Shown here: in pieces, positions 1-64,000 of the stretch
How positions within the stretch are numbered: the stretch's first letter is position 1
How the letters are laid out: every line of letters begins with the position of its first letter
DNA from: Verrucomicrobiia bacterium
GTDB lineage: Bacteria > Verrucomicrobiota > Verrucomicrobiia > Limisphaerales > UBA1319
Direction of reading: 5' to 3'
DNA: 64,000 bases
Assembly: GCA_963664225.1 (NCBI GenBank)
Contig: OY760937.1
Location: 5,344,001 to 5,408,000, forward strand
Made by a program: the position numbers and the translations under genes
Notes under the pieces: generated by a model
Database searches by the model: none
What the model saw: only the letters and a program-made list of their open reading frames with translations
What the model was told of the DNA's origin: nothing

Positions 1-1
1 G

Positions 2-289
2 ATGAATACGAAATCATTTTTTGTGGCACTGATCGCCGGATTGATTGGAATGGGATTGACATGGGCTTTCTATAGATGGGGTGGCGATTATGCCGGTGCT
101 AGGATTGGCCCGGTTCTGGCATTCGGACTAAGTCCTATCCTGTTCGCGGTGCTCAGCTTTGCGACAGGGTTTCTTCTTGTTGGGGATCGGCCCTTGAATT
201 TACTTAGGTTGTATTGGCTGCCCCTGCCATTATTCTTGTGCTATGTACCTCTCCTGCTTTGGATGTGGGGGGTTCGCCATGATTCCTAG
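2..289 (+). CDS. Small hypothetical membrane protein (about 3 TM segments); may extend beyond the window's left edge
   Basis: 95-aa ORF, strongly hydrophobic segments; no recognisable family. Confidence 0.5.
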   Translation: MNTKSFFVALIAGLIGMGLTWAFYRWGGDYAGARIGPVLAFGLSPILFAVLSFATGFLLVGDRPLNLLRLYWLPLPLFLCYVPLLLWMWGVRHDS

Positions 290-435
290 GCTTTGTCTGT
301 TACGCAATTATTTCCAGATAGGGGTCACCCATGGTATGGTTCGGTATTCACCTTCTGACGGGTTCAAAGGCCACTCGCCTGAAACATATCCGCAGGCCGG
401 GGCAGCAAGCCAACGTGCGAAAAGAGCGATTTGAT

Positions 436-1863
436 TCACGAGCATTTTGTGGTGACTGGGACCGAATGCGCGGGTAAATGCAGATTCTGCAAGAAACGGG
501 TTCCGGCCAAGTAGAGCAGGACGAGGAGCGTGATGGCCACACAGATGGGAGCCAGCCGTCCATCCACGGGAACCGTGCCCCGTCGCGGCAACTCAAAGAC
601 GCCGTAAAGCGTATTCCCCTGGCCAGGTGAGGGCGCCCAGGTGCGCAAACCACTGACGCCTGCCACGAATTGCGAATAACCCGAACTTGCCAGACGAAAC
701 ACCGGAATCCCGTATTCGGCGGCGCGGGCAGGACCCACCCGGGCGTGCAATCGATGTTGGTAATCTCCCCATTCCGCCACGTCCATGGTGGGCACCACGA
801 TGGCCTGGGCTCCCATGGCCACCAGGCGATCGACCACGCGCCGATAGCTCAGATCGTAGCAGATGCAGATGCCCAACCGTCCCCAGGGCGAGTTCCAAAG
901 TTTTTGAGCCGGTGCAGGAATGCCGTCTTTGAAGAATTGAATGGGAACGCTCTTGCCTTGTTCGAAAACCACTTTACCTCCGGGGCTTACCACAAAAGCC
1001 GTGTTCATGAATTCCCCATTCGGCAATGGCTTTTTGCCGCCGACAATGAGGAATTTGTGATGTTTCCGGCACCAATTCTTCACGCGCTCTGGCACCGGGC
1101 CATCGAAGGTGTATTCGCTCATGAGAAACATGTTGGCCCGCGGATATTTCTTGAGGGTGTCATCCAATAGAAAGGTGACCTCCAATTCAGCGGGGAATTC
1201 CGCCTGGATACCCGCTATGTGGAGGGCAGGGACCATGCGGGTCTCTTTGTTGGGCGTGTTGAAAGGAATGAAGCAGATCAGTTGCACCGCGACAACCAGC
1301 GTCAGGGCTGTGGCCAGGCGGCAGTAACGCGGCAAAATGGTGGTCCATGCGGTGGCGAGCATGAGCAGGAAGCCAATGGCATAGACGCCCAGGCCCATGA
1401 TCCGGTCCGCGTTTTCAAAGTGCCCAAAGGCGAATCCAACGCTTAACCAGGAAAAGCGCAGGTAATATAGTTCACAGCGGAAGTATTCGACAGCCGTCCA
1501 AAGGAATGGGGCCAGAATTACGAGACCGAGCATGCCCCAGCGTTTCCAACAAAGGTGGGCGCTGAGAACAAACACACCCAGCCAAAAGGACAAAATCATC
1601 CACAAGGGCAGGGCGGCGGGACCGAAAATACGCCAGAAGAATCCAAGGTGAACCGAATAGGTGGCCAGTCCCACTCCGATGGCCGTGTAGAAAGCTGCGC
1701 GCGGCGAGCCCGACCTGGCGATCATGACGAGCGCATAGAGGAAGAGAATCATCATCGCGTTGGCCTGTTCCACCAGGTAGGCGATGTGAAACGCAGCAAC
1801 CGCCATCAGGGCATATCCCAGAGTGGCCCACAGGGTCAGTCCATTATTCGGGGTCGTTTTCAT
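436..1863 (-). CDS. Apolipoprotein N-acyltransferase-like protein (membrane domain + carbon-nitrogen hydrolase domain)
   Basis: N-terminal multi-TM region with 'LWTAVEYFR...FSWLSVG'; nitrilase triad-like motifs MSEYT, GKSVPIQF, GICICYD. Confidence 0.8.
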   Translation of the reverse strand: MKTTPNNGLTLWATLGYALMAVAAFHIAYLVEQANAMMILFLYALVMIARSGSPRAAFYTAIGVGLATYSVHLGFFWRIFGPAALPLWMILSFWLGVFVLSAHLCWKRWGMLGLVILAPFLWTAVEYFRCELYYLRFSWLSVGFAFGHFENADRIMGLGVYAIGFLLMLATAWTTILPRYCRLATALTLVVAVQLICFIPFNTPNKETRMVPALHIAGIQAEFPAELEVTFLLDDTLKKYPRANMFLMSEYTFDGPVPERVKNWCRKHHKFLIVGGKKPLPNGEFMNTAFVVSPGGKVVFEQGKSVPIQFFKDGIPAPAQKLWNSPWGRLGICICYDLSYRRVVDRLVAMGAQAIVVPTMDVAEWGDYQHRLHARVGPARAAEYGIPVFRLASSGYSQFVAGVSGLRTWAPSPGQGNTLYGVFELPRRGTVPVDGRLAPICVAITLLVLLYLAGTRFLQNLHLPAHSVPVTTKCS

Positions 1864-2326
1864 GGTCTATTTCCTCCGCGATTTTGAGTGTCTGATTGCT
1901 GATTTGATCCAGCAATGACGCGACATGTTGGGTTTCCTTGACCGAAATAGCTCCCCAGACATCTTCAACGCCTTGATAATAATGAGGCAGGATCTGCTCG
2001 ATGAGCGCTTGTCCGGCTGCGGTCAGTTCAACCCTATAGGCGCGGCGATCACCGGGAACCGCCTGACGTTTTACCAGTCCACGTTTTTCCAAGCGATCCA
2101 CCAGGCCGGTTACGTTGGAGCGGTTCATGATCAGGGCGCGGCTCAGTTCAGTTTGTGACATGCCTGGAGAGGGGGCGCTCAAGAGGTTGAGAATGTTGAA
2201 CTGGCTGACGCTTAAGTCCCAACGATTAAACAGGACCCGGCTCGAATTCCAAAGGACATCGGAAGTGCGCAAGAGTTGAATGGTGGCCTGGTAGTGGGGA
2301 CCGGGGCTGCGTCTTATTGGTTTCAT
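1844..2326 (-). CDS. MarR family transcriptional regulator
   Basis: 'LSVSQFNILNLL...SQTELS...RSNVTGLVDRLEKRGLV.R...DRR...V.LT..G' winged-helix signature. Confidence 0.93.
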   Translation of the reverse strand: MKPIRRSPGPHYQATIQLLRTSDVLWNSSRVLFNRWDLSVSQFNILNLLSAPSPGMSQTELSRALIMNRSNVTGLVDRLEKRGLVKRQAVPGDRRAYRVELTAAGQALIEQILPHYYQGVEDVWGAISVKETQHVASLLDQISNQTLKIAEEIDHENDPE

Positions 2327-2345
2327 GTGAATAGATTACATCAAT

Positions 2346-2365
2346 AATGTATATATGTAAACAAT
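2346..2365. promoter_or_regulatory. Candidate MarR operator (AT-rich imperfect palindrome AATGTATATATGTAAACAAT)
   Basis: 14/20 self-complementary positions, ~20 bp upstream of the marR start; autoregulation is typical of MarR. Confidence 0.45.
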
Positions 2366-2605
2366 ATCGAAAACAAAATGCAACAAACTGATATGCAGTG
2401 ACTTGCGACTCAATAAATGTGCGGTTTCAAAAAATATTGTGGTAACCGAGACGGGGGATGCTGACCAGAGTTGCACCTGGAAACACAGAAGGCCTGGGTT
2501 TCCTGCCGTCTACAAGCACATGCCTGGATGCGCCTTCATTTGGTAGTGTTCCGTCCCGCCAAAATGGCTGACGAATTGGTTTCAGATGACCCGGAGTGGG
2601 GTTTG

Positions 2606-2706
2606 ATTCAACCCTTGCAGGGTAGGCGATTTCAGGGGGCGATTACCCCGGGTAGACCTCGGCGGTCAACCCGGGGCTGAGAGATTGCAACCCGTTCCGG
2701 GTTGCC
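2606..2706. repeat. REP-like composite palindrome (three hairpins)
   Basis: CAACCC-ttgca-GGGTAG (2609-2625); CCCCGGGT..GACC-tcggc-GGTC..ACCCGGGG (2646-2676); GCAACCCG-ttc-CGGGTTGC (2687-2705). Confidence 0.6.
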
Positions 2707-2892
2707 GATACGGGCGGATTCGTTAGGTCGGGTGGTGGCGGAAAGAGGATTTGAGAATGTTTGCTGCGAGGTCTGTTCGGACAGGAAATGCGGATCCCGG
2801 CACCCTCACCCCGGCACACGGACCAAAGGGGCCATATTGTTGATCCACTTTATGCGGATTCCGTTTGCGGAGGTTATTACTCCGCGCGCAAA

Positions 2893-3648
2893 TTATTTGG
2901 ATGGAGAATCTGGATCGTTGAGTTTTTCAGCGATTTTGAGGGGGAACATGCGTTTCTTCATCCAACGCACGGCCAGGAGATCGTAAAAGGAGGCGAAGAG
3001 GCGGTTCCAGACTCCGTAGTTGCTCTGCCCGGCAAATCGGGGGTTGTTGCTGACGGATATTTCCGTGACCGTGAAGCCCTCGATTTTGAAGAGGGTTGGC
3101 AGAAAGCGGTGCATTCCTTTGAAGAATTTCAGGTTTTGAACGCACTCGCGGCGGAAGGCACGGTAGGTGCATCCGGCGTCGCTGATTTTTTCGCCGGAAA
3201 GGGCGTTGCGGACCGCATTGGCGATGCGAGAGGAGATAATGCGGATGATGTTGTCGCCTTTGCCGCGACTTTCCACGCGGGTGCCGCAGACGCAATCGAA
3301 TGTTTTCAGCGCTTCGAGAAAACCGGGCAGATCGCGAGGGTCATTTTGAAGGTCGGCATCGAGAGTGACCAGATATTGGCCGCGGGCGGCCTTGAGTCCG
3401 CACCAACTGGCAGCGGACTCACCGGAATTGCGGGATAAACGCTGGGCACGGATGCGCGGGTCCGCAGCGGCCAGTTCTTTCAGGATCGTCCATGAACGGT
3501 CTTTGCTGCAATCATCGGTGATGACCACTTCATAGGAAATATGAAGTGGATCCACCGTTTGACGAATGGCTTTGACCAATTCCTGGAGGTTCCCCTCCTC
3601 ATTGTAGCAGGGGATAACCAGACTTATGACGGGCGCTTCCGGGGTCAT
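2893..3648 (-). CDS. GT2 glycosyltransferase, polyprenyl-phosphate glycosyltransferase (DPM1/ArnC-like)
   Basis: ISLVIPCYNEEGN, DDCSKD, TLDADLQNDP, DAGCTYRAFRR, MHRFLP motifs. Confidence 0.9.
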   Translation of the reverse strand: MTPEAPVISLVIPCYNEEGNLQELVKAIRQTVDPLHISYEVVITDDCSKDRSWTILKELAAADPRIRAQRLSRNSGESAASWCGLKAARGQYLVTLDADLQNDPRDLPGFLEALKTFDCVCGTRVESRGKGDNIIRIISSRIANAVRNALSGEKISDAGCTYRAFRRECVQNLKFFKGMHRFLPTLFKIEGFTVTEISVSNNPRFAGQSNYGVWNRLFASFYDLLAVRWMKKRMFPLKIAEKLNDPDSPSK

Positions 3649-4751
3649 GCCCTGCCGTAAAAGGCTTTAATGGTGTCGCAAACCCGATCCACATCCTCCA
3701 GGGGCAGTTCGCCGTGGATGGGCAGGGAAAGGATTTCTTTGACGGCCTTTTCGGTGTTCGGAAGGGTGGGTTGAGTGCCAAAGAGACTGGTCACAGCGGG
3801 TTGCTGGTGGTTGGGCACGGGATAGTGAATCCCGGTCTCAATGTTGTTATCCTTAAGATATTTGGCCAATTCATCGCGTTTTTCACAACGGACGACATAC
3901 ATGTGATAAACGGGAGTGGCGTAGGATTTTTCGACGGGTGTGCCGACAATGCCTTTGAGACGCTCGTTGTAACGGGCGGCGACCTTGCGGCGATGGGCGT
4001 TGAGGACGTCGAGGTTTTTCAAACCAACGCGACCGACGGCGGCCTGAATTTCGTTGAAGCGGACATTGTAGCCGGCGATTTCGTGCAGGTACTTGTCCTT
4101 GCGTCCGTGGTTGCGGAGCATCTTCATTTTCTCAGCCAAGGCGGCATCGGCGGTGCAGATGACGCCACCGTCTCCCATGACCGTGAGGTTTTTGGAAGGG
4201 TAGAATGAAAAGGCGCTGATGGGGGCGATGCCGCCGACGGTCTTGCCCTTGTATTTGGCACCTTGAGCCTGGGCGCAGTCTTCAATGACCCAGAGATTGT
4301 GCTTTTTGGCGATTTCGAATACGCGGTCCAGATCGACGGGGTGGCCGTAAAGGTGAACCGGAATGATACCGACGGTGCGGGGGGTGATGGCGGCCTCGAT
4401 CTTCGCGGGGTCCATGCAATAGGTGTCATCGATGTCGATGAACACGGGCTTGGCGCCGCGATGGATGAGGGGTTCCATTGTCGGGAACGCGGTATGGGAG
4501 GGGACGAGCACTTCGTCGCCGGGCTTGAGTCCCTGAGCTTCGTGGAGGAGGAGCACACCCATGGTCCAGGAGGAAACGAGGACGGCATATTTGGCGCCGG
4601 TGTGGGCGGCCAGTTCGGCTTCAAAGGCTTTGCTTTCCGGGCCGAGAATGTATTGGCCGGATTCAAGGGCCCGCATGGCGGCGTCGCGGACTTCCTGATT
4701 TAGAAAACACTTGGATAGTTTGATTTTTTTCTGGTTCGCGATTTCTGGCAT
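3645..4751 (-). CDS. DegT/DnrJ/EryC1/StrS family PLP-dependent sugar aminotransferase
   Basis: IIPVHLYG, EDCAQA, FSFYPSKNL (PLP lysine), GDGG, LSLPIH. Confidence 0.93.
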   Translation of the reverse strand: MPEIANQKKIKLSKCFLNQEVRDAAMRALESGQYILGPESKAFEAELAAHTGAKYAVLVSSWTMGVLLLHEAQGLKPGDEVLVPSHTAFPTMEPLIHRGAKPVFIDIDDTYCMDPAKIEAAITPRTVGIIPVHLYGHPVDLDRVFEIAKKHNLWVIEDCAQAQGAKYKGKTVGGIAPISAFSFYPSKNLTVMGDGGVICTADAALAEKMKMLRNHGRKDKYLHEIAGYNVRFNEIQAAVGRVGLKNLDVLNAHRRKVAARYNERLKGIVGTPVEKSYATPVYHMYVVRCEKRDELAKYLKDNNIETGIHYPVPNHQQPAVTSLFGTQPTLPNTEKAVKEILSLPIHGELPLEDVDRVCDTIKAFYGRA

Positions 4752-4793
4752 AAATTGATTCGGTTAAGTTTTTGTAATTCGAGGTTGTGGCTT

Positions 4794-5780
4794 CTAGCGG
4801 ACGGGCGTGATTTTGCCTGATTTGGCCGATTCGACCGCCGCTTCGAGCACGCGCACGGAATCGAATCCAGCCCAGCCGTCGGCGCGAGGGGCCTGGCGTG
4901 TCTTTGTGGATTCAATGAAGGCGCGCAGTTCTGCAAGCAGCGGTTCTTCGGGTGGGCATTCGATTTGTTGGACGGGGCCTTCGACACCCTGGAAGTCCGT
5001 GCCTTTTTGCACGAAGTGATTGGGGTAGGCCTTGATCTTGTATTGGGCGACGTTGAAATCGCAGACGGCGCTGAGCTGGGATCCGATGACGGTAACCTCG
5101 CGGAATTTGCCAGGCAACCAGTAATTGGTTTCGACAGTGGCCCAGGCAACGCCTTTCGGGGTGTCGTATTCCATGGAAATGGCGGAGGCGTCCTCCATGC
5201 CACGCGCCAGAAAATCGTGCATGACGGCGCTGACGCGGGCGGGGGTGCCGCCCATGAAATAGTTGAACAGGTCGATGAAATGGATGGCATCGGCGAAGGC
5301 AATGCCGCTGTCGTTGCGGGGGCGTTTGAATCCGCTGAAATTGCCGCGCATCATGTTGATGCGGCCGAATTGACCGGATTGGATGTTGTCGCGCAGCCAT
5401 TGGGATGCCGGGTCGAAGCGGAAGATGTGGCCCACCTGAAGGATGCGGGCTTTTTCGGCGGCGAGTTCGGCCAGTTTGCGGGCTTCGGAAGAGATCAGGG
5501 TGATGGGTTTTTCCACAAACACATCCTTGCCGGCGAGCATCAAATCACGGACCAGCTCAAAGTGGGTTTGCGCTGGGGTGACGACGACGGCGGCATCCAC
5601 AACGCCAAAGAAATCCCTGGGGTCGGTGGACATGTGGTCGGCGGCGATGCCAAGCTTGCGCGCGGCATCGAGTTGCTGAGAGCGCACATCGACCACGTAG
5701 AGATCCACGGGCAAATTGTGCAATACACGCAGGTGGTTGGCCCCCCAGCGTCCTAAACCAAATAACAAAATCTTCATCAC
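4794..5780 (-). CDS. Gfo/Idh/MocA family oxidoreductase
   Basis: GLGRWG dinucleotide-binding motif, DVFVEKP, VGHIFRF, DAIHFID. Confidence 0.92.
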   Translation of the reverse strand: MMKILLFGLGRWGANHLRVLHNLPVDLYVVDVRSQQLDAARKLGIAADHMSTDPRDFFGVVDAAVVVTPAQTHFELVRDLMLAGKDVFVEKPITLISSEARKLAELAAEKARILQVGHIFRFDPASQWLRDNIQSGQFGRINMMRGNFSGFKRPRNDSGIAFADAIHFIDLFNYFMGGTPARVSAVMHDFLARGMEDASAISMEYDTPKGVAWATVETNYWLPGKFREVTVIGSQLSAVCDFNVAQYKIKAYPNHFVQKGTDFQGVEGPVQQIECPPEEPLLAELRAFIESTKTRQAPRADGWAGFDSVRVLEAAVESAKSGKITPVR

Positions 5781-5937
5781 TAGGTGGCGTAAGCATTGTA
5801 AAACAGGCCACCACCGGCAAGCTTAAATTGAGGGTGTTTACCGTCATGAAATTCCGCATTTGGATTATTGACAAAGGATTTTCAACCTGCCAATGGCCGG
5901 AGGGCGCAAACAAGGGCAGGGGAGTGGAGATGGTTTT

Positions 5938-6102
5938 AACCCGAAATCCGAAATAGGAACGGCCCATCTGACGCAATCATTTGGCCATCCATGGTTTGAA
6001 ACCGGCTGCGGAGTATTGATTTAATACACCCTCGCCGATTGCAAATCATGGCTGACTCAAAGCATTGCACCATCTGGACCCTTCTTATTTCGGATTTCGG
6101 GT
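5938..6102. repeat. ~165-bp palindromic (MITE/REP-like) element whose right terminus is interrupted by the group II intron
   Basis: Perfect 18-bp terminal IR AACCCGAAATCCGAAATA (5938-5955) vs TATTTCGGATTTCGGGT|T (6086-6102 + 8078); imperfect complementarity continues over ~70-bp arms (5938-6006 / 6034-6102). Confidence 0.8.
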
Positions 6103-8077
6103 GTGCGCCAGTGAAATTGGTAGCCTCGTGGGTGAAAGTCCCGCCGGTCGAATTAGACGGTTCACGACCGAAATGCAGCGTCCGGGACGAGGCCGTGAGG
6201 CCGAACCACAAGCGGGACGCTGAAAGAACTGTCGGGTCGTAACGAAAGTAAACCTCATCAAATGAGCTCCGAAACCGAAATAACCGGTAAGCCGAGCCGC
6301 TACCCGAACGGCGAAGGCAGAAACGCGGCGTCATCAAATCGTCAAATGGGCGCTGTTGATTCCGGCGGAGTCAGCGAGGGCGACACGACAGGAAGGGAAA
6401 CCAAGGTAAGCTGGGAGATCTCTGGAGGCGGGGCGATAAAGCCTCAACCGCCGGTGCAAGGAGGAACACCCTCCGAGGCCGCACGGGCAGCCAGAGAAGT
6501 CGGAGTCTTCCATAGTAGCGAAGAAGCTGGGGCGACCAAAACCCCGGCGGAGCCAAGGGAAGGCACTTGGATCGAAGCGAATCAAAACAGCGAGGGACAG
6601 GGAGATGGCCTTGAGGGAGTGGAAACACTTTTTCAACGGATAACAACCCCGATAAAAGTTCAAAAGCTGCAGCGAGCGCTATATTGCAAAGCCAAGGCTG
6701 AGCCGAAGTATCGGTTTTACAGCCTCTACGGAGAACTGCTGCGGAAGGACGTGCTGGAAACGGCAATGGCCTCCGTGGCGCACAACAATGGCGCGGCTGG
6801 GATCGACGGGCAGACATGCGACGTCTATCTTGCCAGCGACGAAGCCTGGGACCAATGGCGGAACCAACTGCTGGAGGAGTTACGCACGAAGAAGTATCGG
6901 CCAAGCCCGGTGAAGCGTGTGTATATACCAAAAGGAGACGGGAAGCTGCGACCCCTGGGCATCCCGACAGTGAAAGACCGGGTGGTGCAGACAGCGGTGG
7001 TGATTGTATTGCTGCCGATTCTGGAAGCCGATAGTCATCCGAACAGTTACGCCTATCATCCCAAACGCAATGCCCACCAAGCAATGGAGGCGATCAAGAA
7101 GGCTACGCTGACAGGACGCGTCGAAGTTATAGACGCGGACTTAAGCGGGTATTTTGACAGCATTCCCCACAGGCGTTTGTTGCGCATAGTGGCCAAGCGG
7201 GTCAGCGATGGAACAATTCTCAAGCTGATCGCAGGATGGCTGCGCGCGCCCGTGAATGAACCGCAAAGCGACACAGGGAAAGGCGGGACAAAGGGGGGGC
7301 AAGGTCAGAATCGACGGGGGACTCCGCAAGGCGGGGTTGTATCGCCGATTTTAGCCAATGCATACCTCAACCAGTTGGATTGGGAAGTCAACGAACGCTG
7401 CGAACTCAAACCCGTGATGGTGAGATACGCGGATGATTTCGTGATACTCGGACAGCCGGGGCAGGGACGGGAACTGATGGAACGACTGGAACGATGGCTG
7501 AAGCAACGCGAGTTAGTGCTCAACGAGAAGAAGACCCGCTTGGTGGACCTCCGCCAGGATGGCATCAAATTCTTGGGATTCGCGCTAACAATGCGACAGG
7601 GGAAGGGGAAATGGAAATATCCGCATGTGGAACCCCATCCCAAGAGCCAGAAGAAGTTTCGAGACGGGATTCGGGAGAAACTCAACCGAAGCACGCTATG
7701 GCGTGATATCGGAGAGGTGATTCCCGAGCTCAACAAGAAACTCAAAGGTTGGAAGGGTTACTTTCACTACGGGAACAGCACCAAGGTGATGGGCCAGATG
7801 AACGAATACGTCAGCAGCAAGTTACAACGATGGTTGTGGCGCAAACACGGATGTAGTCGGGCGCAATGGTCCACATACCCCAAGGAGGATCTCTATGAGC
7901 GTTATGGTTTATACCAAATGCCGGAATATGCGGCATGGAAACGATGACGTCGAAGCGATGCAACGTATGATCCCCGGAGAGCCGGATGCGGGAAAACCGC
8001 CTGTCCGGTTCGATGAGGGGCGAAATGCGACGGTCATTGGCCACGGCCATTCAATCCGTCCATTTCGCCTACTCTAC
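6103..8077 (+). mobile_element. Group II intron (ribozyme + RT/maturase ORF)
   Basis: 5' GTGCG at 6103; domain V GAGCCGGATGCGGGAAAACCGCCTGTCCGGTTC (7979-8011, AGC triad); domain VI ending ...CCTACTCTAC at 8077; EBS1 ACCCGAA (6302-6308) pairs with 6096-6102, EBS2 CCGAAATAA (6275-6283) pairs with 6085-6093. Confidence 0.95.
6619..7947 (+). CDS. ltrA: Group II intron reverse transcriptase/maturase, no endonuclease domain (start uncertain; frame open from 6262)
   Basis: GAAGIDG, RPLGIPTVKDRVVQ, DADLSGYFDSIPH, GTPQGGVVSPILAN, RYADDF, X domain GWKGYF; GTG at 6619 preceded by a purine-rich SD-like tract. Confidence 0.93.
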   Translation: METLFQRITTPIKVQKLQRALYCKAKAEPKYRFYSLYGELLRKDVLETAMASVAHNNGAAGIDGQTCDVYLASDEAWDQWRNQLLEELRTKKYRPSPVKRVYIPKGDGKLRPLGIPTVKDRVVQTAVVIVLLPILEADSHPNSYAYHPKRNAHQAMEAIKKATLTGRVEVIDADLSGYFDSIPHRRLLRIVAKRVSDGTILKLIAGWLRAPVNEPQSDTGKGGTKGGQGQNRRGTPQGGVVSPILANAYLNQLDWEVNERCELKPVMVRYADDFVILGQPGQGRELMERLERWLKQRELVLNEKKTRLVDLRQDGIKFLGFALTMRQGKGKWKYPHVEPHPKSQKKFRDGIREKLNRSTLWRDIGEVIPELNKKLKGWKGYFHYGNSTKVMGQMNEYVSSKLQRWLWRKHGCSRAQWSTYPKEDLYERYGLYQMPEYAAWKR

Positions 8078-8147
8078 TTAATCGTTGAGTTCGCCGGATT
8101 ACGCTTGAACAGGCCATTGCGTTGAGCAAGTATCCAAGCCCGGTAAG

Positions 8148-10721
8148 ATGCCATCCAGCACCACCCAATATACTGTCCCGGAAGCGGACCTGCTTAAGCA
8201 ATTGGGCAGCTCCGGAAATGGCCTGTCTTCGGAAACGGCGCTTGAGCGTTTGCGAGAGACGGGATCAAATACCGTGGCCGCTGGGGAACGCCGGGGAGTC
8301 TTGCGTGATCTGTTAGTGCGGTGTCGCAATCCCCTGGTCATTCAATTGCTCATCATCGCCACTGTTTCCTACCTGATGTCCGATTTGCGCTCCACAGTGG
8401 TTGTGGGGGGCATGGTGTTTCTGAGTGTATTTCTTTCTTATATTCAGGAAACCCGCTCATCGCGCGCCGTTGAGAAACTGCAAAAACTCGTCAAGACCAC
8501 AGTGACAGTTTTGCGCGATGGGAAGGAAGTCGATGTGCCGTTGGAGGATATTGTGCCCGGCGATGTGGTGGTTCTGGCTGCGGGGAGCCTTATTCCGGCG
8601 GATTTGCGGATTTTGTCGGCCAAGGACTTCTTCGTCACACAATCGGCGCTGACGGGTGAATCGATGCCGGTGGAGAAAAACGCGGAGATTAACCCGGTTG
8701 CCGGACGTGGAGCATTCGACCTGAGCAACGCCTGTTTCATGGGATGCAACGTGTTAAGCGGGACAGCACATGGTGTGGTGCTGGCCACCGGAGCACGGAC
8801 GTATTTTGGAGCTCTGGCTCAGAAACTTTTGGCTCGCAGAGCGCCGACGAGCTTTGATAGCGGGGTTCGGGATTTCACCTGGTTGATGATCCGTTTCATG
8901 GTGGTGATGGTGTCGGCGACGTTTTTGATCGTGGGGCTGACAAAAGGCAATTGGTCGGAGGCGCTGCTCTTCGCGTTGTCGGTTGCAGTGGGGCTCACGC
9001 CGGAGATGCTGCCGATGATCATCACGGTTTGCCTCTCCAAGGGGGCGATGCAGATGGCGCGCAAGAAGGTGATCGTGAAGCACCTGCACGCCATCCAGAA
9101 TTTTGGCGCGATGGATGTGCTCTGCACGGACAAGACGGGCACGCTGACGCAGGATCATGTGGTGCTGGAGCGCTATGTGGATGTGGCCAACCGGACGAGC
9201 GAGGATGTGCTGCGCTACGCCTACATGAACAGCTTTTACCAGACCGGTTTGCGCAATTTACTGGATAGGGCCATTCTGGCTCACAAGGAGTTGGATGTGG
9301 AGCGTAATTGTCGCAAAGTGGATGAAATTCCATTCGACTTCAAGCGGCGACGCATGTCGGTGGTGATCGATTATGAGGATCGCCATGTGCTGATCTGCAA
9401 AGGGGCGGTGGAGGAGGTGGCGGGAGTCTGTGAGAATTACCAGGTGGACGACGACATCAACCCGCTGATTCAGTTGATTCGGGACGATTTGATGGATGAA
9501 TACCGAAGCCTCAGTGCGGAGGGGTATCGTGTTCTGGCCATTGCCTACCGGGAATTTGATCGGGGCAAACAGAGTTTCAATGTGGCGGACGAGGCGGGTT
9601 TAACGCTGCTGGGATACATCGCTTTTTTCGATCCGCCCAAGGATACCTCAGCCAGGGCGATCGAGGGGCTTACGCGCTCGGGAGTAAAGGTGAAGATTTT
9701 AACCGGTGACAATGAATTAGTGACGCGCAAGGTTTGCCACGATGTGGCCATGCCGATCAGCAAAATTGTGACCGGACCGCAGTTGGCGGCCATGGGTGAG
9801 GAACAATTTGCGAAAGAGGTGGACGAAGCCAATGTGCTGGCCCGTTTGTCGCCGGATCAGAAGGAGAAAGTCATTCAGACGCTCCGAGCCCGGGGGCATG
9901 TGGTCGGGTTCATGGGGGATGGGATCAACGACGTGCTGGCGATGAAGGCGGCGGATGTGGCGATTTCCGTGGATACGGCTGTGGATGTGGCGAAGGAATC
10001 CGCCGACATTATTCTGCTGGAAAAGAGCCTGCTGGTGCTGGAGGAAGGGATTATTGAGGGGCGGAAGGTGTTTGGCAATATTCTCAAGTATATCAAGATG
10101 GGCGCGAGTTCGAACTTCGGGAATATGTTCAGCGTGGTGGGAGGGGCTTATTTTCTGCCGTTTTTGCCGATGGCCCCAATCCAGGTGTTGGTGAACAACC
10201 TGCTTTACGACGTGTCCCAGGTCGGCATTCCGCTGGATAATGTGGATGAGGAATATCTCGCCAAGCCGAGACAGTGGAATATCAAGAGCATCCGCAACTT
10301 CATGGTATTCATCGGGCCGATCAGCTCCATATTCGATTACGCGACCTTCTTTCTGATGCTGTATTTTTTCAAATGCGCGGCGTTTTCGCAGGCCGGTCCG
10401 GTGGACAAGGCCTATTACGAAAGCCTGTTTCACACGGGGTGGTTTGTGGAATCGCTGCTGACGCAGACGCTGATTGTGCATATCATCCGCACGCAGCGGA
10501 TACCATTCATTCAGAGCCGGCCGAGCAAGCCGATGCTTTTTGGCACGCTTTTGGTGATGGCCATTGGGGTGTGGCTGCCTTTTTCACCGCTGGCGCGGTT
10601 TTTGGGTTTGACGCCTCTGCCCGGAGTGTTTTTTGTCTGGCTTGCGGGTTTTCTCGTCTCTTATTGTGTGATTACACATTGTGTGAAGATGTGGTTTACA
10701 CGTCGGTTTGGGATGGATTGA
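8148..10721 (+). CDS. mgtA: Magnesium-translocating P-type ATPase
   Basis: TGES, VAVGLTPEMLP, CTDKTGTLT, TGDN, GDGIND, SSNFGNMFS, NNLLYD, FHTGWFVESLLTQ (P3B-type motifs). Confidence 0.93.
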   Translation: MPSSTTQYTVPEADLLKQLGSSGNGLSSETALERLRETGSNTVAAGERRGVLRDLLVRCRNPLVIQLLIIATVSYLMSDLRSTVVVGGMVFLSVFLSYIQETRSSRAVEKLQKLVKTTVTVLRDGKEVDVPLEDIVPGDVVVLAAGSLIPADLRILSAKDFFVTQSALTGESMPVEKNAEINPVAGRGAFDLSNACFMGCNVLSGTAHGVVLATGARTYFGALAQKLLARRAPTSFDSGVRDFTWLMIRFMVVMVSATFLIVGLTKGNWSEALLFALSVAVGLTPEMLPMIITVCLSKGAMQMARKKVIVKHLHAIQNFGAMDVLCTDKTGTLTQDHVVLERYVDVANRTSEDVLRYAYMNSFYQTGLRNLLDRAILAHKELDVERNCRKVDEIPFDFKRRRMSVVIDYEDRHVLICKGAVEEVAGVCENYQVDDDINPLIQLIRDDLMDEYRSLSAEGYRVLAIAYREFDRGKQSFNVADEAGLTLLGYIAFFDPPKDTSARAIEGLTRSGVKVKILTGDNELVTRKVCHDVAMPISKIVTGPQLAAMGEEQFAKEVDEANVLARLSPDQKEKVIQTLRARGHVVGFMGDGINDVLAMKAADVAISVDTAVDVAKESADIILLEKSLLVLEEGIIEGRKVFGNILKYIKMGASSNFGNMFSVVGGAYFLPFLPMAPIQVLVNNLLYDVSQVGIPLDNVDEEYLAKPRQWNIKSIRNFMVFIGPISSIFDYATFFLMLYFFKCAAFSQAGPVDKAYYESLFHTGWFVESLLTQTLIVHIIRTQRIPFIQSRPSKPMLFGTLLVMAIGVWLPFSPLARFLGLTPLPGVFFVWLAGFLVSYCVITHCVKMWFTRRFGMD

Positions 10722-10722
10722 T

Positions 10723-11508
10723 ATGCGGAGTATTTTAAACGCTTTACAGGATGGCCGTCTCTTTGAATTGCCCGCGGTGGACAAGGAGAAGGCGCTCGAA
10801 TTTTTGGCGCGCATTCTGGACGCCAACCCCGACATCGAGGTGGGGACGGACGCGATCGAGGAGATTCAGCGACGGGAGCTGGAGTATAACACGGGCATTG
10901 GACTGGGCGTGGGATGTCCGCATGTGCGCGCCAAGCGTGAAGAGGGGGAATTGTTTTGCGCGATTGGCTGGGCGCCAGCAGGGATCGAATACGGCGCGTC
11001 GGACGGGGAACCGGTCCACCTGGTGTTCATGTATTACATTCCCGGGGCGCAAAAGAACGTTTATCTCAAGGAAGTTTCAGGACTGGTAAAGGCGATCCGC
11101 AAGAGCGGCGGGATCAAGGCAATCGCCCATGCCACGGACCTGATCGTGGTGCGCAATCTCCTGCTGGATTGGGTGAGCGGTGTGCTGGGAGACGCCGGAC
11201 CGGAGGCTGTGGCCCGGATGATCAAGCTCGATATCAAGGAGGCGCAGCGAACAATCGAAATCGTGTCGGAACCCCGGCACGGCATCACGCAGCTTATACC
11301 TTTTTCAGTCGTGGTCTCATCCCCCAATCATGTCATCGTGCTTTCCCAGGACGCGGATTGGGTGAACATGTTGGAGAAGGAGGCGGGTATTGGCCAGCGG
11401 CTTCTTGGAGCGGCTCCGTTTGTCGTTGCCGGACGCCAGATATTCATTACCGGATCAACCGCTTATCCCCGAGGTCGCACGCTTTATCAGTGCGTGGCGG
11501 CAATTTGA
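10723..11508 (+). CDS. PTS IIA (EIIA-Ntr/fructose-type) domain protein with C-terminal extension
   Basis: 'RRELEYNTGIGLGVGCPHVR...GIEYGASDGEPVHLVFM' EIIA motif with phosphorylatable His; starts immediately after mgtA stop. Confidence 0.8.
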   Translation: MRSILNALQDGRLFELPAVDKEKALEFLARILDANPDIEVGTDAIEEIQRRELEYNTGIGLGVGCPHVRAKREEGELFCAIGWAPAGIEYGASDGEPVHLVFMYYIPGAQKNVYLKEVSGLVKAIRKSGGIKAIAHATDLIVVRNLLLDWVSGVLGDAGPEAVARMIKLDIKEAQRTIEIVSEPRHGITQLIPFSVVVSSPNHVIVLSQDADWVNMLEKEAGIGQRLLGAAPFVVAGRQIFITGSTAYPRGRTLYQCVAAI

Positions 11509-11540
11509 AGAAAGGGACATGGGGTTTGGACCCGGGCATG

Positions 11541-11570
11541 AAAAAGGCGCGGAAAATATTTCCCGCGCCT
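11541..11570 (-). terminator. Rho-independent terminator for the fucosidase gene (possibly bidirectional)
   Basis: AGGCGCGG...CCGCGCCT stem with an A5 tract on the left (U-tract on the minus strand), between convergent genes. Confidence 0.7.
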
Positions 11571-11599
11571 GATTGAATCGTAAGAAACGAGGTGCTTAA

Positions 11600-13567
11600 T
11601 TATTTTTGGACTTTGCGGAGTTTGACTTCCGCAAGGTTGATGGCCTTCCAGGATTTCTCGTCGCGCGGGCGAATCGTCAGGAGTTGTTCCCCGGTTTTTG
11701 TGATTTCCACACGGCCGGCAACGATGGGTTTGAAGGTCTCCCATGCGCCCGTTCCGGGGATGGGGACGTTGAGTTTCTGCTCGGCGAGTTCCACAACGAC
11801 CTCGCTGCCGGACATGGCGGTAGCGGTTTCGAAGCTGACTTCGTAGGTGGCTGCGGTGGGAACACTGAATTTCCAGGAAACAGAATCAAAGGCGGAATTC
11901 CAATAGCCGAGGTTTTCATGCTCGCCTTTTTGTTCCGTCTGGATGGCTCCTGTGAGTTGGGCGTTGGCCACCGGAAGGGTAATGTTGCCATTGGCATCCG
12001 GATTGACCGGGGCAATGCCAGCGCTGGCGGTGAGCGGCGTGAAATCGTTGAGGCGCTGCCCGTTGATTTTCAGGGCGATGGCGTGATCGGAGAATTTCGC
12101 GGGCAGGGTGACGGCGAGGCCATCCGCAGTCTGAGTCCACTGGATTTTGCCTTTGTAACCGACGAGGCTGACTTTGGTGATTTTTCCGCTGGTGGGAGAT
12201 TTGGCCAGAGTCTTGATGAGAAGTTTGCCATCGGCAGGCCAACCCAGGGCGAAGGCGTAGAGGGTTTTGCCTTTGGAGGTGAAGCGAATGTCTGCAGCGC
12301 TATAGCCGAAGTCTTCCTTGAAATTTCCACCTTTGGCCTTTGTGGGGCCTTCGCCATAGACGATCCAGGGGCGCGTACCAAAAATGCCTTCGCCGTTCAC
12401 TGCGGTCCAGTCGGCCATTTGACCGAGGAGCGTTTCCACCTCGGGATCGATCGAGCCATCGGGGCGCTGCACGACATTGAGGAGCAGGTTTCCGTTTTTG
12501 CTGACGATGTCCACGAGCATGTTGATGACCCAGTCCACGTTGCGGAATTTCCAGTTTTTGTTGTAGAACCAATCACCAATGGAGGTATCGGTCTGCCAGG
12601 GTTGAGGCCGGATGCCAGGCATGACACCGCGCTCGAGGTCCTCGACCCACATGCCATCGGATTTTTGTTTGCAGGTGTAAACGGTTTCGAGGCGGCCGCT
12701 GTGGCGCTTCATGTCCGTATTGTAAAGGTGCGCGATCATGCCACGGCCGAAATCGTTGCCGAAGGGCACGCCGCCGTCGGTGTAAAGCAGGTCGAGATCG
12801 TAATTGTTGATGAGGTCTTGAATGCGGCCGAACCATTCCTGATGCCAGCGGGGATCGTTGCTGTACCAACCGGTATCGCCGGGTTTCGCCGGGAAATGGT
12901 AGAGGTCCTGGTATTGGGGATTGGCGCCATCGTAGGGCACGCCCGCCTTGGGACCGGTTTTATCCGAGCCGTGGCTGACCTGATACCAGGTGAAGCTGGC
13001 ACCCAAATGTTCGGAGACCCCGAAGCGCAGTCCCTTTTTGTGCGCGGCGGCCTGCCATGTGCCCACGACGTCGCGGTGCGGGCCCATGTTGACGGCGTTC
13101 CATTTGTTGGAATGGGAGTTCCAGAGGTCGAAATTGTCGTGATGCACGCCCATGCTGACGAAATAGTGCGCGCCCGCTTTCTTGTAGAGGCCCATCAAAC
13201 GATCGGGGTCCCATTTCTCGGCCTTCCACAGGGGGATGATGTCTTTGAAACCTTTTTCGGAAGGGTGACCGTAATTTTTCAAATGGTCTTCGTATTGGCC
13301 CTGTCCCTGGATGTACATGTTGCGCGCATACCAATCACCAGCCATGGGGACGGACTGGGGCCCCCAGTGAGCCCAGATGCCCAGTTTGGCATCCCGAAAC
13401 CAGTCCGGGTATTTGTATTGCTTGAGGGATTCGAAGGTGGGAGCGAATGGGCCAGGGGCGATCTTCGGTATCTGGACCGGATCTGGAGCATCGGCTGCAT
13501 GACTGAGCGCAGGCAGCAGCACCGCCGCGAGGCAGGAGGCGAACAGCGGGATCGTGTATGTTTTCAT
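11600..13567 (-). CDS. Alpha-L-fucosidase (GH29), secreted, with C-terminal beta-sandwich/CBM-like domain
   Basis: Signal peptide; WFRDAKLGIWAHWG, HHDNFDLW, LLYTDG, WQTDTSIG, DIVSKNGNLLLNV. Confidence 0.9.
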   Translation of the reverse strand: MKTYTIPLFASCLAAVLLPALSHAADAPDPVQIPKIAPGPFAPTFESLKQYKYPDWFRDAKLGIWAHWGPQSVPMAGDWYARNMYIQGQGQYEDHLKNYGHPSEKGFKDIIPLWKAEKWDPDRLMGLYKKAGAHYFVSMGVHHDNFDLWNSHSNKWNAVNMGPHRDVVGTWQAAAHKKGLRFGVSEHLGASFTWYQVSHGSDKTGPKAGVPYDGANPQYQDLYHFPAKPGDTGWYSNDPRWHQEWFGRIQDLINNYDLDLLYTDGGVPFGNDFGRGMIAHLYNTDMKRHSGRLETVYTCKQKSDGMWVEDLERGVMPGIRPQPWQTDTSIGDWFYNKNWKFRNVDWVINMLVDIVSKNGNLLLNVVQRPDGSIDPEVETLLGQMADWTAVNGEGIFGTRPWIVYGEGPTKAKGGNFKEDFGYSAADIRFTSKGKTLYAFALGWPADGKLLIKTLAKSPTSGKITKVSLVGYKGKIQWTQTADGLAVTLPAKFSDHAIALKINGQRLNDFTPLTASAGIAPVNPDANGNITLPVANAQLTGAIQTEQKGEHENLGYWNSAFDSVSWKFSVPTAATYEVSFETATAMSGSEVVVELAEQKLNVPIPGTGAWETFKPIVAGRVEITKTGEQLLTIRPRDEKSWKAINLAEVKLRKVQK

Positions 13568-13633
13568 GGTTTTGCTTCTTTATTGAGATGGCCAGTATGA
13601 CTCCATGACCGGTGTCATCGCCAGAGTATTGGA

Positions 13634-13669
13634 ATGTCGATTTTTGACCGGGTGATGTCGATTTTTGAC
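13634..13669. promoter_or_regulatory. Tandem 15-bp direct repeat, candidate AraC-type activator site upstream of the fucosidase
   Basis: ATGTCGATTTTTGAC at 13634-13648 and 13655-13669 (21-bp period). Confidence 0.6.
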
Positions 13670-13685
13670 TTCCTGATTGTGGTGA

Positions 13686-14870
13686 TTATCTCAAGTGAAC
13701 ATTTTTGCCTTCCGCGATTTTGCAGTAGAGTTGTTCTTTGCCGTAGTAGCCGCTGTTGTAATAGAGGGACATCCGTCCGTCAGGCAGGACTAGAATATGT
13801 TGACGCCACAAGTTTGTGCCTTCGCCCAGGGCTTGGGCCTGCGCGGGAACATTCTCAATCCATTCGATGGGTTGAGGACACCATTGCCATCCGCGAACCG
13901 GCCATTCCTCGTCGCAATAGGCGAAGCCACCCAGGCTGGGCGGCGGTTCCTCGCTAAAGACCTCTTTGTCGCCATGCCGGGGAGCGGTTGGGGATGCGTT
14001 GATGATGGCAATCCAGCGGTGATTTCTGCCGGGCAGGATTTGGAGGCCGCCCACCCATCCCGAAGCCCAATGTCCCGCTGTCTGGCAGGGAGGCAGGATT
14101 TCTCCCAGCTTGCGCACAGTGGACTCGCCGACACGCTGCACGGCCACGGCCTGCGCATTACCAAAGGGACTGATGCGCCGGGACTGGGCCTTTTCGGGGT
14201 AGCCCATGTAGAAGTAGAGGATTTCATTGCGCTCGGGGAAGTGGAAGCCAGTGACTGCGTCAACGTGTTTGGAATCGAAATCGCCAGGTCCACCATTAAC
14301 GATCAATGGTTCCGGTTTTACCGTCCAGGGGCCTGCCAGTTTGTCAGCCACAGATTGTTGAACGACCTTGTGGCCGTCCTGCCAGCTCACACTCAGGAGC
14401 CTGTACTGGCCGTCGATTTTGGCGGGATGGTTTGGACGATGCGCATCCATCACGACGTAGGGTTTTTGCGTGGAACCACCGCTCACTTGTTGCGGATTGG
14501 TAAAGACCAGCGGCCCCTCCAGTTTCCAGTGGCCCGGTCCCGGTTCCAACCCGTGCGGGCAGATGGCCTGGCCGCAGCCCGGGGGCTCGAAAAAGAGAAA
14601 CATGCGCCAGCCGCCGATGTCCTCGTCGCGCACGATGCAGGGATCGCCGACCACACTGGACCCTGGACCACCCATGCCCCGCTGGATGATCAGGCCGGCT
14701 CGCCGCCAGGAGCGGGGAATATCGCAGGTCATTGTCTGCGCTTTCTTACCCGCGCTCGTTTGGGGCAACGCCGTGTCCTGAGTCTGAAGTGTTTTCGATT
14801 GGACAAGTGACGGTGTTGCAGCCAGAGCGGCCAGCCCAGTCAGTGAGGAGCAGAATTTTCGGCGGTTCAT
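13686..14870 (-). CDS. Tat-exported five-bladed beta-propeller glycoside hydrolase-like protein
   Basis: True start MNRRKF... (twin-arginine) at 14870; VVGDPCIV, GPW, FDSKHVD, LYYNSG propeller-type motifs; upstream part of the 847-aa ORF is antisense to GH2. Confidence 0.65.
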   Translation of the reverse strand: MNRRKFCSSLTGLAALAATPSLVQSKTLQTQDTALPQTSAGKKAQTMTCDIPRSWRRAGLIIQRGMGGPGSSVVGDPCIVRDEDIGGWRMFLFFEPPGCGQAICPHGLEPGPGHWKLEGPLVFTNPQQVSGGSTQKPYVVMDAHRPNHPAKIDGQYRLLSVSWQDGHKVVQQSVADKLAGPWTVKPEPLIVNGGPGDFDSKHVDAVTGFHFPERNEILYFYMGYPEKAQSRRISPFGNAQAVAVQRVGESTVRKLGEILPPCQTAGHWASGWVGGLQILPGRNHRWIAIINASPTAPRHGDKEVFSEEPPPSLGGFAYCDEEWPVRGWQWCPQPIEWIENVPAQAQALGEGTNLWRQHILVLPDGRMSLYYNSGYYGKEQLYCKIAEGKNVHLR

Positions 14871-15062
14871 GGCTGGATCATGAACTTGTTCTTGGTTTTT
14901 ATAAAGTGGAATCGCAGGGATGACGGTATTTTCCATCCGGGCCATTTTGAATATGAAAAGCTGGCTTCTGGTGGGATGCTTTTGTATAGGTGGTGGCCAC
15001 CGCCGTCCCTGTTGATTTGCGCTTGTGCGGAGGAGTACTGAATTGGAAAACGTTTTGATTGA

Positions 15063-18000
15063 ATGAAGCTGAAACCTGTTCTGCTTTGGAAGTTTGTTGT
15101 GAGGCTGGCTGCGTTTGCCGTTCTGGTGCATGGCACCCGGGCCGCGACGCCCGCGTATGTGTGGCTGGAAGGGGAGAATCCGAGCCAGTGCAATTACCGG
15201 CAGGCGGCTGAGGGTGTGGGGAATCCGCAATTTCTGTCGGGCACAAACTGGCTCAAAATCAGCATCGACGCCGACAAGCTGGAGAAGGAAGCTCCGGCGG
15301 AAGGGGTGCTGGTGGATTATGCGTTTGAGGCGAAAGCGTCCGGCGATCACGAAATCTGGACGCGCATCGGTTTTGAGTTTGTCCGCTCGGCCTTCGAGTG
15401 GCGGGTGGATCAGGGCGAGTGGTCCGCCGTCTCTCCCGAGCAACTCACCACGGACCTGATGGAGTTGAGCTTTTGGACCGAGGTCGCCTGGCTGAAGCTC
15501 GGTCATCAGCCCATTACAGCCGGTCGGCATACGCTGAGTTTTCGTCTGCCGAAGGCCCACGATAAGCAGGGCAAGCCGCAGAAGATTCTGTTCGCGCTGG
15601 ATTGCGTTTGTTTGTCCGCGGGCGAATTTTTCCCCTACCAGGCCTGTAAGCCGGATGAGGATCATCAAAACGATAATGACCGGGCGGCTGCCAAACACGT
15701 TTTCGCATTGCCAGAGCCCAAGGATCCGTCTGCCCGGATGACGATCCCGCTGAATGGAACCTGGGAAATCTGTCGCCACGACGAACAACTGCCGGGAATG
15801 GTTGCCGCGCCGATCACCAGCTTTCCAGCCCAGCCGCGCTGGACGGCGATGCAAGTGCCAGGCGATAAAAACGAACGCGCTGATCTGGTGTTTGCGCACC
15901 GGCTGTGGTATCGCACCAGGGTCCACATTCCCGAATCGCAGAAGGGGCGGTCCTTCTTCCTTGTGTTTCCGGCGAACAGCCTCAATACGACCATTTACGT
16001 GAATGGGCAATTCTGCGGATTCGAGAAAAGTCCATTCGCGCGCTTTCAGGTCGATATCAGCAAGGCTGCGAAGCCCGGCATGAACGAGGTGTGGGTGGGC
16101 ATCAAGGACGCCTGGTATGGCTACAAAGCGGACGCGGCCGATCCACTGGTGCTGCGCAAACGCTGGAATCTGCCGTTGAAGTATCTGAGCGAAGGTTTCC
16201 AGGAGTTGGTTTATCCGGTGTGGAATCAAAAGTTGATGGGCATCATTGGAACACCCGAGTTTGTGGCTGCAGGTTCGACGTATGCCGCAGATGTGTTCTG
16301 CAAACCGTCGGTGGCCAACAAGAAACTAGGCGTGGAGATTGAGCTAAAGAGCAATCTGGCCGCAACAAGGCAAGCGGTTGTCACGGTCGAAGCGGTCAAC
16401 GACAAGAGCGGCGAGGTGGAAAAGCGATGGACTCTGCCATCCGTCGATGTCAGTGGGGGCGAGGCGAAGATTGTAACGGATTTGGATTGGGAGAATCCAA
16501 AGCTGTGGTGGCCTGACGAGCCGACTTGTTACCGGTTGCGCACCACGGTGGCCATTGACTCCAAAACGGTCGATATCCAGGAAACGCTCTTCGGATTCCG
16601 GGAATGGACGCGAGATGGAATTCATCTCAAATTAAACGGGATCAACTGGCAGGGATTCGCGGACGGACTGCCCGGCGACACTCCTGAAAAATTCCTGGCT
16701 GCGCACAAGGACCCGCATTACAACTCCGGCTTCGCGCGGATGTGGACGCACGTTTACAAGTGGCTGGGTGTCGAGCCGGAGGAGGCGCTCACGTTCATGG
16801 ATCGTGGAGGGCAATTGATCCGGCGCTCGAGCTGCCTGGATGGCGAGGCCATTGGATACATGCCCGGTTTGCTTCCTGACCTAGGGACCAATTGGATCGA
16901 TCAAATAACGGCGGCGATCAAGGGCGAGCGCAATCATCCGAGCATCATGATCTGGTCGGTCGAGAACGAAATCAATTTCATCAACGCCCGCAACATGGGC
17001 GCCCTCGACAAATGGGAGCCAACGTTGACCCGGGCCTGGGAGGCGATTCAAAAGGTCGATCCCACACGGCCCATCATGATTGACGGCGGCGGCGCCACCC
17101 GCGCGCAGACGCTTCCTGTTCACGGAGATCATTACACCACAAAACCGTTTTGGAATTATCCACAGCTCGCTTACGAGGCGAACGAAAATCAGAATCCGTG
17201 GATCTGGGACCAGAAACGTCCCAAGTTCATTGGAGAGGAACTTTTTGCGGCGGGCATCAACCCCGCCTATGCCTATTTCGGAGGCGAGCAGGTGTTTCTC
17301 GGGAAATCCGGGAACCGGCCCGCTGTGGGCAAGGCGATGCAGGTCATTTCACAAGGCTACCGATGGTTTGGGGTGGCTGCCTGCGATTTCTGCCAGATGA
17401 CCACTGACTCGGACGGCTCGCAATACAACGAATGGGCTCCCCGCGCCGTGCTGGTTCGCCAATGGGACTACACGTTCCCATCGGGCCAGAAAGCCAAACG
17501 AACTGTCGGCATTTTCAACAATACAAGATTCCCCGATCCACTGACGTTTACCTGGAAACTTACGCTCAACAACAAGGAAGTCGCTTCGAGTTCGACCACG
17601 CATAATGTTGCGCCAGGTGAAAATGAGAAATTCGATGTCGAATTGGACATTCCCTCAACCCAACAGCGGCTTGAAGGCGAATGGGTGCTGACGCTTGCGA
17701 CGAAGGGGACGGAAATCTTCCGGACGGTCAAGGAATTGTCGGTGCTGCCGGCCGACAAGGATTTGGCAATACCCGGAAAGGTTGCGGGTCTGAAGGCGAC
17801 CGATCTGTATGTTTACGATCCCAAGGGAGGCGCCACGGCGTTTCTCAAGGCGCATGGAGTGGCGTTCACGCCATTAAATAGCATTGCCGCGCCATCCGAG
17901 CCGGGAAAACTCTGGCTGCTCGGTGAGGATGCCCTTGGCGCCGCCGATGCGTCATCGACTGCGTTCGCTGCATATGCCGCCGGCGGGGGGCGTGTCATCC

Positions 18001-20051
18001 TGCTCGAACAGGAGAATCCATTGCGTTACGGCGGACTCAATCCCGCAGAGGCGGAGTTTCAAACGAATATCGGACGCACCGCATTTGCCGAAGACGTGTC
18101 GCATCCGCTACTTCGCGGGCTGCAGGACAAGGACTTCTTTACCTGGGAGCCCGGCGAAGTGGTTTACAAAAACGCTTATCTGAAACCGCAGCGCGGGGCG
18201 CGTTCGCTGGTTCAGTGCAACGAATCGCTGCTCAACTCCGCATTGCTGACCATACCGGTAAACGACGGCATGGTGACACTCTGCCAACTCGTCGTGGGCC
18301 AGAAGCTCGGGACGAATCCGACAGCGCAGGCGCTGATGCTCAACGCGCTGGAGTTCAGCGCGGGGTATCGTCTGGAATTTCAGAAAACGGCGGCTGCGGT
18401 GGAACCTGCACTGGGAAGAATTCTTGATGCGATCAATCTGCAATACACGCCAGCAGGCAATCCCTTGGATGCGCTGGGGCAGGGGAAGATCGCGATAGTT
18501 TCCGCCACACCGGCCAACCTCAAGGTAATCGCGGAGAACAAGGACAAGCTGAAATCCTTCAATGAGGGCGGAGGGTGGCTGGTTCTGCACGGTCTGACGC
18601 CCGATGGTCTGGCTGATTACAACCGTGTGGTTGGGTTTGAGCACATGATTCGTCCATTCCGGCGGGAACGGGTGACGATTGCCATTCCGCGAAGCAAGCT
18701 CCTGGCGGGAGTCACGCTCAGCGATGTGGCGCTTTATTCCTCGGAGCGCATTTTCTCATTCCAGGAAGGCAATTTCGTGGCGTCGGACACGTTTCAGTAT
18801 GTTGTGGATGGCGACGAAGTGGCGCCTTTCGGCAAGTGGGACAGTGAGGCGTGGTATAACTTCGTCAATGGCATGACGAGCGCCGATGGTTGGAAGTACA
18901 TCCAGAACCATCCGGCCACGGCGAATACCTACAACCTGACATTGCCGAAGTCCCAGGAACTGGTCGCATGGACGTGGGATGGAAACGTGCTCTACAATGC
19001 AACCCGTCGTGTGGAATTAATTCTCGATGGCGATGAAGCTGGGAAACTGAGCTTCAATGTGCCACCTGATGGCGAGCCGGCGACTTTCGACATCAAGCCG
19101 TCCAGGACCGCGACGCGTATTGCCATTCGACATGCGGAATACGACGATGCTCCAACCAAACGGGCCAATGGCGTTCCGTTGATCGGATGCGACAACATTT
19201 CCTTCTTTGCAAAGAGGCCAGACCAATTCTCGAAACAAGTCAAATTGATGCTTAACAGCGGCGGGCTGGTTGAATATCCGCGTGGCAAGGGAGGCATTGT
19301 TCTGGCGAACATGTGGTTCAAGGACACCGAGGAAGTGCCGATCAACGCGGCGAAGAAGCGCAGCGTGATGGCTTCCATTCTGCGGAACCTGGGCGCTCCT
19401 TTTGGCGGTGGGAAAACGATCATCGCGGGCGCGCGTCTGGCTTATGCGCCGATCGACCTCTCGAAGCACGCGACGCAGTATCGCACCGAGCGCGGGTGGT
19501 TTGGCGATGCGTCGTTCACACTCAAAGACATGCCCACCGGGGAGCAGAAGCTGGCCGGGGTCACTTACGATATTTACGATTTCCGCACTTCGCCGGTACC
19601 TACATGCATCATGCTGGCCGGACCGAACCTGCCGAACCAGTTGCCAAAAGAAGTCAAAGGAATCGCGGTGGGCCGCAAAGCGGACGCGTTGTTCTTTCTC
19701 CATACGGCACGGATCAACCAGCGCCATAACGAAGACGAGAAGAAAAAAGGCAAGAAGGATGAAATTATTCGTTATGTGGTTCATTATGCCGACGGGACTA
19801 AAGAGATTGTGCCGGTTTATAGCGAGTCCGATGTGGATGATTATAAAGCGAAATCAGTGCAGGCCTTGCCGGGCGCACAGGTTGCGTGGACCCAACCTTA
19901 CAAAGGGACTGAATTCCAAGCAGTCGTTTATTCCAAGCAATGGAATAATCCGCGCCCGGATGTGGAGATCCAATCGCTGGATGTGATGCCCGGCGAAAGC
20001 AATTCGGGCACGTTGGCGTTGCTGGCGGTGACCGCAGCGACGGCACAATAA
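15063..20051 (+). CDS. Large multidomain GH2-family glycoside hydrolase (1662 aa), secreted
   Basis: Signal peptide; sugar-binding domain, PKLWWPDEP.CY, FGFREW, RNHPSIMIWSVENE acid/base motif; long C-terminal accessory domains. Confidence 0.8.
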   Translation: MKLKPVLLWKFVVRLAAFAVLVHGTRAATPAYVWLEGENPSQCNYRQAAEGVGNPQFLSGTNWLKISIDADKLEKEAPAEGVLVDYAFEAKASGDHEIWTRIGFEFVRSAFEWRVDQGEWSAVSPEQLTTDLMELSFWTEVAWLKLGHQPITAGRHTLSFRLPKAHDKQGKPQKILFALDCVCLSAGEFFPYQACKPDEDHQNDNDRAAAKHVFALPEPKDPSARMTIPLNGTWEICRHDEQLPGMVAAPITSFPAQPRWTAMQVPGDKNERADLVFAHRLWYRTRVHIPESQKGRSFFLVFPANSLNTTIYVNGQFCGFEKSPFARFQVDISKAAKPGMNEVWVGIKDAWYGYKADAADPLVLRKRWNLPLKYLSEGFQELVYPVWNQKLMGIIGTPEFVAAGSTYAADVFCKPSVANKKLGVEIELKSNLAATRQAVVTVEAVNDKSGEVEKRWTLPSVDVSGGEAKIVTDLDWENPKLWWPDEPTCYRLRTTVAIDSKTVDIQETLFGFREWTRDGIHLKLNGINWQGFADGLPGDTPEKFLAAHKDPHYNSGFARMWTHVYKWLGVEPEEALTFMDRGGQLIRRSSCLDGEAIGYMPGLLPDLGTNWIDQITAAIKGERNHPSIMIWSVENEINFINARNMGALDKWEPTLTRAWEAIQKVDPTRPIMIDGGGATRAQTLPVHGDHYTTKPFWNYPQLAYEANENQNPWIWDQKRPKFIGEELFAAGINPAYAYFGGEQVFLGKSGNRPAVGKAMQVISQGYRWFGVAACDFCQMTTDSDGSQYNEWAPRAVLVRQWDYTFPSGQKAKRTVGIFNNTRFPDPLTFTWKLTLNNKEVASSSTTHNVAPGENEKFDVELDIPSTQQRLEGEWVLTLATKGTEIFRTVKELSVLPADKDLAIPGKVAGLKATDLYVYDPKGGATAFLKAHGVAFTPLNSIAAPSEPGKLWLLGEDALGAADASSTAFAAYAAGGGRVILLEQENPLRYGGLNPAEAEFQTNIGRTAFAEDVSHPLLRGLQDKDFFTWEPGEVVYKNAYLKPQRGARSLVQCNESLLNSALLTIPVNDGMVTLCQLVVGQKLGTNPTAQALMLNALEFSAGYRLEFQKTAAAVEPALGRILDAINLQYTPAGNPLDALGQGKIAIVSATPANLKVIAENKDKLKSFNEGGGWLVLHGLTPDGLADYNRVVGFEHMIRPFRRERVTIAIPRSKLLAGVTLSDVALYSSERIFSFQEGNFVASDTFQYVVDGDEVAPFGKWDSEAWYNFVNGMTSADGWKYIQNHPATANTYNLTLPKSQELVAWTWDGNVLYNATRRVELILDGDEAGKLSFNVPPDGEPATFDIKPSRTATRIAIRHAEYDDAPTKRANGVPLIGCDNISFFAKRPDQFSKQVKLMLNSGGLVEYPRGKGGIVLANMWFKDTEEVPINAAKKRSVMASILRNLGAPFGGGKTIIAGARLAYAPIDLSKHATQYRTERGWFGDASFTLKDMPTGEQKLAGVTYDIYDFRTSPVPTCIMLAGPNLPNQLPKEVKGIAVGRKADALFFLHTARINQRHNEDEKKKGKKDEIIRYVVHYADGTKEIVPVYSESDVDDYKAKSVQALPGAQVAWTQPYKGTEFQAVVYSKQWNNPRPDVEIQSLDVMPGESNSGTLALLAVTAATAQ

Positions 20052-20082
20052 ACCCTTCGTCCATAAGGTGAATACACATTTT

Positions 20083-20859
20083 ATGAAATTGACCTGGAGC
20101 AGCATTATCGGGGCGCTGGCCTGCCTGTTGGCGCTTGATCTCCAAGCTGCCCCGTTGCGCATTGTGGCCATTGGCGATTCGATCACACAAGGTCGTGGCT
20201 CGCAAAGCAAGGGCGGTGAAGCCTGGACTCCAACTTTCAGCTATCGATATCCACTTTGGAAGCTGCTCGTCGATGCCGGAGCGGACTTCGATTTAGTGGG
20301 ATCCTTGCACGGTGGTTTTGAGGGTGATCCTGATTGGGCTGATTACAAGGGCAGGAAATTCGATCGCGATCATGAAGGACACTGGGGATGGAAGGCGGTG
20401 GACGTGGCCGCCAAAATGCCCGGGTGGATGCAGGACTACACGCCCGATGTTGCACTGATACTGCTGGGTTCCAATGACGCCAATGGTAAAACGCCAGAGG
20501 AGCATAAAGCCAGCGTTGAGCGCGTCCGTGTGGCGATGAGCGACATAATCTCGAGCCTGCGGCAGAAGAATCCAAAGGTTGTCATCCTGCTCGGCCAGTG
20601 CCATCAGGAATGGGAGCCATTTCCTGCGATGCGCGCCGCCATGACTGAACTCGCCAAAGCCCAAACCGGCGTTGATTCGCCGATTGTCATTGTGGATCAT
20701 TCCCCCGGGTGGATCAGTGATCCCAAGAAACCCGAGGCTCACACAGTGGACTGGGTGCATCCCAATCTGGCCGGAGATGAAAAACTAGCCCGGAATTGGT
20801 TTGCAGCACTGAAGCCGTATTTGAATCAAGGTGGTCGTTCTTCCGGTAAACACCAATGA
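20083..20859 (+). CDS. SGNH/GDSL hydrolase (putative carbohydrate esterase)
   Basis: AIGDSITQG, HEGHWG, LLGSND, DWVHPN blocks; signal peptide. Confidence 0.88.
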   Translation: MKLTWSSIIGALACLLALDLQAAPLRIVAIGDSITQGRGSQSKGGEAWTPTFSYRYPLWKLLVDAGADFDLVGSLHGGFEGDPDWADYKGRKFDRDHEGHWGWKAVDVAAKMPGWMQDYTPDVALILLGSNDANGKTPEEHKASVERVRVAMSDIISSLRQKNPKVVILLGQCHQEWEPFPAMRAAMTELAKAQTGVDSPIVIVDHSPGWISDPKKPEAHTVDWVHPNLAGDEKLARNWFAALKPYLNQGGRSSGKHQ

Positions 20860-20866
20860 TCAGCGC

Positions 20867-21877
20867 ATGAAATCCCTCTTCCAACTGACGGCGATCCTTT
20901 TCGTGGCAATAACCATGCTGAGCAGACCTGCTGTTGCAGGTGAACTGTCCGCCTCATCACAAACCATGCGCGTCTATTTCATTGGCAACAGTGTCACTGA
21001 TACAATCAAATACGATGCCTTCGCTGAGGCGGTTCAAGGCATGGACTGCAAACTGAAGTGGGGGCGACAGATGATCCCCGGCAGTCCGCTCTTCTGGTTG
21101 TGGCGCGCGGCAGAAGGCAAACCCGAAGACTGTGGATTCACCAAGAATCCTTATGGCGGGAGCATTCAGGCATTGCGAGATTTCGAATGGGATGCGGTGA
21201 CACTACAGCCATTCGATCGTCTGCTGGCCAATGCGGATCCCAAGGAGGCTGACGAACAGGGCGACATTCTTTACGCGCAAAAATATCTCGACCTGACTTT
21301 GCAACGCAGCCCGAACGCTCAGGTTTATATATACGCGCGCTGGCCGCGAATGCTGGTGAAAGGCAAGGGCATTGATTTTGACAAGGACGCCTATGACAAA
21401 CCGGCGTCCGGCAAAACCGCAGATTGGAGCCAGGTCGATGCTTTTGGCCAACGCTGGCAGACCAGATACACCGGGGGTTGGGATACCAGCAACGAAACAG
21501 CGGATTACTTCGAAACGCTGACCCGCATCCTGCGCAAGGTAAATCCAACCGTACACAAGCCGGTCCTAATGATTCCCGTGGGGCACGTCATGTTCGAGTT
21601 GGACAAAGTGATGCAGTCCGGCGAGTTGCCTGGCTATAAGGGTATCTACGACGTGTACAAGGATGCCATCCATCTCACGGATGCTGGATCCTATATTGTG
21701 GGATGCACGTTTTATGCGACAGTTTTCAAGAAGGACCCCAAGGGTTTTCCCGGTGAACCCTATAAGGTATCGGATTCCAAGCTGATGGCGGTGGTGCAAA
21801 AAGTCGTGTGGCAGGTGGTTAAGAACCAACCCCTGGCTGGTGTCGCACCTCAAGAGTCAATTAAACAGGGTAATTGA
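20867..21877 (+). CDS. Secreted SGNH-like protein
   Basis: VYFIGNSVT, WDAVTLQ, IPVG, DAIHLT..GSY motifs; signal peptide. Confidence 0.7.
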   Translation: MKSLFQLTAILFVAITMLSRPAVAGELSASSQTMRVYFIGNSVTDTIKYDAFAEAVQGMDCKLKWGRQMIPGSPLFWLWRAAEGKPEDCGFTKNPYGGSIQALRDFEWDAVTLQPFDRLLANADPKEADEQGDILYAQKYLDLTLQRSPNAQVYIYARWPRMLVKGKGIDFDKDAYDKPASGKTADWSQVDAFGQRWQTRYTGGWDTSNETADYFETLTRILRKVNPTVHKPVLMIPVGHVMFELDKVMQSGELPGYKGIYDVYKDAIHLTDAGSYIVGCTFYATVFKKDPKGFPGEPYKVSDSKLMAVVQKVVWQVVKNQPLAGVAPQESIKQGN

Positions 21878-22061
21878 GCAGACTTAGTGGAAGAACTCTG
21901 CTTGCAGACTGGTTGATGAGGGGCTGCATTTAATCACTGTTACATATTCTCTTGTAAGGTGTTGTGTTGTGAATGATGCTTTCAATGGTTGTGTGTGTGG
22001 CAGGCGCGTGCTGAATGTGCACGGCGCATGCAACGTCCAACCGTTCGAAGGGAACAGGATT

Positions 22062-23255
22062 ATGCATATAAACAATTTTGGACGGAAGGTCGGTTTGATC
22101 GCACTCGCCCTCTGGGGTGCCACAGCCTGCATTCAAGCTGAGAACACGGTCGCTGTGAACGAAGTTCTCAAATTGAAGGATGCGGCCGTGAACGAGGAAA
22201 CGATTGTAGCCTACATTCAAAACAAGGATATCAACTACGATTTGTCGGCTGACAGCATTCTCAATTTGCGCAACAGGGGTGTTTCGGCAGCGGTTTTGAA
22301 TGCCATGCTTGCGAGCGGACATGGAACGGCTGCCACGCTGCCTGCGGCGCCGCAACCTGCAATGGCAGCGCCGCAAACGCAGCAAATTTCCACGCCGACT
22401 CAAGCGCCACAGTGGCAGCCACAGCCAGGCGTTTCCTCGACGGTTACAACCGTGGTCACGCAACCCGCGGCCAATCCGGATGTGGCCTATTTTTATCAGG
22501 AGCTTAGTCCTTATGGGCGATGGATTCTCGCTGAGGACGGTCAATGGTGCTGGCAGCCGACGGTTGTGATTGGCTCGCCGGATTGGCGACCATACTGGGA
22601 TAAGGGTCGCTGGGTTTGGACGGATCAGGGCTGGTATTGGACCTCGGATTATACGTGGGGTTGGGCTGCATTTCATTACGGCCGCTGGCAGTTGCATCCG
22701 CATCACGGCTGGATCTGGTTCCCGGATCGCGTTTGGGGACCCTCGTGGGTGGCGTGGCGTTCAGGCGGCGATTATTGCGGCTGGGCTCCATTGCCTCCGG
22801 GCGCGGTCTATGACACAGGTCGCGGATATTTCCTCTTTCATGGAAGGCGTGTGGAAGCGGGCTTCGATTTTGGCCTTGGTTTTGCGCATTTCAGTTTTTC
22901 CACAATGCGCAACATGGGGGAACCCATACGCGGTCATTTCCGCAGCGATGCGCATATGCGTTCGGAATTTGGGCATACCACCATCATTAACAACTACTCG
23001 GTAAATCGGAGTGTCGTGGGTGGCGAAACGCATGTGGCGGTTTTCAATCATGGCATTGAACCCTCGAGGGTTTCGGCTGCAAAAGGACGCAGATTTGAAA
23101 CGATCCACATAGAGGATCGCAACACGCCTGCGCCAGGCCGGGGGCATGAGCGTATCAACGCCAAGGATAAAAAGCTCGAAGTCTATCGTCCCCGAATTGG
23201 CGGCGGTGGTGGCGGCAATGGTGGTAATGGAGGTAATGGTGGCGGGCGGCGCTGA
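22062..23255 (+). CDS. Secreted Trp-rich DUF6600-like protein with Gly/Asn tail
   Basis: 'FYQELSPYGRW...WRPYWDKGRWVWTDQGWYWTSDYTWGWAAFHYGRW...WGPSWVAWR...GWAPLPP'. Confidence 0.75.
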   Translation: MHINNFGRKVGLIALALWGATACIQAENTVAVNEVLKLKDAAVNEETIVAYIQNKDINYDLSADSILNLRNRGVSAAVLNAMLASGHGTAATLPAAPQPAMAAPQTQQISTPTQAPQWQPQPGVSSTVTTVVTQPAANPDVAYFYQELSPYGRWILAEDGQWCWQPTVVIGSPDWRPYWDKGRWVWTDQGWYWTSDYTWGWAAFHYGRWQLHPHHGWIWFPDRVWGPSWVAWRSGGDYCGWAPLPPGAVYDTGRGYFLFHGRRVEAGFDFGLGFAHFSFSTMRNMGEPIRGHFRSDAHMRSEFGHTTIINNYSVNRSVVGGETHVAVFNHGIEPSRVSAAKGRRFETIHIEDRNTPAPGRGHERINAKDKKLEVYRPRIGGGGGGNGGNGGNGGGRR

Positions 23256-23281
23256 TCGCAGCGTGGCCATTCCATAATTGT

Positions 23282-24202
23282 TCAAACGGACGCAATCGGT
23301 TTGGCGGGGTGATGAGTCAACCCCGCCACTTCCCAAACAATCTTCAGAAACGAACCAAGCACCGGAGACGTGTCATTCTTGCGCCATAGCACGGCCAAAT
23401 CAGTTGTGGGAACGGGCGGTTGCAGCGGGCGATATGCGATGCCGGTGCGCTGTAAAGATTGCATCGAGGCTGGAACGATGGAAACGCCCATTCCTCCTGC
23501 GATCAGGCTCACGATGGTTTGGGTCGAGCGCGCTTCCTGGATCACTCTGGGAGCAAATCCGGCCGCCGCACAAAGGCCAACGACTTGATCATAAAAGCCG
23601 GGGCCCAAATGGCGCGGAACCAGAAGGAAAGATTCCTGCGCCAAGGCTGCCAGGGATATTCGTTTCTTTGCAGCCAGGGGGTTTTGCTCGTGAAGGACCA
23701 CCATCAGGGGTTCGCGCCAGACAACGCGTAATTCGAAATCCCCGGTTGCTAGAGCGGGAGGGCGGACCAGGCCGACGTCGATGCGATGCTCCTTCATGGC
23801 CTCGAATTGTTCTTCACTGGTCAAATCATGCAGAACCAACGCCACGTCTGGATGGCGGGAGCGCATGAAACCGAAGACGGACGCGAACTTGCCGTAAACC
23901 GCGGAACTGACGAAGCCCATGGATAACTGTCCCACATCGCCACGGGCTGCGCGCCGAGCCATGCGAAGGGCCTGATCGGCCTGTGCGAGGGTCTTGCGCG
24001 CCTCCGTGAGGAAAACCATTCCAGCCGCGGTCAACTCAACGCTTCGTTTTGTTCTTAGCAGGAGCACTGCGCCGATCTCTTCCTCCAGCGTCTTGATTTG
24101 CTGGCTGAAAGGGGGTTGAGCGATGCCCATGCGCTCGGCGGCGCGGCTGAAATGCAGTTCCTCCGCGACGGCGACGAAATATCTCAAATGTCGGAGTTCC
24201 AT
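23282..24202 (-). CDS. LysR family transcriptional regulator (YnfL/AlsR/BenM-like)
   Basis: MELRHLRYFVAVAEELHFSRAAERMGIAQPPFSQQIK HTH. Confidence 0.93.
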   Translation of the reverse strand: MELRHLRYFVAVAEELHFSRAAERMGIAQPPFSQQIKTLEEEIGAVLLLRTKRSVELTAAGMVFLTEARKTLAQADQALRMARRAARGDVGQLSMGFVSSAVYGKFASVFGFMRSRHPDVALVLHDLTSEEQFEAMKEHRIDVGLVRPPALATGDFELRVVWREPLMVVLHEQNPLAAKKRISLAALAQESFLLVPRHLGPGFYDQVVGLCAAAGFAPRVIQEARSTQTIVSLIAGGMGVSIVPASMQSLQRTGIAYRPLQPPVPTTDLAVLWRKNDTSPVLGSFLKIVWEVAGLTHHPAKPIASV

Positions 24203-24212
24203 TAGGGGATGG

Positions 24213-24231
24213 TAATACATTAAAAGTATTA
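24213..24231. promoter_or_regulatory. LysR recognition box TAATAC-N7-GTATTA
   Basis: Palindrome with T-N11-A / ATAC-N7-GTAT core between divergent LysR and MFS genes. Confidence 0.75.
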
Positions 24232-24308
24232 ATAATGCAAAAATAATATATTGGATGTGACCCACCGGGCCGACGTAGGTTATCCCGTCTGTGAATGGCA
24301 CAAATGCA

Positions 24309-25523
24309 ATGGAAACCGTGAAGATCGGATGGCCTGTGAACGGGGCAGTGGCTGAGAGATCCGCCCAGGTTCAAAGCCGGGCGGGGATACTGCTGGCTTT
24401 ATTTGTCATGGGCTTCGCGACATTTCTCAATTTGTATGCAACCCAGCCGATGCTGCCGCAATTTCGGCAAATCTTCCACGCATCGGAGCTCCTGGTGAGT
24501 TTGACGGTCAGCGCTCCGGCGCTGGCGGTGGCCTTGGCGGCTCCTTTTCTTGGGCTCATGGCGGACGCGTTGGGACGCAAGCGGGTGATCGTTACGGCCA
24601 TGCTGGGGCTCGCCATTCCTACGATCCTGTCGGCCACATCCAGCGGTTTGGGACAATTAATTGTGTGGAGGTTTCTTCAGGGACTATTCATTCCGGGCGT
24701 TATTGCCGTAGCCATGGCTTATATCAGTGAGGAAACACAACGGCAATCGGTCGGCTCCACGATGGCGACCTATGTGACGGGCACGGTGGTGGGCGGATTT
24801 GTGGGACGCTTTGCAGGGGGGCTGATTGCGGCGCATTGGGGGTGGCGGGCTGCGATGCTGGCACTCGGAATAGCGACATTGTCGGGTGCGTTCGCCACAT
24901 GGTGGCTTTTGCCTCGTTCGACAAAGTTCGTGCGGCACAACAACGCCGCCGCGTCGCTGGCATCGTTGAAGGCGCACTTGCGCAACAAGCAACTTCTGGC
25001 GACCTACGTGGTGGGATTCAACGTGCTGTTTTGCCTGGTGGGCACGTTTACCTACGTGAACTTTTATCTGGCGGATGAGCCGTTTAATCTTGCGCCAGCG
25101 GCACTGGCTTCGATTTTTGGCGTGTATTTAATCGGCGCGGTGGTGACGCCTTTTTCAGGTCGCATTCTGGATCGCATCGGCTATCGGAGGACTTTGATTG
25201 GGGCCGTCGCAATCGCTGCGTTAGGAATGCTGATTACGCTGTTTCATTCGTTGCCTATTGTGGTTTTTGGTCTGGCTCTGGCCGCTTCCGGCGCATTCGC
25301 CTGTCAGTCCGCGGCATCGAGCAACGTGGGCCGGGTCGCAGGGAAGGCTCGCTCCTCTGCGGCCGGTCTGTATGTTGGGATGTATTATTTTGGCGGATGT
25401 GTTGGGTCCATTGTCCCAGGTTATCTCTGGAACACTGCGGGGTGGGACGGTTGCGTTGGAGTGATCGTGATCATGCAGGCCGTGACCGCCACAATTGCGG
25501 GAAAACTTTGGAAAGAGGGTTGA
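24309..25523 (+). CDS. MFS transporter (YnfM-like)
   Basis: 12 TM pattern; LYATQPMLP, ADALGRKRV, RFLQG, YISEE; divergent from LysR like ynfL/ynfM. Confidence 0.88.
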   Translation: METVKIGWPVNGAVAERSAQVQSRAGILLALFVMGFATFLNLYATQPMLPQFRQIFHASELLVSLTVSAPALAVALAAPFLGLMADALGRKRVIVTAMLGLAIPTILSATSSGLGQLIVWRFLQGLFIPGVIAVAMAYISEETQRQSVGSTMATYVTGTVVGGFVGRFAGGLIAAHWGWRAAMLALGIATLSGAFATWWLLPRSTKFVRHNNAAASLASLKAHLRNKQLLATYVVGFNVLFCLVGTFTYVNFYLADEPFNLAPAALASIFGVYLIGAVVTPFSGRILDRIGYRRTLIGAVAIAALGMLITLFHSLPIVVFGLALAASGAFACQSAASSNVGRVAGKARSSAAGLYVGMYYFGGCVGSIVPGYLWNTAGWDGCVGVIVIMQAVTATIAGKLWKEG

Positions 25524-25534
25524 ATTTCGCACTG

Positions 25535-25730
25535 ACCCCCAAGGGGATCACGGATATCCAAAGAACGGTAGCGGCGCTCGACCGGTGGTTCCCTGTGCCG
25601 CAGGACGAGAATCGCCAGCGTCGTTCCCAGACGAAAAAGACCACACCGCAGCCACAGTGAAAAGAATGGCATTCATGAATGAATCCGGCACCGGGACCGG
25701 CAACACCGCGATCACGCACTGAACGCGCCC
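25535..25730 (-). pseudogene. Frameshifted remnant of an APC-family amino-acid permease C-terminus
   Basis: Minus-strand frames join to 'VQCVIAVL...DSFMNAILFTVAAVWSF / TTLAILVLRHREPPVERRYRS / GYP / VIPL', resembling the APC 'VLR.REP..RPYR..GYP..P' signature. Confidence 0.55.
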
Positions 25731-25794
25731 GGAAAAGGCGACGCTGAGTGTTGACTTGAAAGCATTTCAGAGCAAGGTTCTGGTCGATCACTTT

Positions 25795-27312
25795 ATGAAT
25801 ATTTCACCCATTCTGGTCGCGAAGAACAAATCGGACATCGTGCTCCTTCCGCAGATGGCCAACCGCCACGGCCTGATCAGTGGCGCGACTGGCACGGGTA
25901 AGACCGTTACGTTGCAAGTTCTCGCGGAAAATTTCAGCGCCCTGGGCGTGCCTGTGTTTCTGGCCGATGTGAAGGGCGACCTCGCCGGAATTTCACAACC
26001 GGGGGGGCAATCCCCCAAGGTTCAGGAGCGCCTCGCACAATTGAAGATTGATGGCTACACGCCCGCCGGCTGCCCCGTCACTTTTTGGGACGTGTTCGGC
26101 GAGCAAGGCCACCCCATCCGCACCACCATCTCTGAGTTCGGCCCGCTGTTGCTCGCGCGCCTACTGCAACTTAACGAAGTCCAGGAGGGGGTGCTGAACC
26201 TTATTTTCAAGATCGCCGACGAAAACGCGCTGCTGCTCCTGGACCTCAAGGACCTCCGCGCCATGTCGCAATACGTCGGCGACAACGCCGCCCAGTTCAC
26301 CACCCAATACGGCAACATCTCCGCCGCCAGCATCGGCGCCATCCAGCGCAACCTCCTCACCCTAGAAACGCAGGGGGCGGACAAATATTTCGGCGAGCCT
26401 GCCATCAATCTGGACGACTTTCTCCAGGCCGACGCCAACGGCAAGGGGCTCGTCAATATTCTCGTTGCCGACAAGCTCCTGCAATCTCCGCGTGTTTACG
26501 CCACCTTGCTGCTGTGGTTGCTATCGGAGTTGTTTGAGCGATTGCCCGAGGCCGGAGACTTGCCGAAACCCAAAATGGTGTTCTTTTTTGACGAGGCGCA
26601 TCTGTTGTTTAACGAAGCGCCGCCTGCATTGCTGGAAAAAATCGAGCAGGTGGTCCGACTCGTCCGTTCCAAAGGGGTTGGCGTGTTTTTCATCACCCAG
26701 AACCCGCGTGACGTGCCGGATAACGTGCTGGGTCAACTTTCAAACCGCGTCCAGCACGCTTTGCGCGCCTTCACCCCGCACGACCAGAAAGCCGTGACCG
26801 CCGCCGCCGAGACTTTTCGCGAGAATCCCGGGATCAATACCGCCGCCGCCATCATGGAGTTGGGCGTGGGTGAGGCACTGATTTCCTTCCTTGAGGAGAA
26901 TGGTCAGCCAGCCATCGTTCAACGCGCGTGGATTGTTCCGCCACGGAGCCAGATCGGCCCGATCACGACCGAACAACGCCGGCAGCTCATCCAGAATTCG
27001 ATTGTTGCAGGCGTTTATGAAAAAGCGGTGGATCGTGAATCGGCTTATGAAAAGCTAACCGCCGCGCAGCCGCCTGTGGTCCCGCCACCCATCGCTCCCG
27101 AGCAACCTGGATTCTTTGGATCGCTCTTTGGCGGCAGTGCGCCCGCACCTGCCTTGCATGGAAGGGCCCCGGGTCGCCAGCCGGATTCCCTGGTCACCAT
27201 TGCGGCCAAGAGCGCCGTTCGCTCCGTCAGCAGCGGCATCGGCCGCCAGATTGCCAATCAGGTTGTGCGCGGCCTCTTGGGAAGCATCTTCGGAGGCGGT
27301 CGGCGCAGGTAG
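25795..27312 (+). CDS. yjgR: YjgR/DUF853 HerA-like ATPase
   Basis: [20 protein letters not shown]alker [11 protein letters not shown]alker [27 protein letters not shown]. Confidence 0.88.
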
Positions 27313-27480
27313 GACGTCGCGCGCTCCCTACGCATGCGTCCATCGATTCCATCGCTCTGTAAATTGTTCGGCATCGCCAATATAGACTGTTGATACCCCG
27401 CAATGGGACACCATGCCGCAGTTGTTGAACTTGAAGCATCGCCTCTTTACTTTGGGATCCCGGCCTGAAACATTAAGGGC

Positions 27481-29277
27481 ATGAAAATGCTCCACCTTAT
27501 TGTGGCCCTGTTGGTTAGCGTCATGCCAACCACTCTGGCCCATGCCCAAACGAGCGCGGTGAAACTCTGGCCGCAGATTACCCCGGGCATCTACAATCAT
27601 GCCAATGTTCTGGCCATGAAGTGCGTGTTGACCGAGGATGGTCTCACGGTGTCAGATGCTGCGTGGGACACCTATCAGGTCGATGGCTGCGGGAAACGAT
27701 GGACACTGAACATGGGCGCGCCCATGGACGTGCCGTTGAAGAATTACAAATTCAGCGCGGCGTTCTCCGGGCTGCCCGTGAACATTACCGTCGAGTTTTA
27801 CAATCCGGCAAAGCCATGGGAAGTGAAGGAGAATTACCAGGAAATCCTTCTTTTGGGAGGCAAACAGGGGATTGGATTGCCAGAATGGTTTCATGTGCCC
27901 ACCCAACGCCTCGGGTACGACTTTGACGAAGGTGATTGGTTTCCGAGTGGCTGGACACTGCCGCATGGCAAGTTTGCCCTGTGGCAGGGCGCGGCGAAGG
28001 CGCGTCAACAGGATCGCAAAGGCCAGTGCCCGATGTATGATTTTGGGTTTACCCATGTCGCGCCATGCGCCATGACGCACAACGGCGCGAGGGGCAGTCG
28101 CGAGAAGCGGGCGCTTTTGTTCGGCGACAATGAGTGGATACCGCACGATGGGGCCAAGGACGCGTTCACAGCGGATCCGACCAATCCAAAGAACTGGAAG
28201 ATCGAGCCGTTTCACGCGCGCGCGGACGAATGTTCCATCATCATCCCTGATTTCGAGGCACCTGGCAGTCATGCGTGGAAGGACTCCCAATACGAAGCTT
28301 TCGCAAAGCTCATTGGCGATGTGCGCACGCGCCGGCCTGACTTGCTGATCGGCTGCTGGGGCATAGGCGTGCTGAAATCATCATTCCGCATCTTCGATGG
28401 TCGCTGGGAGGGGAAGCCGACCGGCTCAGTGAATCTCGCGGGTGCCAAGCAATGGCGCGACTTTTATGATAACCCGGGGGCCGACATGAACGAGGTTTTC
28501 AAACGGTGCAACCTTAACATGGGAAATCCCTCAGTCTATTGGATCAATAATTCCAAGCCCTCGCAGCTTTACGCATTCATGCAGGAATGGGAGCAAGGCA
28601 AGCTGGCCCGTCCGCAGATCACCAACATTCTGTCCACCTGGATCCAGGTCGAATTTGTGGACAACTATCCGCTCTCGCAATACCGGTTCACCGATGCCAA
28701 GGGCAAGACACGCCTCGAAGATCTCAAGCACCAGGTGCCTGCGTCTTCCACCTACGCGCTATCGCTTTTTGGCCACTGTGTGATGGACGGGCTCCAGTGC
28801 TGGGAGATCGGGACCCGTTATTCGGAGGATCTCAAGGATTACACTGACTGGCGGACTCGTGAGCCGATCGCCAAGCAGCAGATCAATGGTGTTGAAACCG
28901 ATCTCAACTATTACACGAAGTATTTCGGGTTTTACAATTTTCACGTTCTTGGCATGTGGCAGGCCAGCCAGAACAAGGACATCATCGAAGCTTCGACGGT
29001 CTGGGAGATGCCGGAAATTCGCACCTCGAAAAACAATGTCTGGCGCGTTGGGGACGAACGCTATCCGAGCTTTGTGAGTTTTAACAAGGAGCCGCTCGTC
29101 CGCACCAAGCTTTCCGCCGATGGCAGGACGCTCCTCGTGTTGGCTTGCAATCCCCATAATAAAGTGGTGGAGGAAGTTCGTGTCAGACGCCCCGGAAATG
29201 CGGAAGAATACAGTTTCGAACTGGTGGGTGACTTTCCGATCATCAAACGCTTTCCTGTGGCCAGCTCAGTCAAGTAG
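27481..29277 (+). CDS. Secreted hypothetical protein (possible TIM-barrel glycoside hydrolase)
   Basis: 598-aa ORF with signal peptide, aromatic-rich; IIPDFE motif. Confidence 0.6.
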   Translation: MKMLHLIVALLVSVMPTTLAHAQTSAVKLWPQITPGIYNHANVLAMKCVLTEDGLTVSDAAWDTYQVDGCGKRWTLNMGAPMDVPLKNYKFSAAFSGLPVNITVEFYNPAKPWEVKENYQEILLLGGKQGIGLPEWFHVPTQRLGYDFDEGDWFPSGWTLPHGKFALWQGAAKARQQDRKGQCPMYDFGFTHVAPCAMTHNGARGSREKRALLFGDNEWIPHDGAKDAFTADPTNPKNWKIEPFHARADECSIIIPDFEAPGSHAWKDSQYEAFAKLIGDVRTRRPDLLIGCWGIGVLKSSFRIFDGRWEGKPTGSVNLAGAKQWRDFYDNPGADMNEVFKRCNLNMGNPSVYWINNSKPSQLYAFMQEWEQGKLARPQITNILSTWIQVEFVDNYPLSQYRFTDAKGKTRLEDLKHQVPASSTYALSLFGHCVMDGLQCWEIGTRYSEDLKDYTDWRTREPIAKQQINGVETDLNYYTKYFGFYNFHVLGMWQASQNKDIIEASTVWEMPEIRTSKNNVWRVGDERYPSFVSFNKEPLVRTKLSADGRTLLVLACNPHNKVVEEVRVRRPGNAEEYSFELVGDFPIIKRFPVASSVK

Positions 29278-29351
29278 CCATGGGTGGCCTGGTGGTGGTT
29301 TCGTAATAGGTCCGGTGATGTGTGCCAATCGACAGGCGGTTGCGCGTGACT

Positions 29352-30812
29352 TCAGTCGCAATTGTCGAGAGCTTCCGCGTGGCGAGCCAATGCCTTCGCC
29401 ATCCCGCTGAAGATGACGGCGTGGATGGGATAGAGGAGATACCAGTACAGCAGTCCGGTCAGACCTCGAGGCGCAAAGAACGCCGTTTGCGAGAGTCGCG
29501 AAGTGCCAGCATCCAAAGGCTCGACTTTGAATTCCAGCCATGCCCGCCCTGGCACTTTCATCTCGGCCCGAAGGCGCAGCAGGCGGTCCAGTGTCACTGC
29601 TTCCACGCGCCAGAAGTCCACAGCGTCGCCCACCCGGACCCCATGCGGATCGCGACGGCTGCGGCGTAACCCAACGCCACCCAATAGGCGATCGAAAAGT
29701 CCACGGGCGCGCCATGCCCAATCCATGTAAAGCCAGCCGGTCGCACCGCCCAAGCTCGAGAAGATACGAAACACCCTGGATGCGGGAGCCTTCACGACAC
29801 GTTGGCGACATTCGAGAATGATCCCCTCTTGCGTCGCGAGCACGACAGGCGCCACGTCGCCCTGGCTGCTGGACAGGGCGTCACTCCACGCAGTCTCGAC
29901 ATGGCCGGTTTCGAGGTTGGCCAGTGCGAGTTGCACGGCCGTGGCGTAGTCGATCGGTTTGATCTGCGGGAAGATCTGGTGCGCCGAATCATCCCGAACA
30001 ATGACGTCATTTCGCAAACCCTGAATAAGCGGACGCGAAATGGCCGACGGAATTGGGGTGACGAGATGTACCCAATATGAAGAGAGACGTGGCGTCAGAA
30101 CTGGCACCGGCACCAGCCAGCGTTTCAGGCCACGAGACTTCGCATAACCGCGCAACAGGTCGCCGTAGTTTAGCACGTCAGCTCCTCCGATTTCAATGAT
30201 GCGTCCGGTACTCTCTGGAGAGTTGAGAGCAGCGACCAGGTAGTCGAGGACATTGCGGATGGCGATGGGTTGAGTGCGCGTGTAGAGCCAGCGCGGGCAT
30301 ACCATCACCGGAAGGCGCTCGGTCAGGTAGCGGATGATTTCAAAGGAGAGACTTCCTGAACCTACGATGACCGAGGCGCGGAATTCGGTGACGTTCACAC
30401 CGGTTTCCCGGAGCACAGCGCCAGTTTTCTGACGCGAACGCAAGTGTTCAGACAGCGCGGAGTCAGGATCGCCCAAACCGCCGAGATAAATGATGCGTTG
30501 AACGCCGGCCGCTTTTGCTGCCAAGGCAAAATTCCTCGCGGCCTGGACATCGCGCTGCTCAAAGTCGTGTCCACCCGCCATGCTATGGACCATGTAGTAA
30601 GCTACCTGCACGCCCTGCAGGGCTGCTGGCAGCGTCCCTGCGCGCAGACAATCTCCGGACACGACCTCAATTTGGTCCAGCCAGGTACGTCCTTGAAGCC
30701 GCGATGGATCACGCACCAGGCAACGCACTCGGAATTCGGACTCGAGCAGACGCGGCACGAGTCTTCCACCGATATAACCGGTGGCGCCAGTGACGAGGAT
30801 TGGACCAGTCAT
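29352..30812 (-). CDS. YbjT-like atypical SDR oxidoreductase with C-terminal DUF2867-like domain
   Basis: ILVTGATGYIGG, YYMVHSM, IIYLGGLG, SEHLRSR, VDFWRVE, RAEMKVPGRAWL. Confidence 0.88.
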   Translation of the reverse strand: MTGPILVTGATGYIGGRLVPRLLESEFRVRCLVRDPSRLQGRTWLDQIEVVSGDCLRAGTLPAALQGVQVAYYMVHSMAGGHDFEQRDVQAARNFALAAKAAGVQRIIYLGGLGDPDSALSEHLRSRQKTGAVLRETGVNVTEFRASVIVGSGSLSFEIIRYLTERLPVMVCPRWLYTRTQPIAIRNVLDYLVAALNSPESTGRIIEIGGADVLNYGDLLRGYAKSRGLKRWLVPVPVLTPRLSSYWVHLVTPIPSAISRPLIQGLRNDVIVRDDSAHQIFPQIKPIDYATAVQLALANLETGHVETAWSDALSSSQGDVAPVVLATQEGIILECRQRVVKAPASRVFRIFSSLGGATGWLYMDWAWRARGLFDRLLGGVGLRRSRRDPHGVRVGDAVDFWRVEAVTLDRLLRLRAEMKVPGRAWLEFKVEPLDAGTSRLSQTAFFAPRGLTGLLYWYLLYPIHAVIFSGMAKALARHAEALDNCD

Positions 30813-30977
30813 TACCATGCTTGTTTGTTGAAACTGAAGGAAGCCATTGCAGTGGCTCCGAAGGTCCAATGTAGATTGTTTAACGCGCCCGCGCCATCGA
30901 GTATTTCAGGAATGCAGAACCACACGCACGGGTTTTCAATTTTTAAACGGGGCGCTTGTGTGGTATTTTACGAGTCA

Positions 30978-31478
30978 ATGGCCACGCAAATGGTTCCAAC
31001 GGTTCAAGGCAGTGCGATGAGGTCGGGTTTGGCGCTCGTCGCGTTGCTGGCACTGTCCTTTGGCGCAGCTTCGATGGGGGGCTTCTTCCTGCCGGGCGAA
31101 TGGTATGCGGATTTGCATAAGCCCGCGTGGAATCCCCCGAACTGGATATTCGCTCCTGTCTGGAGCGCACTTTACATCATGATGGCCATCTCTGCCTGGC
31201 TGATTTGGAAGCGAGGGGGTTTCTCTTGCCAACGGGTTGCTCTGTCACTCTTTTTGCTGCAACTCGTCTTCAACGCGCTCTGGTCGCCGCTGTTTTTCGG
31301 ACTGAGAAATCCAGTTCTGGGCCTTGTGGATATTGCGCTGCTATGGCTGGCGTTGCTGTTCACAACATTTGCGTTTTGGAAAGTCCACGCTCTCGCCGGG
31401 GCGTTGTTGGCGCCGTATGTGGCATGGGTCAGTTTTGCAGGCGTACTCAATTTTACCCTCTGGCGCCTCAATCCATAA
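30978..31478 (+). CDS. tspO: TspO/MBR tryptophan-rich sensory protein
   Basis: WYADLHKPAWNPPNWIFAPVWSALY...NALWSPLFFG...LAPYVAWVSFA. Confidence 0.92.
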   Translation: MATQMVPTVQGSAMRSGLALVALLALSFGAASMGGFFLPGEWYADLHKPAWNPPNWIFAPVWSALYIMMAISAWLIWKRGGFSCQRVALSLFLLQLVFNALWSPLFFGLRNPVLGLVDIALLWLALLFTTFAFWKVHALAGALLAPYVAWVSFAGVLNFTLWRLNP

Positions 31479-31708
31479 AAAGTTCTGGCAGGCAGAAGAG
31501 GGCTTTGCCGCTTGATGCGGTGTGGATCAAAGCGGACGAACCCATGCGCCAGTGAGATACGCACGGCTTTTGGAATTGAAATGGATTGATTGGTCGTCAA
31601 ACTTTTCGGCGTTTAGGGATTCTTGATTTTGGAAATGGTGGAGGAATTGAGGCTAAGGTTTTGTCTTTTCAAAATCGATCATTACTGGAAACATTATTCC
31701 CGAAGCCC

Positions 31709-33145
31709 ATGATCAATTCCAAGTTTACAGTTCTCGGTTCGCAAACCACTCGCGGGTGTTGGCGACTACTTGTGTTCGGCCTTGCTGTTCTCATTGCCGC
31801 CGCGGCGCTTACGGCTGCGGAATTAAAACCGGGCATATTCGATGTTCGCGCGCACGGCGCGATGGGAGACGGCGTTACGCTGGACACGCCTGCCATTGAA
31901 GCAGCACTGGACGCGGCTGCGAAGGCGGGAGGGGGACAGGTGCTTTTCCCGCCGGGACGCTACATTTCTGGCACCATTCATCTGCGCAGTGGCGTGACGC
32001 TGCAACTGGACGCTGGGGCCCGGCTCATCGGCACGACCAATCTGGCGTGTTACTCGCAGCCTAAAACTCCGGAATACATGCCCGAGGCCAAGTGGGGCAA
32101 ATGGCATCGCGGTCTGATTGTCGGGGAAAATGTTGAGGACGTGGCCATCACGGGATTGGGTACGATCGATGGAAACAAGGTGTTCGATCCAACGGGTGAA
32201 GAGAAAATGCGGGGACCGCACACCATCATTTTTGTGAATTGTCGCCGATTCAGTTTGCGCGACGTGACGATTGTCGATGCGGCGAATTACGCGATCTTCT
32301 TTCAGGTGAGCGACGACGTGGAGATTCGCAACGTCAAGATTGTTGGCGGCTGGGACGGGGTGCATTGGCGGGGTGCGTCGGAACGCTGGTGTCAGAACGT
32401 GAGCATTATTGGCTGCCAGTTTTTCACGGGCGACGACGCCATTGCCGGGCGCTATTGGAATAACACCGTCATCAAGGATTGTCTGATCAACTCTTCCTGC
32501 AACGGCATCCGGCTCATTGGCCCCGCCACGCGCCTGACCATTGCGAATAATATGTTTCGCGGTCCCGGTGAGCAGCCCCACCGCACGTCCGGCGCGATGC
32601 GTCGAACCAATATGCTGTCGGGCATCATTCTTCAACCAGGCGCATGGGATGCCACGCGCGGGCCGCTGGATGATGTGTTGCTGGCGAATAATGTGATGCA
32701 ACATGTAGCCTCCCCGATAACGCTATGGACCAAGCCGGGAAATACCGTGGGCCGGGTCACGATCAATGGTTTGCATGCGACGGATGTTTATCGCTCTGCC
32801 ATCTCTGTCGAGAGTTGGTCGGACACGCCGATGACCAATGTGGTGATTCGGGATGTGGAGGTGGAATACGCCGGGGGTGGCAAGGCCTCGCAGGCGACGG
32901 AACCAGTGAAAGGACCGGGAGTGGATGCGCGGCCGTTGCCGGCGTGGGGGCTTTATGCGCGAAATGTCCAAACGCTCACACTGGAAGATGTGCGCTTCAG
33001 TCTGACCTTGGACGATCTGCGGCCGGTCATCAATGCGGATCGTGTGGAGCGACTTACGTTGGATGAATTCAAGTTCACCCAGGTGCCGGGAGTCACAATG
33101 CCATTTGCCACGACAAATGTTGGCAAACTCATTCGGATTCCATGA
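31709..33145 (+). CDS. GH28-like right-handed beta-helix glycoside hydrolase
   Basis: FDVRAHGAMGDGVTLDT, GGGQVLFPPGRYISGTIHLRS, GTIDGN, TGDDAI. Confidence 0.8.
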   Translation: MINSKFTVLGSQTTRGCWRLLVFGLAVLIAAAALTAAELKPGIFDVRAHGAMGDGVTLDTPAIEAALDAAAKAGGGQVLFPPGRYISGTIHLRSGVTLQLDAGARLIGTTNLACYSQPKTPEYMPEAKWGKWHRGLIVGENVEDVAITGLGTIDGNKVFDPTGEEKMRGPHTIIFVNCRRFSLRDVTIVDAANYAIFFQVSDDVEIRNVKIVGGWDGVHWRGASERWCQNVSIIGCQFFTGDDAIAGRYWNNTVIKDCLINSSCNGIRLIGPATRLTIANNMFRGPGEQPHRTSGAMRRTNMLSGIILQPGAWDATRGPLDDVLLANNVMQHVASPITLWTKPGNTVGRVTINGLHATDVYRSAISVESWSDTPMTNVVIRDVEVEYAGGGKASQATEPVKGPGVDARPLPAWGLYARNVQTLTLEDVRFSLTLDDLRPVINADRVERLTLDEFKFTQVPGVTMPFATTNVGKLIRIP

Positions 33146-34461
33146 ATTCTAAAGCGCGACTCTCGAGAGCGTGGGTGGCATGGGGGGCATTGTTATTGAC
33201 CGTCACGTTTCTTCACGGGGAGAACTGGCCGCAATGGCGTGGGCCGTTACTCAACGGTTCGACCACGGAAACAAATTTGAAAGCCCGTTTCAGCAAGCAG
33301 GAGGATCTCCGGTGGTCCACTCCCATGCCTGGACGTAGTGGGGCCACGCCGGTGGTGTGGGGCGATGCCATTTTTGTGCCCAGTGCCGACGCACAGAAAA
33401 ACCTGGTCCTGCTGTGTGTGGACCGTGGCACAGGCAAAGTGCGCTGGCAGCGCGTGGTTGGCAAGGGTGACAAGGTCAGCGGCAAAAACAACATGGCTTC
33501 CTGCTCCGCAGTCACCGATGGCCGCCGAGTGTATGCGCTATTCGGGACAAGTGATTTTGCGGCATTTGATTTTGACGGAACACCAATCTGGCAGGTTCAA
33601 TTGAGCGAACAGTTTGGCACGTTTGCAAACATGTTTTTATACGGGGCAAGTCCGCTTTTGTTCGAGGACAGGTTGTACGTGCCGATTCTCCAGCGCAATC
33701 CGCCCACCTACGGCCACGCAATGGACAAAATGCCGGATCGCAAGTCCTGGCTGATTTGCATCGATCCTGCAACCGGCAAGGTTTTGTGGAATCACGAGCG
33801 CAAGACGGACGCGCGCGAGGAAGCGATGGAGGCCTACACGACACCGATGCCATTCGCAGGCAGCAAGGGGATGGAGATTGTCCTGGTGGGCGCGGATTGT
33901 GTGACGGCACACCGTCCGGACGATGGCACAGAAGTATGGCGCTTCGCCGGGCTGAACCGCAGTAAGAATCCGGGTGGACGCATTGTGCCCAGCGCGGTAA
34001 CGGCGCCGGGTTTTATTTTTGCGATCGGGCCCAAGAGGGAACAGCTCGTTGCACTGCGCGGCGGTGGTGCGGGAGTGGTGGGAGAGGAATCTGTGGCGTG
34101 GCGGACGGAAACGAACATTCCGGATGTGCCGACGCCATTGTATTATCAGGGACACTTGTTCGTTCTGGACGGTGATCGCCAGACATTGGCGTGTTTTCAG
34201 CCTGCCACCGGACAGAAGGTCTGGCAGGGGCGTCTGGGGGTGCGGGAGATTTTTTATGCTTCGCCCACGGGTGCAGATGATAAAATATATTGTTTGAGTG
34301 AAGACGGAACGTTGGTTGTGCTTTCCGCAGGCGCGCAACCTGAGGTGCTTTCCACCACGGCCTTCGGCGAAGGCCCCTGCATGTCATCAGTGGTGGTATC
34401 CGATGGATGCCTGTTGATCCGCACGGCGGAGAATCTTCATTGTCTGCGAGCCGGCAAATGA
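33142..34461 (+). CDS. PQQ-binding-like beta-propeller repeat protein
   Basis: NWPQWRGP N-terminus; repeated 'D..TGK..W' blades; C-terminal LLIRT..LHC. Confidence 0.85.
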   Translation: MNSKARLSRAWVAWGALLLTVTFLHGENWPQWRGPLLNGSTTETNLKARFSKQEDLRWSTPMPGRSGATPVVWGDAIFVPSADAQKNLVLLCVDRGTGKVRWQRVVGKGDKVSGKNNMASCSAVTDGRRVYALFGTSDFAAFDFDGTPIWQVQLSEQFGTFANMFLYGASPLLFEDRLYVPILQRNPPTYGHAMDKMPDRKSWLICIDPATGKVLWNHERKTDAREEAMEAYTTPMPFAGSKGMEIVLVGADCVTAHRPDDGTEVWRFAGLNRSKNPGGRIVPSAVTAPGFIFAIGPKREQLVALRGGGAGVVGEESVAWRTETNIPDVPTPLYYQGHLFVLDGDRQTLACFQPATGQKVWQGRLGVREIFYASPTGADDKIYCLSEDGTLVVLSAGAQPEVLSTTAFGEGPCMSSVVVSDGCLLIRTAENLHCLRAGK

Positions 34462-34476
34462 AAGGGATGTGAAATA

Positions 34477-35250
34477 ATGAATGCAATGCTCTGCCTATTT
34501 CTCGCCGCATTGACAACGGTGGCCCAGGCGGCTCCCAAGGAAGCTGTGCCGATGGAAAACTCTCTGGGCATGGAATTCGTCAGAGTGTCGGGAAGCAATG
34601 TGCAGTTCTCGATCTGGGAAACGCGGGTCCGCGATTACCAGATATTCAAGGAGGAAGCCCACCGCGCGTGGAAGTCGCCGGAATTCGAGCAAACTCCAGA
34701 GGATCCGGTTGTAAATGTCACATGGGAAGATGCAGCGGCCTTCTGCCAATGGCTGACCGAACGCGAGCGCAAGTCGGGTCGCCTGACCGCGCAACAGCGT
34801 TATCGCCTGCCAACGGACCAGGAATGGAGCGTGGCTGTAGGGCTTGGCCCGGAGCAGGGGAGAACACCTGAGGATCGGCTCAAGACGAGTGTGATTTGGC
34901 CCTGGGGCGCAGACTGGCCGCCCCGACCTGGTGACGGAAACTACGGACCCGAACTGGAAACGGATCGGTTTGCCAACACCTCGCCAGTGGGGCGATTCAA
35001 GGCCAACCAATACGGGCTTTTCGATTTGGGCGGAAACGTATGGGAATGGTGTGACGACTGGTTCAACGACGCCCGAGTCACGAAGGCGCTGCGCGGAGGA
35101 TCTTTTCATGACAGTCAACCCAAGGACCTGCTCGCCGCATACCGCTTCAGCGCCACGGTGCATTTGAGCAACGAGGACATCGGTTTTCGCGTGGTGATTG
35201 AGGATGCCGCACTGCCGACACCCGCACCGAGTAGCCCGAAAAAGCCTTAA
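34477..35250 (+). CDS. FGE-sulfatase (SUMF1/EgtB/PvdO) fold protein
   Basis: PVVNVTWEDAAAFCQWL, YRLPTDQEW, GLFDLGGNVWEWC, RGGSF, GFRV. Confidence 0.88.
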   Translation: MNAMLCLFLAALTTVAQAAPKEAVPMENSLGMEFVRVSGSNVQFSIWETRVRDYQIFKEEAHRAWKSPEFEQTPEDPVVNVTWEDAAAFCQWLTERERKSGRLTAQQRYRLPTDQEWSVAVGLGPEQGRTPEDRLKTSVIWPWGADWPPRPGDGNYGPELETDRFANTSPVGRFKANQYGLFDLGGNVWEWCDDWFNDARVTKALRGGSFHDSQPKDLLAAYRFSATVHLSNEDIGFRVVIEDAALPTPAPSSPKKP

Positions 35251-35262
35251 AACCAAATTATT

Positions 35263-36498
35263 ATGATCCTGCCAAACCTGAAATCAGGTCTAACCCTGTT
35301 CATCGTCGCCGCGTCATTGCTTTTGAATCTGCCGGACCTTAAAGCTGCAGAAATCAATTTCCAGCATCACTACATCAGTCGTGATCTGCTCATTAGTGAC
35401 CGTGGCGTTGGAGATTACGGTCTGACCGCCCTGGTGGACCTGGACCACGACGGTCGCCTGGATTTCGTGACTGGCGGTCGGCAGTCGGGACCCGAAATCT
35501 TGTATTGGTTTGAGTATCAGACACCGGATAAGTGGGTGCGACATCTCGCAGGCACGAACTATCAATCCGACGTTGGCCTGGCGGCCCTGGATGTGGATGG
35601 CGACGGTTGGACCGACCTGGTATGCAGCGGGGTGTGGTATCGAAATACGGGGAAACCCCGTGAGGAGCTTTTTGAGCGCCGTGTGTTTGCCGAGAATGCG
35701 GCTGGTGCTCACGATATCGTGACGGCGGATATTGACGGTGATGGGCATGCCGACATCGTGATGATGGGGGACGCGAGAACGAAGTTAAACGGGTTGTATT
35801 GGTTCAAGATTCCGACCAATCCGAATCAGCCGTGGGAACGGCATAAAATTGGGCTTGGAATCCACGGCGCCATTTCTCCTGCAGGCGTGGCGGACATCGA
35901 CGGAGACGGCGACCTGGATGTCGTGCGAGCCGATACCTGGTATGAGAACAAGGATGGCAAGGGGCGCGAATGGGTGGCGCATCAGAATATTCCGTTTGGC
36001 CGTGTTGGGCCTTTTGGAATATGCGTGCGCACCGCCATCGTGGATATCGATGGTGATGGCCAGAAGGAAATTGTGATGGCCGATGCGGATATTGTGGATT
36101 CGCGGGTGGTCATTCTGCGGAACGCCGATGGCAGGGGCGGTTCATGGACCAAGCAGGAGCTGCCGCACAGCTTCACCTATGGCTCGCTTCACTCTCTGGC
36201 TGTGGCTGATTTAAACGGCGACAGGCAGCCGGACATTTTGGTCAACGAACAGGAGGAATTGCTGCCGGAAGGGCGGAGTAATCCGCGCTGGATTGTCTGG
36301 GAAAATCTGGGAAAGGGCAAATTTGCGGAACGAATCCTCTTGGACACAAAACTCGGAGGACATGAATTGCAGGTGGGCGACGTGGATGCTGATGGGGACA
36401 TCGATATATGCTCCAAACCATGGGGTGTTCGACCTGATAATGGCGCAGAAGGCAGGATGCACGTGGACTTTTTGGAAAACCGTTTTAAAAATCGTTGA
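35263..36498 (+). CDS. FG-GAP/VCBS repeat beta-propeller protein, secreted
   Basis: Seven DxDxDGxxD Ca-binding repeats; signal peptide. Confidence 0.88.
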   Translation: MILPNLKSGLTLFIVAASLLLNLPDLKAAEINFQHHYISRDLLISDRGVGDYGLTALVDLDHDGRLDFVTGGRQSGPEILYWFEYQTPDKWVRHLAGTNYQSDVGLAALDVDGDGWTDLVCSGVWYRNTGKPREELFERRVFAENAAGAHDIVTADIDGDGHADIVMMGDARTKLNGLYWFKIPTNPNQPWERHKIGLGIHGAISPAGVADIDGDGDLDVVRADTWYENKDGKGREWVAHQNIPFGRVGPFGICVRTAIVDIDGDGQKEIVMADADIVDSRVVILRNADGRGGSWTKQELPHSFTYGSLHSLAVADLNGDRQPDILVNEQEELLPEGRSNPRWIVWENLGKGKFAERILLDTKLGGHELQVGDVDADGDIDICSKPWGVRPDNGAEGRMHVDFLENRFKNR

Positions 36499-36714
36499 GC
36501 CGGGAGGCGGCATGATTCATTCGTAAAAACACGGTATGTTCAAGAATATAACATATTAATAATAAGACTTTTATAGCGAAATATTGACTTCAATCTTTTA
36601 AGATCTGCAGGAATGATTAAACGGTTATGTGTGCCGCAGGATACGGATCGCTCAACGTCCGAATGCGGCAATTATTGCCTTATTTTCGAGTTTAAAATGG
36701 ATGCGATAAAAAGG

Positions 36715-36742
36715 TTGAAACTGTCACGGGCTTTTATAGGAT
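36715..36742 (+). promoter_or_regulatory. Candidate sigma70 promoter of tRNA-Pro
   Basis: TTGAAA-N16-TAGGAT ~30 bp upstream of the tRNA. Confidence 0.35.
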
Positions 36743-36773
36743 GGTGGGGTGCTGCACAACAGCACCTATTGGT

Positions 36774-36850
36774 CGGGGCGTAGCGTAGCTTGGTAGCGCG
36801 TCTGAATGGGGTTCAGAAGGTCGTGAGTTCAAATCTCACCGCCCCGACCA
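36774..36850 (+). tRNA. tRNA-Pro (anticodon GGG)
   Basis: 77 nt cloverleaf: acceptor CGGGGCG/CGCCCCG, anticodon arm TCTGA-ATGGGGT-TCAGA, T-loop GTTCAAATC, encoded CCA. Confidence 0.97.
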
Positions 36851-37070
36851 CTTAATTCCTTTCAAATTCTCGGTTATTTTCAATCAACCAATGACTCAGT
36901 TGCGTTTTCAACGGTGGCTGGTCGTCCACTCTCGCCCGTTGTTCGAAACGCTCGAAGGCTGGCTTGGCAAGTCGAATAGGGTAGGGGGTCGCCTCTTCGT
37001 CAACGGAGCAAATCTAAAAGCGGATGAAAAAAAGCACCACTTTGGCATTTATGGATCTGGAAATATTCGA

Positions 37071-40000
37071 TTACTCAGCGGTATCGAAATTCCAGCGGCC
37101 CCAAAGCAGGGGCGTTAGTTCGGCTTCGCTTGGAACATCGGCTGTGATGCCGCTGGCTTTGTTTGCCCAATATACCCTCTGCAGAGTTTGGAATCCGTTT
37201 CCGCGCAGGATGCCAATGTCACCTTTGATGGGATGGCCGTTCTGCGGTTTTAGACCCAATGTGGCGAGCGGAATCGAAATTTCGTAATTTCCGTTGGCAC
37301 CCGCCATCTTGATTTGATCCCCGACGTCCTCAACGCTGTCCAAAGTAATTGTTCTCCACGGGGAGCTGAATGGAATGGGTTCCTTTGTGCCGGGCACGAC
37401 CGCGCGATAGAGTCGTGCGGCAATCTTTCCTTTTACTTGCGTGACCAGCAAGCGGCAGTCCCCATCGATCGGTTTGGTCCTGCTTTCATCGGCGGCTGCG
37501 TCGGTCCCAATCATGAGATCCAACGCTCCTCCTGTTTTAAAGAGTGCATTCGGCATCTCGCCCGTGTTTCGCAGCAAGTTGGCATCACCTGTGCGAAAGG
37601 CTGCGTAGAGGCGGTCACCAGCCACTGCCACGGCGCCTTGGACGTCGTAAGGTTTGCTGCTGCTGTCGAAATAGGCGGCAACTCCGCTTCTGTCTATATC
37701 CACCCATTGGGCTTCAGACCAATCGTCGAGAGAACCGTCCAATATGGGCGCCGTTTTGCGGAGTTGGACTTTCATGACGCCGGAGCCCTGGCGTTTCTGG
37801 CGTTCAGATTCGCTTTGAAAGAAGCATGAACGGGCATTGACCAGGTCGTCGGCATTCACGACGATGGTGCTGTCAGGTAGGCGACGGATGGTTTCCAAAC
37901 CCTCTACTCTTACGATTGAGGAACGCCCGCCATCGATCAAATAGACCTTGCCATCTTTGGTCTGGGTAATGCTTGGCCAAAAATTCTCGTCGTGAAGCGT
38001 GAGATCGTTGAGCAGCATGCCGCGTTGAGCCGTCGGCATCGACCATGTTGGGCCGCGGCGCACATCCTTGAATAGCTCCGTGACGAACAATCCATCGGCC
38101 GTAAAAAGATACATGTTTCCCTGGTTGCCATTGATGCACCACAATGGCCCGGCGTCCCCACTGCGCGGAGTGACAAAATCCCCCAGCAATCTTGTGGTGC
38201 CGATCACCATGCCAGGAAAGCTCGGAGGTGGTGAATCGTGGGAGGCGTGCAGGCCGGGCCACAGGCTGGGATAGGACCAGCGTGGTTTGCCTTTAAATAC
38301 GCCCGCAACTCCATAAGGAGAAAAGGGAACCGACGGTGTCGTCAAGATTGTCCAGCCTGTTTCATTCCAGAGCGCCTGGTCGCCTCCAGAGGAAACGGGA
38401 TTTTGCGCCCCTGAGGCCAGGATATCGCCCTTCGCCAAGTCATAGACCGGCGCTCCAAAGCCGGTGAACTGTTGCGGAGCAAATCGCATGGCATTTGTGC
38501 CGACTCGCGAGGCGACAAATGACAAGTCTGGTGTGACAGTGATGGAACCGACAATTGCCGCCAACATTTGCACCTCATTGGTCTGCAACTTGCCATCGGC
38601 GTTCAAATCCGACCAACTGAAAAGAGCCGCGTTGTGCCGATCATCACCTTGAAGGTTCACTCGGTCTGGCCAGAGCGGTTTGAAGGCATCGGCCTTCAGC
38701 ACTTTCCAATCCTGCGCCCTTCCCAATGCCGCGACCGGGCGCGCAATTCCGGCCACCTCCTGCCATAGCATTGCCACACCGGGGCCCCCCGTGGGGTTGC
38801 TGTTGTGGTCCTGAGAATAGTATTTCCGTCCGTGGACATAATGCGGTTGCTCTGGTGTTCCGGTGGATCCGTAGCCGTCAGGCGGTTCGAGATCACCAAC
38901 GGCAGGGCGATGGAAAACGTTTACAAGACGGTCGATGCCTTTTTCCCAATCCAGATGGAACTCCATCCCGTGGTAATAGAATTTCGTTTTGTCTTGCGGA
39001 TCAAGTTTTCCGCCACCGCCATATTCGGAGGGGCCGTAGAAGGAGCGAACCAATTTGCCATCCAGCGTCCAAATGCTGACACGTTTGGGTTGGAAATCAT
39101 TTTCCGTTACCCACAGCCGGTTCAAGGAATCAATCGTAAGGCCATCCGGATTGTGCATCTGAAGCGGGTCGTAAGATCCGGCTTTTGGGATGCCAGATGT
39201 GCCGATGGCCCGAAGGAATTGCCCGGTGGCAGAGAAGACTCTCACCTGATGGCGGTCACCGCAGTCGGAGACATAGATATTGCCGACCGGATCCAACGTC
39301 AATTGCCTTGGGTCTTGAAGCTTGCTTTCTGCATTGGACCCAACGGTGTCTGAAATCAACTCTTCCGGCGGGGGCAGCACGATTTTGTCGGGAGTCGGTG
39401 TCCAGTGATCCATATCGAAACGCAGAAGTTTTTGCCCCGATAAGGCGTAAAAGAATTTGCGCTGTCCAATCCCAAAAGCGAGGCCGCGCGGATTTTGTAA
39501 TTCGGCGGTTCCAATGGCCTTTTTTGCGCGGGCATCGACGAACACCAATTGATTCAGTTTCGGCAAACTGAATACGATCAGCCCATCGCTCACTGCCAGG
39601 CCGCCAAGGTGCTCGCCCCATGTGCTTTCGCCTGCGGGCTTGTGCTCCAATGGGCCGGGTGGAGTATAGTTGAATTTCAATATGGGTGTGTTTCCGTCCT
39701 TAGTGAGTGCGGTGAGTCGGACTTCACCCCGTTTTTCCTTCGCCCGATTGGGATCGTCCTCGCTGCTCCAGGATGCGGCGGCATAAGCGAAATGATTCGT
39801 CACCGCGTCTGTGCCATCGTCACGGGCTAGAAACTGCGCCCCCGTCCAGTTGCCGCCAACCCAGCCGACACCACCTTGTTTTCGGCCTTCCAGATCGACC
39901 CATGCAAGACCATGACCGCCTTCGCTCACGTAGCTGCCAAGGAAGACCAAGGGTTTGCCGCCGGGGGCGCGGGTCGCCGGCACGAACAACGCGGCGCAAG

Positions 40001-41501
40001 GCGGCGTGTGGTTGGCCAGCCATGCCCCGGTGCTATCGGCGATTTCCCAAGCCGGTTGACCGGCATTGTAAACCGAAAATTCGTAGCGCAAGTCGATTTG
40101 TTTTCGCCACAATCCGCGCACCCGATAGGTGCCGGGCTGGACGAATTGTTCGGGAATGCGGTAAACGCCGTGACGGTACGCCTCCGGATCGCGGCCCAAA
40201 TCATCCATGCCGTCCCACCAGGCGGTGTTTTGGCCCGATGGGAATTTCGTTTCCGCGATCAGGTTCCTAATGCGGCTGCCATTAGAGTCGTCGATGACAA
40301 GCGTGACGAAGCCCTCCTCTGGCAAACTGAAGCGAATGGGAATCGGCGGATGCGTTGGCAGCGCCTTTGGTGTGTCCACAATGACCGAGGCCAGTTCGGA
40401 ATCGCCCAGTGATTGCAGCGCCAGGAGTTCCCCCAGCCAGACGCGCCGTCCGTCCTTGGTCTTTCCTCTGAGGTGACCGTGCGCGCGTCCCTCATCAATG
40501 GTTTTGGTGATGCGCAAGCGAATGGCCCGCGTGGTGATGTCGCGCCCAAATTCCATCCCGTTGACACCGAGCGAGCGGGGATACTGGTTTTCGATGTCGG
40601 AAAACGTTCGAATGGTTTGCCAGTCAGCATCTGTGGCGTCACGAGGGTGTTTATCTGATGAGCCTGTATAAGCCTGCAATTCGGCCTCGCTGAATCCGGC
40701 CCAGAGCGCATTCAATCCACACAGCCTGACCGGTTTTGGCCACGTTAACATCACCCATGCTGGAGATGCCGCCGAGATCGTCGGGGCGTTTGTCTTTGGT
40801 TCATTATCCCAGGTCTCCCAGGTTCCGTCGTTGCTCTCATTATTTAATTTCAGCGCCTTGTCGTTGTTTCCGCCCGCCGATGCCACCGCCTGCGGAGCGA
40901 TATTGGCTAATCGTTGTGGCAAAACAAATACACCACCCAGCCATCCGGCGTAACTTCGGTCAATCGGCATGCTGGTGTGTGTGAATCGCAACGCCCGAGT
41001 TGTTGTATCCGGAGGCAGAACCCATAACGCATAATCCTCGTGTCCGACTTCCTCCCGAGTCACATGGCCCTCCTTCAACCGCGTTGCCGGGAGCCAATCC
41101 GCTTCGACATCAAGCCGTCCCGGAAATGGCGCTGTGGATTTGAGCACGCCAAGTTGTCCGCCGCCCCGGACCATGACCGTGCCCGCTGGCAAAGGGACCT
41201 TCCAACCGATGCGAAGATGCCGGACGCCCGATATCTTCGATTCGCCAAACGTTACGCCATCCCACTCCGGTTGGCTTGTTTGCGTCCAGATCACATGACT
41301 CGGGCCTTTTTTCAGTGGCACAAGCTGTTCGCGTCCGTCCACCCATGCCGCAAAGGCGGATGCCTCCAGGTGTTCCAGGGTCAAAGGTGTGCCAAACGGG
41401 GATGCATTGCCTGGCGCATCTGGGTGTGCGCCAAAAACCTGTGTCGAGAGAAAGATTACAGCAATCAAACTCGTGGGGAGGTTCCAGGGAAGTATCTTCA
41501 T
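37071..41501 (-). CDS. Very large secreted protein (1476 aa): galactose-binding-like N-domains, FlgD Ig-like domain, NHL/beta-propeller region, C-terminal CBM9-like domain
   Basis: Signal peptide; 'VTLVIDD..G..IRNL...WWDGMDD..PGTY' (FlgD-Ig); 'PRQLTLDPVGNIYVSD..HQVRVF' NHL repeats; 'PILDGSLDDW...YEISIPL..LG' CBM9-like. Confidence 0.75.
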   Translation of the reverse strand: MKILPWNLPTSLIAVIFLSTQVFGAHPDAPGNASPFGTPLTLEHLEASAFAAWVDGREQLVPLKKGPSHVIWTQTSQPEWDGVTFGESKISGVRHLRIGWKVPLPAGTVMVRGGGQLGVLKSTAPFPGRLDVEADWLPATRLKEGHVTREEVGHEDYALWVLPPDTTTRALRFTHTSMPIDRSYAGWLGGVFVLPQRLANIAPQAVASAGGNNDKALKLNNESNDGTWETWDNEPKTNAPTISAASPAWVMLTWPKPVRLCGLNALWAGFSEAELQAYTGSSDKHPRDATDADWQTIRTFSDIENQYPRSLGVNGMEFGRDITTRAIRLRITKTIDEGRAHGHLRGKTKDGRRVWLGELLALQSLGDSELASVIVDTPKALPTHPPIPIRFSLPEEGFVTLVIDDSNGSRIRNLIAETKFPSGQNTAWWDGMDDLGRDPEAYRHGVYRIPEQFVQPGTYRVRGLWRKQIDLRYEFSVYNAGQPAWEIADSTGAWLANHTPPCAALFVPATRAPGGKPLVFLGSYVSEGGHGLAWVDLEGRKQGGVGWVGGNWTGAQFLARDDGTDAVTNHFAYAAASWSSEDDPNRAKEKRGEVRLTALTKDGNTPILKFNYTPPGPLEHKPAGESTWGEHLGGLAVSDGLIVFSLPKLNQLVFVDARAKKAIGTAELQNPRGLAFGIGQRKFFYALSGQKLLRFDMDHWTPTPDKIVLPPPEELISDTVGSNAESKLQDPRQLTLDPVGNIYVSDCGDRHQVRVFSATGQFLRAIGTSGIPKAGSYDPLQMHNPDGLTIDSLNRLWVTENDFQPKRVSIWTLDGKLVRSFYGPSEYGGGGKLDPQDKTKFYYHGMEFHLDWEKGIDRLVNVFHRPAVGDLEPPDGYGSTGTPEQPHYVHGRKYYSQDHNSNPTGGPGVAMLWQEVAGIARPVAALGRAQDWKVLKADAFKPLWPDRVNLQGDDRHNAALFSWSDLNADGKLQTNEVQMLAAIVGSITVTPDLSFVASRVGTNAMRFAPQQFTGFGAPVYDLAKGDILASGAQNPVSSGGDQALWNETGWTILTTPSVPFSPYGVAGVFKGKPRWSYPSLWPGLHASHDSPPPSFPGMVIGTTRLLGDFVTPRSGDAGPLWCINGNQGNMYLFTADGLFVTELFKDVRRGPTWSMPTAQRGMLLNDLTLHDENFWPSITQTKDGKVYLIDGGRSSIVRVEGLETIRRLPDSTIVVNADDLVNARSCFFQSESERQKRQGSGVMKVQLRKTAPILDGSLDDWSEAQWVDIDRSGVAAYFDSSSKPYDVQGAVAVAGDRLYAAFRTGDANLLRNTGEMPNALFKTGGALDLMIGTDAAADESRTKPIDGDCRLLVTQVKGKIAARLYRAVVPGTKEPIPFSSPWRTITLDSVEDVGDQIKMAGANGNYEISIPLATLGLKPQNGHPIKGDIGILRGNGFQTLQRVYWANKASGITADVPSEAELTPLLWGRWNFDTAE

Positions 41502-41558
41502 TGGTTAAGAATCAGATCGCCACATTATTTTGGTTTCAGCATGAGTTCAAGCACAGCA

Positions 41559-42962
41559 TCATTCCAAGTACCAATAATGGATGGAGTAGGGCTCGAATTG
41601 AAGCTGTCGCTGAGGCTGGCTTGTTTTTAGGTCTTCAAAAGGTTCCGGACGCAACCGGGCATTTTCGTCTGCGCTCACGGACGTGACGTCCAATGTGACG
41701 TGGCGGATCTTGCGGTTTTCCTTGAGACCATCAAACTGGACGGTGACGTTCACTGGTTTGTCAGAGAAATTCCATAGCAACAAGTTTTCCATCAGGAGGC
41801 GGTCATCACGCGTGGCCAAGCCGTGAATCGCCGGATTTGATGAGGTCAGGGCAAGACGATCCCCCTCCAGCCTGGACAGTAATTTGAAGGTAAAATAGGA
41901 GGGTCTCACCTGGTTTTGATAATCAAACAGGCCATCGAATTGCGGCATGCGATTCCACCAGCGCGTCATGAACGCCGTGCCGCGGGGCGACATGAACGCT
42001 TTAAAAACGTCAAACGAAACATAATAATCGCGAATCTGGTAATAGCAGGAGTAGTCCAGACCGCCCTCTTTCATTTGAAAAATCGATTCAGCCACGTAAC
42101 ACGGCTGGAAACGCGGGTCCAGCGGTGGGTTAAAGAGATCCATGTTCCATTCGTCGAGAAACGTTTCGGGTTTAAGCGTTGGATACTTTTTGAGTAGATC
42201 TTTCACGTAAGTGATGGTGTCCCGGATGGAGTTCGGTGCGCTGCTGTAAATATGCCAGGAGACGAAATGCAGGGGAGTTGCGTTGGTCGAGCAGGAATCA
42301 AGCAGGGCCGGGAGAATGGGGGAGCGGGAATTGGCCAGGGCTGGTCCGCCGACGCGGGCGTTGGGATCGGCTCGCAGAATCGCCGCCACTGTATGCTGAT
42401 AATAGCGAACATAACTTTCTGGTTTGAAACGATAGGGACAACCGCCGTCTTCGCCGATGTCCGGTTCGTTGGCGACCTCCCAATATTGAATTCCGGCGCC
42501 GCGTTCCTGGTAATGTTTAACGAGGTTAAAGATGAGCTGTTCCCACTGCGCATAGTCATTGGGATCGACAATATCCTGATTGATGCCGGGGAACAGAGCG
42601 TGCGGCTTGAAGCAAATGCACATCAGTGGCTTTGCGCCAGCTTTGAGAATGGTGTCGATGGATCGATCGAGCAAATCGAACCGATAGCGTCCGCGCTCAG
42701 GCAACAGGTCGAAATATTCCTGGATGAAGAGACGGATTATTTTGGGTCTCAGCGCGCGGATTTCTGTGGTCCGGTTGTCCCACATGGGCTCGACGGAAAG
42801 CCCGCCCTGGCCAAGAGCCATTTGATCGATGTGCATGGGACCAAGTCGCTCATTAAATTCGACCTTCACTTCCGCCACAGGGGTCTGTGCCTTGACGGAA
42901 ACCGCCGTGACCACGCAGCCGAGAACAAGGAAACTCCCTAACTTTCGAAGTATTGTTTTCAT
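41559..42962 (-). CDS. GH39-like glycoside hydrolase (clan GH-A)
   Basis: Signal peptide; YWEVANEPD, ARVGGPA, FVSWHIY, FLDEWN. Confidence 0.82.
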   Translation of the reverse strand: MKTILRKLGSFLVLGCVVTAVSVKAQTPVAEVKVEFNERLGPMHIDQMALGQGGLSVEPMWDNRTTEIRALRPKIIRLFIQEYFDLLPERGRYRFDLLDRSIDTILKAGAKPLMCICFKPHALFPGINQDIVDPNDYAQWEQLIFNLVKHYQERGAGIQYWEVANEPDIGEDGGCPYRFKPESYVRYYQHTVAAILRADPNARVGGPALANSRSPILPALLDSCSTNATPLHFVSWHIYSSAPNSIRDTITYVKDLLKKYPTLKPETFLDEWNMDLFNPPLDPRFQPCYVAESIFQMKEGGLDYSCYYQIRDYYVSFDVFKAFMSPRGTAFMTRWWNRMPQFDGLFDYQNQVRPSYFTFKLLSRLEGDRLALTSSNPAIHGLATRDDRLLMENLLLWNFSDKPVNVTVQFDGLKENRKIRHVTLDVTSVSADENARLRPEPFEDLKTSQPQRQLQFEPYSIHYWYLE

Positions 42963-42972
42963 TGTGAGGTTA

Positions 42973-45801
42973 TTATCGATAGGACGCCACGATTTCATAA
43001 CGGTTTTTCACCGGCGTGCTGATGCGCACCCATTCTTTCTTGGGATCAAAATCGGTCCAGCCAGCGCCGTTGATTCGGACGGCGCTTATCGCCTTGCCCT
43101 GGGGATGACGCATGCGCAGGTAAATGGATTTGGGTTTCCGATCGGCAGCGAGTTCCACCTGCGCTCGAATCTCCTGGGACGCCACGCGGCTTTGGATGCG
43201 CAGCGTAACCGGTCCGTAATAGGTCGGGGCGCGCTCGACCAGAATCTGTTTGCCGTCCTCCAACCAATGACGCGGAGTGGCCTGGCAGAGCCGGAGCGAG
43301 CCATCCTCTGCCTCGTGAATCAACAGATTGCGATAAAGCTCAAACCATGCGCCGTCGGTGCTGGGCGGCATGTAATACTGACCCCAGGCCCATCGATGCT
43401 CCAGCGGCGTCAGTTGGTGATGCGAGAAGGCGCAGGCCATCATGCTGTAAAAGGTGCGGATCGCCGCTTCGGGCTCGTCGCGATATAGATAGGCGGTTCC
43501 CTGCATATTATAGACTGGCTCATTGGCCATGCCCCATTGGTTTAGGAACAGGTTGTCCTCATGGTCGTGAAGCATGGCGGTGGCCAGCCATCCGCGTGGG
43601 TCAATTGCCCCCAGACGTGCCAGATGCAATGGCCCACAATCGATGTCCGTTGGATACCACAGGTCGAGCAGGCGTCGGGGCGTCATCGCGTCGCAAGGCA
43701 CATAATTGTTCCAGGTGCCGTCTGCGAGTTGGACCACGGGGGATTTTACGCTGGCGCAGGCGAAGGCATGCTCGACATCCACCCGCATTTTCTTTGCCGT
43801 GTTGATCACTGCTTCGGCACGCGGATCCCCATACGCTGCAAGGGCGCGACCGAACATGTCCAGTCCTGCGACGAAGTAAGCGTTTGGAAAGCCCCACGCG
43901 CGGGCCTCATGGGTCAGGTCGTTGAGCGGGGCCACAATGAGGCCAGGCGCTTCCTTGGAATTCTGTCCGCGCGCGACTTCGGCCAGGCACCAGTCGAGAG
44001 CCTTCAAAGAGGCAGGAAGCAACCGTTGAAAAGCCGCGCGGTCATTCGAGAGCAGGAAGTTTTGCCCGATGGAATAAAGCATCCCAGGCGAATAGACACC
44101 CCACTCCGCAAAGCCTCCAACGCGCCCATCGGGCTTTTGCTGGCTGCGGTACATGGCGGCGAGTTCCTGCTCAGCCGTGCTAAAATACCCGCGCAGTCCG
44201 TAGATCATGTAATCCACATAAACGGCCTGGTTGATGGGCCAGTCGGCGTTGAGCTGGCCATAGGCAAAGTTCGAGTAGGGCAGGTCCATGTGAGCAGTGC
44301 CATTCTCATCTATTCGGTGACGCGGCAACATTAGCGCGTGCCAGAGATTTGCCCGAAACAATGCGTTCACCTCCGGCTCCGGCACCTCGAACCGCGCGCC
44401 CTGGGCCAGCCAATCCTCCCAATATTTCGCAGTGGAGGCGCGGGTCTTGACGAAGTCGAGCGCAACCAGATCCGCCACGCTTTCGATAGAGACAACAGGT
44501 GAAGCAAGTTTGATGAGGAGTACGCGGGTTTCTCCCGCACCGAGTTGGCCCACGCAATCGAACTCGATGCGCGGATCCTTTTCATCCGCGATCGGTTTTC
44601 GCACTTTCAGGGTCAAACCGGCTTCGGGCTCCATCATCAACCAAACCATTCCAGATTCACGGTCAACCACACACCAGCGGCCGGAAAGTTCGCGCAGTTC
44701 CGGGTGTCTATTCGTGTCCTCCGTTGCCAGCCGGAGGCCCAGGTTGATTGGACCCGTTCCTGTAATCTGGACCCTGGTGAAGAAGACGCTGGCCAATTCA
44801 CCGGGCTTTGAAGGAGGTGTGTCGCGAAGTGGGGCGGCGAATTGTTCGACCTCGCAACGCAGTTCGTTGCGGTCGAGACGGGTGATGGTGATGGGCAGGC
44901 CGTTTTCAATGTGTTGCCCTGACCACTGGCATCCGGGCCAGAGCACATCGAAGCGGAACTTGTGTGGCGATGCGAAATCAGGCCGCACATTGGCCCAGCG
45001 GTCCACCCCGAATTTGTAGAGCGAGCCTTGTCGCGCAACGGTACCCGTGAGATGGCCTCTGGTGCCCAGCCACGATGTTTCCCATGGCTTGTTCCATTGA
45101 ATTGGATTGCCGAAATCCTCCCACTTGTTTGTCCACTCCGCGAGTGTTGCCTCAGGTTCGCGCTTTACGCGATCCAGCACCCGTTCACCGACCAGCGATG
45201 CGCGATGCATGGCGAAATCGACTGGCTCATTTGCCAGCGTCACGAACACATCGTGCTCTGGTAGCCACATGGCCTTGTGCCGCATGAGTTGATCAAGGCC
45301 TATCGAGAATCCGCGAGTGCCATCGGCCGCGGTAACCACCGTGAGGACTGGCGCATCGGGTTTGAGGCCGGGGTCGTCCTTGAGTCGCGCGATTTGTTCA
45401 GTCGTGCCGTTCTTTAGAAGGTAGGCCCAGATTTCATGCGGCTTGCGCAATGGCTGTCTGGGAATCTTCCAGGAGACCACCGCTGTCAAGGCATCCACGT
45501 CCCCGGCTCCTGCGCGGGTTTCGCAGACGTTTCCTTGAAGCGTGTCGCCCGATTCAAAGCGGTCTGAGCTGACGTGCGTGATCTCAATATTATTTGTGAC
45601 GAAGCTGATGCGAAAAGGCTTCGCAAACGCGGATTGATGGCCCCAGGAAAAACGCACCTTGAGGTGTTGGGCTGGCGGGTCCGAGACAAGTGCCGGTTTC
45701 GTCTCGGCGGAAGCAACGTCGGCAAAAGCACCCAGTAAAGCAACACAAACCAGGCCGATTAACACGATGTTGAACGGTTTTAAAATGCGGTTTGTATGCA
45801 T
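42973..45801 (-). CDS. Secreted (alpha/alpha)6-barrel glycoside hydrolase-like protein
   Basis: Signal peptide; 'YWEDWL..GARFEVPEPEVNALFR' barrel entry, C-terminal 'PRHWL..G..I.VERAPTYYG' beta domain as in six-hairpin glycosidases. Confidence 0.65.
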   Translation of the reverse strand: MHTNRILKPFNIVLIGLVCVALLGAFADVASAETKPALVSDPPAQHLKVRFSWGHQSAFAKPFRISFVTNNIEITHVSSDRFESGDTLQGNVCETRAGAGDVDALTAVVSWKIPRQPLRKPHEIWAYLLKNGTTEQIARLKDDPGLKPDAPVLTVVTAADGTRGFSIGLDQLMRHKAMWLPEHDVFVTLANEPVDFAMHRASLVGERVLDRVKREPEATLAEWTNKWEDFGNPIQWNKPWETSWLGTRGHLTGTVARQGSLYKFGVDRWANVRPDFASPHKFRFDVLWPGCQWSGQHIENGLPITITRLDRNELRCEVEQFAAPLRDTPPSKPGELASVFFTRVQITGTGPINLGLRLATEDTNRHPELRELSGRWCVVDRESGMVWLMMEPEAGLTLKVRKPIADEKDPRIEFDCVGQLGAGETRVLLIKLASPVVSIESVADLVALDFVKTRASTAKYWEDWLAQGARFEVPEPEVNALFRANLWHALMLPRHRIDENGTAHMDLPYSNFAYGQLNADWPINQAVYVDYMIYGLRGYFSTAEQELAAMYRSQQKPDGRVGGFAEWGVYSPGMLYSIGQNFLLSNDRAAFQRLLPASLKALDWCLAEVARGQNSKEAPGLIVAPLNDLTHEARAWGFPNAYFVAGLDMFGRALAAYGDPRAEAVINTAKKMRVDVEHAFACASVKSPVVQLADGTWNNYVPCDAMTPRRLLDLWYPTDIDCGPLHLARLGAIDPRGWLATAMLHDHEDNLFLNQWGMANEPVYNMQGTAYLYRDEPEAAIRTFYSMMACAFSHHQLTPLEHRWAWGQYYMPPSTDGAWFELYRNLLIHEAEDGSLRLCQATPRHWLEDGKQILVERAPTYYGPVTLRIQSRVASQEIRAQVELAADRKPKSIYLRMRHPQGKAISAVRINGAGWTDFDPKKEWVRISTPVKNRYEIVASYR

Positions 45802-45807
45802 GCGGCA

Positions 45808-47049
45808 TCAGGATTGTGGCTCGGGTACAGGCACGCGCTCCCAGACAATGGCCTCGTCAAACAGGTCGCGTGACGAGAAGGTCCAGAGGACGATTTTCTT
45901 GTGGCGAAGGGCTTGAGGTTTCTGAACCAGTGTTTCGCGTGATCCTGTGGCCCCGCCACCATTTTGCGCAATCACCTGGACTCGGGTGTTCAACACTTTC
46001 ATCAGTTGCTCACCCAGGCCGGCTCCTTCGCCCCAGCCAAGTTCGGGGCGGCTGAAGACATTGCTGTAACTGTCTCCGAGCAGCAGGACCGGGGCGTCAT
46101 CGCCCCCTTTTACAAGCTGGCCGCCTTCAAAAACCTGGTCGATCACGACGCTTTCTTTGGGGAACGGATTACCCTTGGGCTCAGTTTCCAGCATGCGCAT
46201 CAGGTCGCCGTAATTGCTGGCGATTTCAGATCGGCTCGACAGTTTTAAGCCATCCACCGGCGACAACAACGGTTTCAAGTGCTTCGCCATGCTTTGCACG
46301 ACGATTCGCAAGCCTGCGGGGCTCCAATGGGTGTCTTGCTTGAGAAATAAAAGGGGACCGCTTGACCTGGCATGCCACAGGTCTTCCGTGACATCCAGAA
46401 CATCCACCCCGGCATCCCGCAACTGCTGCAAAAACACAGAATAATCACGGTTCCAGGCCGGACCGGCCGCAGCGGAGTATCCGGGCCAGACTTTTTCCGG
46501 ATAAATGACCGGCTTGACTGGAATGGGGGCCAGGACCAGCCGAATGCCGCGGGCGGAAAGCTGCCGCTGGTAATCCAGGATCACTCCAATCGCATCGGAG
46601 GATTTGCGCCTAACACCGCCTGTGTTGCTGATGCCCCGAGTGGGTCCAATCCGCCGCGACAGGAAGCCCGGTCCCGACGCAAGGTCCACCTCTTTACGAA
46701 AAAAGAGAAAACCGTCACGGCCGATCACTATTTTTTCCGTTCCCTGGCCAAACACGCGAATCAATAACGATTGATAAACCGTTCGCAATCGTCCGGCCAA
46801 AACCGATTCGCTGGCCAGATCTTCCGCAAAACGCTTGAGCGAGGCGGGGTTTGGAACCTCTTGAAACAGGCGCAGAAAACGCCATTGGTGCGTCGTGCTC
46901 AGCTCGTGAATCAATTGATGCATGGGTGGGATCAAGATCATCATCAGGAAGATTGCAGTGATCCATCGGCTTGTGCGACGGTCGATCCTCGCATCCTTCA
47001 TCAAAGGCGTCACAGTCGCGGAGTGTGGCTTGGATTCGCGGTCGGCCAT
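45808..47049 (-). CDS. AlgJ/AlgX-family SGNH-like O-acetyltransferase
   Basis: N-terminal membrane anchor; IGRDGFLFF, PIPVKPVIYPE, QDTHWSPAG, LLLGDSYS. Confidence 0.82.
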   Translation of the reverse strand: MADRESKPHSATVTPLMKDARIDRRTSRWITAIFLMMILIPPMHQLIHELSTTHQWRFLRLFQEVPNPASLKRFAEDLASESVLAGRLRTVYQSLLIRVFGQGTEKIVIGRDGFLFFRKEVDLASGPGFLSRRIGPTRGISNTGGVRRKSSDAIGVILDYQRQLSARGIRLVLAPIPVKPVIYPEKVWPGYSAAAGPAWNRDYSVFLQQLRDAGVDVLDVTEDLWHARSSGPLLFLKQDTHWSPAGLRIVVQSMAKHLKPLLSPVDGLKLSSRSEIASNYGDLMRMLETEPKGNPFPKESVVIDQVFEGGQLVKGGDDAPVLLLGDSYSNVFSRPELGWGEGAGLGEQLMKVLNTRVQVIAQNGGGATGSRETLVQKPQALRHKKIVLWTFSSRDLFDEAIVWERVPVPEPQS

Positions 47050-47050
47050 A

Positions 47051-48580
47051 CTAGAACTGGAAATACAGGAATGGATTAAAGGTTTGCGTGCTTAACGCCA
47101 CCAGGGCCCATGCAAACACGCCCATGGCAGAAGCCGCGCGCCAGGGTGTCACGTTTTTGGATAAATCCCAAGTCTGCACGCCGAAAAATGCCAGGCCCGT
47201 TGCCACTACCATGGCGATCAAATGATCGGTGGAATACAATATTGCCCGTGGCAAAACCGCTGTCTCGGGCTGGGTGCCGCTTAAACTGAAAAGATTGGCC
47301 ATGTAATCCCAAGCACTGCCCAGATCTGGCGACCGGAAAAAGACCCACGCCACATTTACAATCAGAAAGGTCAGTAAAACCTGGAGCGCCCTGGGTGCTT
47401 TGGCGTAGAACGAGGTCTTTCCCAGCAGACGTTCCACCGTCAGCCACGCGCCATGAATTGCCCCCCAGGCGAGAAATGTCCAGGAGGCACCGTGCCAGAA
47501 GCCGCCCAATAACATCACGACGAGCAGATTGCCATAGGTGCGCAGTTCGCCGCCCCGGTTGCCACCCAGCGGAATATAGAGATAATCGCGCAACCACGTT
47601 GAAAGCGAAATGTGCCAGCGTCGCCAGAAGTCGGTGATGCTCGCAGCCTGGTAGGGAGAATCAAAATTCTTTGCAAACTCGAACCCGAACATCAAGCCCA
47701 GCCCGATTGCCATATCCGAGTAGCCTGAGAAATCGAAATAGATCTGGAAGGCGTAACCGAACAGCCCATACCAGGCATCCAGCCAATGCAGCGACCCCGC
47801 TTGAAAAGCCGTATCAGCGATCTCTCCCATCGGATTGGCGATCAGTACCTTTTTTGCGAATCCCAACGCGAAGAAGAACACGCCGCGGCTGAACTTCTCC
47901 CAGGTGTGTGTCCGTTCATGCAACTGCCGCTCCATGTCCTGGTAGCGGATGATCGGACCGGCGACCAAATGGGGGAATTGGGTGATGTAACAGGCAAAGG
48001 CGTTGAGTGCGCGCATTTCCTGCTTGAGACGCCCCCACCCGGTAACCGCGCCGGAACCGGCGGACGCAGTCATCTGCGCAATCCACGCGCCCGCCGGTTT
48101 GGCGCGGCCGTAGTAGATATCCACGTTGTAGCTGATGGACTCGAACGTATAGAAGGAAATGCCCGCGGGCAGGAGTATCACCAGAATGTTGAACTCGTTC
48201 CGCCCCAGCGCGGCGAGCAGGGCATTTACGTTTTGCTCGGCGAACATGAAATACTTGAAGAAGCACAGCATGCCCAGATTGCTAATTAATGAAATAACCA
48301 GGAACGTTTTGCGTTGGCGCTCTGAGGCGCGTGGCTCGCCATGGATTCCCACGGTTACCGATCCAACCCAGCGCCACTGGCCGTAAATGAGATTGCCGCA
48401 ACAGAAATCGACGATGGTGGACCACATGATCAGCAGGATGAACCACGGATTGGTCCAGCCGTAAAAGGCGTAGCTGACGACTGTGAGCACCGGCATGCGC
48501 AGGGCGCGCGGTGCCGCGTAATAAGTGAGCAGCGCGAATGGAAGAAAATAGAAAACGAAAATGTGGGAGCTGAAAACCAT
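47051..48580 (-). CDS. MBOAT family O-acyltransferase (AlgI/PatA-like)
   Basis: MVFSS..F..YFLP, LPAGISFYTF, FPHLVAGPIIRY, QIYFDFSGYSDMAIG, FWRRWHISLSTWLRDYLYIPLGG, GFWHGA, FLYFQF. Confidence 0.93.
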   Translation of the reverse strand: MVFSSHIFVFYFLPFALLTYYAAPRALRMPVLTVVSYAFYGWTNPWFILLIMWSTIVDFCCGNLIYGQWRWVGSVTVGIHGEPRASERQRKTFLVISLISNLGMLCFFKYFMFAEQNVNALLAALGRNEFNILVILLPAGISFYTFESISYNVDIYYGRAKPAGAWIAQMTASAGSGAVTGWGRLKQEMRALNAFACYITQFPHLVAGPIIRYQDMERQLHERTHTWEKFSRGVFFFALGFAKKVLIANPMGEIADTAFQAGSLHWLDAWYGLFGYAFQIYFDFSGYSDMAIGLGLMFGFEFAKNFDSPYQAASITDFWRRWHISLSTWLRDYLYIPLGGNRGGELRTYGNLLVVMLLGGFWHGASWTFLAWGAIHGAWLTVERLLGKTSFYAKAPRALQVLLTFLIVNVAWVFFRSPDLGSAWDYMANLFSLSGTQPETAVLPRAILYSTDHLIAMVVATGLAFFGVQTWDLSKNVTPWRAASAMGVFAWALVALSTQTFNPFLYFQF

Positions 48581-48583
48581 CGG

Positions 48584-49048
48584 CTACTCCCTCGCGCGTT
48601 CGCTCCAGATGGCCCAGTATCGCGTGCCCGATTCTTTGAAATGCTTATCGATGATTCCGCCCATGTAAATCTGATCCAGCGGCGCGTCCATGGCCATGCG
48701 GTGGACGTCGCCCACCTGGAATCGTTCCACGTTGCCGCCAATCCTGCCTGAGAATTTGTCCGTTGCCGATGCGCGTGATTTTAGGGGGTTGTAATGGCCG
48801 ACGTATATTTCCCGGCTTTCGATCTGACCCCGGTGGACCTTAATCACATCGTATTTCATCACATAGACATAGTCGTACAATTTGTTGGGCGGAAACTCGC
48901 CGATGATCTGGCTTAATCGCGCGGTCACTTCGTATTTGCCCAGCGTGGTGACTTCCTTTGACGGAGGGCTGACCGTTTTACCGCAAGCCGCAAGCCACAG
49001 GGGAATCATGGCCAGCACCATCAATAGAGTGAGAAGACGTTTCATCAT
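48584..49048 (-). CDS. Hypothetical lipoprotein
   Basis: Lipobox LAAC after hydrophobic signal; beta-rich small domain; tightly coupled to MBOAT. Confidence 0.7.
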   Translation of the reverse strand: MMKRLLTLLMVLAMIPLWLAACGKTVSPPSKEVTTLGKYEVTARLSQIIGEFPPNKLYDYVYVMKYDVIKVHRGQIESREIYVGHYNPLKSRASATDKFSGRIGGNVERFQVGDVHRMAMDAPLDQIYMGGIIDKHFKESGTRYWAIWSERARE

Positions 49049-50073
49049 GGTACTATTTCAGTGAGAGTCCAGTGCGGTTCCCAGCCGGAGGGCAGGGTGA
49101 GCACCGGGCCGTGGTGGGCGTCGGGATGTCTTTGGCGCAACTCGTCCTCGCCATTGCGAACCATTGGGGTGTCTGCGAGTCGCATTAAACCCATGGGCGA
49201 ACCGCTATGTTCCGGATCGCCATCCTCTTCCTTATTGCCCGTAAATAAAACATATTTGCCATCCGGAGAAACGCAGCCGCCATAGACGTGCCTTCCAGAT
49301 TCCGCATAGATCAAGTGACGCTGGCTGCCATCGGCGGATGCTCTCCACAATTCCGTCCAGCCATAACCCGCGTTGGCCCGCTGGCCTGGCGGGCGCCACG
49401 AATAAACAATCTGCTGCGAATCTGGAAACCAATCCGGCGTGCAGCAATCCACCGTGCAGGCCGCGTTGATCGCGCCGGTAGCCAGTGCCATCCGCGCCAC
49501 CGCCCAACCTGTATCGAAGGAGTTCGCCACGCCGGACAACCACTTGCCATCAGGCGACCAGGTGAGTTGTTGGAAAAAGCCTTTTCGGTCCAGGTGCTGG
49601 CTCACTTTTTTGGTATCCAGTTCAATGATGTCGATGCCTTTGGGGTTCAGGCAGGCAACGCTTTTTCCATCGGGCGACCAACTCGCCCACGGAAATTCAC
49701 CTGTCGCGCCGATTGCTTTGGGCTGGGAACCGTCGGCATGGGCAATCACAAGCTCCCCTTGCTGGCCGTGCCTATTATTATCGAATGTCTCGCCGCGCGG
49801 GGTCCGACGATACAACAACTGCCGGCCATCTGCGGAAAACCGTGGCAACACTTCGTTGAGATCCGGTGTTTGCGTAAGATTGCGCCTGGCCGAACCGTCA
49901 GGGCGCATGACGAACAAGTCCCAGTCGCCCTGCGCCGTTCTGGCGCCAAAGACAATCCAGCCATGGGTCGCCACTTCACCGGACAGCGCCTGCGTGCCCG
50001 GATCGTTCGTCTGCCCTTGAACCGGCAGGCAAAGACTCAGTAACAGCAACCCCAGGAATGTTGATTTCATCAT
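49045..50073 (-). CDS. TolB-like/PD40-repeat beta-propeller protein
   Basis: Signal peptide; FSADGR, WSPDGK (x2), PDWFPD, VSPDGK repeats. Confidence 0.8.
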   Translation of the reverse strand: MMKSTFLGLLLLSLCLPVQGQTNDPGTQALSGEVATHGWIVFGARTAQGDWDLFVMRPDGSARRNLTQTPDLNEVLPRFSADGRQLLYRRTPRGETFDNNRHGQQGELVIAHADGSQPKAIGATGEFPWASWSPDGKSVACLNPKGIDIIELDTKKVSQHLDRKGFFQQLTWSPDGKWLSGVANSFDTGWAVARMALATGAINAACTVDCCTPDWFPDSQQIVYSWRPPGQRANAGYGWTELWRASADGSQRHLIYAESGRHVYGGCVSPDGKYVLFTGNKEEDGDPEHSGSPMGLMRLADTPMVRNGEDELRQRHPDAHHGPVLTLPSGWEPHWTLTEIVP

Positions 50074-50077
50074 AATC

Positions 50078-51136
50078 TTAACGAGATCTTTCTATCTCCA
50101 ACTTCGTCCAATGCGGCTCCCAACCCTTGCCCAGATCAAGGCGCGGACCTTCTTTTGCAGTTGGGAACTGCTGGTGCAATGTTGCGTTTGCGTCTCCCAC
50201 CATGGGTGTGTCACGCCTGCGGATGATGGACAGGGTTGTTTGAGCGCTATCGTTTTCCCCCAGGTCCTCGATGCTGCGAGTGAATATAAGGTATTGGCCA
50301 TCGGGAGAAGCACATGCGCCATAAATATTGCGCGAATCCTCGGCGTAAAGCATCTGTTTTTCCTGGCCATCCCCGTGGGCGATCCACATCTCGGCGTGCC
50401 CGCCTATTTCAGGAATGATGCCCCGCGCGTAAACCACCTCCTGAGAATTTGCAGCCCAATCCGGCGTGCAATTGTAGCGGTCGGTTTCGCTGACCACATT
50501 GATTTCGCCGCTCGCAACATTCAAACGGCCTATATTCCAAAAGGCTCCCAGCCCGTTTGCTGTTCCTAATATCCATCGGCCATCGGCGGACCAAACAAGC
50601 TGTTGGACGATCCCTTTGCGAGGCAACTGCCGCACCACTTTCCGGTCGGCGATGTTGACGATGTTAATTCCTTGCGGTGACAGACAGGCAATTTGTTTGG
50701 AATCAGGCCCCCAGGTGGCCCACAGATAATTGCTGCCATAAACCACGGCGTTTTGACCGTCAGCGTCAGCGATCACCAAATCCTGTTTGCCATAAGTGTT
50801 GTTGGCGACGGGCTCGGATTTGGGCATCCGATAATACAGAAGACGACGGCCGTCCGGCGAAATTCGCGCACCGCCTTCGTTGAAACCGGGTGTATCGGTG
50901 AGTTTGCGGCGCTCCGAGCCATTGGGACGCATGATAAAAAGATCCCAATCACCCCGTTCATTTCTGGCCGAATACACAATCCAACCGGCGTGTGCGACTT
51001 CCTTTGCCAGCGTTTCCACCGACAATCGGTCGTTGGCGCCCATCCGGGGCGAATTTTCAGAGGCAAAAACGCTTAATCCAAGCCAGACGGTGATGCTTGC
51101 CGCCCATCCCAACCATTGATGTCTGTTCACGCGCAT
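50078..51136 (-). CDS. TolB-like/PD40-repeat beta-propeller protein (paralog of neighbour)
   Basis: Signal peptide; ISPDGR, WGPDSK, WSADGR, ASPDGQ; shares GWIV..AR, GDWDLF.MRP.GS, GWEPHWT with 49045-50073. Confidence 0.8.
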   Translation of the reverse strand: MRVNRHQWLGWAASITVWLGLSVFASENSPRMGANDRLSVETLAKEVAHAGWIVYSARNERGDWDLFIMRPNGSERRKLTDTPGFNEGGARISPDGRRLLYYRMPKSEPVANNTYGKQDLVIADADGQNAVVYGSNYLWATWGPDSKQIACLSPQGINIVNIADRKVVRQLPRKGIVQQLVWSADGRWILGTANGLGAFWNIGRLNVASGEINVVSETDRYNCTPDWAANSQEVVYARGIIPEIGGHAEMWIAHGDGQEKQMLYAEDSRNIYGACASPDGQYLIFTRSIEDLGENDSAQTTLSIIRRRDTPMVGDANATLHQQFPTAKEGPRLDLGKGWEPHWTKLEIERSR

Positions 51137-51591
51137 AGATTGTTATTCATGCTTATGGCTTGTTCGCGTGAGTTGTAAGTGTTCGAAGCGCGAAAGTCGA
51201 TGAAAGTCGTCAACGAGCTGATCAATGTGTTCCAAGTCTGGGATCGGCCCCCGCGAGCCGTCAACGTGCTGATTGCGAGTCCGATCCAGTCGTTTAAAAT
51301 ATCCGCGACCAATTCCATCGATCATAGAGATGTAGACATATTTATAAATATTTAATTGGCATGCATTTACATAACAGACTGGCAAAGTGATCGCATGTAA
51401 TTAAATGAACCCCGGTTTAGTCGGGAGGTGCAATGAATTGGTGTCCAAACTTCTCCTCGGTGAGATATTTTGGATCAATTGTGCTGTCCATCCGGTGTCG
51501 GGCATCTGCCACTCCAACGCCCTTGCGAACAGGATGCGACGGACGGGGACGTGTTTGATTTTCGCCTCAAAGTGGGATACTGGCGTGTAAC

Positions 51592-51650
51592 CGCGTCTGA
51601 ATGGGGTTCAGAAGGTCGTGAGTTCAAATCTCACCGCCCCGACCACTTAA
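51592..51650 (+). repeat. Displaced 3' fragment of tRNA-Pro (att site, right island boundary)
   Basis: Exact copy of 36797-36855; lacks the 5' acceptor strand and D-loop so is not a functional tRNA. Confidence 0.92.
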
Positions 51651-51735
51651 ATCCTTCGAAATTCTCAGTTTTCCTTGATGAAGTAATTGCCCAGCAGTTT
51701 CCTTGTCATGCAATGGCATGTATAGAAGTGAGCTT

Positions 51736-52625
51736 TCAGATTGATTGTTGGCAATCCATGTCTTCAAAGGGTGTGCTGACGATAGCTGTTAGGTTTTTTT
51801 TCAGCGCATGGATGATTCGCACCACGGGCGGCGAGTTGTCGCCAACAAAATTGCGCAACGCAAACAGAGCTCCTTTCCACACTAGTGCCAGCGGTGCCAC
51901 AAGTGTATCCTCTCGAGTGGATGTTTCAACCAGGCGATTCTCCACAGCAAGAACCCTGCACATTGGTTTCGCTGGCGGGCCATTCGCCATTCTGCAACTC
52001 GAATTCGTATTGCCACCGTAACTCCTTTCGCTCGGCTGCATGCTGGCGCGATTGCAACCATGGCTCCAACTCTTGCGAATTTCGGAACTGGGATTGCGGA
52101 TCCTGGGCCAGCGGTCGCAACACTGCGATTACATCTTCCGGAGAACTGCTCGTCAATTGTCCGTTCTTATCAAACAAGCCGGAAAAAAGCGCGGCAGCGC
52201 TTGATTTCCGGTTATGCTTCGGATTGTGTCGTTGGCGGCATCGGGAACCAATTCAATTCTTGTCGAGCCCTCTTTTTCAGCGTCAAAAAAAGCTGAAGAA
52301 AGCATCTTTGGATATGCTGCCGCACCGCTTCGACATGCTTGAATGTACCCAGACCATTAATTCGAAAATCGACGCAATCGCAGTAAAACTGTCGATTCTT
52401 CACGTCGCGAATTTCGACTGAATACTTCAGTCCGCTGCCTGAATGCGCTTTAAAAATGGAAAACACGGGATTCCGCGGTGTGAGATTGGATATTTTGAAA
52501 AGCTCATTTCGATCCCGTTCCCGGCGATGATTGATTTCGCCTTCATCCGTCGTGCGCCAGTTGCAGGGCGATGGAATGGACGCCTTTGGCTTTGGTGATT
52601 TCTTCAATTTCACTTTCGATTCCAT
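51736..52625 (-). pseudogene. Decayed SWIM zinc-finger / SNF2-type helicase gene (frameshifted, helicase core missing)
   Basis: 'YSVEIRD...FYCDCVDFRINGLGTFKHVEAV' SWIM motif with C>F change; continues in another frame ('SQELEPWL...ERKELR.QYE....GEWP') then breaks. Confidence 0.6.
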
Positions 52626-52913
52626 GCAAACGATCATTCTTGGGACTGGGTTGGTGTTAACTTTGAAACGCTGAAGCACCCGAATCCGGGCAATTCGAAG
52701 AACCACATTGGCGTGTGCAAAATGCGATAAAACTCAAAAATACCGCAGCGCTTATGAAGTCAATCTGTATTAGGACGGGCCCCCGGGTTTGTCAGGTTTT
52801 GGCTTTTACCAGCTTCCTGAGTCATGTTCTGCGCCTCAAACCGAATCGTTGAACCATCGGACGTTGACCCGAAAGCAAGAAACCATTTTAATATTCGAAG
52901 CCCGATTCTCTTT

Positions 52914-54614
52914 ATGAATACATCCACAATGCGAACCGCCATGCGCCTACTGCTGGGTGTTGTCTGCCTGGTTTGCTGCCAGCGCATGTCCGCCGCCGTC
53001 TCCAGCCCGGCAGTTCCTGTAGTGTCAGCGCCTTTCGATTTGCAGGGCTTTCTGGACACCGAAATCAAGGCGGGGCACAAGCGCATCGTGGTGCCGCCCG
53101 GCCATTATCGCGTGACTCCCAAAAACCGGCAGCACCTCTCGCTGCAAAGCTTGAAGGACGTCGAGATCATTGCCGATGGCGTGGAGATGATTTGCACCGA
53201 GACGACGCGCGCGCTGACGATCAGTCGATGCACCAATGTCACGGTGCGCGGATTGGTGATCGACTATGATCCACTGCCCTACACACAGGGACGCATCACC
53301 GCCATTTCCGCGGACAGGCAGATCTATGACGTGGAGCTTTTTGAGGGGTATCCCACTGCGGAAACGGTTCGCAACTTCAAATATGAAGTCATCCGCCCCG
53401 ATTCGCGGACACTGCGGTGCGAGGATCGTGACATCAGCAAGATTGAGGTGGTGGATGCCCGGCATCTCCGCCTCACCAGCCCCGGACGCCATGAAAGGAA
53501 TGCCGAGCAGGTCGGCGACCTGATTGTGATTGGCTCGGAATACGCTCCACATGGCAGCGCCGCCCACGCGGTCGAGTGCAGCAATAATGTCAATGTGCGG
53601 CTGGAGAACATCGACCTCTTTGCCTCAAACTGCTTCGGGTTCCTGGAATATAATTGCGATGGAAGCGTCTATTTACGGTGCCGGATTGACCGACGTTCGC
53701 CCGCTGAGGATTTCGTGAAACGGGAACCGCGCCTGCGTTCGCTCGACGCGGATGCCTTTCACAGCAAGCACGCGATCAAGGGGCCGTCCTATATTGAATG
53801 CTCGGCACGTTTCATGGCGGACGATTGCATCAACATCTGCGGCGATTACCACATGATCATGAATTCGCAGGGCAGGGAATTGCGCGTGCTGGCCAAGGGC
53901 AGCATGAACATCCAGCCGGGCGATCCGGTGGAACTCGTGCTCTACACCGGCGAACGGCTGCCGGACGCGAAGGTCATCTCAGTCCAACCTGCGGGTGAGA
54001 TACTCGATGACGAACGGGCCTTCCTGGCCAAACAAAACCTGGACGCCGGTTTGAAGAGCGCGCGCGGGCTGGGCAAGGCCTTCACCGTGACATTGGATCG
54101 CGAGGTGGCCATGCCACGCGGCGGTGTCCTCTGTGCGGCCAACCGCATCGGCAACGGATTTCAGGTGAAAAACTGCAATTTCGGTTTCAACCGTTCCCGA
54201 GGCATTCTCATCAAGGCCAGTCACGGGGAGATCACTGGCAACCGCATGGAAGGGTGTTGGATGTCCGCAATTCTGGTGTCCCCCGAGTATTGGTGGCTGG
54301 AGGCGGGCAGCAGCAGCGATCTCAAGATCACGGGAAATAACATCAAGAATTGTGGAGGTGTTCCCATACGGATTGAGGCGACAGGTGGAAATGGCGATAT
54401 CGCACCGGCGGGCGCGCACCGGAACATCACGGTCAACGGCAACACCATTACCGGCTGTGCGATGCCGGGTATCCTGGTGACCTTCACAGCCGATTTGAAG
54501 ATGGGGCGTAATACTTTCGCCGACTGGTCTGACTCTAAGGAAATCCCCGGCGAGATGCGCAAGGCTGGATTGACAGAATTGAAGCCTGTCGTGGAGATTA
54601 ACTGCACGAAATAG
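52914..54614 (+). CDS. Right-handed parallel beta-helix protein (GH110-like galactosidase / lyase fold)
   Basis: Signal peptide; IDYDPLPYTQGRI, RLRSLDADAFH, MADDCINI, NRSRGILIKA. Confidence 0.75.
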   Translation: MNTSTMRTAMRLLLGVVCLVCCQRMSAAVSSPAVPVVSAPFDLQGFLDTEIKAGHKRIVVPPGHYRVTPKNRQHLSLQSLKDVEIIADGVEMICTETTRALTISRCTNVTVRGLVIDYDPLPYTQGRITAISADRQIYDVELFEGYPTAETVRNFKYEVIRPDSRTLRCEDRDISKIEVVDARHLRLTSPGRHERNAEQVGDLIVIGSEYAPHGSAAHAVECSNNVNVRLENIDLFASNCFGFLEYNCDGSVYLRCRIDRRSPAEDFVKREPRLRSLDADAFHSKHAIKGPSYIECSARFMADDCINICGDYHMIMNSQGRELRVLAKGSMNIQPGDPVELVLYTGERLPDAKVISVQPAGEILDDERAFLAKQNLDAGLKSARGLGKAFTVTLDREVAMPRGGVLCAANRIGNGFQVKNCNFGFNRSRGILIKASHGEITGNRMEGCWMSAILVSPEYWWLEAGSSSDLKITGNNIKNCGGVPIRIEATGGNGDIAPAGAHRNITVNGNTITGCAMPGILVTFTADLKMGRNTFADWSDSKEIPGEMRKAGLTELKPVVEINCTK

Positions 54615-54629
54615 TTTCCAAATTCAATT

Positions 54630-55739
54630 ATGACATTTTCATTGGCGAAACTCTGCTGCCTCATCAGCGTCGGATTGGTGACAGGACTTGGGGTTGCGTC
54701 CGCACAACCGAACATCGCGGCTCCAACCTCGACAAATGCCTTTGCCCCGCAGAATCCGATCGATTTCTCCTATCCTTACTTTGACGGAACCCGGGAGCGA
54801 ACCATCACCGAACTGCGGGATCCGGCCATCATTCGCGAAGGCGACACTTATTACTTAGTGTTCACCCATTTTCCATTCACGCACCACACGAGTCGGGATG
54901 CGAGCAAGCCTGACCTCAATTCATCGCCAGGCATCCGGATTTACTCGTCGAAAGATTTGAGGAGTTGGAATTTCGAGAACTGGCTGGTCAAATCCAGTGA
55001 ACTGCCGGAGAACTGCCCCTACAAACACCGTTTCTGGGCGCCTGAGATTCACAAGATGGGCGGGCGGTTCTACGTGGTCTTCTACGCCGACAACTGGATC
55101 AAGGATGAATACAACAGCGATGGAAAGATGGGCTATGTGGCGTTTGTGGGTGTGGCGGATAAGGTGACGGGGCCCTACGAACACATCACCTGGCTCAAAG
55201 GGGGCGGTTGTGACACGAGCCTGTTCGGTGACGATGACGGCAAGACTTACGCAATCATGCCCTTCGGCAACGAATACATTCAGGAGGCGAATCTCACCCG
55301 GATTAACCATGGGGATATCAAGCTTGTCGGTGAACGCAAAATGGTTGTGGCCCGCGACAACAGCGATGTGGGCAGGAAGACCAGCCCTGACTACATGGAG
55401 GGGCCGTGGTTGATCAAACGCAACGGCAAGTATGTCTTATTCACCGCGTCGCCTTACAAGCAGAAGAAGGATGAACAGGGCGGAACACCCGATCTCGCGC
55501 CGGGATATTGGGTCGGCACGGCCGTGGCGGACAATATTTGGGGTCCCTATACGAAAACCCCACAGGTGTTTCTCGGCGGCCACATTGCCGTATTCACCGG
55601 ACCGGATGGGAAGGAATGGTTTGCATACCGCGGAGAATCCGGCGGCAAAGCCCAGGGCCGGCTGTGCGTCGATCCAATCCCATTCAACGACGACGGTTCT
55701 GTGAGAACGTTTTCGCCATCGGTTGGCCCGACCCGGTAG
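54630..55739 (+). CDS. GH43 family glycoside hydrolase
   Basis: LRDPAII, FWAPEI, CDTSLFGDDDG, MEGPWL, GHIAVFTGPDG. Confidence 0.87.
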   Translation: MTFSLAKLCCLISVGLVTGLGVASAQPNIAAPTSTNAFAPQNPIDFSYPYFDGTRERTITELRDPAIIREGDTYYLVFTHFPFTHHTSRDASKPDLNSSPGIRIYSSKDLRSWNFENWLVKSSELPENCPYKHRFWAPEIHKMGGRFYVVFYADNWIKDEYNSDGKMGYVAFVGVADKVTGPYEHITWLKGGGCDTSLFGDDDGKTYAIMPFGNEYIQEANLTRINHGDIKLVGERKMVVARDNSDVGRKTSPDYMEGPWLIKRNGKYVLFTASPYKQKKDEQGGTPDLAPGYWVGTAVADNIWGPYTKTPQVFLGGHIAVFTGPDGKEWFAYRGESGGKAQGRLCVDPIPFNDDGSVRTFSPSVGPTR

Positions 55740-55792
55740 CCTGACTGCAATCTTCGTGGCAGGCTCTCCACGTGTCGAATTCCAAACACATG

Positions 55793-56746
55793 CTAAAATC
55801 CCATGACCCGGAAGAAGCCAGCCGGGTTTGTGAACGCGATCGAAATGGGCTGGGCGATGGTGGAGTTGAGATTGGAGAGGGTGATCCATTCGCCAGCATT
55901 CACGAGGGATCGCGTTTGAAGGATTCCTTGTTGACCGGGATCGGTTTGGATTTGGAGCAATAAAGTGTTGGTGGGCGAACGTTGGGCGGCCAGGCGCGGT
56001 GGTGTGGCAAAGAGAATTGTTAGTCGGGGAGGGGAGTTGGTGTTTTCACGGGAACCAAAGCGGCGCACGGTTCCAATCACCGATTCATCCGTGCATTGGA
56101 GAATCCAGCCGAAATTTTGTTCCGGGTGATCGAGCCAAAGCTGGACGTCTTCGATGGTGAAGGTCGTGGAATCAAAAGTGTAGGGGGAATTGGCCACATC
56201 CATGACGACCTTTTCAGCACTGGGCTGTAAGGCAAAGTCGCCATTTTGCTGGCCGCCAGGCGTGCTCCAGGAGTTCGTGGTGAACGCGAACCGATAGGTC
56301 CATGAGGCCTCATTGGTCGTGGCCGGTTGACCCACTCCGGGACCCGCTCCATCGGGGGCGGATTTGTCCCCTTCGCCCCAAGGCAAAAGAACCCTGGTGA
56401 GGCTGAAATTACCGGTTGAGACTGTGATGGGCGGTTGTTTTATAACGGTTAGAGTGAGGGCGGCGGATTGAATGAGGGCGCCTTGCGGCAATTGTCCGGC
56501 AACGTCGAATTTGATGAGCGCACGGGTGCGTTTATGGGTTTGATTCACGCCGGTGTTGAAGAAAAACTGCCCGCCGAGGTTGTTGGAAGGGGCGGTTTCA
56601 ATGAGCGTGGTGTCGGCCGAAGGGATTAGTGTAAGCGTGGCGGCCGATGCAAAAATGGGCGCAAGGCCAGCCAACACGAGGGTGAACCACAAAGGGCGGA
56701 ACCACCGAAATTTCCCCCACGCAATGGTGAGGCCTGAATTTTTCAT
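55793..56746 (-). CDS. DNRLRE-domain secreted protein with C-terminal PVC-type beta tail
   Basis: ADTTLIE..P.NN.G, RALIKFDV...IQSAALTL, VQLWLDHPEQNFGWIL, FGSRE...PRL; tail GFFRV. Confidence 0.72.
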   Translation of the reverse strand: MKNSGLTIAWGKFRWFRPLWFTLVLAGLAPIFASAATLTLIPSADTTLIETAPSNNLGGQFFFNTGVNQTHKRTRALIKFDVAGQLPQGALIQSAALTLTVIKQPPITVSTGNFSLTRVLLPWGEGDKSAPDGAGPGVGQPATTNEASWTYRFAFTTNSWSTPGGQQNGDFALQPSAEKVVMDVANSPYTFDSTTFTIEDVQLWLDHPEQNFGWILQCTDESVIGTVRRFGSRENTNSPPRLTILFATPPRLAAQRSPTNTLLLQIQTDPGQQGILQTRSLVNAGEWITLSNLNSTIAQPISIAFTNPAGFFRVMGF

Positions 56747-56987
56747 ATGATGGCCTGATGATTGGACCGGTGTTGATGGACACATAATTCAAGCCCGGTT
56801 CGTCGGCTAAACGTCCTATTTGCTCCTGAGCATCTGGAATAACCCCTGTGTCCTGTTTTCTCCATAATGGTCTCGCAACCCCTGAAAGTTAACTCTGTGG
56901 GGCGCTTTTGCAAAAGGAAGATGGATTGTGCAAGTGAGATCAAAAAATTTGACGTCGCCGAACGGCCTACACTAGACTGAGCCCACA

Positions 56988-58196
56988 GTGAATATTCACG
57001 AATATCAATCGAAACAGCTTTTGGCGAAGAACGGCGTGGGAGTGCCGCCCGGTAGTGTGTGTTCGACGGCTGCGCGCGCCAAAACAATTGCGGGCAAACT
57101 TTTTGCCGAAGGGGCCAAACGCGTCATCGTGAAATCGCAGATTCACGCGGGTGGACGCGGCAAAGGTGTGTTCAAAAGCGGATTTCAGGGCGGAGTGCGC
57201 CTTTGCAACAACAGCGCTGAGGCTTATGCCTATTCCAAGGCGATGCTTGGTGAAGTGCTTGTGACCAAGCAAACGGGGCCGGATGGCCGCCTGGTGAGCA
57301 AGGTGCTGGTGGAGGGAGCGCTGGCGATCGACCGGGAGCTTTTTGTGGCGGTTCTCTTGGATCGGGAAATCGGGCGTCCGGTCATGGTCGTGTGCCCCTC
57401 CGGTGGTATGGATATCGAGGAGGTGGCAGCCACGACTCCCGAGTTGATCACCCGGGAGGTGATTGATCCGGCAATTGGCATGATGCCTTATCAAGCCCGC
57501 AAAGTGGCATTGGCTCTGGGGCTAAACAGCGACTTGCTGCCTGCGGCCACCAAATTGTTGATGGGGGTATATAAGACCTGGTGGGAATGCGAGGCAACAC
57601 TGGTGGAGATTAATCCGTTGCATGTGGTTTCACATGGCGATGGAAATCACAGTCTTGTGGCGGTGGACGGCAAGATCAGCCTGGACGATAACGCGTTGTA
57701 TCGGCATCCGGAATTGCAGGCCCTGCGCGATCTGGCCGAGGAATCTCCCCTGGAGGTTGAGGCGAGCAATTACAATTTGAGTTACATCAAACTCACCGGG
57801 AATATCGCCTGCCTGGTCAATGGAGCCGGTCTGGCCATGGCCACGATGGACATCATCAAGTATTACGGTGGCGATCCGGCCAACTTCCTCGATGTGGGCG
57901 GTGGCGCGTCTCAGGAGCAGGTCGCGGCTGCCTTCAAAATCATTTTGGGCGATCAAAATGTGAAGGGCATTCTCGTGAACATTTTCGGCGGGATCATGCG
58001 CTGTGACATTATTGCCCGGGGCATCGTCGAGGCGGTCAAGGAATCCAAGGTGAATCTGCCGTTGGTGGTGCGTCTGGAGGGAACGAATTCAGACATCGGG
58101 AAACAACTTCTGAAGGATTCGGGTCTTTCTTTATTCAGCGCGGACACACTGGCCGAGGCGGCCGAAAAAGTAGTCAAAGCCGTAGCCGTCAAGTAA
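56988..58196 (+). CDS. sucC: Succinyl-CoA synthetase beta subunit
   Basis: [57 protein letters not shown]. Confidence 0.97.
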
Positions 58197-58222
58197 ACGC
58201 CCTGCCTAATTTTCATAAATAT

Positions 58223-59113
58223 ATGTCAATTCTTGTAGATTCGAATACGCGGATCATGGTTCAGGGCATCACGGGCCGTTACGGAGGCCAGCACACCAAG
58301 TTGAGCCTCGAGTATGGAACCAAAATTGTCGCGGGTGTGACCCCGGGCAAAGGCGGCCAGATGTACGAGAACACGGTGCCGATTTTTAATACCGCCGCAG
58401 AGGCCGCCGCAGCGACGGGCGCCACGGTGTCTGTGGTGTTTGTGCCGCCGCCGTACGCGGCGGATGCGATTTTGGAGGCCGCAGCCGCCAATCTCGAGCT
58501 TGTGGTTTGCATTACGGAGTTCATTCCCATCCAGGACATGATCAAGGTCAAACGCGCGCTTGAGGGAAAGAAGACGCGGCTGCTGGGTCCCAATTGCCCG
58601 GGTATTGTAACGCCCGGGGAGGGGAAGGATTCCCACGGTGGTTGTCGCATCGGGATTTCGCCAGGATATATTCATAAGAAGGGTCATGTCGGGGTGGCGT
58701 CGCGCAGTGGCACACTGACTTATGAGACGGTGTGGCAGTTGACGCAACGCGGCGTGGGCCAGTCCACATGCGTGGGGATCGGCGGAGACCCTGTGAATGG
58801 CACGAGCCATCTGGATATTGTGAAAATGATGAATGACGATCCGGATACCCACGGCATCATCATCATCGGCGAGATTGGGGGATCGTCTGAGGAGGAAGTG
58901 GCCGCATGGGTGAAGAAGAACTGCAAAAAACCCGTGGCGGCCTTTGTCGCCGGGGCAACGGCGCCTCCTGGACGCCGCATGGGCCACGCGGGCGCCATCG
59001 TCAGTGGCAACAAGGGCACGGCGACTGCCAAAATTGCGGCTTTTAGGGATGCGGGCATCGCGGTTGCCGCCACTCCATCGGTGATTGCGGAAACGCTGTT
59101 GAAAATCATGTGA
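58223..59113 (+). CDS. sucD: Succinyl-CoA synthetase alpha subunit
   Basis: [39 protein letters not shown]. Confidence 0.97.
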
Positions 59114-59191
59114 TCGGGCGCGCGGTCCCGAGGCCGCCTGAATGTCCGCTTGCATTTGGAAATCGGCAGGACGGGGGATTGAGATTGTGAT

Positions 59192-60034
59192 ATGAGCCTG
59201 ATCGATTGGATGCTTAATCTGGCGGGTTTGATCCTGTGGCTGGGCTGGCGCAATGCGCCGGCGGCCGGCAAGCGCCGTTCTGCGGGAATCACCATTGCCT
59301 CCACGATCAAGCCCATGCAAACGGCGCCTCCCCGAACCTGGTTGCTGCCGTTATGCCTGCTGGCCTTGATCACGCTCAGGAGCTTCTTTTACTGGCATAT
59401 TGGATCGGCGCTTGATTGGACACCGCGTCTGCCATTGGCGGTATTGGTTCTGCCCTTTAGAAGTGATCTTTTCGGAAGGATGATTTTATTCTCCTTCCTA
59501 AGCTTCGCGCTTTTTCTGGCCACATTTTACTTCGGCCTGTTCTTGTTGTCGGTCGTTAATCGGAGCATTACGGACAGCGATCCTGTGCAGCGTTGGCTAA
59601 GGACGCAATTGGGGCGTGTCGAGAAAACACCGGCGGCCTTGTTGATCATCATGCCGATCGTTTTAAGCGCCCTGGTATGGGCGGCATTGAGTCCGCCGCT
59701 CGTCTGGATGGGATTGCTGCCCCGGCCGGTTTCCGGAGCCCACTTGATGCAGCAGGCCATTGTGGTGGGCGCGGGATCGATTTTGATCTGGAAATACCTG
59801 GTGTCGGCGCTGCTCGTTCTGAGAATTGCCAACGATTATGTGTTTCTGGGCGACCTGGCCTTCTGGCGGTTTGTTAACGCCACATCGCATAATCTTCTCA
59901 AGCCGCTGTCCTGGTTGCCGCTGAGAACAAGTCATTTGGATTTTACCCCGGTGGCGGGTGTTGTTCTGGTCATGGCCTTGTTTGAACTGGGTGGCTATGG
60001 CCTAACCCAGCTCTACAGGCGCCTGCCGTTATAG
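59192..60034 (+). CDS. YggT-like membrane protein
   Basis: Multi-TM; C-terminal 'FVNATSHNLLKPL..LP....DFTPV' YGGT motif; adjacent to hemW as in enterics. Confidence 0.6.
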   Translation: MSLIDWMLNLAGLILWLGWRNAPAAGKRRSAGITIASTIKPMQTAPPRTWLLPLCLLALITLRSFFYWHIGSALDWTPRLPLAVLVLPFRSDLFGRMILFSFLSFALFLATFYFGLFLLSVVNRSITDSDPVQRWLRTQLGRVEKTPAALLIIMPIVLSALVWAALSPPLVWMGLLPRPVSGAHLMQQAIVVGAGSILIWKYLVSALLVLRIANDYVFLGDLAFWRFVNATSHNLLKPLSWLPLRTSHLDFTPVAGVVLVMALFELGGYGLTQLYRRLPL

Positions 60035-61236
60035 TGAATGATCGCTTTGTGATTTTGCCATTCGAGCCGGTTCGCAGCCTTTACGCGCACGTCCCATTTT
60101 GCGCGCACAAGTGCCTGTACTGCGCCTTCTATTCCGAAGTCCCCGGGCGTGGCGCCATGGATCGCTATGTTCAGGCTGTGCTTAAGGAGATGGAGCCCAT
60201 TGCCGGACGCATGACGCTGGATACCCTCTTTTTTGGCGGCGGCACGCCATCCCTCCTGAGTGCCGAGCAATGGAAAACCCTGTTTCAAGGGATGAACAAA
60301 ATGGGGTTGTCCGGCGCCCGGGAATTTACCGTGGAATGCAACCCGGCCACGATTGACCGGGAGAAAGCGGACGTTCTTCGCAGCCACGGTGTTAATCGCA
60401 TTTCCATGGGCATCCAATCGTTTGACGACACGTTTTTGCAGCGGTTGGGGCGTGTTCATACCCGGGCTCAGGCCATTGAATCTTTCAAGCTTCTGCGGGC
60501 GGCGGGCTTCGACAATATTAATGTGGACCTGATGTTTGCCATTCCCGGACAAACACTCGAGCAATGGCAGGCGACGCTCCTCGAGGCTATTGACCTGGGC
60601 AGCGAACACCTTTCCTCCTATGAGATCACTTATGAGGAGGACACACCGTTATTCGAGCAGCTTCAGGCAGGCCAGATTGACGTGGACGAAGACCTGGCTT
60701 GTGAGATGTATGACACGCTGGTGAAGGAGGCTGAAAAGGCGGGAGTGCATCGTTACGAGATCTCCAATTTTGCGAAGGATAAGGGTGGAAATGCGATTCC
60801 GTCGCTGGCTTGTCAGCACAACGTGAATTACTGGCGCGGCGGGACTTATTTTGGCGTCGGTCCCAGCGCCACCAGTTACGTCGATGGCTGCCGCTGGACG
60901 GATTGCCGCGACACGGTCCGGTATTGTGAAATGATCGAACAAGGCCGGAGTCCAATCGAAAGCCAGGAAACTTTGTCTGGTTTGCGCCGGGCCGGTGAAA
61001 TCGCGGCGTTTGGCCTGCGCATGAGCATCGGCTGGCCATTTGACCAATTTCAAAAAATCACCGGGTTTGATCTGCGCCAGGAATGGGAAAAGGAAATCGA
61101 TTCGCTGGTCGCCAATGGGCTGGGGTGTATCGATGCCACCGGCTTCCGGCTGACACCTGAAGGCTTGCGCTTTGCGGATTCCGCCGCAGAGGCATTCATT
61201 CGACTGCCCGAGGACGGCGAGGTTTCGGACGGTTGA
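60034..61236 (+). CDS. hemW: Radical SAM heme chaperone HemW (HemN-like)
   Basis: LYAHVPFCAHKCLYCAF, FGGGTPS, VECNP, RISMGIQSF, YEISNFA, HNVNYW. Confidence 0.9.
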   Translation: MNDRFVILPFEPVRSLYAHVPFCAHKCLYCAFYSEVPGRGAMDRYVQAVLKEMEPIAGRMTLDTLFFGGGTPSLLSAEQWKTLFQGMNKMGLSGAREFTVECNPATIDREKADVLRSHGVNRISMGIQSFDDTFLQRLGRVHTRAQAIESFKLLRAAGFDNINVDLMFAIPGQTLEQWQATLLEAIDLGSEHLSSYEITYEEDTPLFEQLQAGQIDVDEDLACEMYDTLVKEAEKAGVHRYEISNFAKDKGGNAIPSLACQHNVNYWRGGTYFGVGPSATSYVDGCRWTDCRDTVRYCEMIEQGRSPIESQETLSGLRRAGEIAAFGLRMSIGWPFDQFQKITGFDLRQEWEKEIDSLVANGLGCIDATGFRLTPEGLRFADSAAEAFIRLPEDGEVSDG

Positions 61237-61270
61237 TTCCTTAAGACACGGCTGCTAGGCTGCGAAGGTA

Positions 61271-62164
61271 TTGGAAACAACGAGTTATAGTTTGGTGCGA
61301 CTGACCAATGGGGATTACAGCCTGCGAAGCCTGGAACATCGCGAGACGTTTCATCCCGTGATTGGTCCAATTCGCGAGGCGGAATCCCTGTATGTGCGCC
61401 AGTTGGGTCTGCCGGAGCGATTGCAGAATCACACGGGCGAGTTCGTCATTTGGGATGTCGGTTTGGGCGCCGCGGCGAATGCCCTGACCGCACTCCGGCT
61501 GACGCGTTCCATGCCCTGCGATATCCGACTGGTCAGTTTCGATTGCACCTTGAGCGCTCTGGAATTTGCCCGGCAGCACAAGGAAGAGCTGGCCTATTTT
61601 CAAGGATATGAGCAGGCGGTGGATGGCTTGCTCAAGGATGGCGCAGTGACTTTCGAAGACGGCGCCAGGCGGGTTCATTGGCATGCGCATATTCAGGATT
61701 TTCCGACGCTCGTGTCATCATGGCCTGAAACCGGCGCAAACGGCAGCCAGCAACCCAGAGGGGGCATTCCGTCACCTCATGCGATTTTTTGGGATGCCTA
61801 TTCGCCGGCTAAAAATCCAGCCATGTGGTGCCAGCCTCTGTTTGCGCAGGTTCGCAGTAATCTGGCACAAAAGCAGGGTTGCGGTCTGGCCACGTACTCG
61901 CGCAGCACCCAGTTGCGCGCATCATTGCTCCTGGCGGGATTCTTTGTTGGCAGGGGCGTGAGCACGGGCGAAAAGGAGGAAACCACCATCGCCGCCACCA
62001 CTTTGGATCTCATCAAGAACCCCCTGGACGAACGATGGCTTGAACGTGCCAGCAATTCCACCAGTGCCGAGCCCTTATGGGAACCGGCTTATTCGCAAAA
62101 CCCGCTCTCACCCCGGACATGGGAAAAATTAAATGCCCACGCCCAATTCGCCGCCGTCAAATAA
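61271..62164 (+). CDS. Stand-alone MnmC/MnmD-like SAM-dependent methyltransferase
   Basis: ETFHPVIG..EA..LY, WDVGLGAAAN, FWDAYSP.KNP.MW, LATYS. Confidence 0.75.
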   Translation: METTSYSLVRLTNGDYSLRSLEHRETFHPVIGPIREAESLYVRQLGLPERLQNHTGEFVIWDVGLGAAANALTALRLTRSMPCDIRLVSFDCTLSALEFARQHKEELAYFQGYEQAVDGLLKDGAVTFEDGARRVHWHAHIQDFPTLVSSWPETGANGSQQPRGGIPSPHAIFWDAYSPAKNPAMWCQPLFAQVRSNLAQKQGCGLATYSRSTQLRASLLLAGFFVGRGVSTGEKEETTIAATTLDLIKNPLDERWLERASNSTSAEPLWEPAYSQNPLSPRTWEKLNAHAQFAAVK

Positions 62165-62248
62165 AGAGTGCGCGCGCAGGTTGCCGGTTTGGGAACGAAT
62201 GGGAATGCCTCATTCCTGCCGCGTCCGCATCAGTGTCCTGACCTGTTT

Positions 62249-63874
62249 TTAGAGTGCGGGCTTTTGATTCTTGGCGAACCATTCCTTCAATAATTTCTGG
62301 CGTTCTGTTGGGGTTGCCGAGGGCTGATTGTCCTGGCGGTTGTCATTGTGCTCGACACTCCAGCCGCTCCATTCACGAAAGGCATGATAACTCCAATCCC
62401 AGCCGTAGCTTTCAAACAAATCAATGACGTCCTTCAGATAGCGATAGCCGCTGTTTTGCGGAGACCATCGGATGGCGCTGAATTCGCCCACATAGATATG
62501 CACGCCATATTTGCGTTGAAAATCGAGGACCGGTTTGAGAACGGTTTCCAGGCGGGCCTTGTCCCAGAATTCCCCGTCGATGGTTCCAGGATAAACCACG
62601 GACGGGCCGCTTTTGAAAACGCCCTGATGCGTGAATCCCATGGGAACATACATATGCACGCTATAGACCACGTTTGATGCGTGGATGGGGACAAGGTTTT
62701 TGAACGTGTCCGGGCCGCCCCAATCGGGCGCTTCAAGGATGATGGTGCGGTCCGGGTCAATCGCGTGAATGGCGTTGGCGGTGGTTTCGGCCAGTTCATG
62801 CCAATCCCTGCAATCATCCGCCACCGCTCCTTCGACGGGCTCGTTGGCCAGGTCGAAGCCCCAAATCGGCTTTGAATTCTTGTAGCGTTGGGTCATCCGC
62901 TCCCATACCTGGATGAATTTTTGCTGGGCGCGCGCGCTGGTAAAGAGACCTCCGTCCGATCCAACATAACCGCTGACGGTGGCCTGTCCGCCGGGTGGTG
63001 AATGCAAATCCACCACTACGCGCAGTCCGCTGCGCTCGCATTCGACCAATGCGGCATCCAGCTTCTTCAATTCTCCATCGAGCCAGGCGTCATAATCCTC
63101 CAACGCTGCGGTTTTGCCGGCTGGCAAATAGCGCACCAACTGCCAGCGGATCAGGTTCGCATTCCAGTCCTGACCGAAAGTTTTCAGTCCGGCCGCATCA
63201 ATCGACGGGCTCACCATGGCGCCGCGGAGACGGGGGAGCGCGTGTCCCTTGTAAGGTGTGGCTGATTTGACGAAATCGGTCGTTATGCGGGGAGCCTTCC
63301 CGACGTAGATTCGAACATTGTCGTAATAGGCCACACCGGTGACTTCTTCAAGTCCCAAGACCAGCGTCACATTGGTGGCATCCGGGGGAATCCGCCCTGA
63401 AAACCGTATCTGACGCCAATCAAACGTTCCGGCTTCAATCGTTGCGGCCGGCCATGATTTACCGCTTGGGGCCTCCACCGCGAGCATGAATTTCACGCCG
63501 TTCCAGTCGTTTGGTTTGGCGCTGACCTTTTCAGCCTTGATCATCGCCGTTCCATAAACGGTGTACCCGCGCATGGCATCGACAAACAGGGCGATGGAGG
63601 TCAGGGCTGATTGGCCATTTGTTAGTGTAAGATGTTCAACACAAATGGATTGTGCGCTATCATACCCGGGCGCCAGCCTCGCCGTTCCACTCCAGCCATC
63701 GAGGGCGGAGGGACCTTCGAAACCGGATTTGAAGAAGTCATCGCCTCGCGTGAGAACGGTGTTTGTGGATGCCCGGATGTAAGGACCATGGCCAGGCGCA
63801 ATCAAGAACAGGATCGACAACAGCGCAAGGCGGCAAAGTCTCGAAATGCCTTGTTTCGATGAAGAATTGAACAT
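62249..63874 (-). CDS. GH5 glycoside hydrolase with N-terminal CBM4/9-like domain
   Basis: VVDLHSPPG, FDLANEP (acid/base), YSVHMY, YVGEFS (nucleophile); signal peptide. Confidence 0.88.
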   Translation of the reverse strand: MFNSSSKQGISRLCRLALLSILFLIAPGHGPYIRASTNTVLTRGDDFFKSGFEGPSALDGWSGTARLAPGYDSAQSICVEHLTLTNGQSALTSIALFVDAMRGYTVYGTAMIKAEKVSAKPNDWNGVKFMLAVEAPSGKSWPAATIEAGTFDWRQIRFSGRIPPDATNVTLVLGLEEVTGVAYYDNVRIYVGKAPRITTDFVKSATPYKGHALPRLRGAMVSPSIDAAGLKTFGQDWNANLIRWQLVRYLPAGKTAALEDYDAWLDGELKKLDAALVECERSGLRVVVDLHSPPGGQATVSGYVGSDGGLFTSARAQQKFIQVWERMTQRYKNSKPIWGFDLANEPVEGAVADDCRDWHELAETTANAIHAIDPDRTIILEAPDWGGPDTFKNLVPIHASNVVYSVHMYVPMGFTHQGVFKSGPSVVYPGTIDGEFWDKARLETVLKPVLDFQRKYGVHIYVGEFSAIRWSPQNSGYRYLKDVIDLFESYGWDWSYHAFREWSGWSVEHNDNRQDNQPSATPTERQKLLKEWFAKNQKPAL

Positions 63875-64000
63875 GAAGTTGATTCTGTAATTGGATTTTG
63901 TCTGGCGCAATCTGGAAATAATCGAAATTTGCATATCGCCTTTGCGCTAGTTGCTGAACAGGGCGCGGTTGCGAGGCGATCCATGAAGGCCACGCCCCCT

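Follow-up and report, generated by a model that had tools for sequence, protein, structure and literature searches.

An endonuclease-less group II intron at the ends of IS1380-family and MITE elements in a Verrucomicrobiia genome, and its probable homing on the lagging-strand template

The group II introns RmInt1 and RmInt2, which encode no endonuclease, show an experimentally determined bias toward the lagging-strand template (PMC4615759, PMC5894124), and RmInt2 uses both inverted repeats of the insertion sequence ISRm17 (Martinez-Rodriguez et al. 2014, PMC4615759). Investigation of a 64,000-nucleotide stretch of a Verrucomicrobiia bacterium genome (assembly GCA_963664225.1, contig OY760937.1, positions 5,344,001 to 5,408,000; hereafter the window, to which coordinates refer unless stated otherwise) revealed a group II intron with a comparable way of life. 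The concept is not new, since this strategy has already been published for RmInt2 and ISRm17; the present locus extends the lifestyle of homing to the inverted repeats of insertion sequences (IS) to miniature inverted-repeat elements (MITEs), to a second transposon family (IS1380) and to a site formed partly by the transposon end and partly by its target-site duplication (TSD), and provides an unusually clean natural record of the spread of an endonuclease-less group II intron.

Anatomy of the intron and its target

The features of the locus are as follows.

5935..5939, no strand: left TSD copy TTTAA, the 5-bp flanks being identical after in-silico removal of the intron
5938..5956, minus strand: empty second target at the left MITE end, with IBS2' CTATTTCGG, IBS1' TTCGGGT and T at +1
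5940..6101, no strand: MITE CCCGAAATCCGAAATA...TATTTCGGATTTCGGG, 162 bp, no ORF of its own, arms forming a long imperfect palindrome
6085..6093, plus strand: IBS2 TTATTTCGG, 9/9 match to EBS2
6096..6102, plus strand: IBS1 TTCGGGT, 7/7 match to EBS1, the same in 19/19 intron copies
6103..8077, plus strand: group II intron (RF02005 and RF00029), 5' GTGCG, 3' CTAC
6275..6283, plus strand: EBS2 CCGAAATAA, in a part of domain I left unpaired by the structure line of the Rfam alignment
6302..6308, plus strand: EBS1 ACCCGAA, in a domain I hairpin loop on a GCCG/CGGC stem according to the same structure line
6619..7947, plus strand: predicted intron-encoded reverse transcriptase (RT)/maturase (RVT_1, GIIM, TIGR04416, YADD motif)
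7977..8077, plus strand: domains V and VI (RF00029 alignment), domain V with an AGC triad and a 5-nt GAAAA loop
8078..8081, plus strand: TTAA, the rest of the right TSD copy, the TSD being reconstituted on intron removal

Regarding the ribozyme, the Rfam family group-II-D1D4-6 (RF02005) matched positions 6135-6380 with 54.9 bits (E 1e-12, gathering score 49) and the domain V/VI family RF00029 matched 7977-8077 with 49.3 bits (gathering score 40). The intron is complete at 1975 nt and has the structure of domains I to IV and of domains V and VI, the GUGYG 5' end and the AY 3' end of mobile group II introns, with a candidate branch adenosine 7 nt from its 3' end. The RT and maturase (X) domains of such introns are also present, encoded by an ORF in domain IV: the reading frame, open from 6262 with a GTG at 6619 as the proposed start, matched Pfam RVT_1 (E 1.8e-34) and GIIM (E 1e-13) as well as NCBIfam TIGR04416 (357 bits, cut-off 300), and its translation contains the YADD motif. 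No HNH or other endonuclease domain was detected in this ORF with Pfam, the GIIM match stopping 25 residues short of the stop codon, and in lacking a D/En domain the protein is like those of the fork-homing introns RmInt1 and RmInt2.

With respect to intron class, a 5-nt domain V loop has been described for IIE and IIF introns (PMC3753933), and the loop of the same length found here points to an IIE/IIF-like intron; an IIB-like structure forms part of the overall explanation given below, which we hold to be highly probable as a whole. In a structure-database search, the reverse transcriptases of IIC, IIB and IIA introns lay at similar distance from that of the intron, and the best tblastn matches on plasmids were unclassified ltrA genes at 38-42% identity.

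The seven EBS1-IBS1 pairs and nine EBS2-IBS2 pairs amount to 16 perfectly paired exon bases. Base 6102 is both the last base of IBS1 and the first of the right TSD copy, and the T at 8078 corresponds to IBS3 at the +1 position, which is T in 19/19 copies. The inverted repeat arms (5939-5983 and 6058-6102) are 45 nt long and 80% complementary, and the target at the left end, on the minus strand, matches IBS1 at 7/7 and IBS2 at 8/9 positions, lies on the leading-strand template and is unoccupied.

An earlier sequence-only reading of this locus had put the intron start at 6103, assigned EBS1 and EBS2 and counted 16 paired exon bases, and all of these coordinates check against the sequence. The inverted repeat that it described is real, as is the further target that the left arm offers on the opposite strand; the AGC triad, the presence of EBS2 and the RT without an endonuclease domain (RVT_1 and GIIM only) were likewise recovered, and its view that the intron does not belong to class C (IIC) agrees with 6-9 of 9 EBS2 pairs, seven IBS1 pairs and the invasion of partner-less transposon ends. 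It had, however, placed the insertion 1 nt inside the repeat, while the transposon in fact ends with CGGG at 6101 and the intron lies 1 nt outside it, in the TSD.

Host transposon, intron copies and related introns

Regarding the host element, the genome contains 19 full-length MITE copies at 92-100% identity, three interrupted copies and additional fragments, together with five copies of a related IS of 1532 bp, whose termini and TTNAA TSD are common to the MITE, and two solo end remnants without a partner arm. The transposase of the IS is an IS1380-type DDE transposase, matching the NCBIfam IS1380 model NF033539 (227 bits, cut-off 180) and Pfam DDE_Tnp_1_4. IS1380-family elements have terminal inverted repeats that start with CC and generate target duplications of 4-5 bp; the ends CCCG...CGGG fit these traits, as does the TSD, which is 5 bp long in 20 of the 21 elements and 4 bp long in the other. 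Copies flanked by the TSDs TTGAG and TTTAT place the beginning of the element at CCCG, and these TSDs and the IS1380 transposase match rule out an IS5/IS1031-type element with a 3-bp TNA duplication and ends ACCCG...CGGGT. The 162-bp element has the properties of a MITE: it is short and multicopy, has no ORF, and resembles the autonomous element in its terminal inverted repeats and TSDs. It is probably mobilised by the transposase of the 1532-bp IS. The palindromic element of the sequence-only reading is thus multicopy, but has to be redefined as the MITE of an IS1380-family transposon of which the full-length IS is invaded as well. A scan of the MITE (5940-6101) with the sigma-70 consensus, which may not represent the promoter type of this host, detected no promoter reading outward.

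The intron is present in 19 copies that are 100% identical over 1975 nt and are located at 13 MITE ends, four IS ends and the two solo end remnants, so that 13/19 full-length MITEs and 4/5 IS copies carry it. Contig depth in run X2 was 462 for the intron and 25-29 for unique flanks, and the multiplicity is therefore not an assembly artefact. In the contigs of four runs on window positions 5400-8700, none extended across an empty site or across the predicted spliced junction of ...GGATTTCGGGT with TTAATCG, because the contigs break at repeats; three short contig joints (side 20-28) were seen among them.

Every intron copy is inserted between TSD bases 1 and 2, one base beyond the end of the transposon, and the TSD of all occupied copies is split 1+4 by the intron. 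Matching 5-bp flanks are obtained for 20 of the 21 complete elements only once the intron has been deleted in silico. Since nothing but this deletion restores the TSD, the transposon was there first and did not bring the intron with it.

The 5' exon reads ...CGGA[T/G]TTCGGGT, followed by T at +1, in 19/19 copies genome-wide, and IBS2 is matched at 9/9 positions in eight copies, 8/9 in six, 7/9 in four and 6/9 in one. Among all sites in the genome with TTCGGGT followed by T, those with at most five IBS2 matches are never occupied (0/209), as against 19/54 of those with at least six. The match of all 19 copies to this target is far beyond chance. As EBS2 is dispensable for self-splicing in IIE and IIF introns (PMC3753933) and inspection by eye gave no convincing EBS2-IBS2 pairing in the homologous introns L001, L003 and L004, it is the target statistics that argue for a role of EBS2 here. 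The EBS1 loop co-varies with its own 5' exon in four homologues (L001, L003, L004 and G034).

Among 40 other genomes of the same order, one of the same genus and many of them incomplete assemblies, the MITE was detected in none, and the matches to the intron, which came from 11 genomes, were all partial or distant. The homologue L004, found in genome G041, shares 78% RT identity and about 83% nucleotide identity with the present intron and has a different EBS1, CCACGGAT; its target is an unrelated multicopy palindromic MITE-like repeat, with 16/16 5' junctions in this fragmented assembly following the repeat arm ...ATCCGTGG, in both repeat orientations, at a site in the inner palindrome arm and not at a transposon terminus or duplication. 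Other close relatives, L001, L003 and the copy in G034, lie in other, unrelated sequences, L001 and L003 as single copies in their genomes, and no palindrome was found in the 5' exon sequence covered, 42 nt for L001 and 486 nt for L003. The sequence-only reading had proposed a lineage that uses EBS/IBS pairing to home to a palindromic repeat present in many copies. For the present genome, 19 identical copies, all at the target, bear this out; for the lineage the support is partial, as L001, L003 and G034 have different EBS in unrelated sequences, a finding that the reading itself had named as contrary to its proposal, while the intron of G041 was retargeted to another palindromic repeat.

Strand orientation, proposed mechanism and alternatives

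The positions of the replication origin and terminus were deduced from dnaA, from the GC skew and from the strand bias of the genes. Along the chromosome the orientation of the copies is +++++------++++++++, with a chance of 7e-4 that six minus copies are contiguous on the circle, and the switch points lie at dnaA (2.99 Mb) and where both the GC skew and the coding-strand bias change, at around 1.2-1.4 Mb. The profile of the GC skew is unusual, with positive values across about 3.5 Mb and values close to zero in the rest of the chromosome, and implies that the two replichores are very unequal. With this origin and terminus, 18/19 copies are on the probable lagging-strand template, a bias characteristic of fork-homing introns; the exception, on the plus strand at genome position 2986270, lies about 4 kb on the wrong side of dnaA.

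Because each transposon copy offers a target on both strands, the choice of end serves as an internal control for strand preference. The set used comprised 52 genome sites matching CGGA[T/G]TTCGGGT followed by T, of which 19 are occupied and 33 empty. On the lagging-strand template 18 of 27 sites are occupied, nine well-matched sites remaining empty, compared with one of 25 on the leading-strand template (24 empty; Fisher p = 1.7e-6), which supports the fork model of RmInt1 and RmInt2 in an unrelated bacterium. The suggestion of the sequence-only reading that replication-fork targets would be needed fits this distribution; its further proposal that sites in both orientations are gained holds insofar as each end carries a target sequence, but in practice the intron enters only at the end that lies on the lagging-strand template, and no element has an intron at both ends. 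Intron orientation could thus mark the direction of replication where GC skew is hard to read.

The explanation that we consider highly probable is that an active, endonuclease-less intron retrohomes by RNA-DNA pairing into the ends of IS1380-family and MITE elements on the lagging-strand template. Its anatomy, its pairings, the copy census, the split TSDs and the orientation pattern are read directly from the sequence; reverse splicing and priming would be the steps that connect them. The site would be recognised by EBS2 (up to nine pairs), EBS1 (seven pairs) and the T at +1, as a composite in which the final bases of the transposon's inverted repeat are followed by TT, the first two bases of the preferred TSD TTNAA. 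Each transposon insertion would thereby create two potential homing sites, one per strand and mostly intergenic, of which only the end on the lagging-strand template would become occupied. That the intron splices and retrohomes is suggested by its 19 identical copies at cognate sites, and it would have arrived recently and probably still be active, its copies being identical where those of the MITE are 92-96% alike. The 19 occupied and 33 empty natural sites expose recognition rules over 16-18 nt and are raw material for retargeting.

A different account would have the ribonucleoprotein recognise the hairpin that single-stranded MITE DNA forms and insert at the 3' base of that hairpin, as class C introns do after terminator and attC stem-loops (PMC4424553), with pairing playing a minor part; the two high-copy members of the lineage do both lie directly 3' of a long palindrome arm, which belongs to the MITE in the present genome and to the other repeat in G041 (16/16 junctions). 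We nevertheless regard this account as very unlikely: 4/5 copies of the 1532-bp IS carry the intron despite the 1.5 kb between their two ends, the two solo end remnants are occupied and have no partner arm, the seven IBS1 and up to nine EBS2 pairs are unlike those of IIC introns, the single-copy L001 and L003 have no palindrome in the stretches of 5' exon given above, and a hairpin would itself pair and hide the IBS bases. A mixed mode of sequence plus structure, in which the lineage may target the arms of palindromic relics and hairpin extrusion on the lagging strand could help to present or position the site, is based on the observation that two members with unrelated EBS1 each lie directly 3' of such an arm; it seems to us unlikely, though a tentative place can be given to it. 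If true, it would stand between the classical homing of IIB introns and the recognition of stem-loops by IIC introns, and the intron would be a harmless hyperparasite that follows each new transposon insertion and leaves the transposon undamaged.

The copies might also have spread passively, as cargo of MITE-plus-intron or IS-plus-intron units moved by the transposase and not by 19 retrohoming events. Through one-ended transposition, members of the IS1380 family such as ISEcp1 mobilise the DNA next to them, and element and intron adjoin in all cases here. Passive spread is, however, hardly credible, because the TSD flanks the element alone, the intron is found at either MITE end, at IS ends and at solo ends, and the intron-bearing MITEs differ by 4-8% (copies 92-96% alike) while their introns are identical; nor would such spread yield an orientation bias linked to replication. 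Finally, the intron could be a brake beneficial to the host that inactivates the transposon end and halts its spread, an idea stated for RmInt1 in ISRm2011-2 and for its relatives (PMC5894124) and in keeping with the proportion of MITE and IS copies that carry the intron; we judge it extremely improbable, since the intron lies outside both the inverted repeat and the transposase gene and leaves the element intact.

Comparison with known systems

In the available parts of the literature on group II introns and miniature inverted-repeat elements (including PMC4853749), intron homing into MITE ends is not described, and literature pairing group II introns with IS1380 contained nothing relevant by title or abstract. 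The system most like the present one is RmInt2 of Sinorhizobium meliloti GR4 in ISRm17, which likewise has no endonuclease and is present as identical copies throughout its genome, located at IS inverted repeats with two opposite-strand sites per element, and which shares the lagging-strand-template bias and the relaxed IBS2 pairing, with T or A at +1 in RmInt2. The two differ in that the host transposon here is one of the IS1380 family, with the non-autonomous 162-bp MITE providing most of the targets, in that RmInt2 is described as inserted 'within the inverted repeats' whereas the site here straddles the transposon end and the TSD, and in copy number (19 here, seven for RmInt2). Furthermore, RmInt2 is a class D intron whereas the 5-nt domain V loop of the present one points to an IIE/IIF-like intron, and the lagging-strand bias of RmInt2 was determined by assays whereas that reported here follows from orientation in the genome.

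RmInt1 in ISRm2011-2 (IS630 family) is also an endonuclease-less specialist on a multicopy IS that homes at forks on the lagging-strand template, but it is described as blocking the spread of ISRm2011-2, and the available part of its description contains no paired inverted-repeat sites (PMC5894124); here there are two symmetric sites outside an element that stays intact. With class C introns the present intron has in common the lack of an endonuclease and an intergenic position just 3' of an inverted repeat (PMC4424553, PMC7923331). Class C introns have no EBS2, form 3-4 IBS1 pairs and recognise a stem-loop, whereas here seven IBS1 and up to nine IBS2 pairs are formed and partner-less ends are invaded too. 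The intron of G041, finally, has the same ribozyme and protein and is likewise multicopy in the arms of a palindromic repeat, but differs in its EBS1, in its unrelated repeat and in the inner-arm position of its site.

Intron anatomy and host transposon

The sequence-only reading had described a group II intron whose exon-binding sites pair with the end of a palindromic repeat element, and this observation was confirmed as a whole, while its interpretation was supported overall but needed corrections, for example of the insertion point, which had been placed 1 nt inside the repeat and actually lies 1 nt outside the transposon, within the target duplication.

Features of the intron and its host element (window coordinates)
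6103-8077, plus strand: complete group II intron, 1975 nt (Rfam matches, boundary motifs)
6135-6380: domain I-IV family group-II-D1D4-6 (Rfam, 54.9 bits, E 1e-12)
7977-8077: domain V/VI family (Rfam, 49.3 bits)
5940-6101: MITE, 162 bp (element ends and 5-bp flanks)
5935-5939 and 6102 + 8078-8081: MITE target duplication TTTAA, split by the intron

The intron has the boundaries 5' GTGCG and 3' CTAC, and the Rfam alignment shows the AGC triad in its domain V together with a loop of 5 nt (GAAAA), described as a peculiarity of IIE/IIF introns in PMC3753933. The domain IV ORF contains Pfam RVT_1 and GIIM and no further Pfam domain, and matches the group II RT/maturase family TIGR04416 of NCBIfam (357 bits, cut-off 300); the maturase match stops 25 residues short of the ORF end, thus the DNA-binding/endonuclease domain is absent. 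A sequence check found EBS1 (6302-6308) and EBS2 (6275-6283) where they had been placed; in the Rfam alignment, EBS1 occupies a hairpin loop of domain I and EBS2 a stretch of the same domain that is unpaired, and their complementarity to 6096-6102 and 6085-6093 is perfect, as claimed. Class C introns insert after stem-loops and lack EBS2 (PMC4424553); since EBS2 is present here, the exclusion of class C also held.

The palindrome arms (5939-5983 and 6058-6102) are 45 nt long and 80% complementary. The closed genome from which the window comes is a single contig of 5.78 Mb, and a BLAST search of it bore out the claim that the palindrome is a multicopy repeat, detecting 19 full-length copies (92-100% identity), three copies into which something else has inserted, and a few fragments. 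An element of 1532 bp, of which the genome has five copies, has termini closely related to those of the MITE (CCCGAACTCCGA...) and encodes a 473-aa transposase matching the IS1380 family (NF033539, 227 bits, cut-off 180) and Pfam DDE_Tnp_1_4. A 3-bp (TNA) target duplication was the first reading and was ruled out by copies flanked by TTGAG and TTTAT, which reveal true element ends of CCCG...CGGG and a duplication of 5 bp. With introns removed in silico, the 5-bp flanks are identical in 20 of 21 complete elements (TTTAA in 12, TTAAA in 7, TTTAT in 1) and match over 4 bp in the other; these ends and flanks identify the window element as a 162-bp MITE.

The three interrupted MITEs (near 828086, near 2984733-2988242, and 264641-266500) are broken at the central TTTAA/TTAAA, two of them by the 1532-bp element, each with an intron at one end, and one by an unrelated-looking insertion of ~1.86 kb that has inverted repeats of its own; insertions therefore seem to favour the centre of the MITE as a hotspot. 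In the window, MITE and intron occupy a divergent intergenic region (5781-8147) upstream of a co-oriented ORF of 857 aa (8148-10721; P-type ATPase by eye), the leader of which must be spliced if its promoter lies upstream of the MITE. Further along, a complete tRNA (36774-36847, 63 bits) and a weak tRNA match 14.7 kb downstream (51581-51642, 29.8 bits) have an identical 3' part of ~48 nt, the pattern usually left when an element has integrated at a tRNA and duplicated its 3' end on either side.

Insertion sites, target rules and strand bias

The genome contains 19 intron copies, all 100% identical across 1975 nt and all with ...CGGA[T/G]TTCGGGT on the 5' side and T on the 3' side. Thirteen are at MITE ends, either end being used, the 1532-bp element has four at its ends (four of its five copies are occupied), and two adjoin solo end remnants of 15-20 nt without an element behind. 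Insertion occurs between bases 1 and 2 of the target duplication, so the last base of IBS1 and IBS3 (the +1 base, always T) come from the transposon's TTNAA preference, and because TTNAA is nearly palindromic both element ends are mostly valid targets. The intron splits the duplication 1+4, and the intact duplication is restored only upon intron removal, which shows that the intron entered after transposon insertion and was not transposon cargo.

The intron copies are identical whereas MITE copies are 4-8% divergent, hence the intron multiplied more recently than the MITE. In sequencing run X2 the intron contig has a depth of 462 compared to 25-29 for unique flanks, consistent with ~17-18 copies. 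In metagenome run X6 an intron contig shows 7 differences over 1911 positions and the contig of the flanking gene 52 over 567, a contrast that hints weakly at horizontal transfer of the intron. A search of 40 further genomes from this order, one of them from the same genus and many of them incomplete, detected neither the MITE (0 of 40) nor a close intron copy.

All 19 copies match IBS1 at 7/7 positions, while IBS2 matches at 9/9 in eight, 8/9 in six, 7/9 in four and 6/9 in one. Beyond the 19 occupied sites the genome has 244 unoccupied TTCGGGT+T sites; occupancy is 0/209 for sites with five or fewer IBS2 matches versus 19/54 for those with six or more, therefore IBS1 and IBS3 are insufficient and homing needs the EBS2-pairing region, or something overlapping it. 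This fits the role suggested in PMC3753933 for EBS2 of related introns, in mobility and not splicing.

Along the chromosome the copies are oriented +++++------++++++++ (chance of six contiguous minus copies on a circle, 7e-4), with one switch in the interval 2.19-2.99 Mb and the other in the interval 0.95-1.66 Mb. The dnaA gene is at 2,990,590-2,991,069, GC skew is positive up to near 1.3 Mb, where it drops to roughly zero, and the plus-strand coding share is mostly <0.5 over 1.2-3.0 Mb and mostly >0.5 elsewhere. Assuming an inferred origin at ~2.99 Mb and terminus at ~1.3 Mb, the 52 sites matching CGGA[T/G]TTCGGGT+T split by template strand: on the lagging-strand template 18 have an intron and 9 do not, on the leading-strand template 1 has an intron and 24 do not (Fisher p = 1.7e-6). 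The sole leading-strand copy is at a distance of ~4 kb from dnaA, too close to be assigned with certainty to one side of the origin. As a result of the strand bias, no element has introns at both ends. The GC skew of this genome is atypical: the plus strand is G-rich from ~3.6 Mb through 0 to ~1.3 Mb, skew is near zero over 1.3-3.6 Mb, and the cumulative curve therefore does not return to its start. Given the dnaA position (2.99 Mb), either the two replichores differ greatly in length (~4.1 and 1.7 Mb) or the chromosome has been rearranged in the past.

Related introns in other genomes

Four loci in other genomes have related introns: the RT is 76-78% identical, the first 508 bases are 83-87% identical at the nucleotide level, and the +1 base is T in all four. 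For three of these loci a 5' exon is available for comparison, and there the EBS1 loop differs yet fits its own exon (L001 TTCAGGT, L003 TTCAGGA, L004 ATCCGTGG), and a 695-nt derivative without an ORF in genome G034 has an EBS1 fitting its own exon TTACGGC. This derivative (G034:C102:13087-13781, minus strand) is 71% identical to the intron over domains I-III, which are followed almost directly by domains V and VI.

Homing to palindromic repeats, proposed for the lineage, applies to the window intron and that of G041, the genome of L004, but not to every member: the genomes of L001 and L003 each have one copy only, and no inverted repeat was seen in the 42 and 486 nt, respectively, of 5' exon available for them. 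In G041 the intron 5' end occurs at 16 places, in all 16 after ...ATCCGTGNNATCCGTGG, an arm of the palindromic core within a MITE-like repeat with 44 matches; both repeat orientations are used, and the site is this inner arm, not a transposon terminus. High copy number in the lineage is thus a property of members with EBS that by chance fit a symmetric repeat present in many copies. The G041 repeat (L105-L112) is ~135 bp long with terminal repeats CACTACAGCGACACTT.../...AAGTGTCGCTGTAGTG and 4-bp flanks (e.g., TTAA, TTAG), and the inner palindrome targeted by the homologous intron consists of 10-nt CACGGATGA subrepeats. Within the window's genome, ~120-nt matches to the intron RT region (76% identity) at 1677346, 2330644, 5162225 and 5605284 probably represent another group II intron, or another RT family, distinct from this one.

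Comparison with known systems

The same strategy has already been published for RmInt2 of S. meliloti GR4, a class D intron without endonuclease that inserts at the inverted repeats of ISRm17 (PMC4615759; PMC5894124), and a lagging-strand template bias has been seen in assays (PMC4615759; review PMC5894124). RmInt1 uses ISRm2011-2 likewise, at a single site only (PMC5894124). A literature search, with most subscription journals outside its coverage, found no paper in which an intron homes into the ends of a MITE or into IS1380 elements. The window intron is therefore a textbook-quality natural example of a known strategy and not a new principle; new relative to the known systems are the IS1380 transposon family, the MITE as main target, a site straddling transposon end and duplication, a strand bias that is almost complete in a natural genome, and the existence of a second member, a relative retargeted to a different palindromic repeat.
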